A stretch of DNA of 64,000 nucleotides. Source: a virus. Shown here piece by piece: positions 1 to 64,000 of the stretch. The DNA is taken from IMG/VR virus record IMGVR_UViG_3300028920_000052, positions 1-64,000 of that record; one strand, written 5' to 3'. The position numbers and the translations under genes were made by a program. Every line of letters starts with the position of its first letter. The stretch's first letter is position 1. The notes under the pieces are model-generated. The model was not told the origin of the DNA. It did no database searches and saw only the letters and a list, made by a program, of their open reading frames with translations.

Positions 1-1
1 A

Positions 2-3000
2 ATGTCAGATAAAACTAGAAGTCCTATTATTGAAGCCCCCAAATTTAAATTTAATCTATTAACTTCAGGTGTTCAGAAAGATGGTACTATAACTAAAGAG
101 GCTTTACCATTTCAAGTTAGAAATGAAGTAGGAAATATAGTTAAAGCTGAGGCTGCTCGTATTAGAGAAATATATGGTAAGATTAAAGAGCATACTGAGA
201 ATGGTACTTTAGAAGAATATAAAAGAAATGTTGGTGAACAATATTTTTATGGCTCACAATATTTCTATCTATTTCCAGAACTAAATGATATTATTTGGAA
301 GGATGGTGTAGTAGATCCTACCTTTTTAGTAGGTAAACAACTAGAGGCTCTTATTGATAGTGCTATGAATAGTATAGTAGATGTTGTAAATAATACTATA
401 ACTCAATGGCAAAATGATGGAACAACTAAACTAGATTCAAAAGGTAAATTAGAACATCAATTTAATTTATCATATGTAAAAGAACACATAAGTAGTTATA
501 AAGGACTAAACTTGGCAGCATTTGCAGCAGCAGACTTAGAAATAAATAACTTTATTTTTAATGCTAATATGCTGCAAATAGTGCAAGGAGATCCTGCATT
601 ATATTATAATACTAAATGGAACAAATTAAGTCCTAGAGAAAAAGTTGAAAATACTCTTAAAGAATACCAAAAGAGAGAGGCTAAAGATGCTGCTCCAGGT
701 GAATTAGGAACAACAGAGTGGGAAATTAGAGATGGAAATAAGGTATGGAGAGGTAATACTCATTATACAGTGCAGTTTGTAAAAGATGATGGACACGGCT
801 CATTAACTGATGGATATTTGCAAAGTCTTGAAGCTTACACTGGTAAGTTAGATAGAACAGATGCTCAGGAATACACCACAGTTAAAGAAAAAATAACTGC
901 TATAATGAACCATGGTAGAATTCCTGATGCTATTTTCATCAGCATAATGAATAAAATAGATAATGCTAAAGATGGTTATTATGAATTAGACGGAGAAGAG
1001 TTAGAATTCATTATGGGGCCTGATAAACCTGTACAAATTGTAAGAGAAGATATTGATGGGCATGAGCATACTTATTATATAAAGTCTTCATCATTTCCAC
1101 TTATTCCCCAATTTACTAAGGATACAGATTTAGATAAAGTTCGCAGAGCAATGGAGAGTAGCGGAACAGATAGAATAGCTTTTGTTTCTGCTACTAAAAC
1201 AGGTGCTAGAAATATTGTTGAAGTATTTGATAAAGAAGGAAATGTCAAAGATGGCCTAGACTTTAAAAAAACTCAGAGCCTTTTAAGTAGAAAAGGATTT
1301 AGTATTCAGCAAGATGTTCCTTATGATGACACTAAACATAATATTACAGTAGTTAGCCAGGCAGATAGGCTATTATTACAAGGGTTAGCTAATGTAGATT
1401 TTGAGTATAATGGTAAGAATGTTAAAGGAAAAGATTTAAAGAAACTTAAAGAAAAGATTAGGTCTAATCTTATGGATATGTCTAGAGAAGAATTATTCAC
1501 TAAGATTGGAGTTAAACTTACAGATGATAATAAACCCTATGTTGCTGACATGAATAAATTCCTTGAAGGGATTCGTGAAGAAGCAATAGATAGAAAGTGG
1601 AATATTAATGATGTAATGTCATTGAACATTGTAGATGGTAATGTGGTTGTTCCTTTAGGATTTAATAATAGTGCTGAAAGAATAGAGACATTGATAACTT
1701 CTATGTTCAATAAAGTTATTAAACAAAAAATTAATGGTAAATCTCTTGTACAAGGAAGTTCATCAGGACTAAGAAACAATGTTAAAACTTTAGAAGAACT
1801 TACTTCTAAAGATAAAAATGGTATAGTTTGGATTAAGGGTACAGATAATGATTTCAATCCACAGAAGGGGTTAACTTTTATAGATAGTAAAAGTGGCAAA
1901 CTAGCACAAGTAGTTTTACCCTGGAAATATCAAGCAGAAATGGAAAAGTTTTTAATTCCTGATACTAGCATGCTTGATATATCTAAGATAGATAAAGAAC
2001 TTCTTAATATTGTAGGATTTCGTATTCCTAATCAAGGACATAGTTCTCAACTAAGTATTCAGATAGTAGGATTTCTACCTAAGAATATGGGGGATTTAGT
2101 TTTAGTTCCTGGTGAGATAACTAAACAGATGGGTTCTGACTTTGATGTGGATAAACTCTATACCTATATATTTAACCACGTTGTTAATGATGACGGTAAA
2201 TTAGTTAAGATACCTGAATTTGTAACAGTAGAAGGAGATGTAGATGTAGATAAACTAAACAAATGGGTAAGTAAAAACTTTCCTACTAAAATCAATAATT
2301 TACAGAAATATACTTATTATGTAAAAGAAAGTAAAAAAGAAATTCAAGAGGGTATTGATTTTATAAGTAAATTATTCCAAGAAGAAAATGTAGAAACTGT
2401 TGATGAAGTAAGCGTTAAAAAAGATGTTCTAAAAGAACTAGGATTGACATATGAAGATATTAATGTGCCTAGTAGAAAATTTTTTAAAAGAGCCATTTTA
2501 CAAAATGCTTATATTGGAATACATTTAAATGTTCTTAGTAATCCAAAAGTTATGAAGTTAATGACTGAGCCTCTTGATGCTAAAGATTTAGAAATTACTG
2601 GTAAGAAAGGTGCTAAAATAAAAGAACCTAAACTATTTCTTTCAAGACAGAGGCAACTTGAAGATTTTGAGATACAACAAGCTGGTAAGAAAGGTGTTGC
2701 TATATTTTCAAGAGCTGTAGTAGGTCTTGCCATGATAGAGGACTATGACATTAGATTAGGTACTATAGTTAAAAAAGAAGAACAACCATTTGACTTTATA
2801 GGATTTAAAGATGATAAAGGAAATGTTATAACTCTTAATAAACTATCTGGTACAGGAACTTCTACTTTTAATGGAGAAATTAGAAGTAAAATTAGGAACT
2901 TAATTATTCAACAGTCTGGTGCAGTAGATAATGCTAAAACCCCTGTATTAGATATGAATGGATTGCATAGTTTGTTATTTAATGCTTCAATTGCAATGTC

Positions 3001-6000
3001 TATACTTCAATCTGAATCAGGAAAAGCATTAGATTTAAGATATAATTCTTACTTTTTAAGACAGCCTATTATTCAAGCCTATGTTAAAGAGTTAAGAAAT
3101 TTATCAGACTCTTTAAATACAGACTTTGTTCCAGATAGAAAAGAAGAAGCAATAGAGAGAGTTAAGGAACAGTTTAAAAGTAAACTAATTAATCCTGAGT
3201 ACCAAACTATAGGTAAATCTTATAGTCCTAATGAGTTATTAAAGTTATTAGAAATAACTGAAACTTCTAGTGAAACTTTTATTCAGGATCAATTAGAAAT
3301 ACTTGCACATTTTACAACTTTAGATACTATAGGTACAGAATTAGGTGAAATATTTACAGCATTATCTTCTGAAAGTAAGGGAGTAGGTAAAGGATATTGG
3401 GAAGCTTCACAAAGACAAGAGCAAATTTTTAAATTAGGTAAGAAAAGCCTAATACGTGGAGCAGAAGAATTAGTTGGAGATAATCAGAGTGGTAAAATTG
3501 CATCTTATGTTGGTGATGCTGTTAATATTTTATCTCAAATATTTCCTTATAATACTGAAGTGGTAAAAGGTATTATTAATGAAATTGAACTTGAGAATGG
3601 TAAAGATAGAGTGGATATTGAAATGAGAAAAGATATTTGGGAAGCACTTAAATCTTTCATATTTACAGATCCTCAGCTTGATACCACAGCGGAAAATAGA
3701 AATGATTTGTTTTATGGAGAAAATAGTGTAGCAAAACAACTAAATAAATTTTTAGAGACTAAAGAAGGTAAAGTAAATAAATTTGCTTTAAAACTTAAAA
3801 CCAAAGTAAACAACTCTAAAGGACTACCTGATATAATTACTTTTAATGCAGCTATTTCTGAAAGAACTGATGAACAAGAACTAGTAAAGTACTTTGTTGA
3901 TATGTTTACTAGTGCTAATGAAGAAACTAGAAATTTAGCTGAAAGGTTATTACAGTATGCATATGCTCAAGGAGGTATTCAACAGGCCTTACAGTTTGTT
4001 AAATATATTCCTACTCCTTATTTAAGTGCTACTAATTTTGGTAAAAGGTTAGAAGAAATATCTACATTACTAAAAGGAGAAAATGGAATTATAGACTCTA
4101 ATATATTTATTGAACAATTTTTTCAGCATAATCCTAATTTAGCAAGAAAACACAATGTAGAGAAAATAGGCAAAATTGCTAAAGAAGGTATAACTTTTAA
4201 TACAGAAAATGATAGACTAGCACATCTTAAAACTGTTAAAAATAACAAAGTTGTATTTGTAGATTATATTTCAATAAGAGATACAAGTAAGAATAAATGG
4301 ATATTACTAAAAAAAGTTGAGACTAACGGTAACAAATTAGTTTATAAACCTATTCCTTTAAAAGGTGGATTTGGTAAAAATTTTACAGCATATAATGAAT
4401 ATAATTTTAATGGGGAACAAGTTACATCAACAATACCTGAAAATAATCCAGAAGGAACTATTACACCTGTTGTTAAACCCAAAATAACACCTACTATAGA
4501 TACTACTATTGAAATAGGAGAAATATTAAACACAGAGTTTGAAAACATCAAAGCTTCTAAATATGTAGATGTGTTTAATGCTGAAGGAAAAGAAGCCTTA
4601 GATTTTGCATTATCACAGCTAGAAACTGATAGATATAAAGCATTGATACCCTTATTTACTAAAGAAAACTTATTTCCTAAGTTTAAAGTTATTTTAGATA
4701 ATAATCTTAAAGATAAAAATGGAAATATAATTAAAGGGAAAAGAAAAGGTGATACTATTATTATTAATCCTAAAGAACATAAAAGAATTGCGGATTTTTA
4801 TGGAAGAAAATTATCTAATGAAGATATTGAAAACACTTTAATCCACGAATTAGTTCATATTCCTACTGCAGATGCTTATAGAGCTTATAGATTAAAAGAA
4901 GAGCATCCTTTACTTACAGATAAAGTAAGAGAGAAGTTTAGAAATATTGATACCTTATTTATGGTAGCTTACAACAAGCTTTCAAAAGAGGATCAAAAGA
5001 AAATTGAATTAATTAGAAATAAAAAATTAGATGATTCTTCATTATCTGTAGAAGATAAAACTGGACTATATGGATTTACTAGCCCTACAGAGTTTATGGC
5101 TGAAGTTCTTACTAAAAAAGAATTTCAACAAAGATTAAATGAAATGTCCTTTAATTCTCAAAAAACTATTTGGGAAAGGTTTAAAGATTTAATTAGACAA
5201 GTTTACAATGAATTTATTAAAGGATTAGGATTTACTGTAAATGAGCAGAGTGTTTTAACAAATACTTTAGTTGAAGTTATTGATTTATTAGAAACTATTG
5301 GAAAAGATGAAAATGTTATTACGTCTAAAGTTTCAGAAATATATTCTCAATTAGGTAATAAAACTGAATCTGAAAATGTACATATTGAGCCTTGGAGTAA
5401 TTTAAAAAATGCTACAGAGGCTATTGTAAGTGTGGATGAAGATGTTTCAGCCCACATAGTTTCAACAAGAATTCAAGGAACTAATGAACATTTTGGTAAT
5501 CCTTTTAGTCATGCTCCTACTGGAAAAACACAAGGATTAATAAAAACAGAAACTATAAAAGAAGCTGTTGAGGCATATACTCAATGGATTATTCAAGAGG
5601 AAGATATTAGTTCTTCTTTTTATGAAAAGTATTTAAATAATATTAATTCTGATTTATATGATAATCTTCTTCAAAGAAGACAGTGGATTAGAGAACAACT
5701 TGAATCTGGAGAATTAAAAAATAAACCTATTTTTTATTATAAAGAATTGGGTCAACCTTCTCATGCTACTGCTTTAGATTATTTAATTAATAAATATGAT
5801 TGGAATACTAAAAATAAAAAAGAAGTAACTGATAAGGAACAAATACTTAAAGATAAATTAACAGGTAATATTGCTGATGATATAGATTTATCTATAAGCC
5901 CTTTAGTTGAAGGGTATGATAAAAATAAAGTTAATCTTGTATTTGGAGAAGAAGGACAAGTACAGTATGTATACGATGTAGTTAATAAAGTATTTAATAA

Positions 6001-7306
6001 TTTAAATAAAATAAATAACTGGGCTAAAGGTATTAAAAATGAAGATGTGTTATGGACTAAAATACAGAAAGATTTACAGATACCTTTAGAACAAATAGAA
6101 TTATTAAAAAATAGTAGGGGCAATACTATAGAAGAAAAACTATTAGATTTAGTTGGTAATTATGGTTATAGTGTTGAAGTTAATACTGCTAAAAACAAAC
6201 AAAAACAATTTGGTAGTTTTGAGGCAGAACCTGGAATTCCAATAGAAGCAATAATGCAAAATAGAAATGCAGCTGAAAGTGAAAAAGGAGAACCTACTAG
6301 TTATTATGCTAACTTAACAGTTCCAGGAGGTACTAACTATACTGAGAATGAAATATCTACTCCATTAATTACACCTTCTATTAAAGGACATGCTCAGTTT
6401 AGTACAGATAAAGGTATAGGTTGGTTTAGAAGTGATGAAAAAATCAGTAAAGAAGCAGAATATGTGGAAAAATTAGAGGATGAATATTTACCTTTTCCCA
6501 TGAAAACTAAAGAAGTTGAAGGTTCTAAAACTCGTAGAATACTGGAAATACAATCTGATTTATTTCAGAAAGGTAGAGATAGTAAAGAATTAGTTAGAGA
6601 AACTGGTTTAGAAACTATAGATTATGATGAGGAAGGTAGCCCATTACCTGCACCAATTTATAATGATACTAAAGGTAATCAATTTTTACAACTTCTAAAC
6701 AAAGACTCTAATTGGGTAACATTCTTTATTAAATCTATTGTGCAAGATAGTGCTAAGAAAGGATATGAGAAAGTATTATTTCCTAAAGGTGAAACTGCTG
6801 CTAAAATTGAAGGTCATCAAACTATTGCTGATGAGATAAAAGCTTTAGATACACGTATTGCTGGATTGAAACTTAGATTTAAAACTGATTTTGGCATAAT
6901 AGAACAAGGTAAAAATAAGGGGATGTGGTTTGGCTACGATAAACCATATAATAATAAATTACTTGCTGAAAGAAGCTGGACTTATGGTATTGAGCAATTA
7001 GAAAAACAAAAACAGAATCTTAAATCACAAGGTATAGAAAAACTTAAACCTATTGAAGCATTTTATGAGATTAGAGTAGGCAAAATATTAGAGAAACAAT
7101 TTGGTAAAAATAATGTTAAAACTATTACTGATGAATATGGAAATCAGTGGAGAGAAATAACTATTGTAAAACCAAAAGAAAATGTTACCTTTGAAGGAGA
7201 TTTAGGCATGTCAGTAAGTAAATATATGCAGACATTAACTAAAGAACAAAGAGAATTAATGAGAAAATTAATCAGCACAGGTCAGATAAAATTTAAGTGT
7301 GAGTAA
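2..7306 (+). CDS. Giant virion-packaged RNA polymerase (crAss-like vRNAP), probably 5'-truncated by the window, with extra C-terminal domains
   Basis: 2434 aa ORF. Catalytic GSDFDVDK (DFDVD at nt 2138-2152) preceded by GFRIPNQGHSS. Zincin motif HELVH at 4844-4858 with downstream EFMAE. Confidence 0.92.
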   Translation: MSDKTRSPIIEAPKFKFNLLTSGVQKDGTITKEALPFQVRNEVGNIVKAEAARIREIYGKIKEHTENGTLEEYKRNVGEQYFYGSQYFYLFPELNDIIWKDGVVDPTFLVGKQLEALIDSAMNSIVDVVNNTITQWQNDGTTKLDSKGKLEHQFNLSYVKEHISSYKGLNLAAFAAADLEINNFIFNANMLQIVQGDPALYYNTKWNKLSPREKVENTLKEYQKREAKDAAPGELGTTEWEIRDGNKVWRGNTHYTVQFVKDDGHGSLTDGYLQSLEAYTGKLDRTDAQEYTTVKEKITAIMNHGRIPDAIFISIMNKIDNAKDGYYELDGEELEFIMGPDKPVQIVREDIDGHEHTYYIKSSSFPLIPQFTKDTDLDKVRRAMESSGTDRIAFVSATKTGARNIVEVFDKEGNVKDGLDFKKTQSLLSRKGFSIQQDVPYDDTKHNITVVSQADRLLLQGLANVDFEYNGKNVKGKDLKKLKEKIRSNLMDMSREELFTKIGVKLTDDNKPYVADMNKFLEGIREEAIDRKWNINDVMSLNIVDGNVVVPLGFNNSAERIETLITSMFNKVIKQKINGKSLVQGSSSGLRNNVKTLEELTSKDKNGIVWIKGTDNDFNPQKGLTFIDSKSGKLAQVVLPWKYQAEMEKFLIPDTSMLDISKIDKELLNIVGFRIPNQGHSSQLSIQIVGFLPKNMGDLVLVPGEITKQMGSDFDVDKLYTYIFNHVVNDDGKLVKIPEFVTVEGDVDVDKLNKWVSKNFPTKINNLQKYTYYVKESKKEIQEGIDFISKLFQEENVETVDEVSVKKDVLKELGLTYEDINVPSRKFFKRAILQNAYIGIHLNVLSNPKVMKLMTEPLDAKDLEITGKKGAKIKEPKLFLSRQRQLEDFEIQQAGKKGVAIFSRAVVGLAMIEDYDIRLGTIVKKEEQPFDFIGFKDDKGNVITLNKLSGTGTSTFNGEIRSKIRNLIIQQSGAVDNAKTPVLDMNGLHSLLFNASIAMSILQSESGKALDLRYNSYFLRQPIIQAYVKELRNLSDSLNTDFVPDRKEEAIERVKEQFKSKLINPEYQTIGKSYSPNELLKLLEITETSSETFIQDQLEILAHFTTLDTIGTELGEIFTALSSESKGVGKGYWEASQRQEQIFKLGKKSLIRGAEELVGDNQSGKIASYVGDAVNILSQIFPYNTEVVKGIINEIELENGKDRVDIEMRKDIWEALKSFIFTDPQLDTTAENRNDLFYGENSVAKQLNKFLETKEGKVNKFALKLKTKVNNSKGLPDIITFNAAISERTDEQELVKYFVDMFTSANEETRNLAERLLQYAYAQGGIQQALQFVKYIPTPYLSATNFGKRLEEISTLLKGENGIIDSNIFIEQFFQHNPNLARKHNVEKIGKIAKEGITFNTENDRLAHLKTVKNNKVVFVDYISIRDTSKNKWILLKKVETNGNKLVYKPIPLKGGFGKNFTAYNEYNFNGEQVTSTIPENNPEGTITPVVKPKITPTIDTTIEIGEILNTEFENIKASKYVDVFNAEGKEALDFALSQLETDRYKALIPLFTKENLFPKFKVILDNNLKDKNGNIIKGKRKGDTIIINPKEHKRIADFYGRKLSNEDIENTLIHELVHIPTADAYRAYRLKEEHPLLTDKVREKFRNIDTLFMVAYNKLSKEDQKKIELIRNKKLDDSSLSVEDKTGLYGFTSPTEFMAEVLTKKEFQQRLNEMSFNSQKTIWERFKDLIRQVYNEFIKGLGFTVNEQSVLTNTLVEVIDLLETIGKDENVITSKVSEIYSQLGNKTESENVHIEPWSNLKNATEAIVSVDEDVSAHIVSTRIQGTNEHFGNPFSHAPTGKTQGLIKTETIKEAVEAYTQWIIQEEDISSSFYEKYLNNINSDLYDNLLQRRQWIREQLESGELKNKPIFYYKELGQPSHATALDYLINKYDWNTKNKKEVTDKEQILKDKLTGNIADDIDLSISPLVEGYDKNKVNLVFGEEGQVQYVYDVVNKVFNNLNKINNWAKGIKNEDVLWTKIQKDLQIPLEQIELLKNSRGNTIEEKLLDLVGNYGYSVEVNTAKNKQKQFGSFEAEPGIPIEAIMQNRNAAESEKGEPTSYYANLTVPGGTNYTENEISTPLITPSIKGHAQFSTDKGIGWFRSDEKISKEAEYVEKLEDEYLPFPMKTKEVEGSKTRRILEIQSDLFQKGRDSKELVRETGLETIDYDEEGSPLPAPIYNDTKGNQFLQLLNKDSNWVTFFIKSIVQDSAKKGYEKVLFPKGETAAKIEGHQTIADEIKALDTRIAGLKLRFKTDFGIIEQGKNKGMWFGYDKPYNNKLLAERSWTYGIEQLEKQKQNLKSQGIEKLKPIEAFYEIRVGKILEKQFGKNNVKTITDEYGNQWREITIVKPKENVTFEGDLGMSVSKYMQTLTKEQRELMRKLISTGQIKFKCE

Positions 7307-7307
7307 T

Positions 7308-10300
7308 ATGAAATGTAGAATAACAGAAGCAGCAGATCCTAGATTAGTAGAGCTTATTGAAAAATATGGACAATCTAAGGGACTTGAAATATATGTGGAT
7401 GAAAAAGGTACTGGAATTCCTTATAAAGAGCCTTCTCCTGAAATAGAATCAGAGCCTGTATTTGTTCCTTATGAAAAAGCTATAGTTCATTTAAAAGGTC
7501 AATTAAGGCTGGAACAAAGAAGATTAGATGACTTAAAATCTAAAACTTCTGTTGAAGATAATCTTGAAAAAGCTAAATTGCATGAACATAGTAGAGAGTT
7601 AAAAGAAAAAATTGAAGAGTTGGAGAATTCCCAGGATTTAGATACTCTTATAAATATTGCTAATTTACAATTAGACTGGGTAGTTAGTTTATTTAATAAA
7701 GAAAATTTCCATCCTGCAGAATTAAATGAAGCTAAAAGAGTTATAGAGTTGTGGTATGATATTAAAACTATACTTTACGGTGAAGGAGTTGAAAGAGATG
7801 CTTTAGATGAAAGAGTGATTGAGAAATTTGATGCTTTAAGAGCTAGAATAGATTCTGAAGGTATAACAGATAGACTATTTAACATTAATGCAGAATTCTT
7901 AACTAAGCAGGCAGGTTATTTAAGTACTTCTGAATTTCTTAAAGAACTTTATAAATTAAAAGACTTGGATAAAGGTACAGAATTTGGTAGATGGCTAGGT
8001 GCTACAGGTACTAAATATCTGACTGTTCTGGATAAAATGAATAGAGATGCTGCTGTTAGAGTGGATCAAATAATGAAAAGTTGGAGTCAAAGAATTAAAG
8101 ATGTTTTGGCTCCTATTAAAAAAAGGGGATTAGAGAGCCTTTTATGGCAAGTAGATAAAGATGGGAACCCAACAGGTAATATGACTAATAGATATTCTCA
8201 AACTTGGTATGATGCTAGAAAGGCAGCGTATAATGCATTGAGAAAAAGTATAACTAATCCTAAATCTACTACTACTAGCAGAAACAACGCTTATAAAAAA
8301 CTAACTAAATTTCTTAAAGATAATACTGTTACTGTAGATATGAGGTATTTTATTGATAGTAAATACGAGTCTAGAGAGGGTGTTACTAAGGAAATGCACA
8401 TTGAATATCTTAAAGAGCAGTTTGGAGAGGTTAGAGCTAATGAAATTATAGAACAAGCAGCAGAGTCTTATCAAAAATATTTAGAGAATTTAGAAATAAT
8501 TAAGAGGCTTAATGAAGAAAAAGTAGAAACTGGAGAATTAAGTTCTGAACAGGCTACTATGATAGTATCAGAATGGGTAGATAAAAATAGTCCTATAGTT
8601 TGGTTAGAACAACAAGATGCTCCCATAGAAGGTCAAACAAAGAAATTTACTCAATCTACTTTTAATAGATTTGTTGTTAATAAACCTAAGAAAATAATTG
8701 AAGGTAAAAAAACTGAATGGTATGATGCTAACTATGAAAGAATAGAGAATGATAAAGAATTATTAGAAGCATACAATACTATAAGGGAATTTATGGATGA
8801 GATGATGTCTTATTTACCTCAACATATTAGATCAGATATACAAGCTAACTTCTTACCTAGAATAAAAAGAGAATTTGTTCTTGCTATGAATGCAGAAGGA
8901 CTTAAAGGTGCTGTAGCTGGATATGGTGAAGACTTTATTAATAGTATGACTTCTACGGCTGGAATGGAGAATAGATTTTTAGAAGAAAATGAGATAGGAC
9001 AATTATATAAAAGTATACCTACTAAATTTACATCTCCAATACCAGTGGATGAAAGAAGTAGAGATTTAGAAAAAATTCTTCCTATGTTTGGTACAATGGC
9101 TCTTAACTATAAGTATAAAAGTGAAGTACAGGATAGAACAGAATTAGCACATAAATTTCTGCAATCTATTGCTAAAAGTAAACAACGCAAAGAATATACT
9201 ACAAATGAATTAAATAATACTCTTGAAACTATAGAGTGGTTTATGGATTCTCAACTATTTGAGAAGACTAAAATGGATGAAGGGGTAACTAGCATTAAAA
9301 CCTTTAAAGGAAATACTTTTGAAATAGTTAATCAAGATAAAGCAGAAGAAATAGAAAAGGCTTTTAAAAAATTAAGAAAATCTAATGATGCTGATACTGC
9401 TGTTAGACTTCTCAAAGAGATGTTTGGGAATGATATAAAAGTAATGAAGGTTAAAGAAAGATATAAACAACTAGTAGAAAAAAGAGATGAGATTGAGGAT
9501 AAACTGTATAATGATGAAATTACTCAAGATGAATATGAGAAATTAATTAAACCTCTTGAAGATGAAGCTAACGGTCTTGGTAGAAACTTAGTAATGTCTA
9601 AAGTTGCAGATAAGTTAATGAGGTATAATCAGGCTATGGCATTTTGGTTTAACCCTTTCTCAGCATTTAATAACTATATGTTTGGTGTTCTATCGAATTT
9701 AACTTGGGCAGCAGGAAAAACAGATTTTAATCCAAAACAAACTATACAAGCTTTTGGATTAATGTGGAAATCTGCATTGAATTTAAAAGATGGTAAGTTG
9801 GATAAGGCTACCAATTTAATTGCTAAATTTAATCTTCTTTATGAAAATTTAGAGTATAACAGTTCAGATACACAAAATGAAACATTGAAGAAATTAAAGG
9901 CTTTTCCTTATGTACTACTTAGGAAAGGAGATTTATTTATCAAAGGGCAGACTATGATTTCTATTATGTTAAATAAAAAAGTTAATGTAGTTGAGAATGG
10001 TATAGAAAAAGAAATAAGTTTATGGGAAGCTTTTGATGATAGTGGTGAATGGAATGTGGAAAGATTTGGAGAAAATAAAGAATGGAGGGGAGATTGGACT
10101 AATCCTGAAGATAATAAAGCTTTTCTAGACTTTAATAGATATGTAAATAAGATAGAAATAAAGTTGCATGGTAACTTTGATCCTAATGCATCCCCAATGT
10201 ATAAAAAATATGTACTAACTAGAATGTTAGCACAATTTAGAGCAAGTTGGATGATAGAAGGTATTGCACAAAGATTTGAAAGTAGAAAATTTGATGATGA

Positions 10301-10826
10301 TTTGCAAAGAGAAGTTGAAGGAAGATACAGAACTTTTGGTAAACTGGGGTTTAAAAAGTCTTTTCAGGTATTAGGTAAATTAGTTGCTGGGCATTTTACT
10401 GGTAAAGTAGATTTAAATAATATTTCTGCTAAAGATAGAAATCTAGTATTGGAGAATATGAGAAGAAATCTTATGGAAATTTATCTCTACGCAGCAATGT
10501 TCTCAATATACTTATTATTAAAAGCAAGTATAGATGATGATGACGATAATGAAGATGCTAAAATGGCTCTAAATATGCTAAATAGAGTCATGGCTGACAC
10601 TACATTTTACCTAAGCCCTAAAACATTTATTGAAATCGTGAAAGATCCAATTCCAATTTTAGCAATTCCTATTAGAGCAACCAGAGGTTTTAATTCAGCA
10701 CTAGATCTAATATTTGAAGATCTAACAGAATCTGAGGAAGAACAAAAGTGGAGAAATATTACATCTAATTTTTATCTTATAAATCAATACAATAAGACAG
10801 TTAATATGAGAAATAAAGTATTTTAA
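7308..10826 (+). CDS. Large virion cargo/ejection protein next to the vRNAP
   Basis: About 1170 aa, largely helical, hydrophobic segment near the C-terminus (IYLYAAMFSIYLLL). ATG at 7308 sits 1 nt after the vRNAP stop; position typical of crAss-like genomes. Confidence 0.65.
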   Translation: MKCRITEAADPRLVELIEKYGQSKGLEIYVDEKGTGIPYKEPSPEIESEPVFVPYEKAIVHLKGQLRLEQRRLDDLKSKTSVEDNLEKAKLHEHSRELKEKIEELENSQDLDTLINIANLQLDWVVSLFNKENFHPAELNEAKRVIELWYDIKTILYGEGVERDALDERVIEKFDALRARIDSEGITDRLFNINAEFLTKQAGYLSTSEFLKELYKLKDLDKGTEFGRWLGATGTKYLTVLDKMNRDAAVRVDQIMKSWSQRIKDVLAPIKKRGLESLLWQVDKDGNPTGNMTNRYSQTWYDARKAAYNALRKSITNPKSTTTSRNNAYKKLTKFLKDNTVTVDMRYFIDSKYESREGVTKEMHIEYLKEQFGEVRANEIIEQAAESYQKYLENLEIIKRLNEEKVETGELSSEQATMIVSEWVDKNSPIVWLEQQDAPIEGQTKKFTQSTFNRFVVNKPKKIIEGKKTEWYDANYERIENDKELLEAYNTIREFMDEMMSYLPQHIRSDIQANFLPRIKREFVLAMNAEGLKGAVAGYGEDFINSMTSTAGMENRFLEENEIGQLYKSIPTKFTSPIPVDERSRDLEKILPMFGTMALNYKYKSEVQDRTELAHKFLQSIAKSKQRKEYTTNELNNTLETIEWFMDSQLFEKTKMDEGVTSIKTFKGNTFEIVNQDKAEEIEKAFKKLRKSNDADTAVRLLKEMFGNDIKVMKVKERYKQLVEKRDEIEDKLYNDEITQDEYEKLIKPLEDEANGLGRNLVMSKVADKLMRYNQAMAFWFNPFSAFNNYMFGVLSNLTWAAGKTDFNPKQTIQAFGLMWKSALNLKDGKLDKATNLIAKFNLLYENLEYNSSDTQNETLKKLKAFPYVLLRKGDLFIKGQTMISIMLNKKVNVVENGIEKEISLWEAFDDSGEWNVERFGENKEWRGDWTNPEDNKAFLDFNRYVNKIEIKLHGNFDPNASPMYKKYVLTRMLAQFRASWMIEGIAQRFESRKFDDDLQREVEGRYRTFGKLGFKKSFQVLGKLVAGHFTGKVDLNNISAKDRNLVLENMRRNLMEIYLYAAMFSIYLLLKASIDDDDDNEDAKMALNMLNRVMADTTFYLSPKTFIEIVKDPIPILAIPIRATRGFNSALDLIFEDLTESEEEQKWRNITSNFYLINQYNKTVNMRNKVF

Positions 10827-10828
10827 AT

Positions 10829-10856
10829 AAAAAGGGAGAACTTAATCTCCCTTTTT
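10829..10856. terminator. Bidirectional intrinsic terminator between convergent gene blocks
   Basis: AAAAAGGGAGA-ACTTAA-TCTCCCTTTTT perfect hairpin with A and T tracts on either side. Confidence 0.85.
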
Positions 10857-11489
10857 CTTTCTTATCCATTCTCTGGCAAAAAATATATAATTTTCCTCTG
10901 TATATTTAATATTTTCATAACTGAAGAAAATTTTAGCGTTTATTATAAAATCTAATAAGTCTTTTTTACTAAATTTAGGTTTATTTTCATTTATATATTT
11001 TTCTGCATCTTTTCTAAATTTAAAATGTTTTACATTTTTTCTAATATTACTATCACATACTAATCCTTGCCACATTTCAAAATTAAAATCTACGAACCAA
11101 AAAACATCTCTTTCAAATAATTCATTACCAAATTCATCTTTTAATAAAGGTTCTTTATAATGCTCAATCTTATGTATTCCAACATGTCCTGGGCCAACTA
11201 ACATATGCCTACCTTCACAATCTAAATAGAATTTTTCTATTGTAAATTTTTGTGTGGGGCATTTAGGATTATATACTTTATCTCCAAGTTTAAATTTTAC
11301 TCTATCAGGTAATCTCATAACTACTGTTCCTAATATTACCCAATTCTTTCCTTCAACTTTTTCCCAAAATTCTGGATAGTATTTAACATCTGCTGAAACA
11401 TCACATTCATTATCATACTTTAATATACAACCTAAATCAGGAGAACCTGGATATTCTTTTATAAGTTTGTACTTCAATTTGTTATTCAT
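10842..11489 (-). CDS. Hypothetical phage protein
   Basis: 215 aa ORF in a tightly packed minus-strand operon. Confidence 0.7.
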   Translation of the reverse strand: MNNKLKYKLIKEYPGSPDLGCILKYDNECDVSADVKYYPEFWEKVEGKNWVILGTVVMRLPDRVKFKLGDKVYNPKCPTQKFTIEKFYLDCEGRHMLVGPGHVGIHKIEHYKEPLLKDEFGNELFERDVFWFVDFNFEMWQGLVCDSNIRKNVKHFKFRKDAEKYINENKPKFSKKDLLDFIINAKIFFSYENIKYTEENYIFFAREWIRKKKGD

Positions 11490-11781
11490 TTTCTTTAGTT
11501 TTAATTACCTGTGGGGCGCAATCTAAATAAACAAAGCCCCAACTTCTATTAAATAATTCTCCTCTAACTTTAGTTACCTTTTTAGTATATTCCTTAGCCC
11601 ATTGTAACCATTCATCATGTTGCTCCTGTGTTACAGCATACTTTTCATAGAACTCTCTAGTATGTTCACTAGGATTCTCTTTCCATTTAGGATTCTCTTC
11701 TAAAATTTTTTCTATATTAGTACCATGATATTTTTCTAACCACCAGTTTACTAAATCATCTATATTAACTTTTTTACCCAT
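11482..11781 (-). CDS. Hypothetical protein
   Basis: 99 aa, start and stop overlap neighbouring genes. Confidence 0.7.
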   Translation of the reverse strand: MGKKVNIDDLVNWWLEKYHGTNIEKILEENPKWKENPSEHTREFYEKYAVTQEQHDEWLQWAKEYTKKVTKVRGELFNRSWGFVYLDCAPQVIKTKENE

Positions 11782-11974
11782 ATTTCTGATATATTAGTCT
11801 ATATTGTTTATTCAGCCTTAGATTAATACAATCCAAATGAATTTGTTCAGCTTCTTCTATATTACCATCTTCAGTTCCGTCTACTCCCATTAATACTATT
11901 GGTTTATCTTCATTAGTATTACATATAGGGCATTTCCAATCATTACCCATATTAGGATGTTCAAATTGTTTCAT
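11774..11974 (-). CDS. Small putative Zn-binding protein
   Basis: CPIC and HLDC motifs. Confidence 0.6.
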   Translation of the reverse strand: MKQFEHPNMGNDWKCPICNTNEDKPIVLMGVDGTEDGNIEEAEQIHLDCINLRLNKQYRLIYQKYG

Positions 11975-12007
11975 ATAATTTTAATTTTATGTACTTATTT
12001 ACCCGTA

Positions 12008-12556
12008 TTAAAACATACTCAAACTTATTTTAGTCATTTTATCAAATACTTCCTCTAAAGATATAGGATAATAATTTTGAGCATCTACCCCACAATCAAA
12101 ACTTAATCCTGAATTTTGAAATCTTCCATGTACATGCCCATACATATGCATTGCACCATGTATTTTCCTCTCCCAACTAGCTATGGGATAATGACATAGC
12201 ACTATATGAATATTAGGATAACTAGGAGAGTTAAATGTAAAATTCTTAATTTGAGTAATTTGAGTAAACAGTGTGGAATTTAACAAATTGTTGTCATGGT
12301 TCCCTATTATTAAGAACTTGTTCTTACATTTAATTTTCATTATTAAAGGTTCAGTATTTTTCTTACTTCCCATACTAACATCTCCTAGAATATAAAGTTG
12401 ATCTTGTTTACCAACTTTCTCATTTATTCTACTAATAATCCATTCATCATGTTCTTCTATAGAAGTGGGTCTACTGCAAATCTCCACTATTTTAGGGTGA
12501 AGTAGATGTAAATCTGCAGTAAACCATATTCTTTTTATATCAGTATCAGGTCTCAT
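12008..12556 (-). CDS. Calcineurin-like metallophosphoesterase
   Basis: DLH, LGD, GNHD, HYP and GHVH motifs. Confidence 0.9.
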   Translation of the reverse strand: MRPDTDIKRIWFTADLHLLHPKIVEICSRPTSIEEHDEWIISRINEKVGKQDQLYILGDVSMGSKKNTEPLIMKIKCKNKFLIIGNHDNNLLNSTLFTQITQIKNFTFNSPSYPNIHIVLCHYPIASWERKIHGAMHMYGHVHGRFQNSGLSFDCGVDAQNYYPISLEEVFDKMTKISLSMF

Positions 12557-12833
12557 TTCTTTCTTTTAAAAATTGTTTAAAGCAATAATCTGTAGATACT
12601 TTACACCTACTCCACTCATCAAATAATTCTACATTATCTAATAAGTATTCTCCAAATTCAACAACTATTTCTTCTACTTTAGATTTCGCAAAACTAACAG
12701 CACCTTTAAAATTAGCTTCTATTAAATTTTTAAGTTGCTGATTACTCCATTCAGTAGGAGTATATTCTGAAACAACATAATTTGCATGTTTCTCAGCAGC
12801 TTTATCAATTTCTTCTTGTTCAAATACTTTCAT
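12546..12833 (-). CDS. Hypothetical protein
   Basis: 95 aa ORF in the operon. Confidence 0.65.
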   Translation of the reverse strand: MKVFEQEEIDKAAEKHANYVVSEYTPTEWSNQQLKNLIEANFKGAVSFAKSKVEEIVVEFGEYLLDNVELFDEWSRCKVSTDYCFKQFLKERNET

Positions 12834-12839
12834 AACTCT

Positions 12840-13001
12840 TTAAGTATAAGTGTCTTCTTCATATTTTCTTGCTATTCTTTTTAGATCATTATAAATTTCC
12901 TTTATAGCAACTCTTTTTTCTTCAACCGACATAGAATCATCCTGTTCAATAAGTTCAATTTCATGTTCAGCTCTTCTTTCAAAACTTTCTAAAGTATTCA
13001 T
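12840..13001 (-). CDS. Small hypothetical protein (53 aa, not in ORF track)
   Basis: MNTLESFERRAEHEIELIEQ...EEDTYT* fills the gap between neighbours. Confidence 0.55.
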   Translation of the reverse strand: MNTLESFERRAEHEIELIEQDDSMSVEEKRVAIKEIYNDLKRIARKYEEDTYT

Positions 13002-13021
13002 AATAGTATTAAATATTTTTT

Positions 13022-13264
13022 TTAAGTAAAGTCTATAACCTTTTTAAATTCTTTTATAAGAGCAAGTTCTTCTTTAAAGTAATCCATATCACTGTAACTC
13101 CTTCTAGAGTACATATAAGCTTCTGCACCACTTAAAATATTTTTTAGAGCGTTAATTTGTCTTTCATTCTCTAACTTTACTTTAAACTCAAGTTTAGTAA
13201 CTATTTCATACTGTTCAGCAATTATAGTTTTATTCTTATTTTCTTTTCTTTTCCTGTTAAACAT
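13022..13264 (-). CDS. Hypothetical protein
   Basis: 80 aa ORF. Confidence 0.6.
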   Translation of the reverse strand: MFNRKRKENKNKTIIAEQYEIVTKLEFKVKLENERQINALKNILSGAEAYMYSRRSYSDMDYFKEELALIKEFKKVIDFT

Positions 13265-13284
13265 GTTAAAAATATATTATTTGC

Positions 13285-13593
13285 TTATATTTTTTCATAA
13301 GTAGTGACTTGAACAGCTTTCATTGGGAAAGCTTTAATTGTGTGATACATGTCTTCAATAGAGCTACTTTCAGAGTAACACTGTGTAACATATTCAATAC
13401 CAAAATACTGACCTTCAAATTCATAAACTGTAGTAGATAATTCATACCATCTATGCCTATCTATATATAACTCATCTGCAACTATTGTGCACAAATAAAG
13501 AATTTCTTGTATTTTTTTAGGGAATAACATTTCATCTGGATACTCAGTTTGTATTATTTTTGCAGAGTTAATTTTTTCTATTAAATTTTTCAT
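13285..13593 (-). CDS. Hypothetical phage protein
   Basis: 102 aa ORF. Confidence 0.65.
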   Translation of the reverse strand: MKNLIEKINSAKIIQTEYPDEMLFPKKIQEILYLCTIVADELYIDRHRWYELSTTVYEFEGQYFGIEYVTQCYSESSSIEDMYHTIKAFPMKAVQVTTYEKI

Positions 13594-13613
13594 TTTACCA
13601 TTGTATTATTTGT

Positions 13614-14288
13614 TTATTTCTTGCTTTTTATTGCATCCATAAATAGTTTAAAAGAATAGTGTTTTCGTTCTAGAAACAACTCAGCATCTTTATATAAATA
13701 ACTGTATAATTTTATTAATTCTTTTCTATTGAAACATCTTAAATACCTTATATTATTTATGGTGTATTTACCTTTTTTATAATCATAAATGGTACTTTCA
13801 ATATCATTTATCTTAAATATATTCTTAATTTTAAAAAGAATATTATCTAATCCAATGATACCAAAAGTAGCCACTTTATTATTATATCTGGAATCTAAGC
13901 AAAACCAGCCATCTCCATCAAAAAATCCTCTAATATAATGAGAATAAAGAGTATCATCCAGCTCAGGAAAATTCAATGACTTAGTTTTGTACTGTGGACA
14001 TCCTGCATTTGCCAAAGATTTACTTAAAGTTTTCCGTGTAATAGTAAGTCTATATTGATTTTGTCTAGTAAAATCTTTAACATCATAAGTTAAGTTACCT
14101 TCGTATTTCAACTCAGTTTTTATTTTTAATAAAATGTCAACATCACGTTCCTGTAGATTAAGTACTATAGTACCTCTTTGTTCATTATTATACCCATCTG
14201 CACAAAACAACCCTAGAATATATGCTTTATTAGGAGTATCTATAACATCAAAATAATTTTCATCTACTAAATACTTTATTTTCCCCAT
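13614..14288 (-). CDS. Free-standing double-motif LAGLIDADG homing endonuclease
   Basis: AYILGLFCADG and YIRGFFDGDG motifs, C-terminal LERK. No group I core seen in the flanks. Confidence 0.9.
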   Translation of the reverse strand: MGKIKYLVDENYFDVIDTPNKAYILGLFCADGYNNEQRGTIVLNLQERDVDILLKIKTELKYEGNLTYDVKDFTRQNQYRLTITRKTLSKSLANAGCPQYKTKSLNFPELDDTLYSHYIRGFFDGDGWFCLDSRYNNKVATFGIIGLDNILFKIKNIFKINDIESTIYDYKKGKYTINNIRYLRCFNRKELIKLYSYLYKDAELFLERKHYSFKLFMDAIKSKK

Positions 14289-14319
14289 AATTAGTATTAA
14301 TTGTAATTAATATTAATTA

Positions 14320-14351
14320 CAAATTTACTAAAAATAGTAATAATTACCAAT
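14320..14351 (-). promoter_or_regulatory. Bacteroidota-type promoter for the LAGLIDADG gene
   Basis: Minus strand ATTG-N20-TAAATTTG. Confidence 0.6.
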
Positions 14352-15039
14352 TAATTATAGATTTATTTCTATATTCCAATTCACAATTTATATTCTTAAA
14401 AACATTGCAACCAAAGAAACCACTTCCTCCATAACTATGCACTGCAGGATGTGTGATATTCAATATAGTATGAGTTTTATTTGTCACAAATTTAGCATAT
14501 TTTTGTGACTCTTTACCAAAAAATACATGAATTATTTCATTTTTAGTATTTAATGCTTCTAACACAGCAGTAGTAAATTTGTTCCAATATTTTATATGCG
14601 AAGTTGGATTACCTTTTTCTACAGTAAGTGCTGCATTAGTTAACAATACTCCTTGTTTAGCCCATCTTAGTAAGTCTTGTCTATCCAATCTTCCATAATC
14701 TACTCTATCTATCCACTCAGGATAGTTATCATCTACTTCAATTAACACATTTTTTAGGCTTGGAGCCATTCCTGTACTCAAACTATTAGAAAATAATAGC
14801 CCATCTGCAAATCCTTCTGTTGGATACGGGTCCATCCCCCATAGAACTACTTTAACTTTATCAAAAGGAGTTTCTTTAAAGCATCTAAATACTCTATCAC
14901 TAGTTGGATATATAGTTTTAGTAGTTCTTAAATGTGCTAGTCCTTGTCCTAATTTATTAAAATGTTCACTCTCTAAATATGTCTTCAAACATTCGTGCCA
15001 ACCAGAGCCAAAAGTCTTCTGTAACCATTCCTTGTTCAT
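14344..15039 (-). CDS. ung: Uracil-DNA glycosylase, family 1
   Basis: IYP, KVVLWGMDPYP, GLLFS, WAKQGVLLTN and HP motifs. Likely start at MNKEW. Confidence 0.9.
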   Translation of the reverse strand: MNKEWLQKTFGSGWHECLKTYLESEHFNKLGQGLAHLRTTKTIYPTSDRVFRCFKETPFDKVKVVLWGMDPYPTEGFADGLLFSNSLSTGMAPSLKNVLIEVDDNYPEWIDRVDYGRLDRQDLLRWAKQGVLLTNAALTVEKGNPTSHIKYWNKFTTAVLEALNTKNEIIHVFFGKESQKYAKFVTNKTHTILNITHPAVHSYGGSGFFGCNVFKNINCELEYRNKSIINW

Positions 15040-15139
15040 ATAGTTGTCTCCATAGTAAGTATAATGCAACCATTAAACCTAGGACAACTCCTAGGCTTAA
15101 TGCTGCAACATTAATTAAAATTATTATTATTGTTTCCAT
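14966..15139 (-). CDS. Small single-pass membrane protein (57 aa, not in ORF track)
   Basis: METIIIILINVAALSLGVVLGLMVALYLLWRQ...; overlaps the start of ung. Confidence 0.45.
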   Translation of the reverse strand: METIIIILINVAALSLGVVLGLMVALYLLWRQLYEQGMVTEDFWLWLARMFEDIFRE

Positions 15140-15894
15140 AATTCCTGCTCTAGTTTAGGTTTTATATCTAAATCTATATTCCAGAAAAATCCTCTAGGAG
15201 TTCTAAAGTTATCTTCAAATTGTTTGATAAGAGATTCATCTTTTGTCAATATTTTCCATAAATTGCTTTTTTCACTCAATTTATAAAAAAGTTTTATCAT
15301 ACTTTTTAACTCTTTAGATAATTTTGAATATTTTCCTTTTTTAAATAGTTGTATATCATCTTCAATATATTCTGGAATACTAAAAATAAATAAATCATAT
15401 CCTGGTATAGAATTCTTTAATTGCAGAAATCTAGGATGATTGAAAAGTCTTTTTTCTAACTCACCATAGTATTCAGTTTTAGCAAATCTATACAATAAAT
15501 ATAATTTTGTATCTTTTTCTCCTAAGTAAGCATTAATAAGATACCCATCAGTATCAAAATATGCCTTATTCTGCCCTAAACAAGGAAGAATATAGTCAGT
15601 TGTTTTATTTCTTTCATGTGAAAGAATTGTATATTTATGTCTAAAAGTAAGTTTAGAGTCTCCTCCTCTCATTATTTTAAACACTTCATAACTACTTGGT
15701 ATTTCTTCATAGTTATGTGAGAACTTATCACCTACCTTAACAGTTTTACTTCCAATAGTTATTCCTTTAATTTCACCAGTTTCTGCTATAATTTCTTCAG
15801 TAACTTCAATGGTATTAGTGTAAAGCTCTATCATCCTAGCATTTTTAGGAATATACTTAATCTCATTTCCCGCTTCAATTTTGATAGAGTTCAT
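15127..15894 (-). CDS. Hypothetical crAss-like protein
   Basis: 255 aa ORF containing FKKGKYSK. Confidence 0.7.
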   Translation of the reverse strand: MNSIKIEAGNEIKYIPKNARMIELYTNTIEVTEEIIAETGEIKGITIGSKTVKVGDKFSHNYEEIPSSYEVFKIMRGGDSKLTFRHKYTILSHERNKTTDYILPCLGQNKAYFDTDGYLINAYLGEKDTKLYLLYRFAKTEYYGELEKRLFNHPRFLQLKNSIPGYDLFIFSIPEYIEDDIQLFKKGKYSKLSKELKSMIKLFYKLSEKSNLWKILTKDESLIKQFEDNFRTPRGFFWNIDLDIKPKLEQELWKQ

Positions 15895-15905
15895 TATAAA
15901 AGGCT

Positions 15906-16151
15906 TTAAAGGTTTAATTTTGGTTGGTAGGGTATTTCATAGCATTTATCAACATTAATTTGACTACTTAACTCTTTTTCTGTATTTTGCAAAGTTTCTA
16001 GTTCAAATTTAAAAGTTTTGTACAATTCTTCTTTTGGAGTTCTTCTTACCTTATTAATAGCAGTAGTTAAATCTTCTGCTTCAACAGTAAACTTTTGTTT
16101 CTCCCAAACTTGAGTTAGTGCATCTCTTTCTATAATAAAAGATTTATTCAT
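15906..16151 (-). CDS. Hypothetical protein
   Basis: 81 aa ORF. Confidence 0.6.
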   Translation of the reverse strand: MNKSFIIERDALTQVWEKQKFTVEAEDLTTAINKVRRTPKEELYKTFKFELETLQNTEKELSSQINVDKCYEIPYQPKLNL

Positions 16152-16386
16152 CTATCTCCTTTCCATATTTTATTAATTTATCATAATAATAATCATATAA
16201 CTCTAAAGACTCATTTAAATAGTCTTCTCTATATCTAAACACACCATCATCACATTCTTCAAATAATCTGGTATCAATTTCATCTTCAGTATATCCAGCT
16301 TCTCTAAAAGGTTCTTTTAACCTTTCTTCAGCAAGTTCTGAAGCAACTTTTACAACGTTAATTTTAATTTCCATATCAAAAACCAT
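16144..16386 (-). CDS. Small acidic hypothetical protein
   Basis: 80 aa, rich in D/E. Confidence 0.6.
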   Translation of the reverse strand: MVFDMEIKINVVKVASELAEERLKEPFREAGYTEDEIDTRLFEECDDGVFRYREDYLNESLELYDYYYDKLIKYGKEIDE

Positions 16387-17272
16387 TATCTTGTTCTAAA
16401 CTTTCATTTTGTGTATTAACTACTTCATTAATATGAGGTAATTCAGGTAGTTCTCCAACTTCTCTTTCAAAATCTCTATCGCAATCTAGTAAATGAAGTA
16501 ATCTATAGTTCTTTTGAAATTCATAGATACCTTGACTGTTTCCATACGTCATTATATACTGAAGCAAAACTGTATCAAATGAATAAAACTCTATAGAATC
16601 ATAAATTTTTTCAAAGTATTTTATTCCTTTACCTTCAATTCCTTTAATTCCATCTGTAGTATCTCCACATATCAATTGCATAAGTTGGAATTTCATACAG
16701 TCTTTTTTTTCAGTTTCAACCCACCAACCTTTAATTAAACTACCAGGATTATCTTTTTCTTCTAATCTATAAGTATAATTAAAATGTTTACCTGGAATTG
16801 ATTGCAATAAATCTTTATCAGGACTTGCTATAATAACTTCTAAAGGTTCATAATGAAATAAATCTAGTTTTTCTTGTTTACAATAATCTAAAGCATCATC
16901 AAATACTTCTCTAGGTTCTATCTTACCGTCATCTGCAATATGTAAATCTTTATTAAACCAATATGCTACTAAGTCATCAGCTTCAACTAAATACATACTG
17001 TTTGCATTATAACCCTCTACAAGGTACTTTTTAAGTGTTTTAAGCCACTTTAAAGATGAACTGCACTTAGATCTTGATGCTTTATATAAAGGGTCTATTT
17101 TGTGTCTGAAATAAGGATTATTTGAAATAAATAAACTATAATGAGTTGCTTCAGTTTTCTCTAAAATGTTGTTTATTTTTTCATCAATTATTTCTATAGA
17201 TTCTTGAAGAGTTTCTTTTGAAGAATGATAACATAAACCATCTGCATCTATTAATACTAATTTAGACTTCAT
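16376..17272 (-). CDS. 5'-3' exonuclease / flap nuclease (T7 gp6-like)
   Basis: LIDADG, YKASR, EADD, SPDKDLLQ and GDTTDGIKGIEGKG motifs. Confidence 0.9.
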   Translation of the reverse strand: MKSKLVLIDADGLCYHSSKETLQESIEIIDEKINNILEKTEATHYSLFISNNPYFRHKIDPLYKASRSKCSSSLKWLKTLKKYLVEGYNANSMYLVEADDLVAYWFNKDLHIADDGKIEPREVFDDALDYCKQEKLDLFHYEPLEVIIASPDKDLLQSIPGKHFNYTYRLEEKDNPGSLIKGWWVETEKKDCMKFQLMQLICGDTTDGIKGIEGKGIKYFEKIYDSIEFYSFDTVLLQYIMTYGNSQGIYEFQKNYRLLHLLDCDRDFEREVGELPELPHINEVVNTQNESLEQDNGF

Positions 17273-17955
17273 TATCTAAAATTTGTCATTATAAAGTTAT
17301 GAAAACTTACATGTCTATCAATGTACTCAATAGGATGAGATTCTTTAAGAGCATGTGTAACATGATTATAAAAAGACCATGCGGTATCTTCAAGAAATTT
17401 TGTAGACCCTATAATTTCTTTTCTAACAATATTTGCCATAGTAGGCGTTACAATTTCTTCTTCAACAAAAATTCTTCCTAATAGCTCTGCTTGTGCTCTT
17501 TTATCAAATTCTATATCAGATAATCTATCTTTTGCACTTATAATCATTCTGTAATTATCATACAGCATTTTAACACTTTGAGAAATCATTTCTTCTAAAT
17601 CTCTCCATACATTAGTAGTATGTTTTCTTCTCATTTCGTAATCTGCTGATAGACACCCATTCATACAGATAAACACTTCTGCTCCAATCCCTATCATAGC
17701 ACTTTTACTTTTGTCATAAGAATTAACAATTCCTATTTGCATATTAATTCCAGGCTCATCTCCAATAAATATAAGTTTACCAGACATTAAATCACCTTCT
17801 CTAGCAATTTTATAATCTTCTCTTACAAACTGAAAACCTTCTTTATCTGCTTTTTCACGAATAATATTTATAAATTCTCCATGAGGAACTGGTGTGTAAC
17901 TTCTAGTTTCTTCAGGTAGAGAAACATTTTTTAATTCATTTAATGTTACTATCAT
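17272..17955 (-). CDS. DUF932-like protein
   Basis: YTPVPH, NSYDKS, VFICMNG, RKHT and WSFYNHVT motifs. Confidence 0.75.
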   Translation of the reverse strand: MIVTLNELKNVSLPEETRSYTPVPHGEFINIIREKADKEGFQFVREDYKIAREGDLMSGKLIFIGDEPGINMQIGIVNSYDKSKSAMIGIGAEVFICMNGCLSADYEMRRKHTTNVWRDLEEMISQSVKMLYDNYRMIISAKDRLSDIEFDKRAQAELLGRIFVEEEIVTPTMANIVRKEIIGSTKFLEDTAWSFYNHVTHALKESHPIEYIDRHVSFHNFIMTNFR

Positions 17956-18415
17956 AATTATTTATTTTTTTATCTAAAACCGCTTTGTAGCAAAACAATC
18001 CTTCTAGCCAATTATTCATTAGTTCGGATGTTTCTTTAATTTCATCTAAACACTCTTCTATAGGCTTAGTATGCCACCATGCTACATATCCTTTTTCAGT
18101 TCTTAAATCTATACCTTGACCACAAGTTTTATTTCCTAATTTTTTATCTCCAGTGTATTTGAACCAACAATGCATTCCATTATTTTTAGTTTTGTAGTGC
18201 AAAGTAGATAATAATTCTTTAAGAATATGAGGATGTATTATATCAAAACCATTCTTCTTTCCTTCATGGTTGTCTATATCTACAACAATGTATCCAGGAG
18301 TAGGTGAGACAGCTAGGTTATAGCCATCTGGTACTACTCCTTTATACATTACTCCATCTGGTAATAGTTTAAATTTTACTATCGGTTCTTTACCTCTTAA
18401 TAAGAAAGTACGCAT
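17936..18415 (-). CDS. Bifunctional primase-polymerase (PrimPol/AEP) catalytic domain
   Basis: VVDID, TKNNGMHCWF and GIDLRTEKGYV motifs. Confidence 0.8.
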   Translation of the reverse strand: MRTFLLRGKEPIVKFKLLPDGVMYKGVVPDGYNLAVSPTPGYIVVDIDNHEGKKNGFDIIHPHILKELLSTLHYKTKNNGMHCWFKYTGDKKLGNKTCGQGIDLRTEKGYVAWWHTKPIEECLDEIKETSELMNNWLEGLFCYKAVLDKKINNYDSNIK

Positions 18416-18417
18416 GA

Positions 18418-18720
18418 TTAAAATACATATTGTTCTCTTGCTTCTTTAGTATTCCAAAAGATTTCATAACAATTATCATAAGCAAAATCAAATACTCTAT
18501 CTAATTCTGTAGCTGCACTAGGTGATAGAGATAATTTGAATATTATTTCTTCTCCATCATGCCTATTCCCCCCTTCTTGTTCTAGTAGGTAAGAAATATA
18601 CCCTGCAAGTATAACACATGTACCATTTAGGTCACTTCCTGTTCCATCAAAATCTAGTCCATTATCTTTAATGAACTTTTTAACTTTTCTAAGTAATCTG
18701 TTTATATCTTTTACTTCCAT
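18418..18720 (-). CDS. Hypothetical helical protein, possibly a PriCT-like partner of the PrimPol
   Basis: 100 aa adjacent to PrimPol; assignment is weak. Confidence 0.35.
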   Translation of the reverse strand: MEVKDINRLLRKVKKFIKDNGLDFDGTGSDLNGTCVILAGYISYLLEQEGGNRHDGEEIIFKLSLSPSAATELDRVFDFAYDNCYEIFWNTKEAREQYVF

Positions 18721-18722
18721 AT

Positions 18723-18911
18723 CTAAATATTTTCATAAGGATTATCTTTCTGCCATTCTTTTAAGAATGCATCTAATTCACTTTGTTCCATTCCTAGTTC
18801 TGCAAAATCATCTTTACTTCCTATTCTGCTCCAAGTATCTTTAGTATTTTCTAAAGTAACCTCTGATGGATTTTGCAAAGCATTTAACAATTCATCTATT
18901 GTAACTGTCAT
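18723..18911 (-). CDS. Hypothetical protein
   Basis: 62 aa ORF, tightly spaced. Confidence 0.6.
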   Translation of the reverse strand: MTVTIDELLNALQNPSEVTLENTKDTWSRIGSKDDFAELGMEQSELDAFLKEWQKDNPYENI

Positions 18912-18912
18912 A

Positions 18913-19671
18913 TTATATTTCTTTAATTTTTTCTTGTAATAGTTCTAGTTGTTCATCTGTAATTTCATGCGTTTCTAGCCATACTTTACAGATCTCTTTA
19001 ACAATTTTAGTGTTCTTTTTCCTTATTTTTAATTTTTCACTAAAATTATCAGAATCAAAAATGTTTTGAAACTTTTGTACCTCATCAATTAATTCTATAT
19101 ATTTTAGAACTACAGCATCAGTATTATACCCTCTTTTGTGGTATTTAATTACTCTAGTTAACTGTCTGAGAATACGAGATATTTGCCATAGTTCTGAGTC
19201 ATAAAAGTTAGTATTCCACTTATTCCAAGATGCAATTTTAGTTTCTGTAGATCCTTCTGTTAAGTCTAATTCTTTTTCCAAAAATGTATCATATGCTTTG
19301 GAAATAATATTCATATCAAATGATGCTAATACTGCAAATGCAGATTCACATTTTGCTTTATATATAATATTTACTGGAACACAAGTATTGTATACAAATT
19401 TAATTGTAGTAATTCCTACATATCCTTGTTTTGGGTCATTAATGAATTTATCTGCCTTCCATTTTTCCAAAGGATCTACTATATGAAACATTTTATCATG
19501 GTACATTGCATAAAACATTTCTGTAAAAGATTTTTCCGTATATGCAAAAAAGTCAACATCTTGAGGATGTTTTTCATCTGGAAATACTCCTAATAATGTA
19601 GAGCCTGTAATACAGCCTTTAATCTTTTTCTTTTTTAGCCATTCAATAACTTGTTCTATATTTTCCCTCAT
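18913..19671 (-). CDS. Pol-beta superfamily nucleotidyltransferase
   Basis: ITGS...QDVDFF (hGS-x-DhD) and SFDMNI motifs. Confidence 0.7.
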   Translation of the reverse strand: MRENIEQVIEWLKKKKIKGCITGSTLLGVFPDEKHPQDVDFFAYTEKSFTEMFYAMYHDKMFHIVDPLEKWKADKFINDPKQGYVGITTIKFVYNTCVPVNIIYKAKCESAFAVLASFDMNIISKAYDTFLEKELDLTEGSTETKIASWNKWNTNFYDSELWQISRILRQLTRVIKYHKRGYNTDAVVLKYIELIDEVQKFQNIFDSDNFSEKLKIRKKNTKIVKEICKVWLETHEITDEQLELLQEKIKEI

Positions 19672-20033
19672 AATTTTTCTTTAATTTCTCTTATATTAAA
19701 TTTTTGCAGTTCTAAATTCATATCTATATAATTAAATATTTTCAATGAACGAACACTAATAAAAATCTTTGCCCCATTTTTTAATGATGGTGCTACTAAA
19801 GGATACCCTAATTTTCTTTTTAATTCTAATCCTTTATAACCAGGATATTGCTCTATCCATCTATTATCAATTATTAAATTATTTCCATAATTAATACATT
19901 CTTCTTCAGTGTTAAATAAATCAGAATTTATGAATTTATTAAAATATATTTGTTGATGGGTATCTTCTGGTAAATTTTCATCTTCTGGAATTGAATATCT
20001 AATTTCTATTTTTAAATAATATTTAAGTTCCAT
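19668..20033 (-). CDS. Hypothetical protein
   Basis: 121 aa ORF. Confidence 0.6.
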   Translation of the reverse strand: MELKYYLKIEIRYSIPEDENLPEDTHQQIYFNKFINSDLFNTEEECINYGNNLIIDNRWIEQYPGYKGLELKRKLGYPLVAPSLKNGAKIFISVRSLKIFNYIDMNLELQKFNIREIKEKL

Positions 20034-20044
20034 ATTAGAATATT

Positions 20045-20074
20045 AAAAAAGCCTGACATTTCTATCAGGCTTTT
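20045..20074 (-). terminator. Intrinsic terminator
   Basis: AAAAAA-GCCTGA-loop-TCAGGC-TTTT. Confidence 0.7.
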
Positions 20075-20095
20075 ATTAAGTTAAATTAATAAAAA

Positions 20096-20590
20096 TTAAT
20101 CAATTAAGTCAATAACTTCTGTTACAGCTTTTACAATTTCTTCAATTGTATAAATTTTGTCTAATTTACAAATGTCTTCCTCAAAATATAGACCAAAATC
20201 TTCAAATTCCTTAATAATGTTAAACTGCTGCAAAAAAGCATTAATTTTATCTGCTCTTGTCTTTTTTGCTTGGTATGCAATAAAGTTTAAAGCTTCTTTT
20301 TGTAGTTTTTCCGACAAACTATTATTTACTTTTTCAGGAGAATCTACATATTTAACAGTTTTATTATTTAGTACTGCTCTTACTTCATTTACAACATCTT
20401 GAACTGTATCAGGAACTTTACCAACAAAATCTTTATCTTTTGCTTTTTCTGCAAAAGTTACTACCCATTCAGCGTGATTTTGAAGGGCAACAAACTTTTG
20501 ATTAAATACAGGAATATTATCATCACCTGCTACTAAATAACCACCATTTTTTAAACTCAAGGTTTCTTTTGTTACAAAAATCTTTTTCAT
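20096..20590 (-). CDS. Hypothetical protein
   Basis: 164 aa ORF followed by a terminator. Confidence 0.7.
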   Translation of the reverse strand: MKKIFVTKETLSLKNGGYLVAGDDNIPVFNQKFVALQNHAEWVVTFAEKAKDKDFVGKVPDTVQDVVNEVRAVLNNKTVKYVDSPEKVNNSLSEKLQKEALNFIAYQAKKTRADKINAFLQQFNIIKEFEDFGLYFEEDICKLDKIYTIEEIVKAVTEVIDLID

Positions 20591-20621
20591 GTTGTTTAAT
20601 TTTAATTTATTTGTAATTTAA

Positions 20622-21635
20622 TTATTTTAGGTATTTAATCCAATTATTTACTCTTGTAATATCTTTTTCTTCTACATCAAACCATCTACTATATCCAGCT
20701 AAGTATCTAGTACCTTCTGTATGTAGTGAAATTAATTTATCTATAGCCCATCTACACAACTTCTTACCATCTTCATCTGATATGCAACTACCATCACTAT
20801 GCCAATCATCGCCAGGATGATTATTATCTCCATAGCATATGACTGTGCCATACTGCTTGGTATCAGAAGTTAATAGTTTTTTGAACATATTATTTTCTTG
20901 TCCATTCCCCCACTGTTTATATGCAGTATCTATAGTTATTGTATGTAGTTCTTCGTAAGGAATTAGAACACTTTTCCTACCTGTAATTAAAATATCAGCA
21001 TAGAAAGTTTCTCCTAAATATTTACCCATAGCTAAAAAAGTACTTCCTATACCTTTAGGAATACTTCTAGATATATCAAATATAAACAAATTCTTTTTAG
21101 GAGAAGTTAGTTCTATACTTCCATACATTCCATCCAATTTCTTATTATACATATTTGGATTATAAACAGAAAAGTTGTGTATATTTGTTTTAACAGCTTC
21201 TTCTATATTATCTAACCAAATAGGAAAAATATTTAGATTCTTTATTACTTGAATGTCTAGAATAGCAACAGCATCATTTATATACTGTCTAATTCCTAAA
21301 CTGTGCTGTATTTGCTCAAGTTTAAGATCATCATCATCTTTTATGCTATTAACATTTCCACTTGTAGAGTAATTGACATAAACAGTTTCACACCACTCAT
21401 AATCTTGTATAGCATATCCTTCATCTTCTAATATCTTTTTAAAGTTAAAAGGTAAACCTGTAGCTAAAGCTCTTTGATAGAGTATTTCATATTCTAATAT
21501 TCTAATCAAGTTATCTTTGACAGATTCATCTCCATATATAAAAGGAATTCCTATAGGAAGTTCTTTTATTTCCTTTCTATTTGTAATAAAATAGATAGTG
21601 GGCAATTTAAACTTTTTACTTGTTAATAATTCCAT
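20622..21635 (-). CDS. vWA (MIDAS) domain protein
   Basis: LFIFDISRS (DxSxS) and later VICYGD; directly downstream of the AAA ATPase. Confidence 0.65.
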   Translation of the reverse strand: MELLTSKKFKLPTIYFITNRKEIKELPIGIPFIYGDESVKDNLIRILEYEILYQRALATGLPFNFKKILEDEGYAIQDYEWCETVYVNYSTSGNVNSIKDDDDLKLEQIQHSLGIRQYINDAVAILDIQVIKNLNIFPIWLDNIEEAVKTNIHNFSVYNPNMYNKKLDGMYGSIELTSPKKNLFIFDISRSIPKGIGSTFLAMGKYLGETFYADILITGRKSVLIPYEELHTITIDTAYKQWGNGQENNMFKKLLTSDTKQYGTVICYGDNNHPGDDWHSDGSCISDEDGKKLCRWAIDKLISLHTEGTRYLAGYSRWFDVEEKDITRVNNWIKYLK

Positions 21636-21642
21636 AAATTAA

Positions 21643-22662
21643 TTATTTATTTTTTTTTGAAAAAAAAAGAAAAAGAGAAGGAGAGAGAGAAGCGAGGGCG
21701 GTGCGGGGGGTGGGGCTTATTTTAACACCTCTTTCTATATCCTTTAAAGCCTGTTCAGAAAAATGATACATTAATTTTAATTTTTCAATGTTTTCTATTT
21801 CTCCAATAATATTATCATTCTCATCCAGCATTAAAATTTCATAATGCTTAGTTTTTCCCAAACCTTCTTCTTCAATATTAAAAATACTGATATTTTTATT
21901 TAACCTAATTAAATCTAACCAAGGAATATTTTCTCCAGGTAAAAGTTCTCTTTCATCATTGAGTTTTACAGGGTTTTCTGTCTTATTCTCAATTAGTGTA
22001 GTTAAAATAGGTTTTAAAAGAACTTCATATGGAGTAAATATATCATTAATTATCATATTTACAGCTTTATCAATACTTCTAGGAGTACAGAAGTTATAAG
22101 TACTATAATCTTCTGCTGTTATTAAACTTACTAATTTATTAGACACAGCATTAACTAATCCATACTTTTTAAACATATATTCTTTCCACATTTTAGCATC
22201 AAAAACTGTATCATACCACAAAAATCTTTCTTTAATTTGTGGAGTCATTGGTGTCATTCCTTCTTTATTACCTGCTGCTACAATCATTATATCAGGTAAC
22301 TTTCTCCCCGCTGCAGTAATTCTACTCTCTAATAGAGTTAAACTAGCATTTAAAGTGGGTAATAATCCATTAGGCATTTCATCAAAGAATAGTATATCTC
22401 CATCTTTTAATTTGAGTATATTTTCAAATTCTATGTGAACTGCTTGTGTTCTTTTTGTATTTGGGACACCAATACCGTCAATTTCAAAAGGTGGTTTAGA
22501 AGAAGTTAGAAATAATTCTAAATGTACTCCTTTATCTTCTGCAAATTTTCTAATGATGTGAGTTTTACCAATACCAGTTTTTCCCATAAATAAAGGAACA
22601 ACTGTTCTACGTAATTCTAAGTTATTATATACTCCTTCTAATACTTTATATATATTTTTCAA
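21643..22662 (-). CDS. MoxR-like AAA+ ATPase
   Basis: Walker A GKTGIGKT, Walker B ILFFDE, sensor IVAAGN, ERF and TPRS. Confidence 0.85.
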   Translation of the reverse strand: MKNIYKVLEGVYNNLELRRTVVPLFMGKTGIGKTHIIRKFAEDKGVHLELFLTSSKPPFEIDGIGVPNTKRTQAVHIEFENILKLKDGDILFFDEMPNGLLPTLNASLTLLESRITAAGRKLPDIMIVAAGNKEGMTPMTPQIKERFLWYDTVFDAKMWKEYMFKKYGLVNAVSNKLVSLITAEDYSTYNFCTPRSIDKAVNMIINDIFTPYEVLLKPILTTLIENKTENPVKLNDERELLPGENIPWLDLIRLNKNISIFNIEEEGLGKTKHYEILMLDENDNIIGEIENIEKLKLMYHFSEQALKDIERGVKISPTPRTALASLSPSLFLFFSKKNK

Positions 22663-22676
22663 TTTCGTAAAAACTT

Positions 22677-23087
22677 TTAAAAGTTGATATATTTACTAGT
22701 TATTTTTTCTAACATTTCATCTACATTTTCTGAATCTATAGTTTCAATAACAATATCTTCTTTAATAGTATCTAATCCGATACCTTGTTTTAAAGGCAAT
22801 CCTCTTCTATATACAGTACGCACTATTTGGTCTATTTCTTCTGTAGATTTTTTACTTACGCTATTAATATAATAATCACAAAAGAGTTTTAGCTCATCAT
22901 TGACTATTATAGCCTTACAAGCATTTACAGCGTTGTTATAAAGTACTCTATAATTAGAATTCTTTTTCTCCCATTTTTCAAATTCTTTATCAGAATTTAG
23001 ATTCTCATTATACTTGTTAATTTTAAGATTAACTTCACGGTATAGTTTAGTTGCTAAAGCAGTAATTTGTTGATTTGTTAATTTCAT
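22677..23087 (-). CDS. Hypothetical protein
   Basis: 136 aa ORF. Confidence 0.65.
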   Translation of the reverse strand: MKLTNQQITALATKLYREVNLKINKYNENLNSDKEFEKWEKKNSNYRVLYNNAVNACKAIIVNDELKLFCDYYINSVSKKSTEEIDQIVRTVYRRGLPLKQGIGLDTIKEDIVIETIDSENVDEMLEKITSKYINF

Positions 23088-23088
23088 T

Positions 23089-23520
23089 TTAATTTAATAT
23101 TTTAATATATACACCAGGAGCTGTTTTATCATAGTTCCAATAATTGTCATCTATTTCTAAAGGAAAAGGTAGTAAGAAGTTTACATTATCATCTGGAATA
23201 ATATCAAAAGCTGTCATAAGATCTAATAATATATGACAAGGATTATGAAAATCCCACTTATGTCTACTACCTCTTACAAAATGAAATCCAAGCTTAATTG
23301 GATATATACTACATTCTTTTATAGGTTTACATAATTTTTCAAAATTATATTGTTTAGGAATTCTTTTGAAAAATTTAACTTCTTTTCTTCCAGAATTATA
23401 ACTCTGTATTCCATATAGCCTTAACCATTTGGTAACAGTTTTAGAAGGAAATCTACCCATTACCTTGCTATTCTTTAGTGATGGGATATTTCCTGGGATA
23501 AATATTAATTCATTTTGCAT
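23089..23520 (-). CDS. RusA-like Holliday junction resolvase
   Basis: IPGNIPSLKN, WDFHN and IIPDDN motifs. Confidence 0.7.
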   Translation of the reverse strand: MQNELIFIPGNIPSLKNSKVMGRFPSKTVTKWLRLYGIQSYNSGRKEVKFFKRIPKQYNFEKLCKPIKECSIYPIKLGFHFVRGSRHKWDFHNPCHILLDLMTAFDIIPDDNVNFLLPFPLEIDDNYWNYDKTAPGVYIKILN

Positions 23521-23729
23521 ACTCTGTTAATAAAAGATTCTGAAAGTTTGTATACCTGTCTTTTGACAGTATGATTTGCAGTAGGATAGTTTCTTTCTCT
23601 AATTGCTTCCCTTAATCTATTTTCCTGCATTAATTCTTCATTATTTCTCTTTCTTATTTCTTCAGATTTAGCAACTTGAAAAGGTTTTCTACTTTGTAAA
23701 ATTTTATTATATATTTCATTATAACCCAT
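23505..23729 (-). CDS. Hypothetical protein
   Basis: 74 aa ORF. Confidence 0.5.
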   Translation of the reverse strand: MGYNEIYNKILQSRKPFQVAKSEEIRKRNNEELMQENRLREAIRERNYPTANHTVKRQVYKLSESFINRVCKMN

Positions 23730-24741
23730 AAATTTTACTTTTTATTAATTTAAAAAATTCTTTTAACCCATATTTTTTAGAGAAGTCACTTGGATCTTTA
23801 GGTGTATCTATAGGTGTATAAAAATACTGTAAATTATATAATTCACCGTATTTTTGTGCATTTTTAATACCAGTACTATCATTGTTATAAAAAATTATTA
23901 TCTTTTTCCACCTATTTTGCATTTTATAAAACCAATCACTTGGTACAAATGCACCTTCATTATTTGGTGCTACACCATGTATAATTAGCTCTGGAAACAT
24001 CTTATCTAACCGCATTCTCCAAAATATACCAGCATCTTTTTTACTGCTAGTAATGAATAAAATATCTCCCATTTTAGGAGCAACATCTACTAATTGAACT
24101 ATTGTGTTATCAACATTACTAACCCATTTAAAGTTATCTCTTTCTGGAAAATAAAGTTTTCGTTGCATTCTTTTATTATGCCAATAGTACTCATAACTAA
24201 AAGCTAATTCATTAGTCTTTATTCTCCACATGTTGTCATTAATCCAATAATGAGAAATAGATTGAGTTTTAGCCTCATTTAACATCCATTCAGTCCAATA
24301 AAAAGAATTCCAGTATTCTAAATCTTTTTTAGTAAATTCTTTTTTCTTCTTTTTAATAACTGTATACTGCTTCTCTTTAAACTTAGGTCTAACTTTTAGT
24401 ATTTCAGGTCTAGCTGTTCTATCTGGTTTAAAATCTATAGTATATCCTAATCCAAGATGGAAATCTGAGTTAATTTGTTGTAATGCACCTACAAAATTTA
24501 AACCTAGTCTTGCCATTACAAAGTCTATACATCTATATGTTTCTCTAGTACCAAAATCTGTATACATTAAATCTCCTCTAATCTGAGCAATACAGCAAGA
24601 TGGGTTATTATCTTCTCTAAAATCTGAATTGAATAGTTTTCCTACTTCTATAAAGTTTTCACTATAATGTTTAAATATATCATAAGAAGAAACTTTAGAT
24701 AGAAGGTTTTCTTTGGTGAGTTCTTCTCCAAATCCATACAT
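23719..24741 (-). CDS. DnaG-family primase (crAss type)
   Basis: FREDNNPSC and YTDFG N-terminal region; Toprim-like FITSSKKD, YNNDSTG and KDPSDF. Confidence 0.8.
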   Translation of the reverse strand: MYGFGEELTKENLLSKVSSYDIFKHYSENFIEVGKLFNSDFREDNNPSCCIAQIRGDLMYTDFGTRETYRCIDFVMARLGLNFVGALQQINSDFHLGLGYTIDFKPDRTARPEILKVRPKFKEKQYTVIKKKKKEFTKKDLEYWNSFYWTEWMLNEAKTQSISHYWINDNMWRIKTNELAFSYEYYWHNKRMQRKLYFPERDNFKWVSNVDNTIVQLVDVAPKMGDILFITSSKKDAGIFWRMRLDKMFPELIIHGVAPNNEGAFVPSDWFYKMQNRWKKIIIFYNNDSTGIKNAQKYGELYNLQYFYTPIDTPKDPSDFSKKYGLKEFFKLIKSKIYGL

Positions 24742-24753
24742 AGTAATTAATTT

Positions 24754-24783
24754 AAAAATAGGGAAGATTTCTCCTCCCTATTT
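24754..24783 (-). terminator. Intrinsic terminator
   Basis: AAAAATAGGGA...TCCCTATTT hairpin after the putative SSB. Confidence 0.7.
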
Positions 24784-24794
24784 GATGTTAATTA

Positions 24795-25391
24795 CTAAAA
24801 ATCATCTGTAGTTGCTACTTCTGGTGTAGGAGGTAAATCATCATTATCTGGAGATTCACTTCCAGGGTTATATGATGATACTACAGTATCATATTTAGGA
24901 TTAATAATTAATTTTGAAGGAGTTGTTTCTATATTTTCAAATATAGGTGCTACATTAGGAAGAGTTGGAAATCCATCTTTATTATAAACACATTTAACAC
25001 GTAATTCTTTCCCCTCATATTTATTTCCAATATCTGCCATTACAACTTTACACAAACTTTTGAAACCTGTTACTCCTTTTGGTACATATTTTTCTCCTAG
25101 AAATCTACGAGCAATATTAGCCATTACGCCATTAAATTGGCTAATCTTTGTTTTAAGAACTTTTTCATCTACAAATCCACCTAACTTAGGTTCAAACCAT
25201 GCTTTCTGCGCAGTTTGTCCTTGTACATTTTTTACTACTACTTTAAACCTCGTTTTGTCTCCATCTTCAATCAGTTCCATGCTGTCAATAAATCTACCTT
25301 CTGCAATTGCAGTTTCTGGTGTAATTTGAATAAATTTACCACCTACTTCTGATGTTTCTTCAGTGAATCCAAATGTTGCTTCTGTACTCAT
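24795..25391 (-). CDS. Putative single-stranded DNA-binding protein
   Basis: Acidic tail ending DDLPPTPEVATTDDF; located between primase and AAA ATPase. Confidence 0.6.
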   Translation of the reverse strand: MSTEATFGFTEETSEVGGKFIQITPETAIAEGRFIDSMELIEDGDKTRFKVVVKNVQGQTAQKAWFEPKLGGFVDEKVLKTKISQFNGVMANIARRFLGEKYVPKGVTGFKSLCKVVMADIGNKYEGKELRVKCVYNKDGFPTLPNVAPIFENIETTPSKLIINPKYDTVVSSYNPGSESPDNDDLPPTPEVATTDDF

Positions 25392-25694
25392 AAAATTTAA
25401 TTTAATTATTGTTTAATTGATTATTTTTGTCAAAAATAGCAGGAGCATTTCTAGAATACTCCTGCTGTAAAAGGATTTCCAAGTGTGCTTCAATGAGAGG
25501 CATGGAAATCATCTAAAAATGTCCTAATAACTGTTCTAATGGTAAGTTAGTAAGAACATTGACTCTAGGAATCTCTCCTAGAGGGGGCACAAGTTTTTTT
25601 TAAATTTCCATTTTTAAACTCATATTTATTTTCATACTTACAGTTTTTACAGGTGTTATAAAACAACTCCCCTGCTACTTAGTATTATGCAAAT

Positions 25695-25934
25695 TTAAGC
25701 ATTTATTGTTTCATTTGCAATAGTTTCTACAACTTTTTTCTTACGAGGTGCTCTTTTTTTAACAGGTTTAGGTTTAATTTCCTCAAGCAGTCTTTGTTTG
25801 GCTTTAATATCAGCACTCATTTGTAATTCTAACAACCATTGTGACAACATCCAAGGAAGCACCACTAAAAGCCATATAAGCCCACCTATAAGTTTAGCAA
25901 TACCTTTTAATCCATCTAAAACTTTTTCTATCAT
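25695..25934 (-). CDS. Small membrane protein
   Basis: Hydrophobic segment IAKLIGGLIWLLVVLPWML. Confidence 0.6.
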   Translation of the reverse strand: MIEKVLDGLKGIAKLIGGLIWLLVVLPWMLSQWLLELQMSADIKAKQRLLEEIKPKPVKKRAPRKKKVVETIANETINA

Positions 25935-25953
25935 ATTTATTTAATTTAATTTA

Positions 25954-26154
25954 TTAATCCATTTTAATACTTTTTCTTCCCATACTCAAACCTTCTACAA
26001 AGTACCAAAAACCTATTATAATTGTTAAACTAGGTAGTATGTATTCATACCAAATAGCTGCTTTTTCAAAATAATGTTCTCCAATAAGAGCTGTCATTAT
26101 TCCTAGAAGAATATAAAAGAAAGCCCATATTAATATTCTAGTTGCTCTATTCAT
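25954..26154 (-). CDS. Small two-TM membrane protein
   Basis: Two hydrophobic segments. Confidence 0.6.
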   Translation of the reverse strand: MNRATRILIWAFFYILLGIMTALIGEHYFEKAAIWYEYILPSLTIIIGFWYFVEGLSMGRKSIKMD

Positions 26155-26159
26155 ATTAA

Positions 26160-26810
26160 TTATTTTGTAAATTCAACAATCTTTTCTAATACATACTTAC
26201 TGTCATTTGGTATTTTAAAAACATCTTCTCCAAATATATCTGGTGGACATTTTGAACTAGAGTTATCTAATGCTAAATCAAACCAAGCTTCTACTTTTTT
26301 GGTATTAGGATCTAAATGCCTATCAACGTAAAGTACAATAGAAAACTCTTTTTCAATTGTACCCTCCCAGGCTTTTCCTTGTGTTTTTACTCTTCTTTCT
26401 TTAGCACCTCCTTCATCTTGTATCCATTCATAATGAGCAGTAAGAAATACCTCTTTTTCTATCTTTTTAATTTCAGTTAAAAAATCTGAAACAAGCCCAT
26501 TATAATAATTATAAATATCATAACCTTTTTTTGTAGCTTTTGCCTCTGCCATAAATATATCAAATACAGCACTTAAACTATCTATAACAATACAATCTAT
26601 TTCTTTATTATCGCTATAAGCTTTTAAAGCAGCAAATACACCACCTCTTGCTAAAGGTTTACCATGATACTTAAAATTTCCTTTAAAAGGTAAGGGCTTA
26701 TTCTCTACATTTATAAATCCTGTAGTTTCTCTATCCATATTTCTGAAACTAAAAGTTTTGCCCTTACCTGACTGACTTACTAATAATACTTTATAATAAT
26801 CTCTTGCCAT
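26160..26810 (-). CDS. AAA_24/Sak4-like P-loop ATPase
   Basis: SQSGKGKT, KPLPF, IVIDS and TAH motifs. Confidence 0.8.
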   Translation of the reverse strand: MARDYYKVLLVSQSGKGKTFSFRNMDRETTGFINVENKPLPFKGNFKYHGKPLARGGVFAALKAYSDNKEIDCIVIDSLSAVFDIFMAEAKATKKGYDIYNYYNGLVSDFLTEIKKIEKEVFLTAHYEWIQDEGGAKERRVKTQGKAWEGTIEKEFSIVLYVDRHLDPNTKKVEAWFDLALDNSSSKCPPDIFGEDVFKIPNDSKYVLEKIVEFTK

Positions 26811-27170
26811 TTATTTCTCCTCTTTCATTAAACTTTCATGCTGTTCCTTCAAAAAAGTAATAGTACCAATATGAGCATCAAGATGTTTTTGAGCAATTCT
26901 TACTCCTTCTTCAGCATCAAGTAGCTGAGAAATATAGTAAGTTCTATCAGTAATAGCTTTACCATTATTAATCCTAGCCCCCATTAACTTCTCTTGTGCT
27001 TCCGTAACCCTATCTTCTTTTTCAATTAAATCACCTTCCATTGAAGAGATTGAACTTTTAAGAGCAGAATTAGCCTGTCTCCATACTTTTTCAGCTTGTG
27101 CTTCTACATCATCACCTTTTACCTTTGCAATAAATTCTTTGCAAAATGAATTTAAAACTGTCTTTGCCAT
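26811..27170 (-). CDS. Coiled-coil hypothetical protein
   Basis: 119 aa helical ORF. Confidence 0.65.
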   Translation of the reverse strand: MAKTVLNSFCKEFIAKVKGDDVEAQAEKVWRQANSALKSSISSMEGDLIEKEDRVTEAQEKLMGARINNGKAITDRTYYISQLLDAEEGVRIAQKHLDAHIGTITFLKEQHESLMKEEK

Positions 27171-27206
27171 AATTTAAAAATTTAATTGTTAGTTAATAAT
27201 TATTTG

Positions 27207-29339
27207 TTAATCAATTGTTAATTGTTTTGTTACTTTAACTTCTTCTCTGGGTCTAGCCATAGGAAGTTCATCATCATCAATAGATAAAATTGTTTTTAAT
27301 GTAGGTTGTTCATAAGAATCTCCTACCATCCACTCAGGAATTATATTACCTATTCTTCTACGTGTTCTTGCACTATAGTTCATTTCTTTGTGTAATTCTT
27401 TTATATAGGCAGTCTGAACTTCTTCAGGTCTAGCTTTTCTAACTTCACTACAAAAGCTGTCCCCATGACCTTTCATTTCTGGATGGTCTACTCTAAATCC
27501 TATTGTGCCCGCTATTGCTAATAATTTACCAATATATCCTTCATGTGCATAATTATCCGCATACTGTTTAGTAACTACAATCCAATCTCCAACTTTTAGT
27601 TCTTCACTAGGAATTTCATGTAGTAATGCTTTTCTAAAATTTTTCGGATAATATTTCCCGCTACTTTGATTAGTTCCTTTATTATCTATCCAATCTATAT
27701 TTATATATTTTCCATCAAAAGGAGTAACACATTTAGCAATACTTCCTGTAGGAGCTGCAAATTGTTTTTTATCATTTAGAAAATAAAGAATATCGCCTGC
27801 TTTGAATTTTTCTTCAGAATCAGATTTTTCTTCGGGAATATTTTCTTTTAAAGCCTTTCCATACATATCATATCCTCTTAAGGCATAATCTTTTTCTACA
27901 AATGTTCCTTTAGTCATACATACATTTAACCACTTAATCTCTTCAGAGGTAGCTCTTCTCAAATTATCCCAATGTGCATCATTTAATCCAGTATTCATTG
28001 CATATTGACCACCATTGTTACCAGGCTTACTCATTATCATATGTGTCAAATTTATATAATGTGAATTTTTAATAGATCTAAATTGAAATACATAAGGGCC
28101 ATAAGTTCCATCAGAAGTATAGCATTCTCCTACTATTAAATCATTTATAGTTAATTTAGTAGGATTTACTGTTTCTAAAATTTCAAAATCAGACTGTCTA
28201 TAGTTAGTTGTATTTTTATTATTTTCTGGAGTAATGGCAGTTTTAGAATTTCCTTTCCATGTTTCACCTTCTTCAAAAGCACACCATGTAATATCCCCAG
28301 GAAAAAACTTTTTCTTTTCTTCTACTTTGGAAGGATGACTATCATACCAGTTAGTAGTTTCTTTAATACACCTCAATTTCCAGTATGGTTTATCTGTTGG
28401 AAAAGGTCTCATTACATTTATACTTTTCTTTTCTTCTTTCAATACATACTTTTTAAATTGTTCAGTTGTTATTTCTTCACCGAAATCATAACTATCTCCT
28501 TTTTTAATATGTCCAGGATTATGATCTGGTCTACCATTACTAGTTGCAATTCCTACAATAAACCCGATTTTAAGTAAAGGAGTGCTCGCTTTATATTTCC
28601 ATCTTGAAAGTATTTCTTGGTTTTCTTCAGTTACTACAACATGCCATCTTTCAGGTAATACAAATCCTTTAACTATTAAATCTGGATGTCCTTTAGGTAA
28701 ATATGGCTGAATTTCTTCTAATGAACAAGCTATAGCCTCATCATAATTACAAGAGCCTCCTATACCTGAATAATCTCCTCTATCAGAAATATATTCTGAA
28801 CATGCGCCTAAAGATTTATATTTAGCAAGGAAATTACTAGTTTTTGGTAGTTTATACCACTGTCCAACTATAAATTCTTCTTTTTTAGTTTTGGTTTTAG
28901 GTTCTTCTATTACTTCTGCCCATTTATTATCCTTAAAATGACAGTAAAAAGTAAACCCATTAGTAACTGAATATACATCTTTAGCTTCATGTTTATGCGT
29001 TCCTATCCTAAAATGCGCATCTTTAGGAATTTCATCAATTTTTTTAGTAACTAAACATTTAAATTTAGTCCCAACAGGGTATCTAAACTTAGCACATTCT
29101 AATAGTAAAGCATCAGTTAATTTCTCTACATCTTCTAGAGTTTTCATAATAGGAAAACCTCCTACTGAACTTTTATACCCTATAACTTTTTCAGAAAACT
29201 CTTTTTTATCTATTCCAAGAAAATCAAATATTGCATCATTGGCTCCACGATAACGCTCCCAGTAAAATCCTTCAAAAGCTTCTCTAAGCGTGTAAGACAT
29301 TTCTAAGAAGTCAATTTTATCTTTTAAGTTATATTTCAT
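27207..29339 (-). CDS. Large modular hypothetical protein built of small tandem domains
   Basis: 710 aa with recurring (F/L)xVG(D/Q/E)W starts and RxAxxEE(I/V) ends. Confidence 0.7.
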   Translation of the reverse strand: MKYNLKDKIDFLEMSYTLREAFEGFYWERYRGANDAIFDFLGIDKKEFSEKVIGYKSSVGGFPIMKTLEDVEKLTDALLLECAKFRYPVGTKFKCLVTKKIDEIPKDAHFRIGTHKHEAKDVYSVTNGFTFYCHFKDNKWAEVIEEPKTKTKKEEFIVGQWYKLPKTSNFLAKYKSLGACSEYISDRGDYSGIGGSCNYDEAIACSLEEIQPYLPKGHPDLIVKGFVLPERWHVVVTEENQEILSRWKYKASTPLLKIGFIVGIATSNGRPDHNPGHIKKGDSYDFGEEITTEQFKKYVLKEEKKSINVMRPFPTDKPYWKLRCIKETTNWYDSHPSKVEEKKKFFPGDITWCAFEEGETWKGNSKTAITPENNKNTTNYRQSDFEILETVNPTKLTINDLIVGECYTSDGTYGPYVFQFRSIKNSHYINLTHMIMSKPGNNGGQYAMNTGLNDAHWDNLRRATSEEIKWLNVCMTKGTFVEKDYALRGYDMYGKALKENIPEEKSDSEEKFKAGDILYFLNDKKQFAAPTGSIAKCVTPFDGKYINIDWIDNKGTNQSSGKYYPKNFRKALLHEIPSEELKVGDWIVVTKQYADNYAHEGYIGKLLAIAGTIGFRVDHPEMKGHGDSFCSEVRKARPEEVQTAYIKELHKEMNYSARTRRRIGNIIPEWMVGDSYEQPTLKTILSIDDDELPMARPREEVKVTKQLTID

Positions 29340-29829
29340 ACCATTTTAATAAGTTTTTAGTTTTAATAAATTTATTTACATAATTAGGAACATTATATTT
29401 TACACCATATTTATTAGTTCCTATTTTACCTTTCCATTTTTTACTACCACTATTCCAGAAAGAAGCTATTTCTTCATTAGTAAATCCATTTCTTACTAAC
29501 ATATCAACTTTAGCTCTAGCAACTAAGTCTTGATTTTCTGGTATTTTTATATCTAAGTATTTTTTAAAGAATACATAAGAATAATACTTCCATGTTGCTT
29601 TAGTAAATTGATATGCTCCATATTCTTTTGATTTTCCTTTTAATTGGTAGTTCTCTCTTGACTCAATAATTCTTATAGTTTTAAGAATTAGATTAATTCT
29701 GTCTTGTAGCAGTATCTCTTTAACATTGTTGTTAAACCTAGTTTCTAAAAACTCTTTATCTAATGTAGGAGCTTTACTACTTAGGTTGATTGCGAGGATA
29801 AGACTTAAAATTATACATATTCTTTTCAT
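29329..29829 (-). CDS. Lysozyme-like lytic transglycosylase with N-terminal signal
   Basis: IIESRENY catalytic Glu, YGAYQF, WNSG and YV motifs; hydrophobic N-terminus. Confidence 0.75.
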   Translation of the reverse strand: MKRICIILSLILAINLSSKAPTLDKEFLETRFNNNVKEILLQDRINLILKTIRIIESRENYQLKGKSKEYGAYQFTKATWKYYSYVFFKKYLDIKIPENQDLVARAKVDMLVRNGFTNEEIASFWNSGSKKWKGKIGTNKYGVKYNVPNYVNKFIKTKNLLKWYEI

Positions 29830-29846
29830 TGTTTTTAAATTTAAAA

Positions 29847-30826
29847 TTAGCTTGCAAAGGTAGTATTTTTTTTAATACTAACAAATGCACGCCTTAAAAG
29901 AGCAAGTTCTTGATTACCACCTTTCATAAAAGGTACATCATGTAACCAACCAACTTCTACTACACTGCCGTTTAATTGTTGTACACTTAAATGAACTGCA
30001 GGAGAATAGTTAATTAACCAGTATTTTATTACTTCATGTAGATATTCTTTTTCTTCTTCTTTATTTTTAAAAGATTTAGTAGTTTTTAAACTTTTTTTGA
30101 ATTCTTCCTCTGTCATTCTTCTTCTTTTTTAGACTCATAACAAGCAGGCACTCTATTATCTACAGAATATGGAAAATCTGGACTTCCCCACCATAATTCT
30201 CCTTTTCTTTTCTGTTCATCATTCATAGCATCTGTACAAGTATCAAAATTTATACAAGTATTTTGTGAACAGAAAGTTTTATCCCTAAAGGTTATCATAA
30301 GTTTTCTTACTTTTTTTAGTACATTCATCACAGTAATAAGATGGAAGAGCTATGCTATTTTTTACTGCATTTATTTCTTCTTCAGTAAAGTCTCTTCCTT
30401 CTTTGATAATCTTATCACAATTAGAACACAGAATTGCTAAATTACCGCTATTCCATTTTATTTTCCATCTGTTCATCATTCTAATAATTTTTTAACATCT
30501 TTTTGAATAACTTCAAAATACCCACCCTTTTCTACTAAAGGGGCTTTTTCATCATATTTAGCAATACATTCAAGTATATCAATTACTTCAACCATTTTTT
30601 TTGTTAAAGGCATAATTACTTTTTCTCTTTTGTCTACTACGTATTCACTATCTACAGGTGTAGATTTTAATTCATCTATCCTTATAGAAAATGTATTATC
30701 TATAATAGGAGAATACACAATATAATCATCAGTAGGAGAATTAGGCATTTTTAGTACTGTTACTGGAACAGTTAAATCCTTATGTTCTTTATAAGGTTGT
30801 TTTAGATATAATTTATCTTTTTCCAT
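29847..30826 (-). other. Cluster of four small hypothetical ORFs (29847-30116, 30113-30331, 30285-30479, 30476-30826)
   Basis: Overlapping start and stop codons; two are Cys-rich. Confidence 0.55.
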
Positions 30827-30876
30827 ATTTTATTCAGTTTTTATATTAATAATATAAAAGATTTTACTAGTATAAG

Positions 30877-32004
30877 TTAAAGAGTAACAGTTCTAGTCTC
30901 TATTTTTCTATATGTATCTTCTGACATTTTATCCGCTGAAGGAAGTTCTTTATATACAGAAGTAGCTCCGTCAAAATACATTGGGATTTCTTTATTAGTT
31001 TCAGATATATTAGATTTAAGAATAATAAAACTTCTATAAGCATCTTTTAGTCTATCAATATTATATCCTTCATAGTTTCCAATACCAAATCTATTAGGTG
31101 CCCACAATCCAAATATGAGTATATGATCTCTTTGGCATTCTTTTGAATTACCTAATCCGTCTAAAGAAACTTTACATCTTTCTACTATAAGATTACCTCT
31201 TAAATCAAATTGAGGTTTTTCTGACTCTGCAGCTTGTTGTAAAATATTAATTACATTCCACTTCCAATGCTTAGTTATTTGAAGTCTGCCATATCTAGAA
31301 GTCCATTTATTAATAGTTTCTAATCTAGTTTCACCTTTTTCAGTCTGTAAATTATTCAAATTATCTATTACCCAGATTACTTGCTCATCAGGATCATTAG
31401 GAACATAGTGAGAGTATACTTCATGTTTATAAGTACCACCTTTATCATCAGAAAAATCCATTTCCTTTGTATAATGTGTGCCAATTTTATTACTTATAGC
31501 TCTTCCCCACTTATAAATTCCAGTAGGATTGTACACACTGTCATTTATCTCACAATAACTAAGTAATTCATTTATTTCTTCTTCTGCAGAATCTAATAAG
31601 CTCTCAATTTCTTTTGGTAAAGGAGCACCTCTTCTACTATTTAGTTCAAGAACATCTGTTCTTTTATTAAATTTGTGTAATATTACAGCTGAATACAATT
31701 TTGCAATAAAATCTTCTTTACTATCTTCTAACAAAGAGATAAGAAACCTAAATTTATAATTATTTTTTGGATGCTTCTTTTTTAATTTATACACTGTTAA
31801 AAGTAATAATCCTATCCAAGAGTTGCTTTTACCTACACCTGAACCAGCAGTTATCATTACTTGAATTGCTGGTGGAATTACAGGAATAAATTGTCCTAGC
31901 TTTGGAAAAGATTCATAAAGAGGTAATCCTACCAATTTTCCTTCTAAAACTTTTTGTTTATTATCTAAAAAAGTTTGTTTAACTTGTTTTACAGTATCTT
32001 TCAT
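30877..32004 (-). CDS. DnaB-like replicative helicase
   Basis: TAGSGVGKS, VIDNL, LQQA and QRDHILIFGL motifs. Confidence 0.85.
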   Translation of the reverse strand: MKDTVKQVKQTFLDNKQKVLEGKLVGLPLYESFPKLGQFIPVIPPAIQVMITAGSGVGKSNSWIGLLLLTVYKLKKKHPKNNYKFRFLISLLEDSKEDFIAKLYSAVILHKFNKRTDVLELNSRRGAPLPKEIESLLDSAEEEINELLSYCEINDSVYNPTGIYKWGRAISNKIGTHYTKEMDFSDDKGGTYKHEVYSHYVPNDPDEQVIWVIDNLNNLQTEKGETRLETINKWTSRYGRLQITKHWKWNVINILQQAAESEKPQFDLRGNLIVERCKVSLDGLGNSKECQRDHILIFGLWAPNRFGIGNYEGYNIDRLKDAYRSFIILKSNISETNKEIPMYFDGATSVYKELPSADKMSEDTYRKIETRTVTL

Positions 32005-32534
32005 ACCATTTCACTAGTTCTACCTATTTGAGGTTTAAAACTTAAATATTTAACATCTTGTTGCCACTTTTGTTGATTAATATATGTTTCTAAATTATTC
32101 ATATATTCATAATCTTTACTAGCAACTCTTGCTTTAACTATCTGTATTATTTTATTGTGAATTTCCACACTTTTTACTTTTGCAAGATATTTTTTTCTGC
32201 ATACTTCATAATCTCTAGTAGGTTTACCTATCCACATTTTTTTACTTGCTCTTAATATTCTACCAGAAGGAGTAGTAACAGGAAATACTTCCCAAAATTC
32301 ATCAAAGTTAACAACAGGATGTTTAGGTTCAAATAGTTCTTTAGCCTTACTTCTTAGTTCAATAGTATCTTCACAGTATTTAACCCACATGTTATTTTCC
32401 ATATTTTCTAACATTTTAGAAGGCCAATGATACTCTCCTGCTAATGGATCTTCTCCCTCATTAATTAAGGCAAGAAACATAAATTCATCAACAAATAATC
32501 CACTTTTTTTAAGTGCTTTTAAATCTATTTCCAT
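32001..32534 (-). CDS. Putative replication initiator / helicase loader
   Basis: FDEFWEVFP and YMNNLETYINQQKW; directly upstream of DnaB. Start placed at MEIDLK. Confidence 0.5.
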   Translation of the reverse strand: MEIDLKALKKSGLFVDEFMFLALINEGEDPLAGEYHWPSKMLENMENNMWVKYCEDTIELRSKAKELFEPKHPVVNFDEFWEVFPVTTPSGRILRASKKMWIGKPTRDYEVCRKKYLAKVKSVEIHNKIIQIVKARVASKDYEYMNNLETYINQQKWQQDVKYLSFKPQIGRTSEMV

Positions 32535-32535
32535 A

Positions 32536-33973
32536 TTAAATTTCAATATTATAAGTTCCACCAGTAAGTGTATATGGTTCTCCAACTGTACCTGTTTTAT
32601 CCCCATATGTAAACCAAGGCTGTACTACCCAAGGTTGATAAAGATCTACAACAATTGGTGGAGTAGTCCATGTAATAGTAACATTAGTTTCTAATGAGAA
32701 CTCTCTCCATTTATCATAAGGTAAAAGTTTCTCTAATATTTCTACAAAAGCACCAAGATTTACTTTATCTTCAATCTTGATTATTTTATTATCTGTATCA
32801 AGTTGTAATTTCATCTTTTTCTTCATAAATAAGTTTAAATTTTCTTAATTCTTGGTTGTATTTATAAACAAATACTTTATCAAATTCTATTTCTATTTCA
32901 AGAATACCGCTTCTAATAAAGTTACCGTTAATAATGGTATTAAAATAGTCTAAAATAGCTAATTTATTAGAATAATCCCTTAAATCTCCATAAAATACTA
33001 CAACCATCGCAGCAATAGAAGATTCATCAGTATTTTTAATTATTTTATACTCTATGCTCCCTTCACTTCCACAAGGTAATTTAGATTTTTCCCAGTGTTG
33101 AGTATCTTCATCTTCCCATTTACAAATTTTACCTAATTCTTTTTCTGTAGGTAATCCTAATCCTTGAAATCCATCAAATCTAATTGATGCATTCACATGT
33201 GTCCATTGACTCATTATTTAAAGGTTTATTAGTTTTAAAATTAATTTGAAATCCTACATTAAATCCTAACCAATCAAAATGTAGTCCTATTCCTACGTAG
33301 GATTCGTGTATTCCATTTTCATCTTTCCAATCAAATGTTTCATTCATTTGAGCATCTATAAAGAAATCAAGTGATGGGAATAATGCAATATCAAGATATT
33401 TACAAGTTAGATAATGCAGTCCTCCCCACCACTCAAATCTCTTAAAAGATAAATCTGCATTATTAAGCTCTTCTATTAAATCTTTAGTGTCCATACTGCT
33501 TATATAAAAGTTCATTTTCTGTCTCACATATCTCTAAAGAATATACTTTAATTACATCATCTAAAGTACAATCAATAAGGAATTCTTTTTTAAGGAATTC
33601 ATAGATTTCATCATATCCTCCAATAGGAGAAAATTTATGATGTATAATATCACATAGTTCTCTAAGAATTGTTAAACTTACTTTTTTTAATATAGGTTTA
33701 ACTTCTTCTTTTATAATATGAGGTTTTATTGTATTAATCATCTTTAGTATATTGATTAAAGTAATCTTCTACAGTTATGTCATCATTTATTATTTCTGCT
33801 TTGCTTGTTTGCATGAATTCTTTTAAATAGCTTTTTACTTCTTCTCCTTTAATATTAGGATATTTTTCTTTAAATTCTTCTTTACATTCTCTACAAATAT
33901 ATCCTATATCTGGAATATACGTGTCACATAAAATATTCTCACAGTCTTTTCTAGAACAGTTCATTACTCCCAT
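32536..33973 (-). other. Five small hypothetical ORFs (32536-32826, 32798-33214, 33180-33527, 33484-33741, 33734-33973)
   Basis: Contiguous minus-strand ORFs of 79-138 aa. Confidence 0.55.
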
Positions 33974-33975
33974 AG

Positions 33976-35112
33976 TTATAATTCATTAAAATTAATCCAA
34001 TTAAGATATTCTGTATTAAATCCTTCTAAAGCAGTTTTAAGATATTGAGTATCCTGAGTATTCTTTACATAGAGTATATAATATTCAGGATGTTCTGCAC
34101 GAAGCACTCGCCCGCAGCTTTGAATAAAAGACTTCATATTATTATCTAATTGCACCATTACTCCTGCTTCAATATTGTTAAGATTCATACTTTCTCTAAG
34201 CATTCTAGTAGTAAATAATTTACTAATCTTACCTTCATTAAAATCTTTTATCATATCTGCTCTTAAATCTGCAGATATATTAGAATGTACTGAATAGCCA
34301 TTAGACAATATTTCAGATTGTGCTATAGAATAAGTAAAACATATTAATCTTTTATCCTTTAGTTTATGTAATAAAATTTTAGCATAAGGTGTTTTAAGGT
34401 CTGAAAGAAACTTTTTTCTTGTTCCTCCAGCTCTTAACCAATTAGTTTTATCCCATTCTGTTCTGCTACTAAAAAACCTTTGTTTTAAGTACTCAATTCT
34501 ATTTGACTGTAAATCATACCATTCTTGTTGTGTACATGGTTTAGATTTATCTCTACTAAATTTAAACACATATTTTTTACTTTTGGTATCTAAGACTATT
34601 CCAATAAGATGTATTTTAGGCTCAGGTAAAATTTCTTCTTTTATAGCATGAGACATAGTAATTTTATGGTAAAACACATCTGGAATAATTTTATTTAAAT
34701 TTTCTTTCTGTTTTCTACTAAGAGTAGCAGATAGTCCAACAAGTCTTTTTAGTTTATAAAAATATATTTGTTGAATAGCATTTAGTCTTTTAACACTTAA
34801 TAATCCATTATGAAATTCATCAAAACAATAATATTCATTATCTATAAACTTATGTAAAGATGCATAGCATAGAAATCTAACATTCTCTAATAAACCTTCT
34901 TTACCATGTTTCTTAAATTCATCCTTCCAGTTTTGAATATGGTTAGTTTCTGCTACTACAATGTTCCAAAAACCACCAACTTTTTCCATTATTTTAATGA
35001 AAGTTAAAGATTTTCCCAATCCAGTTGGATGTTCATAGACAATGAAAGGATGCTTTAGTGCTAGTTCAACCGCATTGGACTGTATTTCATCTTTAAGTTG
35101 ATTAGTTTTCAT
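33976..35112 (-). CDS. Superfamily 2 (DExH) helicase
   Basis: PTGLGKS, DEFH, SAT and QSCGRVLR motifs. Confidence 0.9.
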   Translation of the reverse strand: MKTNQLKDEIQSNAVELALKHPFIVYEHPTGLGKSLTFIKIMEKVGGFWNIVVAETNHIQNWKDEFKKHGKEGLLENVRFLCYASLHKFIDNEYYCFDEFHNGLLSVKRLNAIQQIYFYKLKRLVGLSATLSRKQKENLNKIIPDVFYHKITMSHAIKEEILPEPKIHLIGIVLDTKSKKYVFKFSRDKSKPCTQQEWYDLQSNRIEYLKQRFFSSRTEWDKTNWLRAGGTRKKFLSDLKTPYAKILLHKLKDKRLICFTYSIAQSEILSNGYSVHSNISADLRADMIKDFNEGKISKLFTTRMLRESMNLNNIEAGVMVQLDNNMKSFIQSCGRVLRAEHPEYYILYVKNTQDTQYLKTALEGFNTEYLNWINFNEL

Positions 35113-36329
35113 TTTTTATTAATTAAAGTTTTCATAAATAGGTAACTAAATTGTGTATTTAATCCAAAGTGATATTTACCATCTAGTTTTCCTTTATCTA
35201 TAATGTTTAAAACTTCTGCAATAATATCTTCAGATACATCTTTACCTTCTCTTAAATCATACCATTTATAAGGAGTTATAGTTCTTAAAAATTCATAAGC
35301 TTTATGCTGTATTTCATCTTTGATCATTTTTATTTATTTTACTATTATTTGGTTCTTTACTCTTTGTATAAAATTATCAAAGGATTCAAACCTTATTGAC
35401 ACCATCTGTAATGCTGGCATTAATACTTTCCCATCAGTTGTCAATATTTCTTTACAGGTAACTTCATACTGTGTTTCCCATGTTTCAGAGGCTCTGCCAT
35501 GATACCCTTCAAAGGTTCTTCTTATAGATAAATTAAATTGAAGTTCTCCACTAAACCAACCTGTCTGTTCAATGTACTTTGCTATTTCTTCCATTATTCA
35601 ATTAAGTTAATTACATTAAGTATGGATTAATATTATTATTATAAGTGTTATCATTTTTTTTTATTTAATCTGATAAAAGGTCAGTTAATTGAGATCTCGC
35701 TTCATTTTTTATATTAGATAAGTCTATTTCAGAAAGTTTTATTGCTTCTTTTATTAAAGAATTTAAATTAAGCCTAATAACTTTATCTAAATAAAAAGCA
35801 AGTCTAGGCATTTGATGATATACAGCATCTCCAGAGGGTATTTCTGTGGAATAACTTATCAAATATCCTAAATTTTCTCCATTGTTATACCATTTATCTT
35901 TAGAAGTTGTTAGTTCATATATAATTTTTCTATTTTTTTTCTTATTCACAATAGAAGCTTTAGTTATGATAGAAATCATATATTCATGCTCTTCTTTTTC
36001 CTTTAAATATTTATTCATTAAATTTTCCATTATTTCCAAGTATTTAAAAATTCAATATATTCTTTCATTTTTTCAATAGGCACATCAAATGCTTTTTTAT
36101 TTACTTCATACATAAATGCCTCCATTTCATCAAATGCAAATTCAGCTTGATCTCCTTGCCTATTACATTGAAATAATAGTTCTTTCCACATTTGAGAAGC
36201 TTGTTTATGAAGAATATTTACCCATCTTTTAGCACCATGTTTGAGATCTAAGTCTTTAAGACTGTTTATAAATATAGTAAGTACTCCAAATAGTACCATT
36301 ACTTTACTTGATTCTGATATATTTTTCAT
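35109..36329 (-). other. Four small hypothetical ORFs (35109-35327, 35334-35594, 35665-36039, 36030-36329)
   Basis: Contiguous minus-strand ORFs. Confidence 0.55.
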
Positions 36330-36330
36330 G

Positions 36331-39300
36331 TTATTTGGTCCAGTAATCACTAACACTGCAATCAGCAACTATAGGTATTGTTTTGATAGATTCTTGTGCA
36401 GCTTGTATCATTAATCTTTCTAATACCTTACTCCATTCTTCAGCAAAGTCTTCTCTACATTCAGTCTGTATTTCATCATAAATACTTAATAGGATATATA
36501 CAGGGTAGTTATGTTTATCAATTTCATTTTGAACTAGACATAAAGCTCTCTTAATAATATCTCCATTTGTCATTTTTGTTATCCTAAAGGCTCTTTATCC
36601 TTTAGTTCTATAGGTTCTTCATTTCCTATAGTTCGGACTATATCATTAATATTTAAATAATTTATAATATTTTCTGTAAAAATGTATAATTGTTCTATAG
36701 TTGCAGAATTTTTCATAGTATTGGCTAAAGTACTTATAACTTTAACATTCCCTTGTATATATCCTTTAGTATTATCAATTCTATCTAAAGATGGTGAATT
36801 TTGATAATTTCCTTTTGTACCTGTAAATAAAGGTATTTTCAGAATTGGGCATATTTCAGGAATTACTATATCATCTAATGTTATATCAAAAAGAATATCT
36901 TTTTTCAATGCACGTATTTGGGCATTTTTTAATAAACGCTTAGCCACATATCTAGGATATCTTTCTCGTTGTTTATTATTTACATTTTCCCGTATAATAC
37001 TGTCGTCCATTCTATCTTTATAATACTTGCGCTTATTAATATTAACTTTTTCTTTATTTTCACGTCTGTATTTATTTAAATATGCTTTACGTGAGTTATT
37101 ATAACATTTTTTGCAACAAGACATATACGATATTTTACCTTTATATTCACCAACTTTATAAAAATCAATTAAAGGCTTAATTTCGCTACATTTTTTACAT
37201 TTTTTCATAGTATCTACATTAGTTTATTTACTAATGTAAATATAATAAAATTATTTGAATATTATTCCATTTTCGTGGGAAAAATATACTCCTATAATTT
37301 ATAGGTATCATTTCCTAGTCTCTGCACCTTCAAAAATATTACTATTTAAGCTTGGCTCAAGATTGGCATCTCAGCTTTCCTTGAATTTATGGAATTTAGA
37401 CAGGGCACAATTTAGCATCTACCCTGTATCGGACTATTTTTACTTTTTCTTTCAATACTACCTAAAGATTTATAATCTTCTTTATTTAAAGAAAGATTTT
37501 TATAATTTTTAAAATAAGATTTCCACTCAGGAAAATATCTTAGTCTTCTATATGGAGCACCTGTTCTAATATATCCTCTTGTTTTACCTAATTCTCCTAA
37601 ATGCACTAGAAATGAATATACTTGTGATACTCTAGAAAAGAAGGTTTTAATAAGTTTTTTAGCATCATCTACTGATACTTGTATTGTATCTGCTAACTTA
37701 TATTCTGACATTCCAAAAGCCAATCCAAAATTTATAGTCTTTTGTACATCTCTGTATGTAAATGTAGGTTTTGGTGGAAATGGTTTTTTTACATCCTTTA
37801 TAGGAATATTAAATGTCATTGCACATAGTTTAGAGTGCAAATCTTCCCCGTTCTTAAACGCATTAACCCAGGTTGGATCTTGGCTGAATTCTGCTATAAT
37901 TCTGAGTTCCATCAACAGGTTTTCTTCCTGCTGGACTTTATCTTAACCATATACAATTATATTGTACTTAGGTAATCTCCGTTAAGTCTCTACACCTTCC
38001 TTATTTCACACAAGGCTTGGCTCGGTATTCCCAACGCTGGTTCACCGAATTTGAAGATTTTGTACTTTAAATGTTTCCAAATAAAGAGGCATATAATCTG
38101 TTATATTTTCTTTCTAGATAAACAGATGCGTTTTTGTATATTAAATTATATAAAGAAGCTATGTCTTTTTTAGAATATATTCCTATTATGTAAATACTAT
38201 CTTTTCTACAAGAAACTGTACAATGAATATTATTTTGGGTAAACCACTCTACAAGTTGATTCTTAAATTCTACAGATTGGGTAGCAATTTCAGTCCTACC
38301 AGTAGTTTTTCTAATAAACCCATCTCCATCTATTACTCCTCTAATAAAAGAAGGTGATAGTGAAATATTCATTTTAATAGTTTTACTTTTTCTGGGAGTT
38401 ATTCCAAGATTTCTCAAGAATAAATTACAAGATTTATTTTTGAATACGACTCTATATTCAATAGAATTAAACTTTTTACTAAAAACTGTTCTTATAGGTA
38501 CCTTTGAAAATTTTGAATACTTTTTTATATGTTCTAAATCTTTTTCTTGTAATCCTAAAGATACTACATATTCTTTATCTCCTATAGTTCCATCAGAAGC
38601 AAGCATACCTAACCAATATTGCACTTCTTCATTTTCTAAATCTAAAAATGGATTAAGTACTTTACTTTGAGCTTCTGATTGATTTCTTGGAATTATTCTA
38701 TTTCTTAATAATATTCTTCTAATAGTAGTATTATAAGTTTTTAACTCTAAAGCTAATTGTTTCGTAGTCTTACCCTGTAAATATTCTTTAACTATTTGTT
38801 CTTCATTATATTTTAACATACGTATAATTATTGATTCGGCAATATATACCACAATAATCATACCAATTTTTATCTTCTACCGCTGTAGTCTCCACCAACA
38901 ATTTTATATCCTTCTCTAGGTATAAAAGCACTTCTAATTTCTTTACCAAATTCTCCATGTGAAGGGATTTGATTTAGGTTAGGTTCTGATACTGAGATTC
39001 TTCCAGTTGCCAATATTTGCCATACATTATAATGAACTCTTTTAGTAACAGAATTTATATGTTTTAAAAAGTTCATACCAAAAGCATCAGCAAGTTTATT
39101 ATGTTTACTGTAATTTATTAATAGGGAAACTAATGAATGGCTAAACTTATTTTTTTGCAGTATTCTATCTCCTACAGAGTCAATTTTTAATCCTAATTCT
39201 CTTAATATTTCTAATTTCTGTTGATTTGACTTCCAATTTATGTAAGTATCTCTTTCTGTATTATCAAAGAAAAGATTTCCTTGTTTATATATTGTACAAT

Positions 39301-40060
39301 ATTTAGTTAAAGCATTAGTATTCGGTAAATCTTTAGTACCTAATTTATAAATTAAAGTATCCATTTCTTTTTCTACATCATCTCTAATTTTTGAAGCTTT
39401 AATTGCAACATTTTTCCATTTATCAGTGTCTACTCTAATCCCAGTGTACTCCATCCTAGCAAATACTTTTACTACTTCATTTTCTAAATTTAATGTGTTT
39501 TCTAACCCTAAAGTTTTTATTTTTGGCAATTGTAAGTCTTTGATTTTACCTAAATACTTTACATCATTACATCCATAAACTATTACTCTATCTGATAATC
39601 CTTCAGAATGTATTTTTCCTCTTATTTCTTTATCTAATTCAACATTAAGGTACTTCTTTGCTATACCTTTTAAACTTACATCTCTTTCTTCATCTGAATA
39701 TCCAGTAGTTAGAATGCATTCAGCAAGAAATGTATCATAAATATTTTCTACAACTAGATTATTATGATAAAGAAATTTTAAATCAAATTTTGCGTTTTGA
39801 AATAAAAATAACTTAGACTTATCTGCAAATAAAGGTATAAAAACTGAAGAATCTATACTACTCCAATCAATAAAAAATTGATTATCATAATCTCCTAATT
39901 GTAAAGATATTACTCTTTTAGTATAAGGGTCAAATCCTTCAGTTTCTGTATCTACTCCTATTTCTTTTAAACTATTACAATATTCAAGACAATCTTGAAT
40001 ACTTGCTAGTTTTATATCTTCATTTTCAATTCTTTTTTGATTACTGACTAAGTATATCAT
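36331..40060 (-). CDS. polA: Family A DNA polymerase, spliced: exons 40060-38879, 37912-37421 and 36570-36331 (637 aa)
   Basis: Exonuclease motifs DTET, NAKFD and YGCND. Joining exons restores motif A (DYSG|MELRIIA) and NSPIQG|TNGDIIK. Motif B KTINFGLAFG and motif C IYDE. Confidence 0.92.
36571..37420 (-). mobile_element. Group I intron 2 in the DNA polymerase (850 nt)
   Basis: Exon ends CAGGGU with P1 partner GCCCUG; P/Q AAAUUCAAGGAA and AAUCUUGAGCCAAG; R GCAGAGACUA; S GAUAUAGUCC; terminal G before ACA AAT GGA. Confidence 0.92.
36579..37208 (-). CDS. Intron-encoded HNH-like homing endonuclease
   Basis: CKKC...CKKC, CPIL and SLDRIDNTKGYIQGNV...N motifs; 3' end overlaps the intron P7'/P9 region. 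Confidence 0.85.
   Translation of the reverse strand: MKKCKKCSEIKPLIDFYKVGEYKGKISYMSCCKKCYNNSRKAYLNKYRRENKEKVNINKRKYYKDRMDDSIIRENVNNKQRERYPRYVAKRLLKNAQIRALKKDILFDITLDDIVIPEICPILKIPLFTGTKGNYQNSPSLDRIDNTKGYIQGNVKVISTLANTMKNSATIEQLYIFTENIINYLNINDIVRTIGNEEPIELKDKEPLG
37913..38878 (-). mobile_element. Group I intron 1 in the DNA polymerase (966 nt)
   Basis: Exon ends ...AGCGGU; core AAAUUCGGUGAA, AAUACCGAGCCAAG, GUAGAGACUUA and AAGAUAAAGUCC; ends CCUGUUG before ATG GAA CTC. Confidence 0.92.
38067..38819 (-). CDS. Intron-encoded LAGLIDADG homing endonuclease with N-terminal HTH
   Basis: YWLGMLASDG and FIRGVIDGDG motifs, C-terminal LERK. Confidence 0.9.
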   Translation of the reverse strand: MLKYNEEQIVKEYLQGKTTKQLALELKTYNTTIRRILLRNRIIPRNQSEAQSKVLNPFLDLENEEVQYWLGMLASDGTIGDKEYVVSLGLQEKDLEHIKKYSKFSKVPIRTVFSKKFNSIEYRVVFKNKSCNLFLRNLGITPRKSKTIKMNISLSPSFIRGVIDGDGFIRKTTGRTEIATQSVEFKNQLVEWFTQNNIHCTVSCRKDSIYIIGIYSKKDIASLYNLIYKNASVYLERKYNRLYASLFGNI

Positions 40061-40461
40061 ATCTTCTTTATAAATAAAAGTATTATTCTTTCCTCTATTA
40101 GTATTTCGTAGGATAGTATTTTATTTTCTGTTACTAGTATATATTCAGTAGCAGATACTTTAATAAAGTCTTTATCATTATTAAAAGCTTTTAACATATT
40201 ACCTAGTATAGATATTTCATAAGCATATACTTGCATATCACAAATATCTTTTTCATTAAAATACATCCATACTATTACTTCTTCTTTTTCAAGTATTAAA
40301 TACTTAACACCTTCTTCTGTATATTTAGTTATTGCTTGTGAATATTCATCTTTAATTGTAGTGTAATCTACATCAAGCTTTAACTTTATATCTTGTGCAA
40401 AAGTATTACCACTTAAACATAAGATTATTATTATAATTAAATTTTTCATTAATTTATACAT
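40057..40461 (-). CDS. Putative secreted protein
   Basis: Signal-like MKNLIIIIILCLSGNTFA|QD. Confidence 0.6.
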   Translation of the reverse strand: MYKLMKNLIIIIILCLSGNTFAQDIKLKLDVDYTTIKDEYSQAITKYTEEGVKYLILEKEEVIVWMYFNEKDICDMQVYAYEISILGNMLKAFNNDKDFIKVSATEYILVTENKILSYEILIEERIILLFIKKI

Positions 40462-40496
40462 AGTTATTCTTTGGTTTAATCATACCTACTAGGTAG

Positions 40497-40811
40497 TTAG
40501 CGTCCAGTTTGCCATTGTTCATTGCAATCATCACACTCAAATGTATTCTCGTTTACCCAATAATAAACTAATTTACTTCCGCATCTAGGGCAAACCGTAC
40601 CCTTACCCACAGGCTCAACGCTCTCGCTAACAGCGGGTATAGAACAGTTTTTTAACCCTGCTTTTACCAATGGAATTAAGCCATCAACAATTTTGGTCAA
40701 ACTTTCTCTTGGTATATATTCATATCCTGTTTCATTCTCTGGCATATATTCATACACTTTGTGTTTCCAAAATTGTTTATCCAAATAATCTACTATTTTA
40801 TCTCTATTCAT
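40497..40811 (-). CDS. Cassette-borne protein with C-terminal Zn ribbon
   Basis: CPRC...CDDC; the stop codon is the complement of the GTTA core. Confidence 0.65.
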   Translation of the reverse strand: MNRDKIVDYLDKQFWKHKVYEYMPENETGYEYIPRESLTKIVDGLIPLVKAGLKNCSIPAVSESVEPVGKGTVCPRCGSKLVYYWVNENTFECDDCNEQWQTGR

Positions 40812-40859
40812 ATTTCTACTTTTAAGTCGTTAAAAAACCGATTCCATACCTGAGTACCG

Positions 40860-41072
40860 TTAGCGGTAATACTGGTTTAACGCTAAGTTTCGTTCGCAAA
40901 ATGCACATATCTTTTTATGTTGTTTACTAAACACAACATATTTACATCTATCGCAAGGGTCTTCATCATTTTCTGTCAGAGTAGGTGTTCCATATTTGTA
41001 AATGGAAGTACTACCGCTAACAATGCGTATAATCCATTGCTTGCATTCTGCTAATTTGTTAAGTATCTTCAT
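40860..41072 (-). CDS. Cassette-borne small Cys protein
   Basis: CDRC...CAFC; the stop codon is the complement of the GTTA core. Confidence 0.55.
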   Translation of the reverse strand: MKILNKLAECKQWIIRIVSGSTSIYKYGTPTLTENDEDPCDRCKYVVFSKQHKKICAFCERNLALNQYYR

Positions 41073-41349
41073 TTTATAATTTTTAGTTGTTAATTAAAGT
41101 TTCGGCTATTAAACGCAACGTATCATACGCTCACCGTTGTGGTGCATTAAAACGTTCGCTCCGCCACCACAACATGCAATATACTGCATGGCTTTGTAGT
41201 GGCTTCGATTAAACGTCTGTGCCAATTTACCGTAATTAAACATTTTTATATCGCACAAATAAATATTTCCAATGCCTTTGTCCAGTATCGTCAAACACAT
41301 AATGCATCTAATCCGCAACTAATCTTATACAAACCGTTATGCGTAATAG

Positions 41350-41592
41350 CTATAACTTTTCCAATTGTCCTATACAGTGTTTCAAACACATTAAATTCCA
41401 TTCTTTCCAATACCTAGCATCCTCTTTATTTGTTTTTATTACAGTTCTTAAAGTTCCATTTACGTATTTAATCAAACCTTTAGGTTCGCTACTACGCATA
41501 ACACCGTATAAAACAAATAGCTCTTTATCTGCTTGTTTTGGTGTTATTTTACCTTCTGCAACTTTCTGTAAAATTTTAATTCTATTTTTCAT
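41350..41592 (-). CDS. Cassette-borne small protein
   Basis: N-terminus ILQKVAEGKITPKQADKEL; starts inside the loop of the last attC-like site. Confidence 0.55.
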   Translation of the reverse strand: MKNRIKILQKVAEGKITPKQADKELFVLYGVMRSSEPKGLIKYVNGTLRTVIKTNKEDARYWKEWNLMCLKHCIGQLEKL

Positions 41593-41661
41593 ATCTCGCT
41601 ACTTGTCTTATACATCAACGTTATGGCTCAATCCCTCCTGCAATTTACAAACATTTTCATA

Positions 41662-41702
41662 TAAAAAAAATAAGCCCTACACACATTACTGTATGTAGAG
41701 CT
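41662..41702 (-). terminator. Intrinsic terminator upstream of the cassette array
   Basis: Minus-strand hairpin GCTCTACATACAG-TAA-TGTGTGTAGGGC followed by a T tract. Confidence 0.6.
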
Positions 41703-41718
41703 ATATTTAGTTTATGGT

Positions 41719-42204
41719 TTATTTACGTGCTGCAAATTCAGTATTTGCTTCTGTTTTTGAAGCAACTGGCTCCCTATCCATACCAAGTTTTACATCTTCT
41801 TCTACTGAACTTTCAGGAAGAACTAAAGTATTCCTATAAACAGGAGCACCTTCAAATGTAATAGTTTCATTAGTACTAGGGTTAATTTTTGGGCTATGTC
41901 CTTCGTAAGCTGGTTCAAAAGATTCTTTAATAACCAATTTAACAGGAAACATTTTCACTGAAAAATCCATTCCTTCTTTTAGTCCATAAGTTTCAACATC
42001 TTTTACAAGATCTTCAACTTTACCTACATACCTACCTACTCTTTTTTCTTCTTGCCTAAATCCGCCATCATTGATAGATAGAGTATTACTACGTAACATA
42101 ATAAATCCAAATTCAGGATTATTAGCATTTACAGTAATAATAGGATACTTCTCATGTGGAGTTGAGTTGTTGTAATTTTCGGGTTTTGAAATAATTGCTT
42201 TCAT
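41719..42204 (-). CDS. Hypothetical crAss-like protein
   Basis: ORF from MKAIISK, containing PKINP...GAPVYR; followed by a terminator. Confidence 0.65.
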   Translation of the reverse strand: MKAIISKPENYNNSTPHEKYPIITVNANNPEFGFIMLRSNTLSINDGGFRQEEKRVGRYVGKVEDLVKDVETYGLKEGMDFSVKMFPVKLVIKESFEPAYEGHSPKINPSTNETITFEGAPVYRNTLVLPESSVEEDVKLGMDREPVASKTEANTEFAARK

Positions 42205-42345
42205 TTTTGTAAGAGTTTTGATTAGTAATTTATTTAATTTTGTAAAGTTTTGTTGAAGTTTTGTCAGAGTATTCAACTTTCCTCTGTCATTTCTATCTCA
42301 GTATTATATTTACTGCAAGAGTAGAATATGAATTAGTATTTTTAA

Positions 42346-43056
42346 TTATTCTTTAATCCAACTTATAAATGTTGGAAGATATGTATCTAATTTTAAATCT
42401 TTGATAATCTTTGCTCTACATTTATATTTTTCTATAAAAGCTGCTTCATTAAATTCTTTATAAGCCATAACATTATGAAGAGCTTCTAATATTCTAGATG
42501 TAACAATTTCGTATTTATCTAATTTAGAAGCAAGTTTTAAAGTCTCTTTTGTTTCTTCTAAAAGATTTATTCTAAAATTACCATCTTTTACTATATATAA
42601 AGTATTTTTATTACTACTTCTAGAATGTAGCAATCTACATATAGTATCTATAGTGTATCTTGTTCTACTTTTAACAGATACTGCTTGTACATAATCTGCA
42701 TAACCCAACATAGCATACGCTTTAACATAGTCCATTGTAGCCCATCTTTTTTGAGTACTATTCAAAGTAGAAACAAAATTAACTAATTTTGGCACAGATT
42801 TGAATTTTAAATCCAATACATTTGCGTAAAAAGGAATATCCATAGATAATGCAGTAGCCATTCTATGTTGACCGTCTACGACATAACTTTCTTTTTCTCC
42901 AGTTATTATGTCGGTTTGAATAACTAAAATAGGATGAATAAATCCATATTTATGCATACTTTCTTGTAAGACTTTTCTTACATGGAATTCTCTGTTAAAA
43001 GGTAAAACTTTTAAATCTTTCCCAGTTGTGTACTTTACTAATTTTATGTTTTTCAA
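42346..43056 (-). CDS. ParB/Srx-like N-terminal domain protein
   Basis: GFIHPILV, VVDGQHR and LN...W motifs. Confidence 0.75.
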   Translation of the reverse strand: MKNIKLVKYTTGKDLKVLPFNREFHVRKVLQESMHKYGFIHPILVIQTDIITGEKESYVVDGQHRMATALSMDIPFYANVLDLKFKSVPKLVNFVSTLNSTQKRWATMDYVKAYAMLGYADYVQAVSVKSRTRYTIDTICRLLHSRSSNKNTLYIVKDGNFRINLLEETKETLKLASKLDKYEIVTSRILEALHNVMAYKEFNEAAFIEKYKCRAKIIKDLKLDTYLPTFISWIKE

Positions 43057-43177
43057 ATTTTATTATTATTAAAAGTTTAAAAAGAAATCCTCTGAGGCTT
43101 TATATAATTGAATTGTCGCTCGCTACTAAAAACACTCCATGATTACGCTTCATGTAACGGCTCAGAGGATTTCATGT

Positions 43178-44436
43178 CTAACCTAACCTTTCCATTTGTT
43201 CTCTCATCTCTTCAATATTCCAAAGAGACTCTTCTATTATTACATCATCAATATCTTTTAACGCTAAAAAGATATGATTGTCAAAATTTTCATCAGGTAT
43301 TATAGCCTGAAGAATTTGTCTTATTGTTGCTCCAGTCTCTGCATTTTGGTACTCTACTAATATGTTACCATTAACTACATCATAAGATGTAACTGCAGTA
43401 AAATCTCCCATAGTTGCTTCTATAGAAGGCTTTAGATTATGATAATAAGTCATCAGCATCTTCATTTGTTACATTATACAATTCTTTCTGATTATCTAAA
43501 AATATTTCTTCACATAACAATGGTTCTGTACCTAATATTTTTAATAATTCAGATTCATATCCTTTTGGAATTATTTCATCCAAAGTAGTAATTGCCTTGC
43601 TGTAGAATTCACACTCTAACCAAAATCTAATTGCAGATTCTACATCATCAAACTCTTTTTCCATTTGATGATAACCATGTTTAGTAATATGCTTTCTATC
43701 TTCAGGTAAATCTATATTACCATTATATACTACTACAATTTTACTCATGGTATAATTTGTTATTAAAGTAAACTTTATTAATAATATATCCAGCATCTCT
43801 AAGAGACTGTAGATGAGTTGATACTTCACTTTTATAACATACAAATGAGTGAGTAGATCTATACTCTTTTACTTTAGGAGAATGTTGAGTATATACTATT
43901 AGCCTACATTTATATTTCTCATAAGGTGTATAAAAACTACCTACTAATTTTTCCTTATGAAGTGATTTCATAAGTTTAATTTGCTTCCTTTCTTCAGGAG
44001 TTTTTTGAATTGTATTGCTCATAATTTGAGTCTTTAGTGTTAGTTAATAAATATCAAATCTCCAAGTATACTTTGAAGTATTATTTTTTCTTGTTCTTAC
44101 TGTTGTAGATTGAATATATCCAAATAAAGATTCTATTGCTCTTTCAATAGGAGTTTCAGATGTTCTTACTATTCCTTTGTAAAAGCTATCATTAAAAATA
44201 GTTAGTATATCATTATAGTATCCTGTATTTTCTCTAATTTTCATATATAGTTCAAATAGATTTGTAAACATACAACTTCTAAACTCATATAAATATTTTT
44301 TAGGGTCTAAAGCATAATGTTTTTTATAATACTTCTCTAATAATCCTATTATTGTGCCATCATTTTTGAAAGGGTGTCTTCCTTTACATAGTCTTAATAA
44401 TCTCTTTTCACGCTTATTTAAAATTATTTTGCTCAT
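43178..44436 (-). other. Four small early hypothetical ORFs (43178-43465, 43437-43844, 43741-44022, 44044-44436)
   Basis: Contiguous minus-strand ORFs. Confidence 0.55.
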
Positions 44437-44640
44437 AATTTTGAGGCTTTATTATTAGTTTAATTTGTAAAGAGAGTGTTATACCTTTTTCAGGCTCTAC
44501 AACACTCTCTCTGTCTGTTTAAAGGTTAGACTTTACCTTTTATGTTATAATATTAAAAAGACATGGTAGAGATAATTATAAAAATGAACCAGGGATTAGT
44601 TAATAATTAAGATAACTATAGTTCTACCATGTCTTATAAG

Positions 44641-44967
44641 TTATTCAATAGTAAAGTAATACTCAAAAAATTCACTATTTGGCCAACATACTATTTGATA
44701 GTCTGCTGGTGTTAAATAAAACTCTAATTCAAAAAAATCAATTCCAACATAATCAACTTTACCTGTTGTTAAATTTAGTACAGCAAGTTCACTTACTTCA
44801 AAATTAGAAATAATCTCAATTTTGTTGTTAAAAGGATAAATATGCATTAATATTAAGTCTTCTCCACTAGAATAAAGAGTAGTAGTTTCATACTCTTTAT
44901 CTACTTCTTGTTTCTCGCATGCTACAACTGTTATTAACAGGAGCATTATAAATAGTAGTTTTTTCAT
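44641..44967 (-). CDS. Putative lipoprotein
   Basis: MKKLLFIMLLLITVVA|C followed by EKQE. Confidence 0.7.
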   Translation of the reverse strand: MKKLLFIMLLLITVVACEKQEVDKEYETTTLYSSGEDLILMHIYPFNNKIEIISNFEVSELAVLNLTTGKVDYVGIDFFELEFYLTPADYQIVCWPNSEFFEYYFTIE

Positions 44968-44989
44968 TTTTTGTTGTATTTATAAATAA

Positions 44990-45214
44990 TTATCTTGTAA
45001 ATTCTGATACAAAGAACCAATTGTATTCTCTGTAATTACAAAGAAAATCAATTTTTCCCCAAGATTTATTACCTAAATCATTAGCTTTTGGAAATTTTTT
45101 ATTTTTTCCATTTAATACTTGAATAGTTTTAGTGGTACTATTCACATTTACATCATGTTTTTTGGATAAGGCTTTAAGCACTTCATCCTCTGTGTACCGT
45201 TGTTTACGTGCCAT
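44990..45214 (-). CDS. Hypothetical early protein
   Basis: 74 aa containing LGNKSWGKIDFL. Confidence 0.65.
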   Translation of the reverse strand: MARKQRYTEDEVLKALSKKHDVNVNSTTKTIQVLNGKNKKFPKANDLGNKSWGKIDFLCNYREYNWFFVSEFTR

Positions 45215-45475
45215 AATTGTAATTTTTATTATTAATAAACAAAATAAACCTCTCCTAACCTAATTTAATAGGTAACTCTCATCAAGGTTATTTCTTGAGT
45301 TTTATAAATCACCTTTCTCCTAACTAGATGCTGGTGATTATTTGAAATCCCAATTCTTAACTTCTTCTATTGGAATTAGATTACCCTGTATTAATATATA
45401 CATGATTAAATGTATTTAGCCGTTTATATTATTTCTACAGTTAAGTCTGGCTAAGGCTAGATTGTAGAAATTAAT

Positions 45476-45604
45476 TTACTTATTAATAGTCTTTTCATAT
45501 TTCTTCCATTGATATCTTTCTACAAGATAATCAACAAGAAGAAATCCAAAAACAATGCCTAGAGCTACTCCAAGCATTAAAAGTAAACCAGTAGTTTGAG
45601 ACAT
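45476..45604 (-). CDS. Small membrane peptide (42 aa, not in ORF track)
   Basis: MSQTTGLLLMLGVALGIVFGFLLVDYL... Confidence 0.5.
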   Translation of the reverse strand: MSQTTGLLLMLGVALGIVFGFLLVDYLVERYQWKKYEKTINK

Positions 45605-45627
45605 AGTTTTAATAAGAATTTAGTAAT

Positions 45628-45783
45628 TTAACTTAGATAATAAAATATACTCCAAAGAATACAAGTTGGAATATAAATAAACCAATGTACCCAATTTGAA
45701 ATATTTGTTTCAATTTGTTCAAATGCATACATTCTTATAGAAAGAATAGTAAATAATAAACAAAAGAATAATAAGATTGCCAT
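45628..45783 (-). CDS. Small two-TM peptide (51 aa, not in ORF track)
   Basis: MAILLFFCLLFTILSIR...WSIFYYLS; preceded by the CTAACCTAA leader motif. Confidence 0.5.
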   Translation of the reverse strand: MAILLFFCLLFTILSIRMYAFEQIETNISNWVHWFIYIPTCILWSIFYYLS

Positions 45784-45921
45784 AGTTTTAAGTATTAGGT
45801 TAGTAATGTTTTTTATAACTATTGCAGGTTAATCACTCCTACTGCACAATGTTTAATACTTCCTAGTTGGTTCATACATCAAATATTACCTATAAGACTA
45901 GTACTGGATTAAACTACTATA

Positions 45922-46499
45922 CTTGTATTACTACAAGCAAGGCATATTAAAACAGATAGTTGTAGCTATCACTCTTTTATGAGTTGTTATAATATGCTGC
46001 CACTACAATAATAGGAATAATTTCTGTACCTATTGATTAAATAGGCTATTATTGCTTTATACTTCTCTACCAATTATGAGGCTAATCTCAACAGCTAATA
46101 ACTGCTTTATTGGTATGAAGATATTAAATAAGTGAAATTGGTAGCTTTTTATAGTTTTTATTTAAGCCACTCTACTCTTCTGTTAGCACTGCCAATATTC
46201 ACTTATATTATCAAATAGTTTGTAATTATGTGGCTACGTCACATACCTCTTTAGACTTCCATAGGCTATATTACAAACTTCCATTACTGGTTTGATAATT
46301 TGTAAAAACTCTTTCTATCCACAATGCTAACTGTAGAATATAATTAAACGTAGGCTCATCTCTACTATGGGTTTGTACACCAAGTTTTATTATTAATTAT
46401 ATCTTACCTCAGACAACATTCTGTTAGCTTAAAATTAAATAGTAGGTGTCGCAACTGTTTTATCCTAGTATTTTTATCTGCATTCAGTAGAAAGAGTTT
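45922..46499 (-). ncRNA. Tiled array of multibranched structured RNA modules (cluster 1)
   Basis: One hairpin plus six abutting stem-closed domains in an ORF-free stretch; GUAA tetraloops on the minus strand. Confidence 0.6.
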
Positions 46500-46507
46500 A
46501 GTTAGTT

Positions 46508-46819
46508 TTAAGGTTTAAATGTATAAATGTAAGTAGTATCTGTTACTGTTTTGCTGTCTTCAATAGTATTAGTAATTACTACTTTAGGAATAACTCTGTA
46601 TTTTACTTTGTATTCAGGGGCAATATTTATGGCTGCTGTTAATATTATTGTAAATATAACAACAATTATAATTGCTGCCATTCCTACTCCTACAAAGTCA
46701 TCTTCTTTTAAACATAACAAATTAGCAATTATTCCAAAAACTGCTATTAGTCCTAAAAATACTATAAATGCTGTTATCATAATTGTAAGTTTTAATTGAT
46801 AAAATTTAAAGGTTAGCAC
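46508..46819 (-). CDS. Two-TM membrane protein
   Basis: Two long hydrophobic segments. Confidence 0.65.
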   Translation of the reverse strand: MLTFKFYQLKLTIMITAFIVFLGLIAVFGIIANLLCLKEDDFVGVGMAAIIIVVIFTIILTAAINIAPEYKVKYRVIPKVVITNTIEDSKTVTDTTYIYTFKP

Positions 46820-46893
46820 TAGTTTATAAAATAAGTTTTCACACCTTTGATGCTATCTCAGGTGGGAAACTAAATACTATTTTTGTAGTTTAA

Positions 46894-47241
46894 TTATTCA
46901 CTTTCTTTCTGTCCTTCCCGTTCTACTTTAGACACCATTCCACTACTAGTTCTAAAAACAGCATTACCACATTTTATTTTAATATCTTGTAAGTAAACTA
47001 TTTTTGTGTTCCTTGTAAAGGAAGGATCTATTGCTATTTTATTGGTTATATTAACTTTTAAAACTATACAATCAATAAATTTAAGTTTTTTGTGTATTCC
47101 TGTAAGTTTTGGATAAGAAAAGACAATATGACATTTTTTTTCTTCATGTGTTAATGCAGAACCATCTATTAATCTTACTATATCTCCTACTTTTATAGTA
47201 GGGTCAATATAATGTTTAATTGTTGCTGTAAAAGTTTCCAT
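46894..47241 (-). CDS. Hypothetical early protein
   Basis: 115 aa; CTAACCTAA leader motif upstream. Confidence 0.65.
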   Translation of the reverse strand: METFTATIKHYIDPTIKVGDIVRLIDGSALTHEEKKCHIVFSYPKLTGIHKKLKFIDCIVLKVNITNKIAIDPSFTRNTKIVYLQDIKIKCGNAVFRTSSGMVSKVEREGQKESE

Positions 47242-47315
47242 TATAATAAGTTTTTAGGTTAGTATTAGGTTAATCCACTCTGTATTTATCAGGGCTTGTG
47301 ACCTGCTATCATAAG

Positions 47316-47498
47316 ATAGGCTACATTAGATTATGTTATATATATTTGATGTGTCAAATAATAGTGATGTTGGAAAAAGGGGAAAAAGGTATAAGTGGTA
47401 ATAGAGCCACATACTTACACCTTTATTTCTCAAACATTTTCAAGCATTTTCAAACAATTTACTTGATACATCAAATACTTTTGAACAAAATGTCCTAT
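47316..47498. repeat. Long imperfect inverted repeat (about 180 bp)
   Basis: Nested arms TATTTGATGTGTCAA/TTGATACATCAAATA and AAAGGTATAAG/CTTACACCTTT. Confidence 0.65.
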
Positions 47499-47530
47499 AT
47501 ATATAAAGGTATACATTATGTTAAATAGAA

Positions 47531-47966
47531 ATAAACTCTCACAAGGTTGCACCTTGAAGATATGCACCAAAACACCTTATAGATAGCTCCGAACCCTTTA
47601 GGTATTATACTGGAGATAGTGCATTATTAGCTATAAGTTCCTGCAATTGGATGAGAGTTTATCAGAAAAATACTGTAAATTCATGGGAATCAGCTTTACT
47701 GCCTAGATTAAGACAGACCCAAGTATCCTTTATTAATATAAGCTGCGAAACCTATAAGCCCCTTTAAAGATAAAACTAGGTAAAGGCATTTTACAGTATA
47801 AGAAAGAAACACTCAAACTGTATAGTACATAAGGAAAAACATTAAAAACCCTTATAATACAACAGTAAGAGTGTTGTGAATATTTAAAAGGTACACAACT
47901 CCACTAATCCTGCGCACTACTCTATCACTATATTTCTCTGTATATAGTAGTGGAATTGCGTACCTT
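47531..47966 (-). ncRNA. Tiled array of multibranched structured RNA modules (cluster 2)
   Basis: Four abutting stem-closed domains; A-C mismatches on + become G-U pairs on -. Confidence 0.6.
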
Positions 47967-47995
47967 ATATTATGTCTAATAAAAAAAGAACTAGC

Positions 47996-48241
47996 CTAAT
48001 AGGCTAGAACTTTCAGTGGTGAGCCATCCTTGGCAGCTCTTACTTCCCCAGTTTCTGCATCTACCATATCAACTATGATAAATCCATCAGGGATTGGAAA
48101 CTCTTCCCCTTCCTTGATACCTTCAGGTAATGCAGTCTTAGGGATATAAACTGGAGTTGCACTGAATACAAATGCATTAGCCTTAATCATTACTAATGCA
48201 GATTTTTCCCCACGTAGGGAATGGAATTTAGCAAGTGCCAT
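47996..48241 (-). CDS. First gene of the early block, hypothetical
   Basis: 81 aa, higher GC, CTAACCTAA leader motif upstream. Confidence 0.7.
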   Translation of the reverse strand: MALAKFHSLRGEKSALVMIKANAFVFSATPVYIPKTALPEGIKEGEEFPIPDGFIIVDMVDAETGEVRAAKDGSPLKVLAY

Positions 48242-48520
48242 AATTTTGAGTTATTAGGTTAGACAATTTGATGGGGGCTATATCCCCCTTGCTAGAAGTT
48301 AGTGGGGGTTATTGAGTAGATACATCATATTTTCGTCAATGAAAAAAATTTAAAAAAAAATTATAAAAAAAATATTTTTTACATTTTTATTAATGATGTA
48401 TTTTTGCATCATAAAGTATGAATATTGTACTTAATGTTGAATATTTGCTACTTTAACATAAAGGATAAATTTGAGAAAAGTATTAAAATTTTTAAATTTT
48501 CTAAAATTTTTACTAAAATA

Positions 48521-48552
48521 TTTGGAATTGTCAGAAGTATTGTTTTACTTTG
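48521..48552 (+). promoter_or_regulatory. Bacteroidota sigma70-type promoter upstream of the ncRNA candidate
   Basis: TTTG-N20-TTACTTTG. Confidence 0.6.
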
Positions 48553-48558
48553 CACAAT

Positions 48559-48885
48559 ACTTCCCAAAGCTCAGGACTGTTCACGAGTTGATCCTGGTCC
48601 ACAAGCTGAGGGCATGAATACCCTCTGAGGTAGCCAAAGTAAGAGGAGAACAGGGCCAAGTAGATGCACTCTTGAAATAATAGAGAAACATAGTGTTAAG
48701 GAAGTCCTGTAGTATGAAAGATGATACATAGCAATGTGTAAAGGAGATAAAGGCTAGGGTGAGATTGAGATGCCTCTCTACAATTTAAAAGTTGGACGGG
48801 ATAACCAAGACGGCGCATTGTGAAAGTTGAAATTAAGTAGGAAGCCTGAAAACCTAGTTTTCTCAGGAAGTTTTCTATTTAAATA
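48559..48885 (+). ncRNA. Candidate structured ncRNA of about 320 nt
   Basis: Relatively GC-rich, no convincing ORF, follows a promoter. Stems CAGGACT/AGTCCTG, GAGGG/CCCTC and TACATA-GCAA-TGTGTA; terminal hairpin. Confidence 0.55.
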
Positions 48886-48970
48886 AAAGGTAATTAATCA
48901 CTTAATTCAAAACACTTATTGTTAAGTTTTAACAAAGGGAAGGAAAAGTTGTAAAATTTTTCCTTTTTTA

Positions 48971-49002
48971 TTTGGATATTATGCGTAAGTTACATATCTT
49001 TG
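48971..49002 (+). promoter_or_regulatory. Bacteroidota-type promoter
   Basis: TTTG-N20-TATCTTTG. Confidence 0.7.
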
Positions 49003-49025
49003 TTTAGAACTAAAATTAAAATGAT

Positions 49026-49445
49026 ATGAAAGATAGAAATTTAAAACATAGTGATAATTGGGCCACTCCAAGAGAATTTTTTGACAAATTAAACAAAGAA
49101 TTTAAATTTGATTTTGACCCTTGCCCTCTACACAGTACATTTGATGGGCTAAAAATTGAATGGGGTAATTCTAATTTCATCAATCCCCCATACTCAAAGA
49201 AATTAAAAGAACAGTTTGTTATAAAAGCTATTGATGAAAGTTTAAAAGGTAAATTATGTGTGATGTTACTACCAGTATCCACAAGTACAAAATTATTTCA
49301 CCAACATATTTTACCCAATGCTAAAGAGATAAGATTTGTGGAGAAAAGAATAAGATTTTTAGGAATAAATACCAAAGGGGAATACGTTACAAATAAAACA
49401 CCAATGCATGATAGTATGGTAGTTATATTCGATGGTAGAAATTAA
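49026..49445 (+). CDS. Phage DNA N6-adenine methyltransferase
   Basis: DNWATP, FDFDPC and FINPPYS motifs. Confidence 0.85.
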   Translation: MKDRNLKHSDNWATPREFFDKLNKEFKFDFDPCPLHSTFDGLKIEWGNSNFINPPYSKKLKEQFVIKAIDESLKGKLCVMLLPVSTSTKLFHQHILPNAKEIRFVEKRIRFLGINTKGEYVTNKTPMHDSMVVIFDGRN

Positions 49446-49460
49446 TTAAAACTATAATAT

Positions 49461-49670
49461 ATGACAAAGAAAAGAGTAGACATTGAACTAAAAGTAACTA
49501 CATTAGCCTGGGCAGCATCTGAATCTACTAAGTTGGGGATTAGTAGAAGGCAGTATTTAGCTAGAGTAATAGAAAGATTTTATGCAGAGGGTTTATATGG
49601 TAATCCTTCTTTAGCGCAAGCAGCTTATCCTTTAACATATGATGAAGCTTATACAAAGAATAATGGATAA
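49461..49670 (+). CDS. Small putative ribbon-helix-helix regulator
   Basis: KKRVDIEL strand followed by a LGISRRQYLARVIE helix. Confidence 0.5.
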   Translation: MTKKRVDIELKVTTLAWAASESTKLGISRRQYLARVIERFYAEGLYGNPSLAQAAYPLTYDEAYTKNNG

Positions 49671-49720
49671 TTTAAAGATAGCTTTTAAAGAAGAATTTAA
49701 ACTTTTAAAAATAGAAGAAG

Positions 49721-50080
49721 ATGACACCAGAACTAAAACTTGAAAAATTAAAAGAACTAGTAAATACTTGGGTAAACTACCTAGATTTATGGAAAAATGT
49801 AACAGTTCATACAGTTACTAAGACTGAAAAGAATAATACTACTACAGTAACAATTAGAGATGAATATGGAAGAGAAAGAGAGGGTATTCATACAGTAGTA
49901 GAAGAAGTGCCTCCAACAACTTTTGTTAGAGTAATATGGCATACTCCTAAAGGAAAATGGAAGAATATATTACACCCTAAAGGATTTGAAGCTAAAGAAT
50001 TTCCATTATCTGATATAGATAAAAGAATAGATCATTATAAATATAAACTTAGGAGTATTAAAGAAAAACTTGCACAGTAA
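49721..50080 (+). CDS. Hypothetical protein
   Basis: 119 aa ORF. Confidence 0.6.
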   Translation: MTPELKLEKLKELVNTWVNYLDLWKNVTVHTVTKTEKNNTTTVTIRDEYGREREGIHTVVEEVPPTTFVRVIWHTPKGKWKNILHPKGFEAKEFPLSDIDKRIDHYKYKLRSIKEKLAQ

Positions 50081-50100
50081 ATAAAAAGTATATATATTTG
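50069..50100 (+). promoter_or_regulatory. Bacteroidota-type promoter
   Basis: CTTG-N20-TATATTTG. Confidence 0.6.
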
Positions 50101-50122
50101 TCAAACTAAAAAATTAAATTAA

Positions 50123-50428
50123 ATGGAAAGAATTAAAGACTTGAGCAAAGTTACACTTCAGATGCATACAGTATTACTGAAGATGACAGAAAAGAAAACT
50201 AACATTATTATGCCTGAAGAAGCAGAAGAGGGCAATAAGATGAATTTTAAGCACGGTATTGTTATTGCTAAAGATGCTAGTGTAACTAAACTAGATGTTG
50301 GGGATGTAGTTTTAGAATTTCCAGGAGGAAGAGTATATGACTGGAAAGGTAATAAGTATGTTATGGTTAGAGCAGATGCTATAACTTTAGCAGTTAAGCC
50401 TGATAATATTGAATTAACAGAAGAGTAA
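50123..50428 (+). CDS. GroES-like co-chaperonin
   Basis: NIIMPE mobile loop, GIVIA, VGDVV and YVMV. Confidence 0.75.
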   Translation: MERIKDLSKVTLQMHTVLLKMTEKKTNIIMPEEAEEGNKMNFKHGIVIAKDASVTKLDVGDVVLEFPGGRVYDWKGNKYVMVRADAITLAVKPDNIELTEE

Positions 50429-50460
50429 CTTACCAATTAGTAACTTAAACATTAAAAATT

Positions 50461-51029
50461 ATGGCAGAACAAGAGCAAGCACCGAGAGTATTAACTCAAA
50501 AAGAATTAAATGAGAGAAGGAAAGAAATTAATAGACGTAAAAAAGAGATGAAAGAAGAAGTTGAACTATTAAAGTTAGAATATGACTTTATGCAACTTAA
50601 TATGATACTTCCTGAAAAGAGGTTAGAATATATGGAGTTTCTGAAAGAAAGGCAGAAAGCTATGAAACAACCTGACAAAAAGACTGAAAACCCTTTAAAA
50701 GGCTCTAAAGAAAAAGTAGATTTAAGTGTTGGCACAAAGATTGAAGAAACTTCAGAAGTTGAACTTAAAAAAGAATAGTTATGAAATATTATGTAAATGG
50801 GTATCTTGTATATTCAGATGACAGTGAATATCAGTGGGTAGATACATCAAAATATGATGTAGTAGAGAAGAAAGAAGCTAAGATTGAAAGATTGGAGCAA
50901 GAAGTTAAGGACAAAACAGAGCAGATGGATTCTTGCAGAAAATCTGCAGAGAAGTACATTAGATCAGAATTAAACTTAGATAAAGAGATTAAAGAACTTC
51001 AAAAAGATTTGAGTGAGTTAAAAGGTTGA
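50461..51029 (+). other. Two coiled-coil hypothetical ORFs (50461-50778, 50781-51029)
   Basis: Charged helical ORFs. Confidence 0.6.
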
Positions 51030-51055
51030 TAGTTGGTATGTTAGTTAGTTGAGTG

Positions 51056-51118
51056 AGGCCCTAAGTAAATTATTTTTTGCTTAGGGCTTGTTTTTTATTA
51101 AAACATTTTATATATTTG
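51056..51118 (+). terminator. Terminator overlapping the next promoter
   Basis: GCCCTAAG...CTTAGGGC hairpin with T tract; CTTG(51087)-N20-TATATTTG(51111). Confidence 0.7.
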
Positions 51119-51141
51119 ACAAGAATTTAAAAGCAAAGACA

Positions 51142-51501
51142 ATGGAACTGACAGCAAATGTAACAAAAGAGCAAAAGTTTATGTGGATTGTGGAGGTATT
51201 AGGTAGTGTAACTACCCCTTTTAACCTTCTTAGATTAAAAGAAAGACAGGTGTTAGCACAGTTATATTATCATAATACACTACACAATGATGTACCAAAA
51301 GAATATAGAGATAAAATTACTTTTGATAAAGAAACTAAGCAATTGATATGTGACAGACTTAATATTACTATGGAAAATTTGTATAATATCATGGTAGTAC
51401 TTCGTAAAAAGAAACTCTTACAAAAAGAACCTGTAGGGTTTAATCCTAAATTTATTATTGAAGATACAAACAATTTAACATTAAATTTTAATGAAGGTTG
51501 A
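51142..51501 (+). CDS. Winged-helix DNA-binding protein (putative regulator)
   Basis: ICDRLNITMENLYNIMVVLRKKKLL...FNPKF. Confidence 0.55.
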   Translation: MELTANVTKEQKFMWIVEVLGSVTTPFNLLRLKERQVLAQLYYHNTLHNDVPKEYRDKITFDKETKQLICDRLNITMENLYNIMVVLRKKKLLQKEPVGFNPKFIIEDTNNLTLNFNEG

Positions 51502-51668
51502 TAAAAGTTTAACTGGGTTATTTATTGATTTAGTAATGACTCATTATGGCTTTATAGAGCATTTTAAAGATAACAACAAGTATATATATAAAGGTAACAG
51601 CATTCTTTACAAGAAGAATGAAGATATATACTCACTTAATTACACACTAACTAATACAACAGAAGATA

Positions 51669-52991
51669 ATGAATACAGAGAAAATTACAGAACTGATACA
51701 GTTTTTAACCAAGAACCCAGGTTACTTAAAACGTGGTAAAGAGAATTTAGCAGCATTATTAGACAGTACTACAGACGAGGTACAAGAAGCAAAAGATATA
51801 GTTAATGGTAAAAAATTAGATTGGGCTACTAATGAAAAAATTGGAATAGGTTGTCCTCCGCCACCTTATAATATATCAATAGGAAGCACGGGTATTGGAG
51901 TAGAATGCCCTGAGGGTATACTAGACTTATCATCAAAACTACATAACGATTTAAACAATAAAAATGAATCAGAGATAAAAGAATTCTCTCAGCATTTAGA
52001 AAAATTAGGATTAAAAGAAGAAGATGTTAAATCTGTTAAATTCTGGCAAACTCAGGGTGGAGATATAAGATACAGTATAGTAACAAAAAATGATGGGTTA
52101 GAATTACCTTCCTTAGAAGATGTAACCAAAGAGTTAGTTACTAAAATAGAACCTACTCAACTTCCTAAAGTTAAAGAAACAACTGGTGATATCTTGGTTG
52201 TATTCCTCTCAGATAAACATATAGGAGCATTAACAAAACCAGAAGCAATGTATGATAATCCTTACAATGAAGAAGAACTACAAAATAGATTAATTAAAGT
52301 AGTATCTGAAATTGCTAATACTTATACAAATAGAAGTGAATTTGCTTTTGAAGAAATAGTATTAATAGACTTAGGAGATGCATTAGATGGGTATAATGCA
52401 CAAACAACCAGGGGAGGACATACATTACCACAAAATATGACAAATAAAGAAGCCTTTGAAGTATTTATCAGACTTCACAAGGCTTTTTATAATGCATTAT
52501 TTCTAAGTGGATTTGCTAAGTCTTATTCAGTATATCATGTGTCAAATAGTAATCATGGTGGAGAATTTGAACATTTTGCCACAAGGTGTCTACAAGAATA
52601 TTTAACCTGTTCATATCCAGAAGTAAAATTTGAACTTTTAGATAAATTTATCACTCCAATAAGTATTAGTAATCATACGTATCTTCTATCACATGGTAAG
52701 GATACAGAAGATATGAAGCAGGGATTACCTTTGTGTTTAGATGCTAAAACTGAAAATTACATTAAAGATTATGTGCTAGAGAAAGGAATTTCTACTAAAA
52801 ATCTTCATTTTGTAAAAGGAGATTTGCATCAAGCTGGTACACAATGGGGCAAGCATTTTAGATATAGAAATGTACCTAGTATGTATGGCAGTTCTAAATG
52901 GATTATGACTAATTTTGGATTAACTAAACCAGGATGTAGTTTTGACTTGATAGAAGGAAATAGTATTAAGCAGTGGGAATTGTGGTTTTAA
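51669..52991 (+). CDS. Metallophosphoesterase / nuclease
   Basis: SDKHIG, LGDALDG, SNH, HGKD and GDLH motifs. Confidence 0.8.
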   Translation: MNTEKITELIQFLTKNPGYLKRGKENLAALLDSTTDEVQEAKDIVNGKKLDWATNEKIGIGCPPPPYNISIGSTGIGVECPEGILDLSSKLHNDLNNKNESEIKEFSQHLEKLGLKEEDVKSVKFWQTQGGDIRYSIVTKNDGLELPSLEDVTKELVTKIEPTQLPKVKETTGDILVVFLSDKHIGALTKPEAMYDNPYNEEELQNRLIKVVSEIANTYTNRSEFAFEEIVLIDLGDALDGYNAQTTRGGHTLPQNMTNKEAFEVFIRLHKAFYNALFLSGFAKSYSVYHVSNSNHGGEFEHFATRCLQEYLTCSYPEVKFELLDKFITPISISNHTYLLSHGKDTEDMKQGLPLCLDAKTENYIKDYVLEKGISTKNLHFVKGDLHQAGTQWGKHFRYRNVPSMYGSSKWIMTNFGLTKPGCSFDLIEGNSIKQWELWF

Positions 52992-53003
52992 AAACAAAGG
53001 ATT

Positions 53004-53416
53004 ATGAAAGAGATATACTGCATATCATGTGAAATAAAAGGTAAAAAGAAAAGGAGGAAAGGAGTGATACCTGTAAAAGATCCTACCACAGGAGAAATTA
53101 ACTATATGTGTGAAGAATGTTTTGATGAATGGCAACAGTTAAAATTAATAGCAGAATACAATGGAAATACTTACACAGAGGATTAACACTATCAGTATAA
53201 ATCTTATTCAAGATATTGATGATGATATAGATGATATCACTCCATTTGCAAGTTCTTTGCCTAAACTTAAAAAAAATTATTAATGAGGCAGGATATAAAA
53301 ATAAGTTTACTAAAACAGAGAGAGAATTTTGGAATGAAATATTTGATACATTTATAACTGAAGATGCTCCTGAAGGAACAGTTTATATTCCAGGAGATAA
53401 AGTTTCTGTAGAATAA
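53004..53416 (+). other. Two small ORFs (53004-53186 with Cys motifs; about 53231-53416)
   Basis: CISC...CEEC in the first ORF. Confidence 0.5.
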
Positions 53417-53691
53417 TGAAACATTTACAGACAAGAGGAGTAATAAGAGAGTTGGCTCTAAAACATGGTATAAGTATTAAACAGTTGGAGAATATAGTTG
53501 GAATATTCTCAGAATTTATACAGCTTAAGATAAAAGAAGATGTAGACAAAGTTAATGGTAAGTATCCAGTCTTTTATGTTAAAGGACTTGGTACTTTCCA
53601 TGTTAAAGATTCAGTAAAAGAAGCAGTAATGAGAGCATATAAAAGAAAACAAGAACAACAAGATGAATCTATTCCAATTCAACAAGAGTAG
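53416..53691 (+). CDS. IHF/HU-like DNA-binding protein
   Basis: Helical N-terminus and VKGLGTF motif; located upstream of the terminase. Confidence 0.7.
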   Translation: MKHLQTRGVIRELALKHGISIKQLENIVGIFSEFIQLKIKEDVDKVNGKYPVFYVKGLGTFHVKDSVKEAVMRAYKRKQEQQDESIPIQQE

Positions 53692-54232
53692 TTTTGAGGT
53701 AGAAATATCTCCAGAAGTATTAACTATTGACAAGTTTAAAACTATTGTTAATAGGGATAAAAATAAAAATAAAAGTAAAGCCATAAAGGAGTTATCTTTA
53801 ATATATCTATATGTAGATGTTAGATCTGACTATATGTATATAACAGATGAAGAACAGAGGCTAGAAGAGATTAAACATGACTTAGATTTACCTAAAGATT
53901 GGAAGATAGATAAAACATTAGAAGAAGCTATAAATTTATACAAAGAGAGGTCAATTACTGTAAATTCTGCTTTATACAAAGGAGCATTAGTAGCAGCAAA
54001 TGCTGTTAATGAAGTTTGTATGAAGGCTAAGGAACATATTAAAAATGCAGAAGACCCTATTACAGCAGCCCAGAAAATAACAGGTATTTTAGAAAAGATA
54101 CCTAAAGCAATGGCTAACTTATCTGCAGCATATCAAGAATTAATTAAAGAACAGAGAATAACAGAAGGTAGAAGTAAGGGAAGTAGAGTATTCAACATGT
54201 ACGAGGACGGACTAGATGATAAAGATGAATAA
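53663..54232 (+). CDS. crAss-like protein upstream of TerL (possible small terminase)
   Basis: 189 aa; position immediately before TerL. Confidence 0.5.
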   Translation: MNLFQFNKSSFEVEISPEVLTIDKFKTIVNRDKNKNKSKAIKELSLIYLYVDVRSDYMYITDEEQRLEEIKHDLDLPKDWKIDKTLEEAINLYKERSITVNSALYKGALVAANAVNEVCMKAKEHIKNAEDPITAAQKITGILEKIPKAMANLSAAYQELIKEQRITEGRSKGSRVFNMYEDGLDDKDE

Positions 54233-56525
54233 ATATCAAACAGTATTTACAGAAGAAGATTTTAAAAATTTGCCTAGAGAGATACGTAGTGAATACTATG
54301 AAGCTCTTTCTACCATAAAATTTGTTAAATGGTTAATAGAACCAGAAGAGGTTAGAGGATTTGCTAAGAATAGAAAAAGGTGGGATAACCCTAATGATTT
54401 AGAATATAGAAAAGAAGATCCCAATGGTAGAATTTGGGTGGATTTATCAAAGCCTCATATTTTAGAAGACTTAGATTTTTTTAGAGAAAGGGCTTTATTT
54501 TTTAACAAATATAAAAAATACACAGGTATTCCTCCTAATCCAAATCCTAAATCTGCATATGCTGCATTTTGGAGAGAGGAACTAAGAAGATGGAGGTATG
54601 GACTTGTTAGACCCTCTGATGGAGAATGGATACCTGGAGGATTATACTTTTATTGGAACTATTCTCCTATATGGTTAACAAAGAGTGATGACAAAGCAAA
54701 AAGAAAAGGTAAGAGCAGGGGAACAAGAATAAGAGCTTTTCCTCATCCTTGGTTAGGAGATTATTTATTCTATCATTATAAAGAACAAGCTAGAGATAAT
54801 GGACAGCATGGAAAAGTACTTAAAGCTAGAGGTATGGGTATTAGTTTTAAGATGGGTTCAGAATCTCCACGTAATATGTATGTTTATCCAGGATCAGGTA
54901 ATCCAAACTTCCATTTAGCTTCTGATAAGACTTTTCTTACAGGGGATAAAGGTGTATTTGGTAAAGCTATAGATACTTTAGACTGGGTAGCTGAGCATAC
55001 GCCATTGCCTAAATTAAGATTAACTGACAGTAAGCAGAAGATGGAAATACAGTTAGGATATTTAGATGAATACGGTGGTAGGAAAGGGCTGCTTTCAAGT
55101 GTATATGGTATATCTTTAAAAGATAATCCAGATAAAGCTAGAGGTATTAGGGGACCTTTAATACATTATGAAGAAGATGGATTATTTCCTCATCTTGAAG
55201 ATGCCTGGAATATAAATAGGAAAGCTGTTGAAGATGGAGATACTGTATATGGCATTATGCTTGCTTTAGGCACTGGAGGAGTTGAAGGTAGTGATTTTGC
55301 TGGTTCTGAAAAGTTATTTTATAATCCAAGTGTATATAATATATATGGTATTCCAAATGTATTTGATAAAAATGCTAATGGAGAATCCCTGTGTGGATTT
55401 TTTTGGGGTTCCTATCTAAATAGAAATGGTTGTTATGATTTAAATACAGGAGAACCAGATGTTACTAAAGCAATCTTTGATATTCTACAGGATAGATATC
55501 TTGTAAAAAAAGGTGCTGCAGATGCTAGAGCAATAACTCAGAAAAAAGCAGAAGAGCCTTTGACACCACAAGATAGCATAATGAGAGTAGAAGGTAGTAT
55601 ATTTCCCATATCAGATTTAAAAGATTGGTTGGCTGACATTACTCCTAACATACAACGATTTATATCTCCTCACTATGTAGGAACTCTTAATGTGAATTCT
55701 TCTGGAGAAGTTGATATAAATGTTTCTGAAAATTGTTATCCTATAAGGGAATATCCTGCTATAGACAATAAATTAGGAGCTGTAGAAATATTTGAACTTC
55801 CTAGTAAAGTTACTGATCCTTTTAGATATATTTTAGGTACGGATACGTATGATGATGATGATGTAAGTTATTCTGACTCATTAGGTAGTGTGTTTGTATT
55901 TGATAGATGGACTAGAAGAATAGTTGCTGAATATACAGGTAGACCACAAACAGCTAATGAATTTTATGAAATAGTGTATAGACTTGCCTTATTTTATAAT
56001 GGTACAATAATGTACGAGAATAATAAAAAAGGATTATATGCTTACTTTGCTAATGTTAAAAAGGCTTTACATTTATTAGCAGATACACCTAAAATTATTA
56101 CAGATAAACAAGTATTTAAAGCAAGAAGTGAGATGAGTAATACCTCTAAAGGTATTAATGCTACTACAGCTTTAAATGCTTATGGAAGAAGATTACAAGC
56201 AGACTGGCAAGTTGAAGAAGCTTATGATGAAAGTAATAAAAATGTTGCAATGGATGAGGAAGCTGAGAAGCCTCCTTTTATACCTAATCTTCGTAAAATA
56301 AGAAGTATTGGATATATAAAAGAATGCATAGCGTGGAATTCTGATATAAATACTGACAGAGTTTCTGCTATGAACATGGTAATGATATATGATATAGAAC
56401 TTACTGAATATGGTACTAATAAATCTAGAGAAAGAGTAAAAACTTTAGCTGATGATCCTTTCTTTAATAGGTTTGGTAAGAATGTTGAAAAGACTTCTTT
56501 AGCAATGAAAGGTTGGAATATTTAA
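54216..56525 (+). CDS. terL: Terminase large subunit
   Basis: LKARGMGISF Walker A, HYEEDG Walker B, GTGG; nuclease motifs GTDTYD, YENN and DRVSA. Confidence 0.92.
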   Translation: MIKMNKYQTVFTEEDFKNLPREIRSEYYEALSTIKFVKWLIEPEEVRGFAKNRKRWDNPNDLEYRKEDPNGRIWVDLSKPHILEDLDFFRERALFFNKYKKYTGIPPNPNPKSAYAAFWREELRRWRYGLVRPSDGEWIPGGLYFYWNYSPIWLTKSDDKAKRKGKSRGTRIRAFPHPWLGDYLFYHYKEQARDNGQHGKVLKARGMGISFKMGSESPRNMYVYPGSGNPNFHLASDKTFLTGDKGVFGKAIDTLDWVAEHTPLPKLRLTDSKQKMEIQLGYLDEYGGRKGLLSSVYGISLKDNPDKARGIRGPLIHYEEDGLFPHLEDAWNINRKAVEDGDTVYGIMLALGTGGVEGSDFAGSEKLFYNPSVYNIYGIPNVFDKNANGESLCGFFWGSYLNRNGCYDLNTGEPDVTKAIFDILQDRYLVKKGAADARAITQKKAEEPLTPQDSIMRVEGSIFPISDLKDWLADITPNIQRFISPHYVGTLNVNSSGEVDINVSENCYPIREYPAIDNKLGAVEIFELPSKVTDPFRYILGTDTYDDDDVSYSDSLGSVFVFDRWTRRIVAEYTGRPQTANEFYEIVYRLALFYNGTIMYENNKKGLYAYFANVKKALHLLADTPKIITDKQVFKARSEMSNTSKGINATTALNAYGRRLQADWQVEEAYDESNKNVAMDEEAEKPPFIPNLRKIRSIGYIKECIAWNSDINTDRVSAMNMVMIYDIELTEYGTNKSRERVKTLADDPFFNRFGKNVEKTSLAMKGWNI

Positions 56526-56579
56526 GTTATTATAAATGAAAAATAAAATTGGAGTGGTATATATATAAACTTAACTTTG
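56526..56579 (+). promoter_or_regulatory. Late promoter with upstream GTTATTATAA box
   Basis: GTTATTATAA, then ATTG-N20-TAACTTTG. Confidence 0.65.
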
Positions 56580-56598
56580 TAAATTAAAATACATATCT

Positions 56599-59121
56599 AT
56601 GAGTACATTTGGGATTAACCCTACATATTTTCCAGCACAAAAGAAACTTGAGTCAGAAAAAACAGAAAAATGGTTTAAAGAGTGTATTGATGTTGGAGTT
56701 GGAGTATGTCAATGGGGACAAAATAGTGTTAGAACAGCAAATGTAAGATCATCTAGAAAGAACAAAATTTCTAATTATAATCTTATAAATGATATAGTTG
56801 ATCCTACTGAAGTTGAAAGAGTAGTCAATCCTTATAAAATTCAAAATGAGGATTTTCCAAATAATTACAAAAACTACCCTTTAATAAATCCAGCAATAAA
56901 TTTACTATCTGGAGAGGAAAGAAAAAGAATATTTACTCCTATGGTGTCTGTAATCAATAGTGATGCTGTTACTAGTAAGTTACAGCAAATTGATGAAAAG
57001 TTTACAGACTTTGCAATGCAGAAAATTACTGCTAAAGGATTTGATGAAGAGAAAATAAAACAAGAAATAGCTGATTTTGAGAAGTGGAGGAAGTACACTT
57101 TTAAAGATAAGAAGGAGAGAATGGGTAATCAAGTACTTAAGTATTTGTATTATACTCAAGATCTAGCAGAGGAGTTTAGCAGAGGATTTGCAGATATGCT
57201 TATTGCTGCAGAAGAAATATATGTAATAGAGATTGTTGGTGGAGAACCTATAATGAGAAAAGGTAATCCTCTTAATTTCTATACTATGAGAAGTGGTAGT
57301 TCTTGGAAGATTGAAGATAGTGATGTTATTGTAGAAGATGTATTTATGCCTATAGGTAAGATAATTGATAGATACCACGACAGTCTTACTCCTAATCAAA
57401 TAAAATTTTTAGAGAATGGGCATCGTACACAAACTTCTTCTGGCTCAACTATGTTCTCTAATCAGATCACAACAGGTATAGATGTGAATTCTATTATACC
57501 AGATGTTGAGCTGGTAGAAGATTGGAATAATATAGTAGGACAGTATAATGGAGCATTTGATCCTGAAGGTAATGTTAGGGTAACTAGAGTACTTTGGAGA
57601 GGAATGCGTAAGATAGGCTTTATTACTAACTATGATGAATTTGGAGAAATGGTAAAAGATATAGTTCCAGAACAATACAAACCTAATAAAGAAATTGGAG
57701 AAGAAGTTAAATGGGAATGGATTAGTGAGTGGTATGAAGGTACTAGAATAGCTGGTGAAATAGATGTTAATACTCGTCCATGTGAAATTCAGATGAGGCA
57801 TAGAGATAATCCTTCAATTTGTAGTCCTGGTATTGTAGGTACTGTATTTAATGTAAACAGCAATGTTGGTAGAAGTTTAGTAGATGAGGCAAAAGATTTA
57901 CAATTCCTATTCAATTTATTCATGTATAGATTAGAATTAGCCTTTACTAAATATAAAGGTAAGATAGGTAAATTGCCTTTACACCTTATTCCAGATGGCT
58001 GGACTATTGATAAATGGCTATATTATGCAGAATACTTAGGGTGGGCTGTAGTTGATGCTTTTAATGAATCACAGAAAGCCGCATTTAGAGGTAAACCTGC
58101 AGGACTAATGAATGAGAGTTCTCCAGTAATAGATCTTGAAATGGGTAACTATATACAGAACCATTTGATAATGCTAGATTTTATTGAGAAAAGGTTAGAT
58201 AATCTTACAGGAATAACTCCTCAACGTAAAGGTGCTATAGATAATAGAGAGACTGTAGGCGGAGTAGAAAGATCTGTTATGCAATCTAGCCATATTACTG
58301 AGAAGTGGTTTAGTGTACATGATAATACTAGGAAACGTGCGTTAAGAGCATTACTTGAAGCAGCTAAAATAGCTTGGAAAGATAAATCTTTTGTTAAAGA
58401 ATTTGTATTAGATACAGGAACTAGAGAAATATTAGAGTTTGAATACAATGAGTTTATAGAAGCTACTTATGGTGTAGATGTTACTAACAGTTCTAATGAT
58501 ATGCAAACACTGCAAGCACTTAGATCTTTAGGTGAAAGGTTCTTACAGAATAATGGCTCATTATCTATTGTAGCTGAACTTTACAGAACTGGTAATGTTG
58601 GAGATATGCAACGTAAGATTGAAACTTATGAAGAAAACTTACAAAAAGCTGAGCAAGAAAGAATCCAACAAGAACAGCAGTTACAACAGCAACAGATACA
58701 GGCTGCTCAAGAAACTGAAGCTCAAAGAGTACAAATGCAGCATGACTTAGAGATTGAGAAGCTGGATAGAGAAGATATGAATAAACAACTTGATAGAGAA
58801 AATAAAATATATCTAGAAGAGATTAAGGCTATGTCATATGATCCAGAAAAAGATGTTGATAATGATGGTATTCCAGATGTTTTAGAACAGGGTAAATTAG
58901 CTTTAGAAAATACTAGAGTTTCTTTTGAACACGGTATTAAAGAAAAGGAGTTAACTTCTAAGCAAGATCTAGAAAGAAAGAAGATTGCTTTGGAAGAGAG
59001 AAAGTTAGAAGCAGCTAAAGAATTACAGAAACAAAAAGATAAAGCTGCTATGGAAAGAGAGCAATTAAAAGCTAAAACTGCTCTTAAAAATAAAGTTGCA
59101 GGAGAAAGTAAAAGAAAATAA
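56599..59121 (+). CDS. Portal protein
   Basis: 840 aa after TerL; NYPLINPAINLLSGEE and GITPQRKG...ETVGGVER; Q/E coiled-coil tail. Confidence 0.88.
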   Translation: MSTFGINPTYFPAQKKLESEKTEKWFKECIDVGVGVCQWGQNSVRTANVRSSRKNKISNYNLINDIVDPTEVERVVNPYKIQNEDFPNNYKNYPLINPAINLLSGEERKRIFTPMVSVINSDAVTSKLQQIDEKFTDFAMQKITAKGFDEEKIKQEIADFEKWRKYTFKDKKERMGNQVLKYLYYTQDLAEEFSRGFADMLIAAEEIYVIEIVGGEPIMRKGNPLNFYTMRSGSSWKIEDSDVIVEDVFMPIGKIIDRYHDSLTPNQIKFLENGHRTQTSSGSTMFSNQITTGIDVNSIIPDVELVEDWNNIVGQYNGAFDPEGNVRVTRVLWRGMRKIGFITNYDEFGEMVKDIVPEQYKPNKEIGEEVKWEWISEWYEGTRIAGEIDVNTRPCEIQMRHRDNPSICSPGIVGTVFNVNSNVGRSLVDEAKDLQFLFNLFMYRLELAFTKYKGKIGKLPLHLIPDGWTIDKWLYYAEYLGWAVVDAFNESQKAAFRGKPAGLMNESSPVIDLEMGNYIQNHLIMLDFIEKRLDNLTGITPQRKGAIDNRETVGGVERSVMQSSHITEKWFSVHDNTRKRALRALLEAAKIAWKDKSFVKEFVLDTGTREILEFEYNEFIEATYGVDVTNSSNDMQTLQALRSLGERFLQNNGSLSIVAELYRTGNVGDMQRKIETYEENLQKAEQERIQQEQQLQQQQIQAAQETEAQRVQMQHDLEIEKLDREDMNKQLDRENKIYLEEIKAMSYDPEKDVDNDGIPDVLEQGKLALENTRVSFEHGIKEKELTSKQDLERKKIALEERKLEAAKELQKQKDKAAMEREQLKAKTALKNKVAGESKRK

Positions 59122-59123
59122 TT

Positions 59124-59753
59124 ATGAGACCTTGGCTACAAATACCTACTAAAACTAGGATGGGATTGTTGAGGGAGTATAAGAAGATGGGGTATTCTTA
59201 TAATCAAGCTATTAATGATTTTGAAACTAGTTTACCTAAGTATGAAGAAGGAGGAGAAATAGAAAAACCTCAAACATCTGAAACTTTTTCTAATTTAGCA
59301 CAAAATTTAGGTACTTATTTTTTGAATACTCCTCATACTGGTAGAATAAAAGCAACTTATTCCCCAACAGTAAGTATAAATAAAAATGCTGAGTATTATA
59401 CCTATCCTAATTTAAAAAATGATGTTTTAAAAGATTTAAAAAGTGATATAACTGTAGAAAATATAAATACACAGCAAAATAATTTTAAAATGCAAAAAGA
59501 AGAATATGCTCCACAGTACATAAAAAATAAAACATTTGAAGAATATTATAATTATTTAAACAATTCTCCTAAAAGTGGAAGACTTCAAGGTAGTTCTATA
59601 AACTTAGGTAAATATAAAGTTTCTGCAGGAAAAGATGAAAAAGGTAGATATATTTCTATATACGATAAATATGATTGGAACTTACTTGAACAGTTAGGGG
59701 TTAAAGGTAATTCTTGGGAGATATATGATAGAATATATGAAAATGAATTTTAA
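59124..59753 (+). CDS. Hypothetical protein, possibly virion cargo
   Basis: Short helical N-terminal domain ending PKYEEGG, then an unknown domain. Confidence 0.6.
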   Translation: MRPWLQIPTKTRMGLLREYKKMGYSYNQAINDFETSLPKYEEGGEIEKPQTSETFSNLAQNLGTYFLNTPHTGRIKATYSPTVSINKNAEYYTYPNLKNDVLKDLKSDITVENINTQQNNFKMQKEEYAPQYIKNKTFEEYYNYLNNSPKSGRLQGSSINLGKYKVSAGKDEKGRYISIYDKYDWNLLEQLGVKGNSWEIYDRIYENEF

Positions 59754-59760
59754 ATAGCCT

Positions 59761-59955
59761 ATGTGGATATCTTTACAAAATGGGCCTGTTAATTTTGATT
59801 TGATATTGAGATATTATATAGAAGGTAAAGTACTTACCTTAGTGACAATAAATAAAGACTATGTTCCTTTCTTTTATGCATCTGAAGAGAAAGTAAAAAG
59901 AGTTAAAACATTTTTAGACAAAACTTTAAATTATATAAATGATGAAGAGAATTAG
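59761..59955 (+). CDS. Hypothetical protein
   Basis: 64 aa ORF. Confidence 0.55.
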   Translation: MWISLQNGPVNFDLILRYYIEGKVLTLVTINKDYVPFFYASEEKVKRVKTFLDKTLNYINDEEN

Positions 59956-60436
59956 TGATAAGATACACATGGCTTTGAAGGCTCAGTTAAAAAATGAGTT
60001 GGATAGTTCAAGGTTATATCTTGCTATGAGTCAATGGTTAGAATTTAATGGCTGGTTTGGAGCAGCTAAACTGTGGAAAAAATATGCTGATGAAGAATTA
60101 GTACATGTAGATAGGTTTTACAAGTACATGCAAGATAGAAATGCTATGCCTTGTACACCTGTTGCAAAAGAACAGCCTACAGAATTCAAAGGAATAAAAG
60201 AAATTGTTATTGCTAGTTATGAACATGAAGTACAAGTGAGTAATTGGATTAGAGATATAGCATTAGCAGCTTTAAATGAAAAAGATTTACATACCTATGA
60301 CTTTATGATGGAGTTAATTAGAGAACAGACAGAAGAAGAAGCTAAAACTTTATATTGGGTAGATAGAGTAGAAATGTTAGAACAGCAAAATGTATCCTTA
60401 TTTTTCTTAGATAAGGAATTTAGTAAAGGGGCTTAA
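59939..60436 (+). CDS. ftnA: Non-haem ferritin
   Basis: Ferroxidase residues in NE..S..LYLAM, DEELVH, HEVQV and EQTEEE. Confidence 0.88.
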   Translation: MMKRISDKIHMALKAQLKNELDSSRLYLAMSQWLEFNGWFGAAKLWKKYADEELVHVDRFYKYMQDRNAMPCTPVAKEQPTEFKGIKEIVIASYEHEVQVSNWIRDIALAALNEKDLHTYDFMMELIREQTEEEAKTLYWVDRVEMLEQQNVSLFFLDKEFSKGA

Positions 60437-60447
60437 CTAATCTTTAT

Positions 60448-60502
60448 GTTATTATAACAAAAATAAAAATTTGGTTAAGTCAATATAATCAAAGTATATT
60501 TG
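60448..60502 (+). promoter_or_regulatory. Late promoter with upstream GTTATTATAA box
   Basis: GTTATTATAA, then TTTG-N21-TATATTTG. Confidence 0.65.
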
Positions 60503-60529
60503 TATAACCTGAATTTAAAAGACAATTTT

Positions 60530-61744
60530 ATGAGCAAAACAAATGATGAAAGTAAAGGACTGTTAGGAGAAGTTGATTTTGGGGATCTTATTGAGCCTCA
60601 TTCATCTATAGCAGCCGATGAAGAATTTCCTAGTATGGGAAATGATTTTTTTGAACAACCAGCATTTCAAGATATAGATGCTGGTACTGATGCAGATAGT
60701 TCTTTGACAGATGATATTGAGTTAGATCTGGATAAAGAGGATAAGAAGAAAGTTGAGAAGAAAGTTGAGACTACCAAGGAAAACTTGGAAGATGATACTG
60801 AAACAGAAAAAACACCTCCTTCTCACGATGATGCTGAGTCCAACTCTCAGCTTGCTCTTGTCTTTGCCAGGTTTCTAAGTGAGAAGGGGGTTATTTCTGA
60901 TGTTAATGAAGATGAGTTCAAAGAGTACGTAAAAGAAAATGGAGATGATGCTGGTCTTGAATATCTATATAATACAGAGGTTGAGACTAGAGTTGAATCT
61001 ATTAAAAGTATGTATGAACAAGATGTTAAAGACTATATAGAGTTTAGAGATGCTGGTATTTCACCAGAAACTGCAAAAACTCTAAGTTTCTCTAAAAGTA
61101 AATTTGAAAGTATTACTGAAGATGATTTAGAAGAAAATGAAGATTTAAGAAAAGAAGTATTGGAACAACATTTAAAAAATACTACTAAATTTACTAAAGA
61201 AGAGATTGAAGATACAATAGATTCTATGGTTGCTACAGGTAAAGATGCTACTAAAGCTAAAACAGCTTTAAAAGCAATTAATCTTTATAATAAGGAACAG
61301 GTAGAATTAGAGAAGAAAAAGATTAAAGAATCTGAAGAAATACAGTTAAAACAACAAGAAGATAATATTAATAAGTTTAAGGCTGCTATCTATGAAAAGA
61401 AAGAGATACTTGGTCAAACTGTTAATAAGCAAACTCTTCAGAAGATAGAGAAATTTTTACTAAACCCTGCAGAAAAAGATCCTAATGGTAATCCTGTAGA
61501 TGGTATTACAGCATGGTTTATGAAAGATCCTGTTAATGCTAGAATTAAATTAGCATATGGTATTATGACAGGACTACTTGATGGTAAGATTGATAATTTG
61601 AAAACTAAGGCTAAATCAGCAACTATCAAGGATATTGAAGCTGCTCTTAATGGTAAGGGTGGTATGTTAGATGGACAGTCAGATAGAGGTGGTGAGAAGG
61701 GAGAAGGTTTATCAGCTCTCAAATCAGCATTTAGACTAGATTAA
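60530..61744 (+). CDS. Acidic scaffold-like structural protein upstream of MCP
   Basis: Very acidic N-terminus, coiled coil, position directly before the capsid gene. Confidence 0.7.
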   Translation: MSKTNDESKGLLGEVDFGDLIEPHSSIAADEEFPSMGNDFFEQPAFQDIDAGTDADSSLTDDIELDLDKEDKKKVEKKVETTKENLEDDTETEKTPPSHDDAESNSQLALVFARFLSEKGVISDVNEDEFKEYVKENGDDAGLEYLYNTEVETRVESIKSMYEQDVKDYIEFRDAGISPETAKTLSFSKSKFESITEDDLEENEDLRKEVLEQHLKNTTKFTKEEIEDTIDSMVATGKDATKAKTALKAINLYNKEQVELEKKKIKESEEIQLKQQEDNINKFKAAIYEKKEILGQTVNKQTLQKIEKFLLNPAEKDPNGNPVDGITAWFMKDPVNARIKLAYGIMTGLLDGKIDNLKTKAKSATIKDIEAALNGKGGMLDGQSDRGGEKGEGLSALKSAFRLD

Positions 61745-61784
61745 TAATAGAAACTATTTACTAACAATTTTTAAAAAATAAAAA

Positions 61785-63287
61785 ATGAGTGTTAAAATGT
61801 CAAAACTCCAAATTCTAGATCCTTCATACTGGGGAAAACTTACCAGAGAAGAGCATTTAGGTTGGATGGGTATGCAAGACCCTCAGTGGATTTCTAAATT
61901 CATTGATAGGGTATATGAAGTGAACTATGGGGCTGATAATATCGTGTCTTTTATTGACAGGTTCCCATTAAGGTATCTTGATGATGATACTCCTTTCCGT
62001 TGGGCTTTACAAGGTTCAGAAGAAAGGAATATACAACTTATTGCTGCTACTGTAAGTGCCAGTCCTACTGGTACACAAATTACAGATTCTACACAAGCAG
62101 GACTAGGTTTTGGTGAATTTTATATGTGGTTTGCTGAAGATTTCTTTAGTGCAACTTCTGTAATGGTAGGTCATCACCCTGAAAAGTATTCAGTGCGTGT
62201 AATGACTGATGCAATACAAGCTGGTGGATACTATGGTTATAGGTGTCAATTAGTAACTGGAGATCCTACTAAGTATATTGATGGAGACGAAGTTGCTGCT
62301 GGTACACTGTGGTCAGAAGAATATGGATTAGTTGAACAGACACTTTCTGTTCGTGGTAATGAACCTAAACATGCTAGTCACTTTGTAATGGAGAATACTT
62401 TCTCTATGATTCGTAAGAATTATGAAGTTCCTGGTAATATGATTCGTAAAGGTAAAGTTGCTCCTCTAGCTTTCAAATTTCTAGATCAGAATGGTAAAGA
62501 GCATGCTGCTTGGATTTCTAAACTTGAGTGGGATTTCTTAACTCAATTCCGTAGGGATAAAGCACGTTTACTTCTGGGTGGTAAATCCACTAAAATGGAT
62601 GATGGTAACTATTCACTGAAAGGTGAAAGTGGTAATGTTATCAAAGCTGGGTTTGGATTGTATGAGCAAATGGAAGGTTCTAATCTTCTTTTCTACAATG
62701 ACTTTTCACTGAAGGCTATTACTGACTTTGCTATGGATATTTCTGTAGGTAAAGTACCTGAAGACAAAAGGATGCTAGTTCTTTCTACTGGTGAATATGG
62801 TGCATATCAAGTTCATACTGCTTTAGCAGAAAGAGGTGGAGAAATTCCTTGGCTACGTAGTGATCATAACCTTGCAAAAATTGAAGGTAATAAGATGAAA
62901 CTTGCAGAAGGACAATTTATTGAGTATGAATTTATCAACGGAATTAAGTTTAAGTTGATGATTGACCCAATGAAAGATGATCCTGTACGTAATAAGATTC
63001 GTCACCCTAATGGAGGTTTGGCTAGTTCTTATATTTATGATATTTGGGACTTTGGTACAACTAACGGTAAAGCTAATATTCAAAGAGTAGCTGTAAAAGG
63101 AGATGAAGAAATCTACAGGTTTATTCCTGGAATGCGTGACCAGTTCACAGCATATAACAATCTTTCAGCTCCTGCTGCTACTTCTTCTTTGAAGGATGGA
63201 TACGTAGTTGGTAAAATGTATCAAGGCGCAATTCAATTGAACAATCCTCTTAAGGCTGGTAGGATTATTCCTACTATCTTACGATAG
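61785..63287 (+). CDS. Major capsid protein (crAss-like)
   Basis: 500 aa; WGKLTREEHL, GFGLYEQ and HPNGGLASSY; follows the TerL-portal-scaffold order. Confidence 0.88.
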   Translation: MSVKMSKLQILDPSYWGKLTREEHLGWMGMQDPQWISKFIDRVYEVNYGADNIVSFIDRFPLRYLDDDTPFRWALQGSEERNIQLIAATVSASPTGTQITDSTQAGLGFGEFYMWFAEDFFSATSVMVGHHPEKYSVRVMTDAIQAGGYYGYRCQLVTGDPTKYIDGDEVAAGTLWSEEYGLVEQTLSVRGNEPKHASHFVMENTFSMIRKNYEVPGNMIRKGKVAPLAFKFLDQNGKEHAAWISKLEWDFLTQFRRDKARLLLGGKSTKMDDGNYSLKGESGNVIKAGFGLYEQMEGSNLLFYNDFSLKAITDFAMDISVGKVPEDKRMLVLSTGEYGAYQVHTALAERGGEIPWLRSDHNLAKIEGNKMKLAEGQFIEYEFINGIKFKLMIDPMKDDPVRNKIRHPNGGLASSYIYDIWDFGTTNGKANIQRVAVKGDEEIYRFIPGMRDQFTAYNNLSAPAATSSLKDGYVVGKMYQGAIQLNNPLKAGRIIPTILR

Positions 63288-63298
63288 ATTAATATTAT

Positions 63299-63360
63299 GC
63301 TTGGAGAGTGGGATTTTTTCCCACTTTCCTTGCATTTTTAAAATAAAAGTTATAACTTGG
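63299..63360 (+). terminator. Terminator after MCP, overlapping the next promoter
   Basis: GGAGAGTGGGA...TCCCACTTTCC hairpin with T tract; CTTG-N20-TAACTTGG. Confidence 0.65.
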
Positions 63361-63397
63361 CAAAAATTTTAGTATTACTAATTTTAATAAATTTATT

Positions 63398-64000
63398 ATG
63401 ATTTCAACAGAGCAAGCAGTGAAGCAAGGATTTTTAGAAGACAAAGTGGTTTATTTAAAGCCTGTACCTCGTGGAGGAGAAATGATAAAAGATCCTACAC
63501 ACATAGCATTTTTTAAAATGGAAGGAGCTTCAGATACATATCCACTAAAGATGGATGACGTTACTAAAAGAATTATAAACCCTTTTCGTAACGCTAAAGA
63601 AATGGAATACTTCTCAGAAGTTATGGGAGAGGATTTAAATCCATATAAAAAAAAGAATGAATTTTGGATGGGATTTTCTGTTAAGATTACAAAGAGTCCA
63701 GAATTAATGCAAATAGGAAAAAGATTTGATTTATCTGAGCCTAGAGAAATGTTAGAATATCTTGTACTAAGAACTTGGAAGAAAGAAATTGGTACAGATT
63801 GGGAAAAAAGAATGAATGGATTTAGATATTGTTTTGTAGATTCTGATTATGAAGAACAGAAAGCTGTAAGTGAAATGGATTTTACTTTAAAAGTAGGAGA
63901 AATTTATGGAATGCTACAGAGTAAACCTTCTGAAATGAAAGACTTTATTAATATATATTACCAAACTAAGCACAAGAATAAAATTGTTCCAGAAGATGCT
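63398..64000 (+). CDS. crAss-like protein downstream of MCP (3'-truncated)
   Basis: Open frame MISTEQAVKQGFLEDKVVYLKPVPR... runs to the window end. Confidence 0.75.
   Translation, partial: MISTEQAVKQGFLEDKVVYLKPVPRGGEMIKDPTHIAFFKMEGASDTYPLKMDDVTKRIINPFRNAKEMEYFSEVMGEDLNPYKKKNEFWMGFSVKITKSPELMQIGKRFDLSEPREMLEYLVLRTWKKEIGTDWEKRMNGFRYCFVDSDYEEQKAVSEMDFTLKVGEIYGMLQSKPSEMKDFINIYYQTKHKNKIVPEDA

Follow-up and report, generated by a model that had tools for sequence, protein, structure and literature searches.

A probable orphan array of integron-like gene cassettes in a crAss-like phage

Four small early-gene units at positions 40496-41626 of a crAss-like phage are bounded in the manner of integron gene cassettes. 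GTT/AAC cores form the unit borders, and the long closing stems pair solely on the gene-sense (minus) strand of the window, by which we mean the whole 64,000-nt stretch of phage DNA that was analyzed. We consider it likely that nucleotides 40497-41620 represent an orphan four-cassette array of an integron-like gene-swapping system of Bacteroidota phages. The array is called an orphan because the recombinase and the docking motif that accompany similar arrays in other phages are both absent. An earlier note on this DNA had reported no IntI in the window, and this observation now extends to the 97.6-kb, 99%-complete genome, in which searches with PF00589 and with recombinase-family profiles recovered neither IntI nor any other tyrosine recombinase. 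Likewise, no docking motif above control was detected in the genome of this phage. Most likely, the array is inactive unless a recombinase acts in trans.

Borders, genes and stems of the array

The earlier note had described four units bounded by complementary cores, and each of the cores it quoted is present at the position given: GTTAGCG (40496) with CGCTAAC (40625), GTTAGCGGTA (40859) with TACCGCTAAC (41012), GTTGTGGTG (41136) with CACCACAAC (41165), and GTTATGCGTAATAGC (41336) with GCTACTACGCATAAC (41488). When the + strand is taken as top, every unit spans from the TT.. to the ..G of a G|TT core and each gene is contained in a single unit, which agrees with the cassette organization and integron logic proposed in that note. 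The array and its cores therefore stand, with the caveats that the first pair is only 7 bp and that the A hairpin of C3 is mismatched. Units C1, C2 and C4 are complete, each with an A hairpin and a B stem, and C3 is partial (Table 1).

Table 1. Positions of cassettes, genes, cores and pairings in and beside the array (window coordinates).
Feature	Coordinates	Strand	Description
Cassette C1	40497..40859	-	363 nt; TT..G on +; carries ORF1; G|TT cores 40496|7 and 40859|60; A1 hairpin and B1 pairing
ORF1	40497..40811	-	104 aa; N-terminal module and C-terminal zinc ribbon; stop is TAA of core; start in A1 loop
B1 pairing	40496..40631	-	GTTAGCG/CGCTAAC, 7 bp; alternative 18-nt pairing 40606-40589 / 40513-40496 with 78% complementarity
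A1 hairpin	40637..40850	-	L''/L' equivalent; arms 40850-40829 and 40656-40637; loop with ORF1 start codon at 40811
Cassette C2	40860..41136	-	277 nt; carries ORF2; G|TT cores 40859|60 and 41136|7; A2 and B2 stems
ORF2	40860..41072	-	70 aa; CxxC..CxxC motif; stop is TAA of core; start in A2 loop
B2 stem	40856..41024	-	18 bp, 3 G.U, 133-nt loop; 41024-41007 / 40873-40856; extended R-box pairing of C2
A2 hairpin	41026..41129	-	arms 41129-41113 and 41040-41026 (9+6 bp); loop with ORF2 start codon at 41072
Cassette C3	41137..41336	-	200 nt; gene-less or decayed; 38-nt mini B hairpin and A-left arm without good partner
B3 'empty' B module	41136..41173	-	38-nt mini-hairpin, GTTGTGGTG-20 nt-CACCACAAC
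A3-left arm	41314..41331	-	TGTATAAGATTAGTTGCG; resembles A4-left; no good right arm
Cassette C4	41337..41620	-	284 nt; carries ORF4; 88% identical to L029, flanks unrelated
ORF4	41350..41592	-	80 aa; real gene; start in A4 loop
B4 stem	41335..41503	-	16 bp, 2 G.U, 137-nt loop; 41503-41488 / 41350-41335
A4 hairpin	41505..41614	-	17 bp, 3 G.U; arms 41614-41598 / 41521-41505; loop with ORF4 start codon at 41592
Distal core GTTATGG	41620..41626	+	array end
Intrinsic terminator	41663..41705	-	of the upstream gene; sole clear intrinsic terminator, outside array

The three AAC..GTT palindromes noted earlier are real and correspond to A1, A2 and A4, which are flanked by R''/R' cores (CGCTAAC..GTTAGCG, TACCGCTAAC..GTTGTGG and GCATAAC..GTTATGG, respectively). 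Similarly, it was correctly seen that three minus-strand ORFs start within the hairpin loops and that two of these, ORF1 and ORF2, stop at a TAA that is the complement of GTTA. The zinc ribbon of ORF1 matches PF12760 at 27.4 bits (cut-off 25.4). Comparison of ORF4 with its counterpart in contig L029 reveals 16 synonymous and 10 nonsynonymous codon changes, with differences by codon position of 9/2/17, and its N terminus is weakly SHOCT-like. 'ORF3' (41109-41318) is probably not a gene. Its frame crosses a unit border and does not read GTT as a codon, and for this reason C3 is rated as gene-less or decayed.

No relatives of ORF1 were found in the viral collection. Metagenome relatives of its N-terminal module are distant, and no cores of the GTT/AAC type were seen at their junctions. 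The closest crAss-like relatives, as judged by DNA polymerase (at most 49% identity), have none of the cassette genes in common with this phage and therefore provide no synteny test.

Stems were called with G.U/G.T pairs permitted on the minus strand. Of the nine minus-strand stems of at least 16 bp in the 64-kb window, four fall within a 760-nt stretch of the array, and the plus strand of the window has none. Moreover, B2 and B4 are the only GTT..AAC-anchored stems of at least 15 bp in the 97.6-kb genome, for which block shuffles yield a mean of 0.27 per genome. The strand-specific stems of the window are far beyond chance, and the bottom-strand folding described in the earlier note is indeed specific to that strand, the one that also carries the gene sense. 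The array can hardly be ascribed to inverted repeats that arose by chance in AT-rich DNA, or to selfish repeats of the REP/MITE type unlinked to gene mobility. AT-rich phage DNA does hold many imperfect repeats of 12-13 bp, and the first pair (40496/40625) would be chance if taken alone. Such an origin is nevertheless made very unlikely by the clustering, strand specificity and anchoring statistics, by an identical architecture in hundreds of contigs, and by arms that differ among units and pair within each unit.

A second alternative is that the stems are sense-strand RNA structures that serve stability, processing or translational control. In each small mRNA, the A stem would then surround the start codon together with the region where ribosomes load, and the B stem would close off the 3' part. 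We regard this explanation as unlikely, and it is compatible with the cassette explanation. Since the folding strand is also the mRNA strand, an RNA role is just as compatible with stems that depend on G.U pairs and are confined to the transcribed strand. The stems form in an RNA fold of the whole region and only weakly with DNA parameters. Isolated single-stranded DNA folds of the sites give weak z-scores (-2.5 and -0.6 with DNA parameters), and A4 is missing from the DNA-parameter minimum-energy fold and forms with RNA parameters. The A2 hairpin is present in the minus-strand fold and absent from the plus-strand fold. Furthermore, start codons always lie in A loops, and stop codons lie in or at the B-right arm. 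There is no T-run 3' of the array stems. Rfam searches (gathering thresholds for the whole window, E-values up to 10 for the region) and a tRNA scan yielded nothing relevant. A promoter role for TGTATAAGA was considered and rejected, given that it is not enriched in the window (41 matches versus 45.6 expected).

Similar arrays beside a recombinase gene and the movement of their units

In other phages, arrays with both stem types sit directly upstream of, and are co-oriented with, the gene for a 266-273-aa tyrosine recombinase related to Xer, XerA and IntI. One collection contains 339 viral contigs that encode a relative of this recombinase. Among 80 of these contigs, GTT..AAC stems of at least 11 bp occur at 1.18/kb upstream in the sense orientation, compared with control densities of 0.15/kb upstream antisense, 0.10/kb downstream sense and 0.07/kb downstream antisense. 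Sixty loci have upstream sequence of 1 kb or longer, and 49 of these contain at least two such stems. A conserved docking motif, ..YTAAC|TAT(T/A/C)ATATATA (TATTATATATA-type), lies 40-60 nt 5' of the recombinase start codon in most loci, and the arrays join it exactly after ..AAC.

The recombinase scores 157-179 bits against the IntI model TIGR02249 (cut-off 265), with the match split into two stretches, and its alignment to VchIntIA/IntI4 (2A3V) extends no further than residue 181, short of the IntI insertion. Its best family and structure matches are of the XerA type (NF040815 at 175-213 bits; PDB 4A8E). The earlier note had proposed that a host integron integrase runs the array. We found no evidence for this, and the enzyme beside similar arrays is instead a phage-borne Xer/XerA-like recombinase. 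Such a cassette platform of Bacteroidota phages, with a Xer-like recombinase, is not described in the literature searched.

Upstream of the recombinases we counted 212 distinct B stems, 118 of which are crossed by ORFs that have the bottom-strand gene layout of ORF1, ORF2 and ORF4. Of these 118 ORFs, 73 translate GTT as valine, and 26 use the TAA of TAAC as their stop. The same A and B stem types are present on the coding strand of the unrelated contigs L003-L006, L029, L032 and L033, and the A + B unit type is also found in the Polaribacter Freya phages. Arm sequences vary between copies, and the termini alone are conserved. Units of this kind also exist in phages without the recombinase, among them L003, L006, L029 and the complete genome of Nonlabens phage P12024L. 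In the Ignavibacteriales genome around L008 there are only a few B-type stems with long loops, their genes being on the opposite strand, and no clean chromosomal array.

Units are gained, lost and reordered among near-identical phages, mainly at ..AAC|, and moving units mostly have their borders at the outer core (gene-strand AA|C). Freya_1, Freya_5, Freya_8 and Freya_10 have flanks that are 99.2-100% identical and differ by blocks of 4,921 nt, ~900 nt and other sizes. These cultured sibling isolates differ only by cassettes inserted beside the recombinase gene. All of their junctions read ..AAC| (TTTACAAC|, TTACCAAC| and TTGCTAAC|, each followed by ACCCCTATAAC.. beside the integrase). L004 and L005 have three blocks in common (98.6-100% identity) in changed order, and the block ends lie in AAC or GTT cores. 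The earlier expectation that related phages would vary at G|TT is thus borne out by the Freya phages and by blocks Y and Z of L004 and L005, with the qualification that additional breakpoints fall at an inner core.

Two units of the window have close counterparts elsewhere. C4 (41614-41321) is 88% identical to L029:2979-3273 amid unrelated flanks. Similarity begins at the A-left arm, and one changed position in the A4 arm retains its pair as a wobble. Note that the borders of this match are resolved to only ~10 nt, within which they fit G|TT, and that the 5-nt spacer differs. The 38-nt B3 is near-identical in seven other records (L001, L003 with two copies, L004, L005, L006 with two copies, and L008 among them), with one compensatory pair, GTTGTAGTG/CACTACAAC. 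It lies 4 kb upstream of the recombinase in L004 and 85 nt upstream in L008. In addition, the A-left arms of the window resemble Freya cassette arms (TGTATAAGGTTAGTAGCG versus TGTATAAGACAAGTAGCG). A role for B3 as a CRISPR-repeat mimic (RNA anti-CRISPR) was rejected, because a scan of 185,579 bacterial species genomes located its 30-nt core in only one of them, as a single copy.

If the stems were RNA structures alone, gene movement would proceed by homologous or microhomology recombination at short conserved boundaries, as with the PeSL cassettes of T4-type phages. Consistent with this possibility, many phages carry such units without the recombinase, and in T4-type phages both shuffling by way of PeSLs and the occurrence of mini-circles have been documented (PMC2839356). 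However, homologous recombination would need a longer conserved boundary than the 4-6 nt present (AAC(G), (T)GTT), and borders still fall in cores where the common sequence is 98.6-100% identical, with ..AAC| at every Freya junction. Also difficult to explain by RNA structure are the 8- to 17-fold enrichment of arrays upstream of one recombinase family, where they abut a conserved docking motif, and the conservation and mobility of gene-less mini-units such as the 38-nt hairpin.

Comparison with integrons, PeSL cassettes and Xer systems

Integrons are regarded as bacterial devices that are defined by IntI, and attC sites are expected to be 57-141 nt long with extrahelical bases and an unpaired central spacer. 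The arrays of this family share with classical integrons the order of recombinase, docking site and array, and in both the recombinase gene diverges from the direction of the top strand. They also share the plan TTRRRY-body-R''-L''-loop-L'-G with a cassette start complementary to its own R'', a crossover at top-strand G|TT (bottom-strand AA|C), and stems formed by the bottom strand only. In contrast, the insertion specific to IntI is missing from the recombinase of the present system, whose score does not reach the threshold of the IntI model. The cassette genes are encoded on the bottom strand, with their starts within the site loop and their ends at the first bases of the cassette. R-box pairing extends over 15-28 bp (7 bp in classical integrons), L stems are 15-22 bp, and loops reach hundreds of nucleotides. 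Finally, the system is carried by phages and has a second breakpoint at an inner core.

These similarities raise the possibility that the window holds classical cassettes with true attC sites, taken from and serviced by a host IntI, which we judge to be improbable. The cores do fit GTTRRRY/RYYYAAC (for example, GTTAGCG/CGCTAAC), and the R''-L''-loop-L'-R' order, the bottom-strand bias and two of the site lengths (131 nt for 41012-41142 and ~133 nt for 41494-41626) fit attC; the third site is 241 nt (40625-40865), and the site spacers are unequal (1-2 nt versus 4-5 nt). Against this explanation are the absence of IntI from the genome, the sub-threshold TIGR02249 score of the linked enzyme and its 2A3V alignment that stops before the IntI insertion, the inverted genes, the long R-box pairing, the gene starts in loops, and the near-absence of the mini-unit core from bacterial genomes.

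The nearest publication is that of Qi et al. 2023 (PMC9892861), who describe attC-like sites in virulent phages, including Polaribacter phage P12002L. Like the window, their phage CALINs have cassette-like units with GTTRRRY/RYYYAAC cores in a phage without an integrase (PMC9892861). The sites were taken as bacterial-type attC and tested with IntI1, which recombined one of the two P12002L sites tested (PMC9892861). The site that failed, P12002L_attC1, is of the present type: it reads TGCTAAC-GGCTAC-GGCTAAACGG-TCGTTTTAATG-CCGTTTTAGCC-AT-TGTTAGGCG (PMC9892861), with the plan and TCGTTTTAATG loop of the mini-sites in L032 and L033, and a related CGTTTTAATG loop is present in the 38-nt hairpin of the window. 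This failure also argues against the use of classical attC sites. The portions of Qi et al. consulted report no dedicated phage recombinase, docking site, extended R-box pairing, inverted genes or in-frame cores (PMC9892861). If a CALIN is at least two attC sites with no integrase nearby, the window, with four to five sites and no integrase, belongs to this class only insofar as its sites count as attC.

PeSL cassettes of T4-type phages (Arbiol et al. 2010, PMC2839356; Comeau et al. 2014, PMC4122927) are likewise small early ORFans in hyperplastic regions, wherein repeated stem-loop motifs flank genes and modules are shuffled between related phages. They differ in carrying sigma-70 promoter and terminator motifs and are thought to use homologous recombination (PMC2839356; PMC4122927), whereas the present system has a 4-6-nt boundary, stems spanning whole gene parts and a linked tyrosine recombinase.

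Some Xer enzymes act on folded single strands, as with XerCD at the CTX phage attP(+) hairpin and with archaeal XerA. The linked recombinase matches the XerA type, and by analogy a folded-strand substrate for it is plausible. Xer-type enzymes such as XerCD and XerA resolve dimers or integrate whole elements, and we know of none that runs a multi-cassette array.

Proposed mechanism, module exchange and significance

For the cassette explanation that we favor, the site on the gene-sense strand (the window minus strand, equivalent to the 'bottom' strand of integrons) comprises the unit end ..YTAA|C, a short spacer and the A hairpin 5'-GTATA..//..TATAC-3', which holds the start codon of the next gene in its loop. 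After a spacer of 1-2 nt, the B stem begins with (T)GTTAR (TGTTAR..YTAACG), and its partner arm is the ..YTAAC end of its own unit. Read on the + strand, this arrangement follows the classical layout, in which TTRRRY and the body precede RYYYAAC (R''), L'', the loop, L' and G, and departs from it in the extension of R-box pairing to 15-18 bp and in the inversion of the gene. By comparison with IntI at attC, we infer that AA|C on the folded sense strand is where the recombinase cleaves and religates. With neither a recombinase nor a docking motif in this phage, its cassettes were probably gained earlier, or else with the help of a recombinase that a co-infecting phage or the host provided in trans, and they would now be ordinary small early genes.

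The proteins of two cassette families are chimeras joined at an in-frame GTT (Val) core. ORF1 belongs to a chimeric family, and ORF2 homologues (59-87% identity) have three kinds of N terminus, joined at V-S (GTT AGC). The breakpoints of chimeras P0004-P0010, P0023 and P0027 are defined at the protein level. Breakpoints occur at more than one core, with some at GTT and others at the inner end of the B arm (P0028; P0035). Because they fall at several positions, a single strict crossover point does not explain them. We place a second, inner breakpoint at the GTT core, usually an in-frame valine, where A (N-terminal) and B (C-terminal) modules recombine into chimeras. That this inner core is a second regular crossover point of the system is a tentative suggestion that we hold with some doubt. 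If true, the recombinase would, besides moving whole genes, also join N-terminal modules (in the site loop) to exchangeable C-terminal modules (in the cassette body). Small phage proteins would then have their domains shuffled in frame at specific sites, a prokaryotic counterpart of exon shuffling.

Direct tests of excision, insertion and strand choice are feasible, as the Freya, Ingeline and Leef phages are available in culture together with their hosts. A smaller, Xer-like enzyme, rather than IntI, appears to drive a cassette platform with integron logic that is widespread in Bacteroidota phages. This platform offers a concrete, testable mechanism for the acquisition and exchange of small early ORFan genes, which predominate in the accessory genomes of phages and whose functions are likely host takeover and anti-defence. 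The window shows that such cassettes reach crAss-like phages too, as orphan arrays, and suggests that in-frame shuffling of protein modules may take place at these same cores.

Strand-specific stems and the plan of the units

The array (40496–41626) lies within the minus-strand early/replication block of the phage (record length 97,595 bp, 99% complete by CheckV), between the intrinsic terminator of the upstream gene (41663–41705) and a 134-aa gene directly next to the polymerase gene. The polymerase, of family A, is similar to its counterparts in the crAss-like IAS virus and cr111_1. All complementary cores that the earlier note had quoted as the bounds of four cassettes are present at their coordinates, and its description of the arm mismatches (plus strand, A-C; minus strand, G-T) holds.

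To quantify the repeats, the whole window was searched for perfect stems, allowing G.U/G.T pairs and loops of 20 to 260 nt. Nine stems of at least 16 bp were recovered on the minus strand, four of them inside one 760-nt stretch of the array, and none on the plus strand. Stems of at least 15 bp anchored by 5′-GTT..AAC-3′ occur twice in the 97.6-kb genome, both times in the array (41021–41007/40873–40859 and 41502–41488/41350–41336), versus a mean of 0.27 per genome in block shuffles. The repeats are therefore real and strand-specific, and an origin by chance is scarcely credible.

On the gene-sense minus strand, each unit opens with an A hairpin, 5′-(T)GTATA..//..TATAC-3′, which carries the start codon in its loop. 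A B stem, 5′-TGTTAR..//..YTAACG-3′, begins 1 to 2 bases later and encloses the remainder of the ORF. The stop codon is located in the B-right arm, and those of ORF1 and ORF2 are the TAA of TAAC. Read on the plus strand, the same units follow the classical cassette plan (TTRRRY, body, R″ (RYYYAAC), L″, loop, L′, G), with every gene contained in a single cassette and inverted relative to that plan.

Features of the array, with stem arms listed as left/right
Feature	Coordinates	Strand	Description
A4	41614–41598 / 41521–41505	minus	A hairpin arms
B4	41503–41488 / 41350–41335	minus	B stem arms
A2	41129–41113 / 41040–41026	minus	A hairpin arms
B2	41024–41007 / 40873–40856	minus	B stem arms
A1	40850–40829 / 40656–40637	minus	A hairpin arms
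B1		minus	7 bp only
B3	41173–41136	minus	38-nt B mini-hairpin of unit 3, after an A-left arm that lacks a good partner
C1	40497–40859	gene minus	cassette, plus-strand plan
C2	40860–41136	gene minus	cassette, plus-strand plan
C3	41137–41336		cassette, plus-strand plan
C4	41337–41620	gene minus	cassette, plus-strand plan
ORF1	40497–40811	minus	104 aa, C-terminal zinc ribbon (PF12760, 27.4 bits vs cut-off 25.4)
ORF2	40860–41072	minus	70 aa, CxxC..CxxC motif
ORF4	41350–41592	minus	80 aa

The strand that folds is the one that becomes mRNA, so that the G.U evidence is equally compatible with a role in RNA, and isolated sites fold poorly as single-stranded DNA yet fold as RNA. We nevertheless regard it as rather unlikely that the repeats are RNA structures only, with shuffling of the PeSL type.

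Several other features of the window were recorded. The family-A polymerase gene is interrupted (36579–40060, minus strand): its exonuclease and N-terminal part (38870–40060) stops at motif A (..GGDYSGRR*), a 264-aa LAGLIDADG-type ORF follows (38067–38861), and the polymerase continues at 37412–37915 (Pfam profile positions 162–303). The gene is probably split by an intron that carries a homing endonuclease, and there may be a further interruption at 36579–37208, a region without a family match. A short hairpin of A-type appearance (GTATGATTATTG..CAATAATTATAC, 38863–38822) sits precisely at the polymerase break. The longest stem of the window (47888–47966, minus strand, 19 bp, 41-nt loop; AAGGTACGCAATTCCACTA / TAGTGGAGTTGTGTACC TT) falls within an ORF-poor strand-switch region (47241–49026). 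On the minus strand, the roughly 400 nt at 46100–46500 have no ORF of at least 90 aa and include a stem of B-type appearance (GTTAGCATTGT / GCAGTGCTAAC, 46331–46182, 11 bp, 128-nt loop); they could be what is left of a decayed cassette, or a noncoding RNA.

Shared units and a second breakpoint

Cassette C4 has a copy in viral contig L029 (2979–3273) with 88% nucleotide identity and unrelated flanks. The similarity starts at the A-left arm and fades shortly beyond the B-right arm, and both borders in both contexts read TAAC, 4 to 5 nt, then TGTATAAGA. Since synonymous codon differences between ORF4 and this copy (16) exceed non-synonymous ones (10), with differences of 9/2/17 by codon position, ORF4 is a genuine gene; ORF3, on the minus strand of the same array, is doubtful as a gene.

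The mini-hairpin of unit 3 recurs nearly identically in Nonlabens phage P12024L, in four IMG/VR contigs (twice in each of two) and in one Ignavibacteriales MAG, with one compensatory pair among the copies. Most copies are intergenic, and identity ends at TGTT.. and ..AACG. The 20-nt loop carries GCGAAGC in L001, L003–L006 and L008, and GCGGAGC in the window; GCGAAGC is a classic, very stable GNA mini-hairpin. The loop also carries CGTTTTAATG, which likewise closes gene-less A-type and B-type mini-sites of two recombinase-bearing contigs (L032 and L033) and the published site P12002L_attC1, and which may be bound by a protein or may be the loop that empty modules have by default. In L003–L006 and L029, the coding strand is lined with A and B stems whose arms vary and whose termini are conserved.

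Among homologues of ORF1, the N-terminal 60 residues, through ..CSIP(A/D)V, are joined to at least six unrelated C-termini, and the zinc-ribbon C-terminus is also found behind other N-termini. Similarly, the C-module of ORF2 (VSGSTS..) is found with three kinds of N-terminus. As judged from these proteins, the modules would be joined at the inner-core GTT, read as valine, which starts the B stem. Two proteins (P0028 and P0035) break at the B-arm inner edge rather than at the GTT core, and therefore not all events map to one point.

A recombinase family next to stem arrays

The Ignavibacteriales MAG has a gene for a 273-aa tyrosine recombinase 85 nt downstream of its mini-hairpin. Relatives in the viral contigs L032, L033 and L004 are directly downstream of dense A/B stem arrays on the same strand, with stems of up to 28 bp, and L031 has a few A/B-type stems upstream of its recombinase. 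A family profile search found members of this recombinase family in 339 viral contigs. In the best 80 of these, GTT..AAC stems of at least 11 bp around the gene reach 1.18 per kb upstream on the sense strand, compared with 0.15 upstream antisense, 0.10 downstream sense and 0.07 downstream antisense; at least two stems are present in 49 of the 60 loci in this set that have at least 1 kb of upstream sequence.

The 212 distinct upstream stems have a median length of 15 bp and loops of 15 to 447 nt, with T before GTT in 79%, G after AAC in 60% and an A-type tatAt motif 6 to 9 nt ahead of GTT. Where ORFs cross the stem GTT (n = 118), it is a valine codon in 73, and in 26 the ORF stops at the TAA of TAAC, a layout that matches ORF1, ORF2 and ORF4 exactly. 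Most loci carry a conserved docking motif, ..YTAAC|TAT(T/A/C)ATATATA (bars mark junctions), 40 to 60 nt before the recombinase start codon. Along the gene-antisense strand, if that is called top, a divergent recombinase is followed by the docking site, G|TT and the cassettes, which is the layout of integrons except that the genes are inverted.

The MAG locus L144 (G005:C1:338500-353300) has a second 273-aa ORF (8517–9338) on the other strand, upstream of the mini-hairpin-linked recombinase, and a few B-type stems with loops above 1 kb (e.g. TGTTGGCGGTAGTGTA..TACATTACCGCCAACG at 6171–7345); this may represent an array of larger cassettes in a chromosome or prophage. In L030, a 441-nt element (1413–1853) is repeated at 4526–4963 with 97.5% identity upstream of a related recombinase, and its nested perfect palindromic stems (TAACGCTTCGGGC/GCCCGAAGCGTTA and CGTTAAGGAAAATG/CATTTTCCTTAACG) form a site type unlike the A/B units.

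The best NCBIfam match of the recombinase is NF040815 (XerA, 'integron integrase'; 175–213 bits, under the cut-off of 220). Against the IntI model TIGR02249 it scores 157–179 bits, in two stretches, where the cut-off is 265. The closest solved structures are XerA (4A8E) and then IntI4 (2A3V), with the IntI4 alignment stopping at residue 181, ahead of the IntI-specific insertion, and the recombinase, at 266–273 aa, is 40–70 residues shorter than IntI. By these comparisons, the recombinase is related to IntI and Xer and lacks the defining IntI feature, an insertion described as 'not fully conserved' within the integron-like subgroup (Smyshlyaev et al. 2021).

True attC sites served by IntI are a further candidate, and CALINs have been reported in virulent phages (Qi et al. 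2023, PMC9892861). P12002L_attC1 of that paper, which has the plan of the A/B family and its TCGTTTTAATG loop, is the one site on which IntI1 recombination failed. We judge this explanation quite improbable.

An orphan array and the junctions of sibling phages

No tyrosine recombinase was found in this phage genome with Pfam PF00589 and the family profile, the docking motif is not above control there, and the 97.6-kb genome has no B-type stems of at least 15 bp elsewhere. Units without a recombinase also occur in L003, L006, L029 and the complete Nonlabens phage genome, and in L005 the recombinase is reduced to a broken fragment. The window array therefore appears to be an orphan, and it probably belongs to a Xer-like, integron-like system. 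This cassette reading rests on the docking junction, the stem enrichment at one recombinase family, the confinement of borders to the cores in near-identical genomes, and the units that the window shares with other genomes.

L004 and L005 have three common blocks (98.6–100% identity) in changed order. Two of them, Y and Z, start at ..AAC|G and finish at ..CTAACG|. The third, X, starts at CTAAC|G and finishes at ..TATACACAT-TGTT|, its end also falling at an inner GTT core.

Polaribacter phages Freya_1 to Freya_10 (GenBank MT732463–MT732472; loci L133–L140) are ten sibling isolates of 43,978–48,920 bp. Freya_1, 5, 8 and 10 (MT732463, MT732467, MT732470 and MT732472) encode a 36%-identical recombinase relative; their flanks are 99.2–100% identical, and the compared regions differ only in small-gene blocks immediately upstream of the recombinase. 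Freya_10 has a 4,921-nt insert, absent from Freya_1, between ..TTTACAAC| and ACCCCTATAAC.., and the last bases of this insert are ..GCTAAC|. In Freya_5 the array terminates at ..TTACCAAC|ACCCC.., and a block of about 900 nt, with ..AAC| as its boundary on either side, is missing from Freya_8. Read along the gene strand, every junction in these four isolates directly follows AAC; the opposite strand reads G|TT at these points.

The paper describing the Freya phages takes their integrase to suggest that they might be temperate (PMC8776804); the words 'integron' and 'cassette' are absent from that paper, and the block differences next to the integrase are not discussed there. Our literature search found no published description of a phage recombinase-cassette platform. 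With the Freya phages in culture, the cassette mechanism can readily be studied by experiment.

Follow-up and report, generated by a model that had tools for sequence, protein, structure and literature searches.

An ORF-free tract of stem-closed domains in the early region of a crAss-like phage

The early region of the phage genome studied here contains a tract of about 700 nt (array 1) that carries no gene and is tiled by domains, each of which closes on itself through a stem. This raises the question whether such a tract is a non-coding RNA, a set of small RNAs, an element that acts as DNA, or only spacer between accessory genes. The window analysed (64 kb) represents the first part of a 97.6-kb IMG/VR virus record, which is 99%-complete and has a genome GC of about 28%. 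The source of the tract is an uncultured crAss-like phage; crAss-type PHROG families were matched by the terminase, the portal and the major head protein. At the start of the window an ORF of at least 2434 aa is followed by one of 1175 aa. Minus-strand genes, with the replication genes among them, extend from about 10.8 to 48.2 kb, and the plus-strand genes follow from about 49.0 kb.

Array 1 lies inside the minus-strand arm, about 2 kb away from the point of divergence, amid very small ORFs for which no Pfam or PHROG family was matched. The early ORFs around it are all on the minus strand, and its placement in the early region by the initial annotation is borne out by these co-oriented flanking genes. 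The features of the locus are collected in Table 1. The protein encoded by the 115-aa ORF upstream has only three distant relatives, and neither this ORF nor the 103-aa ORF was found in G003, the closest relative to span the position of array 1.

Table 1. Features of array 1 and its surroundings; positions refer to the window.
Feature	Position	Strand	Description
51-aa ORF	ATG at 45783	minus	next ORF downstream of array 1
Leader motif TAACCTAATACT	45791-45802	minus	just upstream of the ATG of the 51-aa ORF; downstream limit of array 1
Array 1 (whole ORF-free tract)	45803-46507	minus	starts 1 nt past the stop of the 103-aa ORF and extends up to the 5'-UTR motif of the 51-aa ORF
3' tail of array 1	45803-45921	minus	no significant fold: z about 0 for 45790-45861 and 45862-45941
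Small hairpin	45922-45937	minus	6 bp CTTGTA/TACAAG, GUAA loop on the minus strand
Module A	45942-45997	minus	GCATATTA/TAATATGC; 8+4-bp stem, tight three-way junction, two hairpins
Module B	46006-46054	minus	CAATAATAG/CTATTATTG; 9-bp closing stem, one solid 6-bp hairpin
Module C	46062-46120	minus	outer 4 bp CTTC/GAAG and 7-bp TACCAAT/ATTGGTA at 46068-46115; two inner hairpins
Module D	46128-46206	minus	ATAAGTGAA/TTCACTTAT; 9-bp closing stem with 5-bp extension, weak inner hairpins
Module E	46207-46299	minus	(A)TTATCAAA/TTTGATAA(T); 9-bp closing stem, inner 10-bp stem 46217-46279, two inner hairpins
Module F	46306-46499	minus	AAACTCTTTCTA/TAGAAAGAGTTT; 194 nt, perfect 12-bp closing stem, multibranched ill-defined interior
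103-aa ORF	46508-46819	minus	upstream of array 1; probable start is the ATG at 46782
115-aa ORF	46894-47241	minus	early ORF upstream of array 1
Twister-P1 ribozyme	47272-47332	minus	Rfam RF03160, 63.0 bits (gathering score 67.2), E 2e-14
Array 2	47340-47966	minus	second folded tract; z -5.5 on minus vs -4.4 on plus

The absence of genes, claimed from the first reading of the DNA, holds under all genetic codes applied. Between 45784 and 46507 (724 nt) there are zero ORFs of at least 30 aa under code 11, and translation with TAG=Q or with code 4 yields nothing but short stop-recoded frames. Stop codons number 14-30 per frame in all six frames of this interval, vs 17-21 expected from the base composition. 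Since no frame is found under any tested code and stops occur at random density, array 1 is genuinely non-coding rather than a gene that was broken recently. A decayed gene was also rejected by tblastx, which was negative against the syntenic ORFs of G003, and alternative genetic codes (TAG=Q, TGA=W) were discarded, as they opened no frame in array 1. No terminator-like site was found inside the tract, and scans for sigma-70-type promoters, for terminators and for the Bacteroidota -7 motif TAnnTTTG remained at chance level.

The folding of array 1 was compared with shuffled sequences and with coding DNA of the same genome. The region 45900-46505 (606 nt) reaches an MFE of -137.4 kcal/mol on the minus and -134.4 kcal/mol on the plus strand, corresponding to z-scores of -3.83 and -3.82, and 0 of 20 shuffles folded as well. 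For 16 coding controls of 606 nt the mean z was -1.23 (sd 1.19, minimum -2.77). The fold energy is thus better than that of shuffles and coding controls on both strands (z -3.8 each). Ranked by GC-corrected MFE, array 1 is 7th among 324 minus-strand windows of the genome. If only disjoint domains with a perfect closing stem of 8 bp or more are counted, 471 of 560 nt are covered, a coverage that was matched by none of 500 shuffles and by 0.16% of the genome windows, and that several coding windows also attain. Inverted repeats of at least 8 bp occur 7.3 times per kb genome-wide, and 11 of them are present in array 1 where about 5 are expected. When a partition function was calculated over the 724 nt, the closing stems paired with a probability between 0.66 and 0.99 (plus strand) or between 0.17 and 0.97 (minus strand); the two competing 8-9-bp repeats, 46067/46144 and 46153/46310, came out at 0.00. 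The folding excess is real but moderate, about 2 sd past the coding controls.

All closing stems named in the initial annotation are present in the sequence, with a correction only to the position of TACCAAT/ATTGGTA. The spacers were described as 1-8 nt long; they are indeed short but range from 0 to 8 nt. A common architecture with two inner hairpins can be recognised clearly only in A and C; a single solid hairpin is present in B, and in D and F the interior is ill-defined. That the modules have no sequence in common is correct, as there is no direct-repeat unit within array 1. The units range in size from 16 to 194 nt. Module A is the best defined (z -4.81, 52% of the ensemble, stem probability 0.97 and 0.99), followed in order along the tract by B (z -3.0; stem probability 0.17 on minus and 0.89 on plus, so that on minus it is the least stable of all), C (z -2.91; 0.97 and 0.88), D (z -2.15; 0.90 and 0.97), E (z -2.78) and F (z -1.84; closing stem 0.88 on minus and 0.95 on plus), where all module z-scores (-1.8 to -4.8) rest on boundaries picked after the fact.

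The initial annotation had assigned these structures to RNA from the minus strand, which finds no counterpart in array 1. The seven modules sum up to -120.3 kcal/mol on the minus vs -122.4 kcal/mol on the plus strand, and among about 175 pairs there are 10 G-U pairs on minus vs 9 on plus. The closing stems are all perfect Watson-Crick repeats. On these measures neither strand of array 1 itself stands out as the selected one, if either is.

Perfect, strand-symmetric Watson-Crick stems with few G-U pairs would also suit an element that works as DNA, by forming hairpins or cruciforms in single-stranded or supercoiled DNA with a role in replication or recombination, or as signals at which the virion RNA polymerase pauses, enters or terminates. 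In line with this, denatured DNA was used to assay the virion polymerase of the crAss-like phage phi14:2 (Drobysheva et al., bioRxiv 10.1101/2020.03.07.982082), and the cumulative GC-skew minimum is found nearby, at about 47.8-48.2 kb. However, the skew minimum and the point of divergent transcription are 1.5-2.5 kb off, and iterons or tandem repeats are absent from array 1. There is no DnaA-box cluster (one 8/9 match, with the genome-wide count at chance), the stems are without common sequence and hence offer no single repeated protein site, and multibranch domains are unexpected for cruciforms. We consider a function at the DNA level quite improbable. A replication origin was rejected, array 1 being without iterons and without a DnaA-box cluster.

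Known RNA families and homologues of array 1 were then sought. None of the 4227 models of Rfam 15 reached its gathering score anywhere in the window, and at E<=10 the tract gave snoRNA noise alone (14-16 bits, plus strand); the scan was run at three thresholds/region sizes and matched no family at any of them. The Rfam tRNA model found no match in array 1 even at E 10, and ARAGORN called 0 tRNA or tmRNA genes, both for the window and over all 97.6 kb of the genome, while the phi14:2 tmRNA and the tRNAs of the relative G001 were recovered as positive controls for ARAGORN and Rfam. One call in the mitochondrial mode of ARAGORN was discarded as spurious and lies outside the modules. No direct-repeat family and no tandem repeats, as in a CRISPR array, were found in array 1. 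It had been described as neither CRISPR nor tRNA, and with no repeated unit and no ARAGORN or Rfam tRNA this description stands.

By blastn, array 1 matched no GenBank phage, nor anything in about 490 kb of fetched loci that include bases 1-9000 of phi14:2. No DNA similarity to it was seen in G001 and G002, which are distant relatives via the 115-aa neighbour, and no homologue in five contigs with an 82-84% identical capsid protein, in eight loci with the first early gene, or in JGI metagenomes searched by protein profile. A search of the JGI metagenomes by a conserved flanking 21-mer returned one contig only, with matches identical to those of G003. The 3' arm of module F gave three chance matches in coding DNA of IMG/VR, and none of the units of array 1 recurs in any sequence searched. 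By these searches array 1 is an orphan tract. Among the contigs with an 82-84% identical capsid protein only G003 reaches the position of array 1. Two anchors are preserved in G003, namely the first early gene at 65% aa identity and the end of the 51-aa ORF at 86% nt identity, and between them it carries 1.7 kb of unrelated DNA with ORFs of 121, 57 and 77 aa instead of array 1. A second ORF-free gap near the position of array 1 is present in the loci L037 and L040 only, and folds weakly in both (z -1.5 and -1.7).

Array 1 could be functionless spacer, that is left-over or fast-drifting DNA at a place where accessory early genes come and go. Its repeats would then have arisen by chance in AT-rich DNA or by template-switch (quasi-palindrome) mutation, which leads to perfect strand-symmetric stems such as those of array 1. 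The lack of a homologue, the absence from G003 and the complete replacement of the interval between relatives with 83% identical capsid proteins agree with this origin, as do the moderate structure excess, the high genome-wide frequency of inverted repeats of at least 8 bp (7.3 per kb) and the several coding windows with equal tiling. However, the tiling was reached in 0 of 500 shuffles and the fold z is beyond that of 16 of 16 coding controls. In addition, six or seven domains that are compatible with each other, do not cross and are highly probable in the ensemble show more order than repeats scattered by chance, and the competing repeats of 8-9 bp at 46067/46144 and 46153/46310 do not form in the ensemble. 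Phage genomes also rarely keep 700 nt of useless DNA. Spacer without function is a possible explanation of array 1, though on balance an unlikely one.

More can be said about the strand for array 2, the second folded tract, which is located in the ORF-free block 47242-47995. Its four main modules (47531-47966) sum up to -115.9 kcal/mol on minus vs -92.7 kcal/mol on plus, with 14 G-U pairs on minus vs 4 on plus. Its position, after the first early gene, holds an ORF-free folded gap in 5 of 5 relatives reaching far enough (out of the eight loci with the first early gene), and the sense-strand z of those five gaps ranges from -2.7 to -6.4. Array 2 is the better-supported RNA candidate of the two tracts.

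At the end of array 2 lies the twister-P1 match, which is full-length with the conserved core nucleotides aligned. It abuts the leader of the 115-aa ORF and is found 770 nt upstream of array 1 in the same gene run. The presence of a minus-strand twister that looks functional in this gene run argues that the early RNA of the region is transcribed and processed, and from this we infer minus-strand transcription through array 1 (45803-46507) itself.

Module E carries a 13-nt near-copy of a 5' segment of the twister next to it, with 12 of 13 nt in common. The twister core was defined by the UAA cleavage site, GCC, a GGUCCCAAGCCC-type loop, UAAA and GAGGG in the P1-P2-P4 frame. Module E contains UAAAGAGG, but its elements are misordered and no twister model matched, so that it was rejected as a further twister.

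Array 2 also contains a recurring cassette, module 2d (47530-47660, minus strand). Its arms, AACUCUCAUCCAAUUGCAGG ... UCAAGGUGCAACCUUGUGAGAGUU, are identical in the relative G005, where the interior is different. A 20-mer of the 3' arm was found in 29 IMG/VR contigs, and in 26 of these 29 the core of the 5' arm, AACTCTC, lies 51-131 nt upstream of it; the 5' arm AACTCTCATCCAA is invariant in 24 distinct aligned copies. The cassette belongs to no Rfam family. A covariance model (R1) was built from the 24 copies and searched with filters off, as the default filters miss its own training copy; the true copy scores 78.1 bits. In other loci R1 gave a truncated match in L037 and no match in G003, L040, L042, L043, phi14:2, G001 and G002. 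Judged by these searches, the 2d cassette is patchily distributed.

Like the units of array 1, module 2d is stem-closed, variable inside and set in early non-coding DNA. Module F in particular has the same terminal AAACUCU/AGAGUUU and UGCAG at a similar offset. However, the arms of 2d are invariant in 24 copies, whereas the arm of module F recurs nowhere. The invariant arms AACUCUCAUCCAAUUGC... and ...CAAGGUGCAACCUUGUGAGAGUU of 2d were not found in array 1, and module F was rejected as a diverged copy of 2d, with a best R1 score of 10.2 bits (E 0.65, 46411-46499).

Stem-closed units with very short linkers resemble tRNA operons, and array 1 could be a polycistronic precursor that is cut in its 0-8-nt linkers to yield six or seven trans-acting early small RNAs, for example as decoys for nucleases of the host or for defence proteins, which is the initial annotation's proposal in its strong form. 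Phage T4 offers a parallel in its species 1 and 2 RNAs, small stable RNAs that lie within a tRNA cluster. Terminal stems of 7-12 bp and a separation of a few nt are common to tRNA arrays and array 1, and G001 carries four tRNA genes at the corresponding, syntenic place, where phi14:2 has a tmRNA. The array-2 unit 47530-47660 is found again, as a cassette of its own, in 29 phage contigs, and the self-cleaving ribozyme can be counted as processing in the RNA of the region. In contrast to tRNA arrays, array 1 shows no cloverleaf, and its units vary from 16 to 194 nt. Against a precursor it also counts that these units recur nowhere searched, that no tRNA, tmRNA, Y RNA or other Rfam match was obtained, that the linkers have neither a common motif nor a CCA-like end, that no RNA-binding or RNA-repair protein is present among the ORFs scanned, and that array 1 bears no strand signature. 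A precursor of trans-acting RNAs is therefore improbable. In its most explicit form, the linkers would be cut by RNase P/Z-like or RNase III-like enzymes or by an unrecognised ribozyme, and the strain-specific small RNAs released would act early and in trans as decoys against nucleases or RNA-sensing defences, as one case of a quickly exchanged, cassette-like 'RNA arsenal' of the crAss-like early region; to this we give a slim chance.

The ends of both tracts are marked by repeated motifs. The 12-mer leader motif at the downstream limit of array 1 has an identical copy at 47261-47272 before the 115-aa ORF and a similar copy at 48251-48262 before the first early ORF, and each copy is located 12-21 nt upstream of an early start codon. 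Three minus-strand copies of the motif AUUUGAUGUAU precede these start codons at a distance of about 90-230 nt. The 3' tail of array 1 holds, at 45865-45884, one copy of AWAUUUGAUGUAUSWA, a motif with three copies in all. With three copies each, the leader motif and AUUUGAUGUAU bracket array 1 and array 2 alike. AUUUGAUGUAU may mark promoters or processing sites; each folded tract would then be the tail of one unit.

A precedent for early non-coding transcription is provided by the Cellulophaga phage phi14:2, which transcribes two long intergenic stretches of its early region more strongly than most of its genes, beginning with the first time point; these RNAs stay abundant and their function is not known (Drobysheva et al., bioRxiv 10.1101/2020.03.07.982082). 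The two regions correspond to 2905-3589 and 3911-4601 in NC_021806 (the g004-g005 and g005-g006 junctions) and are about 690 nt long. We found that the second one is a tmRNA (Rfam 46 bits with a gathering score of 47, E 7e-16), which was also called by ARAGORN with the tag GSSVQKLAMVA; this identity is not mentioned in the text of the preprint by Drobysheva et al. The first region shows no fold signal (z -0.3). Like the phage studied here, phi14:2 is crAss-like and has two ORF-free blocks of about 700 nt between small ORFs of the early operon, and array 1 too is a long ORF-free interval inside a crAss-like early operon. However, blastn revealed no sequence similarity of array 1 to bases 1-9000 of NC_021806, and array 1, known from its sequence alone, is neither a tmRNA nor unstructured as the phi14:2 regions are. 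As the first phi14:2 region lacks a fold signal, the analogy is one of position and not of structure. The crAss-like early region appears to be a general home for mixed ncRNAs, including tRNAs, tmRNA, ribozymes, conserved cassettes and orphans.

Other phage-carried and intercistronic structures are less close to array 1. GOLLD and ROOL are structured ncRNAs of 500-800 nt that are carried by phages, conserved across many genomes and of unknown function. Array 1 is likewise a large structured phage non-coding sequence, but an orphan with no Rfam match at any threshold. REP/BIME elements and the early RNase III sites of T7 are intercistronic stem-loops that block exonucleases or direct cleavage, and consist of single hairpins or repeated sequences between genes. 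Array 1, in contrast, comprises six or seven non-repeated, partly multibranched domains over 580 nt with no gene between them.

Taken together, array 1 is most likely part of an early ncRNA akin to those of phi14:2. Stated in full, one transcript would carry the 115-aa and 103-aa ORFs and then array 1, as folded ncRNA that withstands nucleases, ends before the leader motif TAACCTAATACT of the 51-aa ORF and is the positional counterpart of the phi14:2 RNAs, and we put the chance of this just short of even. Its transcription, strand, stability and any role are read here from the genomic context and from phi14:2. For an early ncRNA we count the co-oriented ORFs around array 1 without an internal terminator-like site, the non-coding status, folds past those of shuffles and coding controls with well-defined closing stems, the minus-strand twister, the minus-strand signature and conserved position of array 2, the phi14:2 precedent, and the leader-motif and AUUUGAUGUAU repeats that bracket both tracts. 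Against it we count the missing strand asymmetry and the perfect Watson-Crick stems, as they would be expected for DNA-level or young repeats. The lack of a homologue, the ORFs of G003 in the interval, the weak folds in L037 and L040, an excess of only about 2 sd and the unfolded first region of phi14:2 count against it as well.

As an early ncRNA, array 1 would form the untranslated, folded downstream part of an early minus-strand unit, in which the 115-aa and 103-aa ORFs are followed by about 700 nt. This unit would sit in a fast-changing accessory part of the early region, with array 1 as a lineage-specific portion. The chain of stem-closed domains would most likely give the RNA resistance to host RNases, and it would also separate the RNA from the gene that follows, which has a leader motif of its own starting at 45802. 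Cutting in the short linkers may convert the RNA into smaller stable RNAs. Array 1 is moderately unusual and a weaker example of a known phenomenon, and the objects next to it are more informative.

The crAss-like phages are among the most abundant phages, and the first minutes of their infection are poorly understood. The only transcriptome of a marine crAss-like member is that of phi14:2, where most mRNAs are less abundant than the early intergenic RNAs, which also persist (Drobysheva et al., bioRxiv 10.1101/2020.03.07.982082). Array 1 adds a further case of large, folded, gene-free DNA at the same place of the crAss-like early region. Arrays 1 and 2 together present a mosaic of conserved cassettes, namely the twister and the RNA element found in 29 contigs, and of strain-specific stem-loop chains. 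If the strain-specific part is not a functional RNA, it would mark the limit of folding statistics alone in AT-rich phage DNA; if it is a functional RNA, it would point to a fast-evolving, RNA-based way of host takeover or counter-defence.

In the second folded tract, at 47340-47966, the minus strand is favoured by 23 kcal/mol summed across four modules. Each of the five relatives whose sequence reaches this position (L032:4485-5140, L037, L040, L042 and L043) has an ORF-free, strongly folded gap after the first early gene, with sense-strand z-scores of -2.7 to -6.4. These gaps show no sequence similarity.

A conserved stem-closed RNA element has near-invariant arms and a variable interior of 30-110 nt. 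It is present in 29 IMG/VR phage contigs (L053-L081), often with an ATG 20-30 nt downstream, and shows a patchy distribution in close relatives. It has no counterpart in Rfam 15, and a UUGCA:UGCAA pseudoknot within it is possible. The covariance model built from 24 copies of the element (R1) also gives a hit of 15.2 bits (E 0.056) within the gap upstream of a 74-aa ORF. UCCAAU and CCUUGAUGAGAGUU are common to the element and this stretch, which is possibly a degenerate second copy.

A full-length twister-P1 ribozyme match with an aligned conserved core reaches 63.0 bits (E 2e-14), just below the family threshold (gathering score 67.2). Directly downstream come the leader and ATG of a 115-aa early ORF.

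Coordinates of early-region and replication-block features in the window
Feature	Positions	Strand	Context
Motif CTAACCTAAWAC	48251-48262, 47254-47272, 45791-45802	-	precedes three early start codons by 12-21 nt
Motif AWAUUUGAUGUAUSWA	48311-48330, 47457-47476, 45865-45884	-	about 90-230 nt upstream of the same three start codons
G-run/C-run hairpin GGGGGATATAGCCCCC	48270-48290	-	about 30 nt upstream of first early gene
Stem-closed element	47530-47660	-	arms AACUCUCAUCCAAUUGCAGG ... UCAAGGUGCAACCUUGUGAGAGUU
R1 match	45270-45383	-	upstream of 74-aa ORF
Twister-P1 match	47272-47332	-	upstream of 115-aa ORF
Non-coding DNA	48567-48843		+ side of divergence
DNA polymerase fragment (396 aa), then endonuclease ORF	38067-40060	-	replication block
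HNH/endonuclease VII-like and LAGLIDADG ORFs	36579-37208, 13614-14288	-	replication block

Both sequence motifs are restricted to the early region and neither is kept in relatives; a role as leader, promoter or processing signal is possible for both. Several relatives (L041-L044) have a counterpart of the G-run/C-run hairpin, e.g., GGGGAATATTTCCCCC; the hairpin is a possible start signal for the virion polymerase. In the early region of the closest relative covering the array-1 position (L032), three strong intergenic hairpins (about 4080-4110, 3610-3640 and 5090-5125, minus strand) carry very similar loops (GGAGAAAUCU, GGGAGAAAUCC and GGGAGAAAUCUC) and may represent a lineage-specific terminator or signal.

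The non-coding DNA heading the plus-strand arm shares 81-83% identity with L033:1885-2087 and L035:547-680. In both relatives tRNA genes lie just downstream (L033:2144-2216; L035:883-1030), whereas the whole genome of the phage under study contains none.

In the replication block, the endonuclease ORF immediately after the polymerase fragment, together with the HNH/endonuclease VII-like and LAGLIDADG ORFs elsewhere in the block, suggests that replication genes are split by introns or inteins.

In phage phi14:2 (NC_021806), positions 4031-4500 (+) match Rfam RF00023 (46 bits, E 7e-16), and ARAGORN predicts the tag GSSVQKLAMVA. The text of the phi14:2 preprint (bioRxiv 10.1101/2020.03.07.982082) does not name this region as a tmRNA. 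Judged by Rfam and ARAGORN, one of the two published phi14:2 'long non-coding RNA' regions is a tmRNA.
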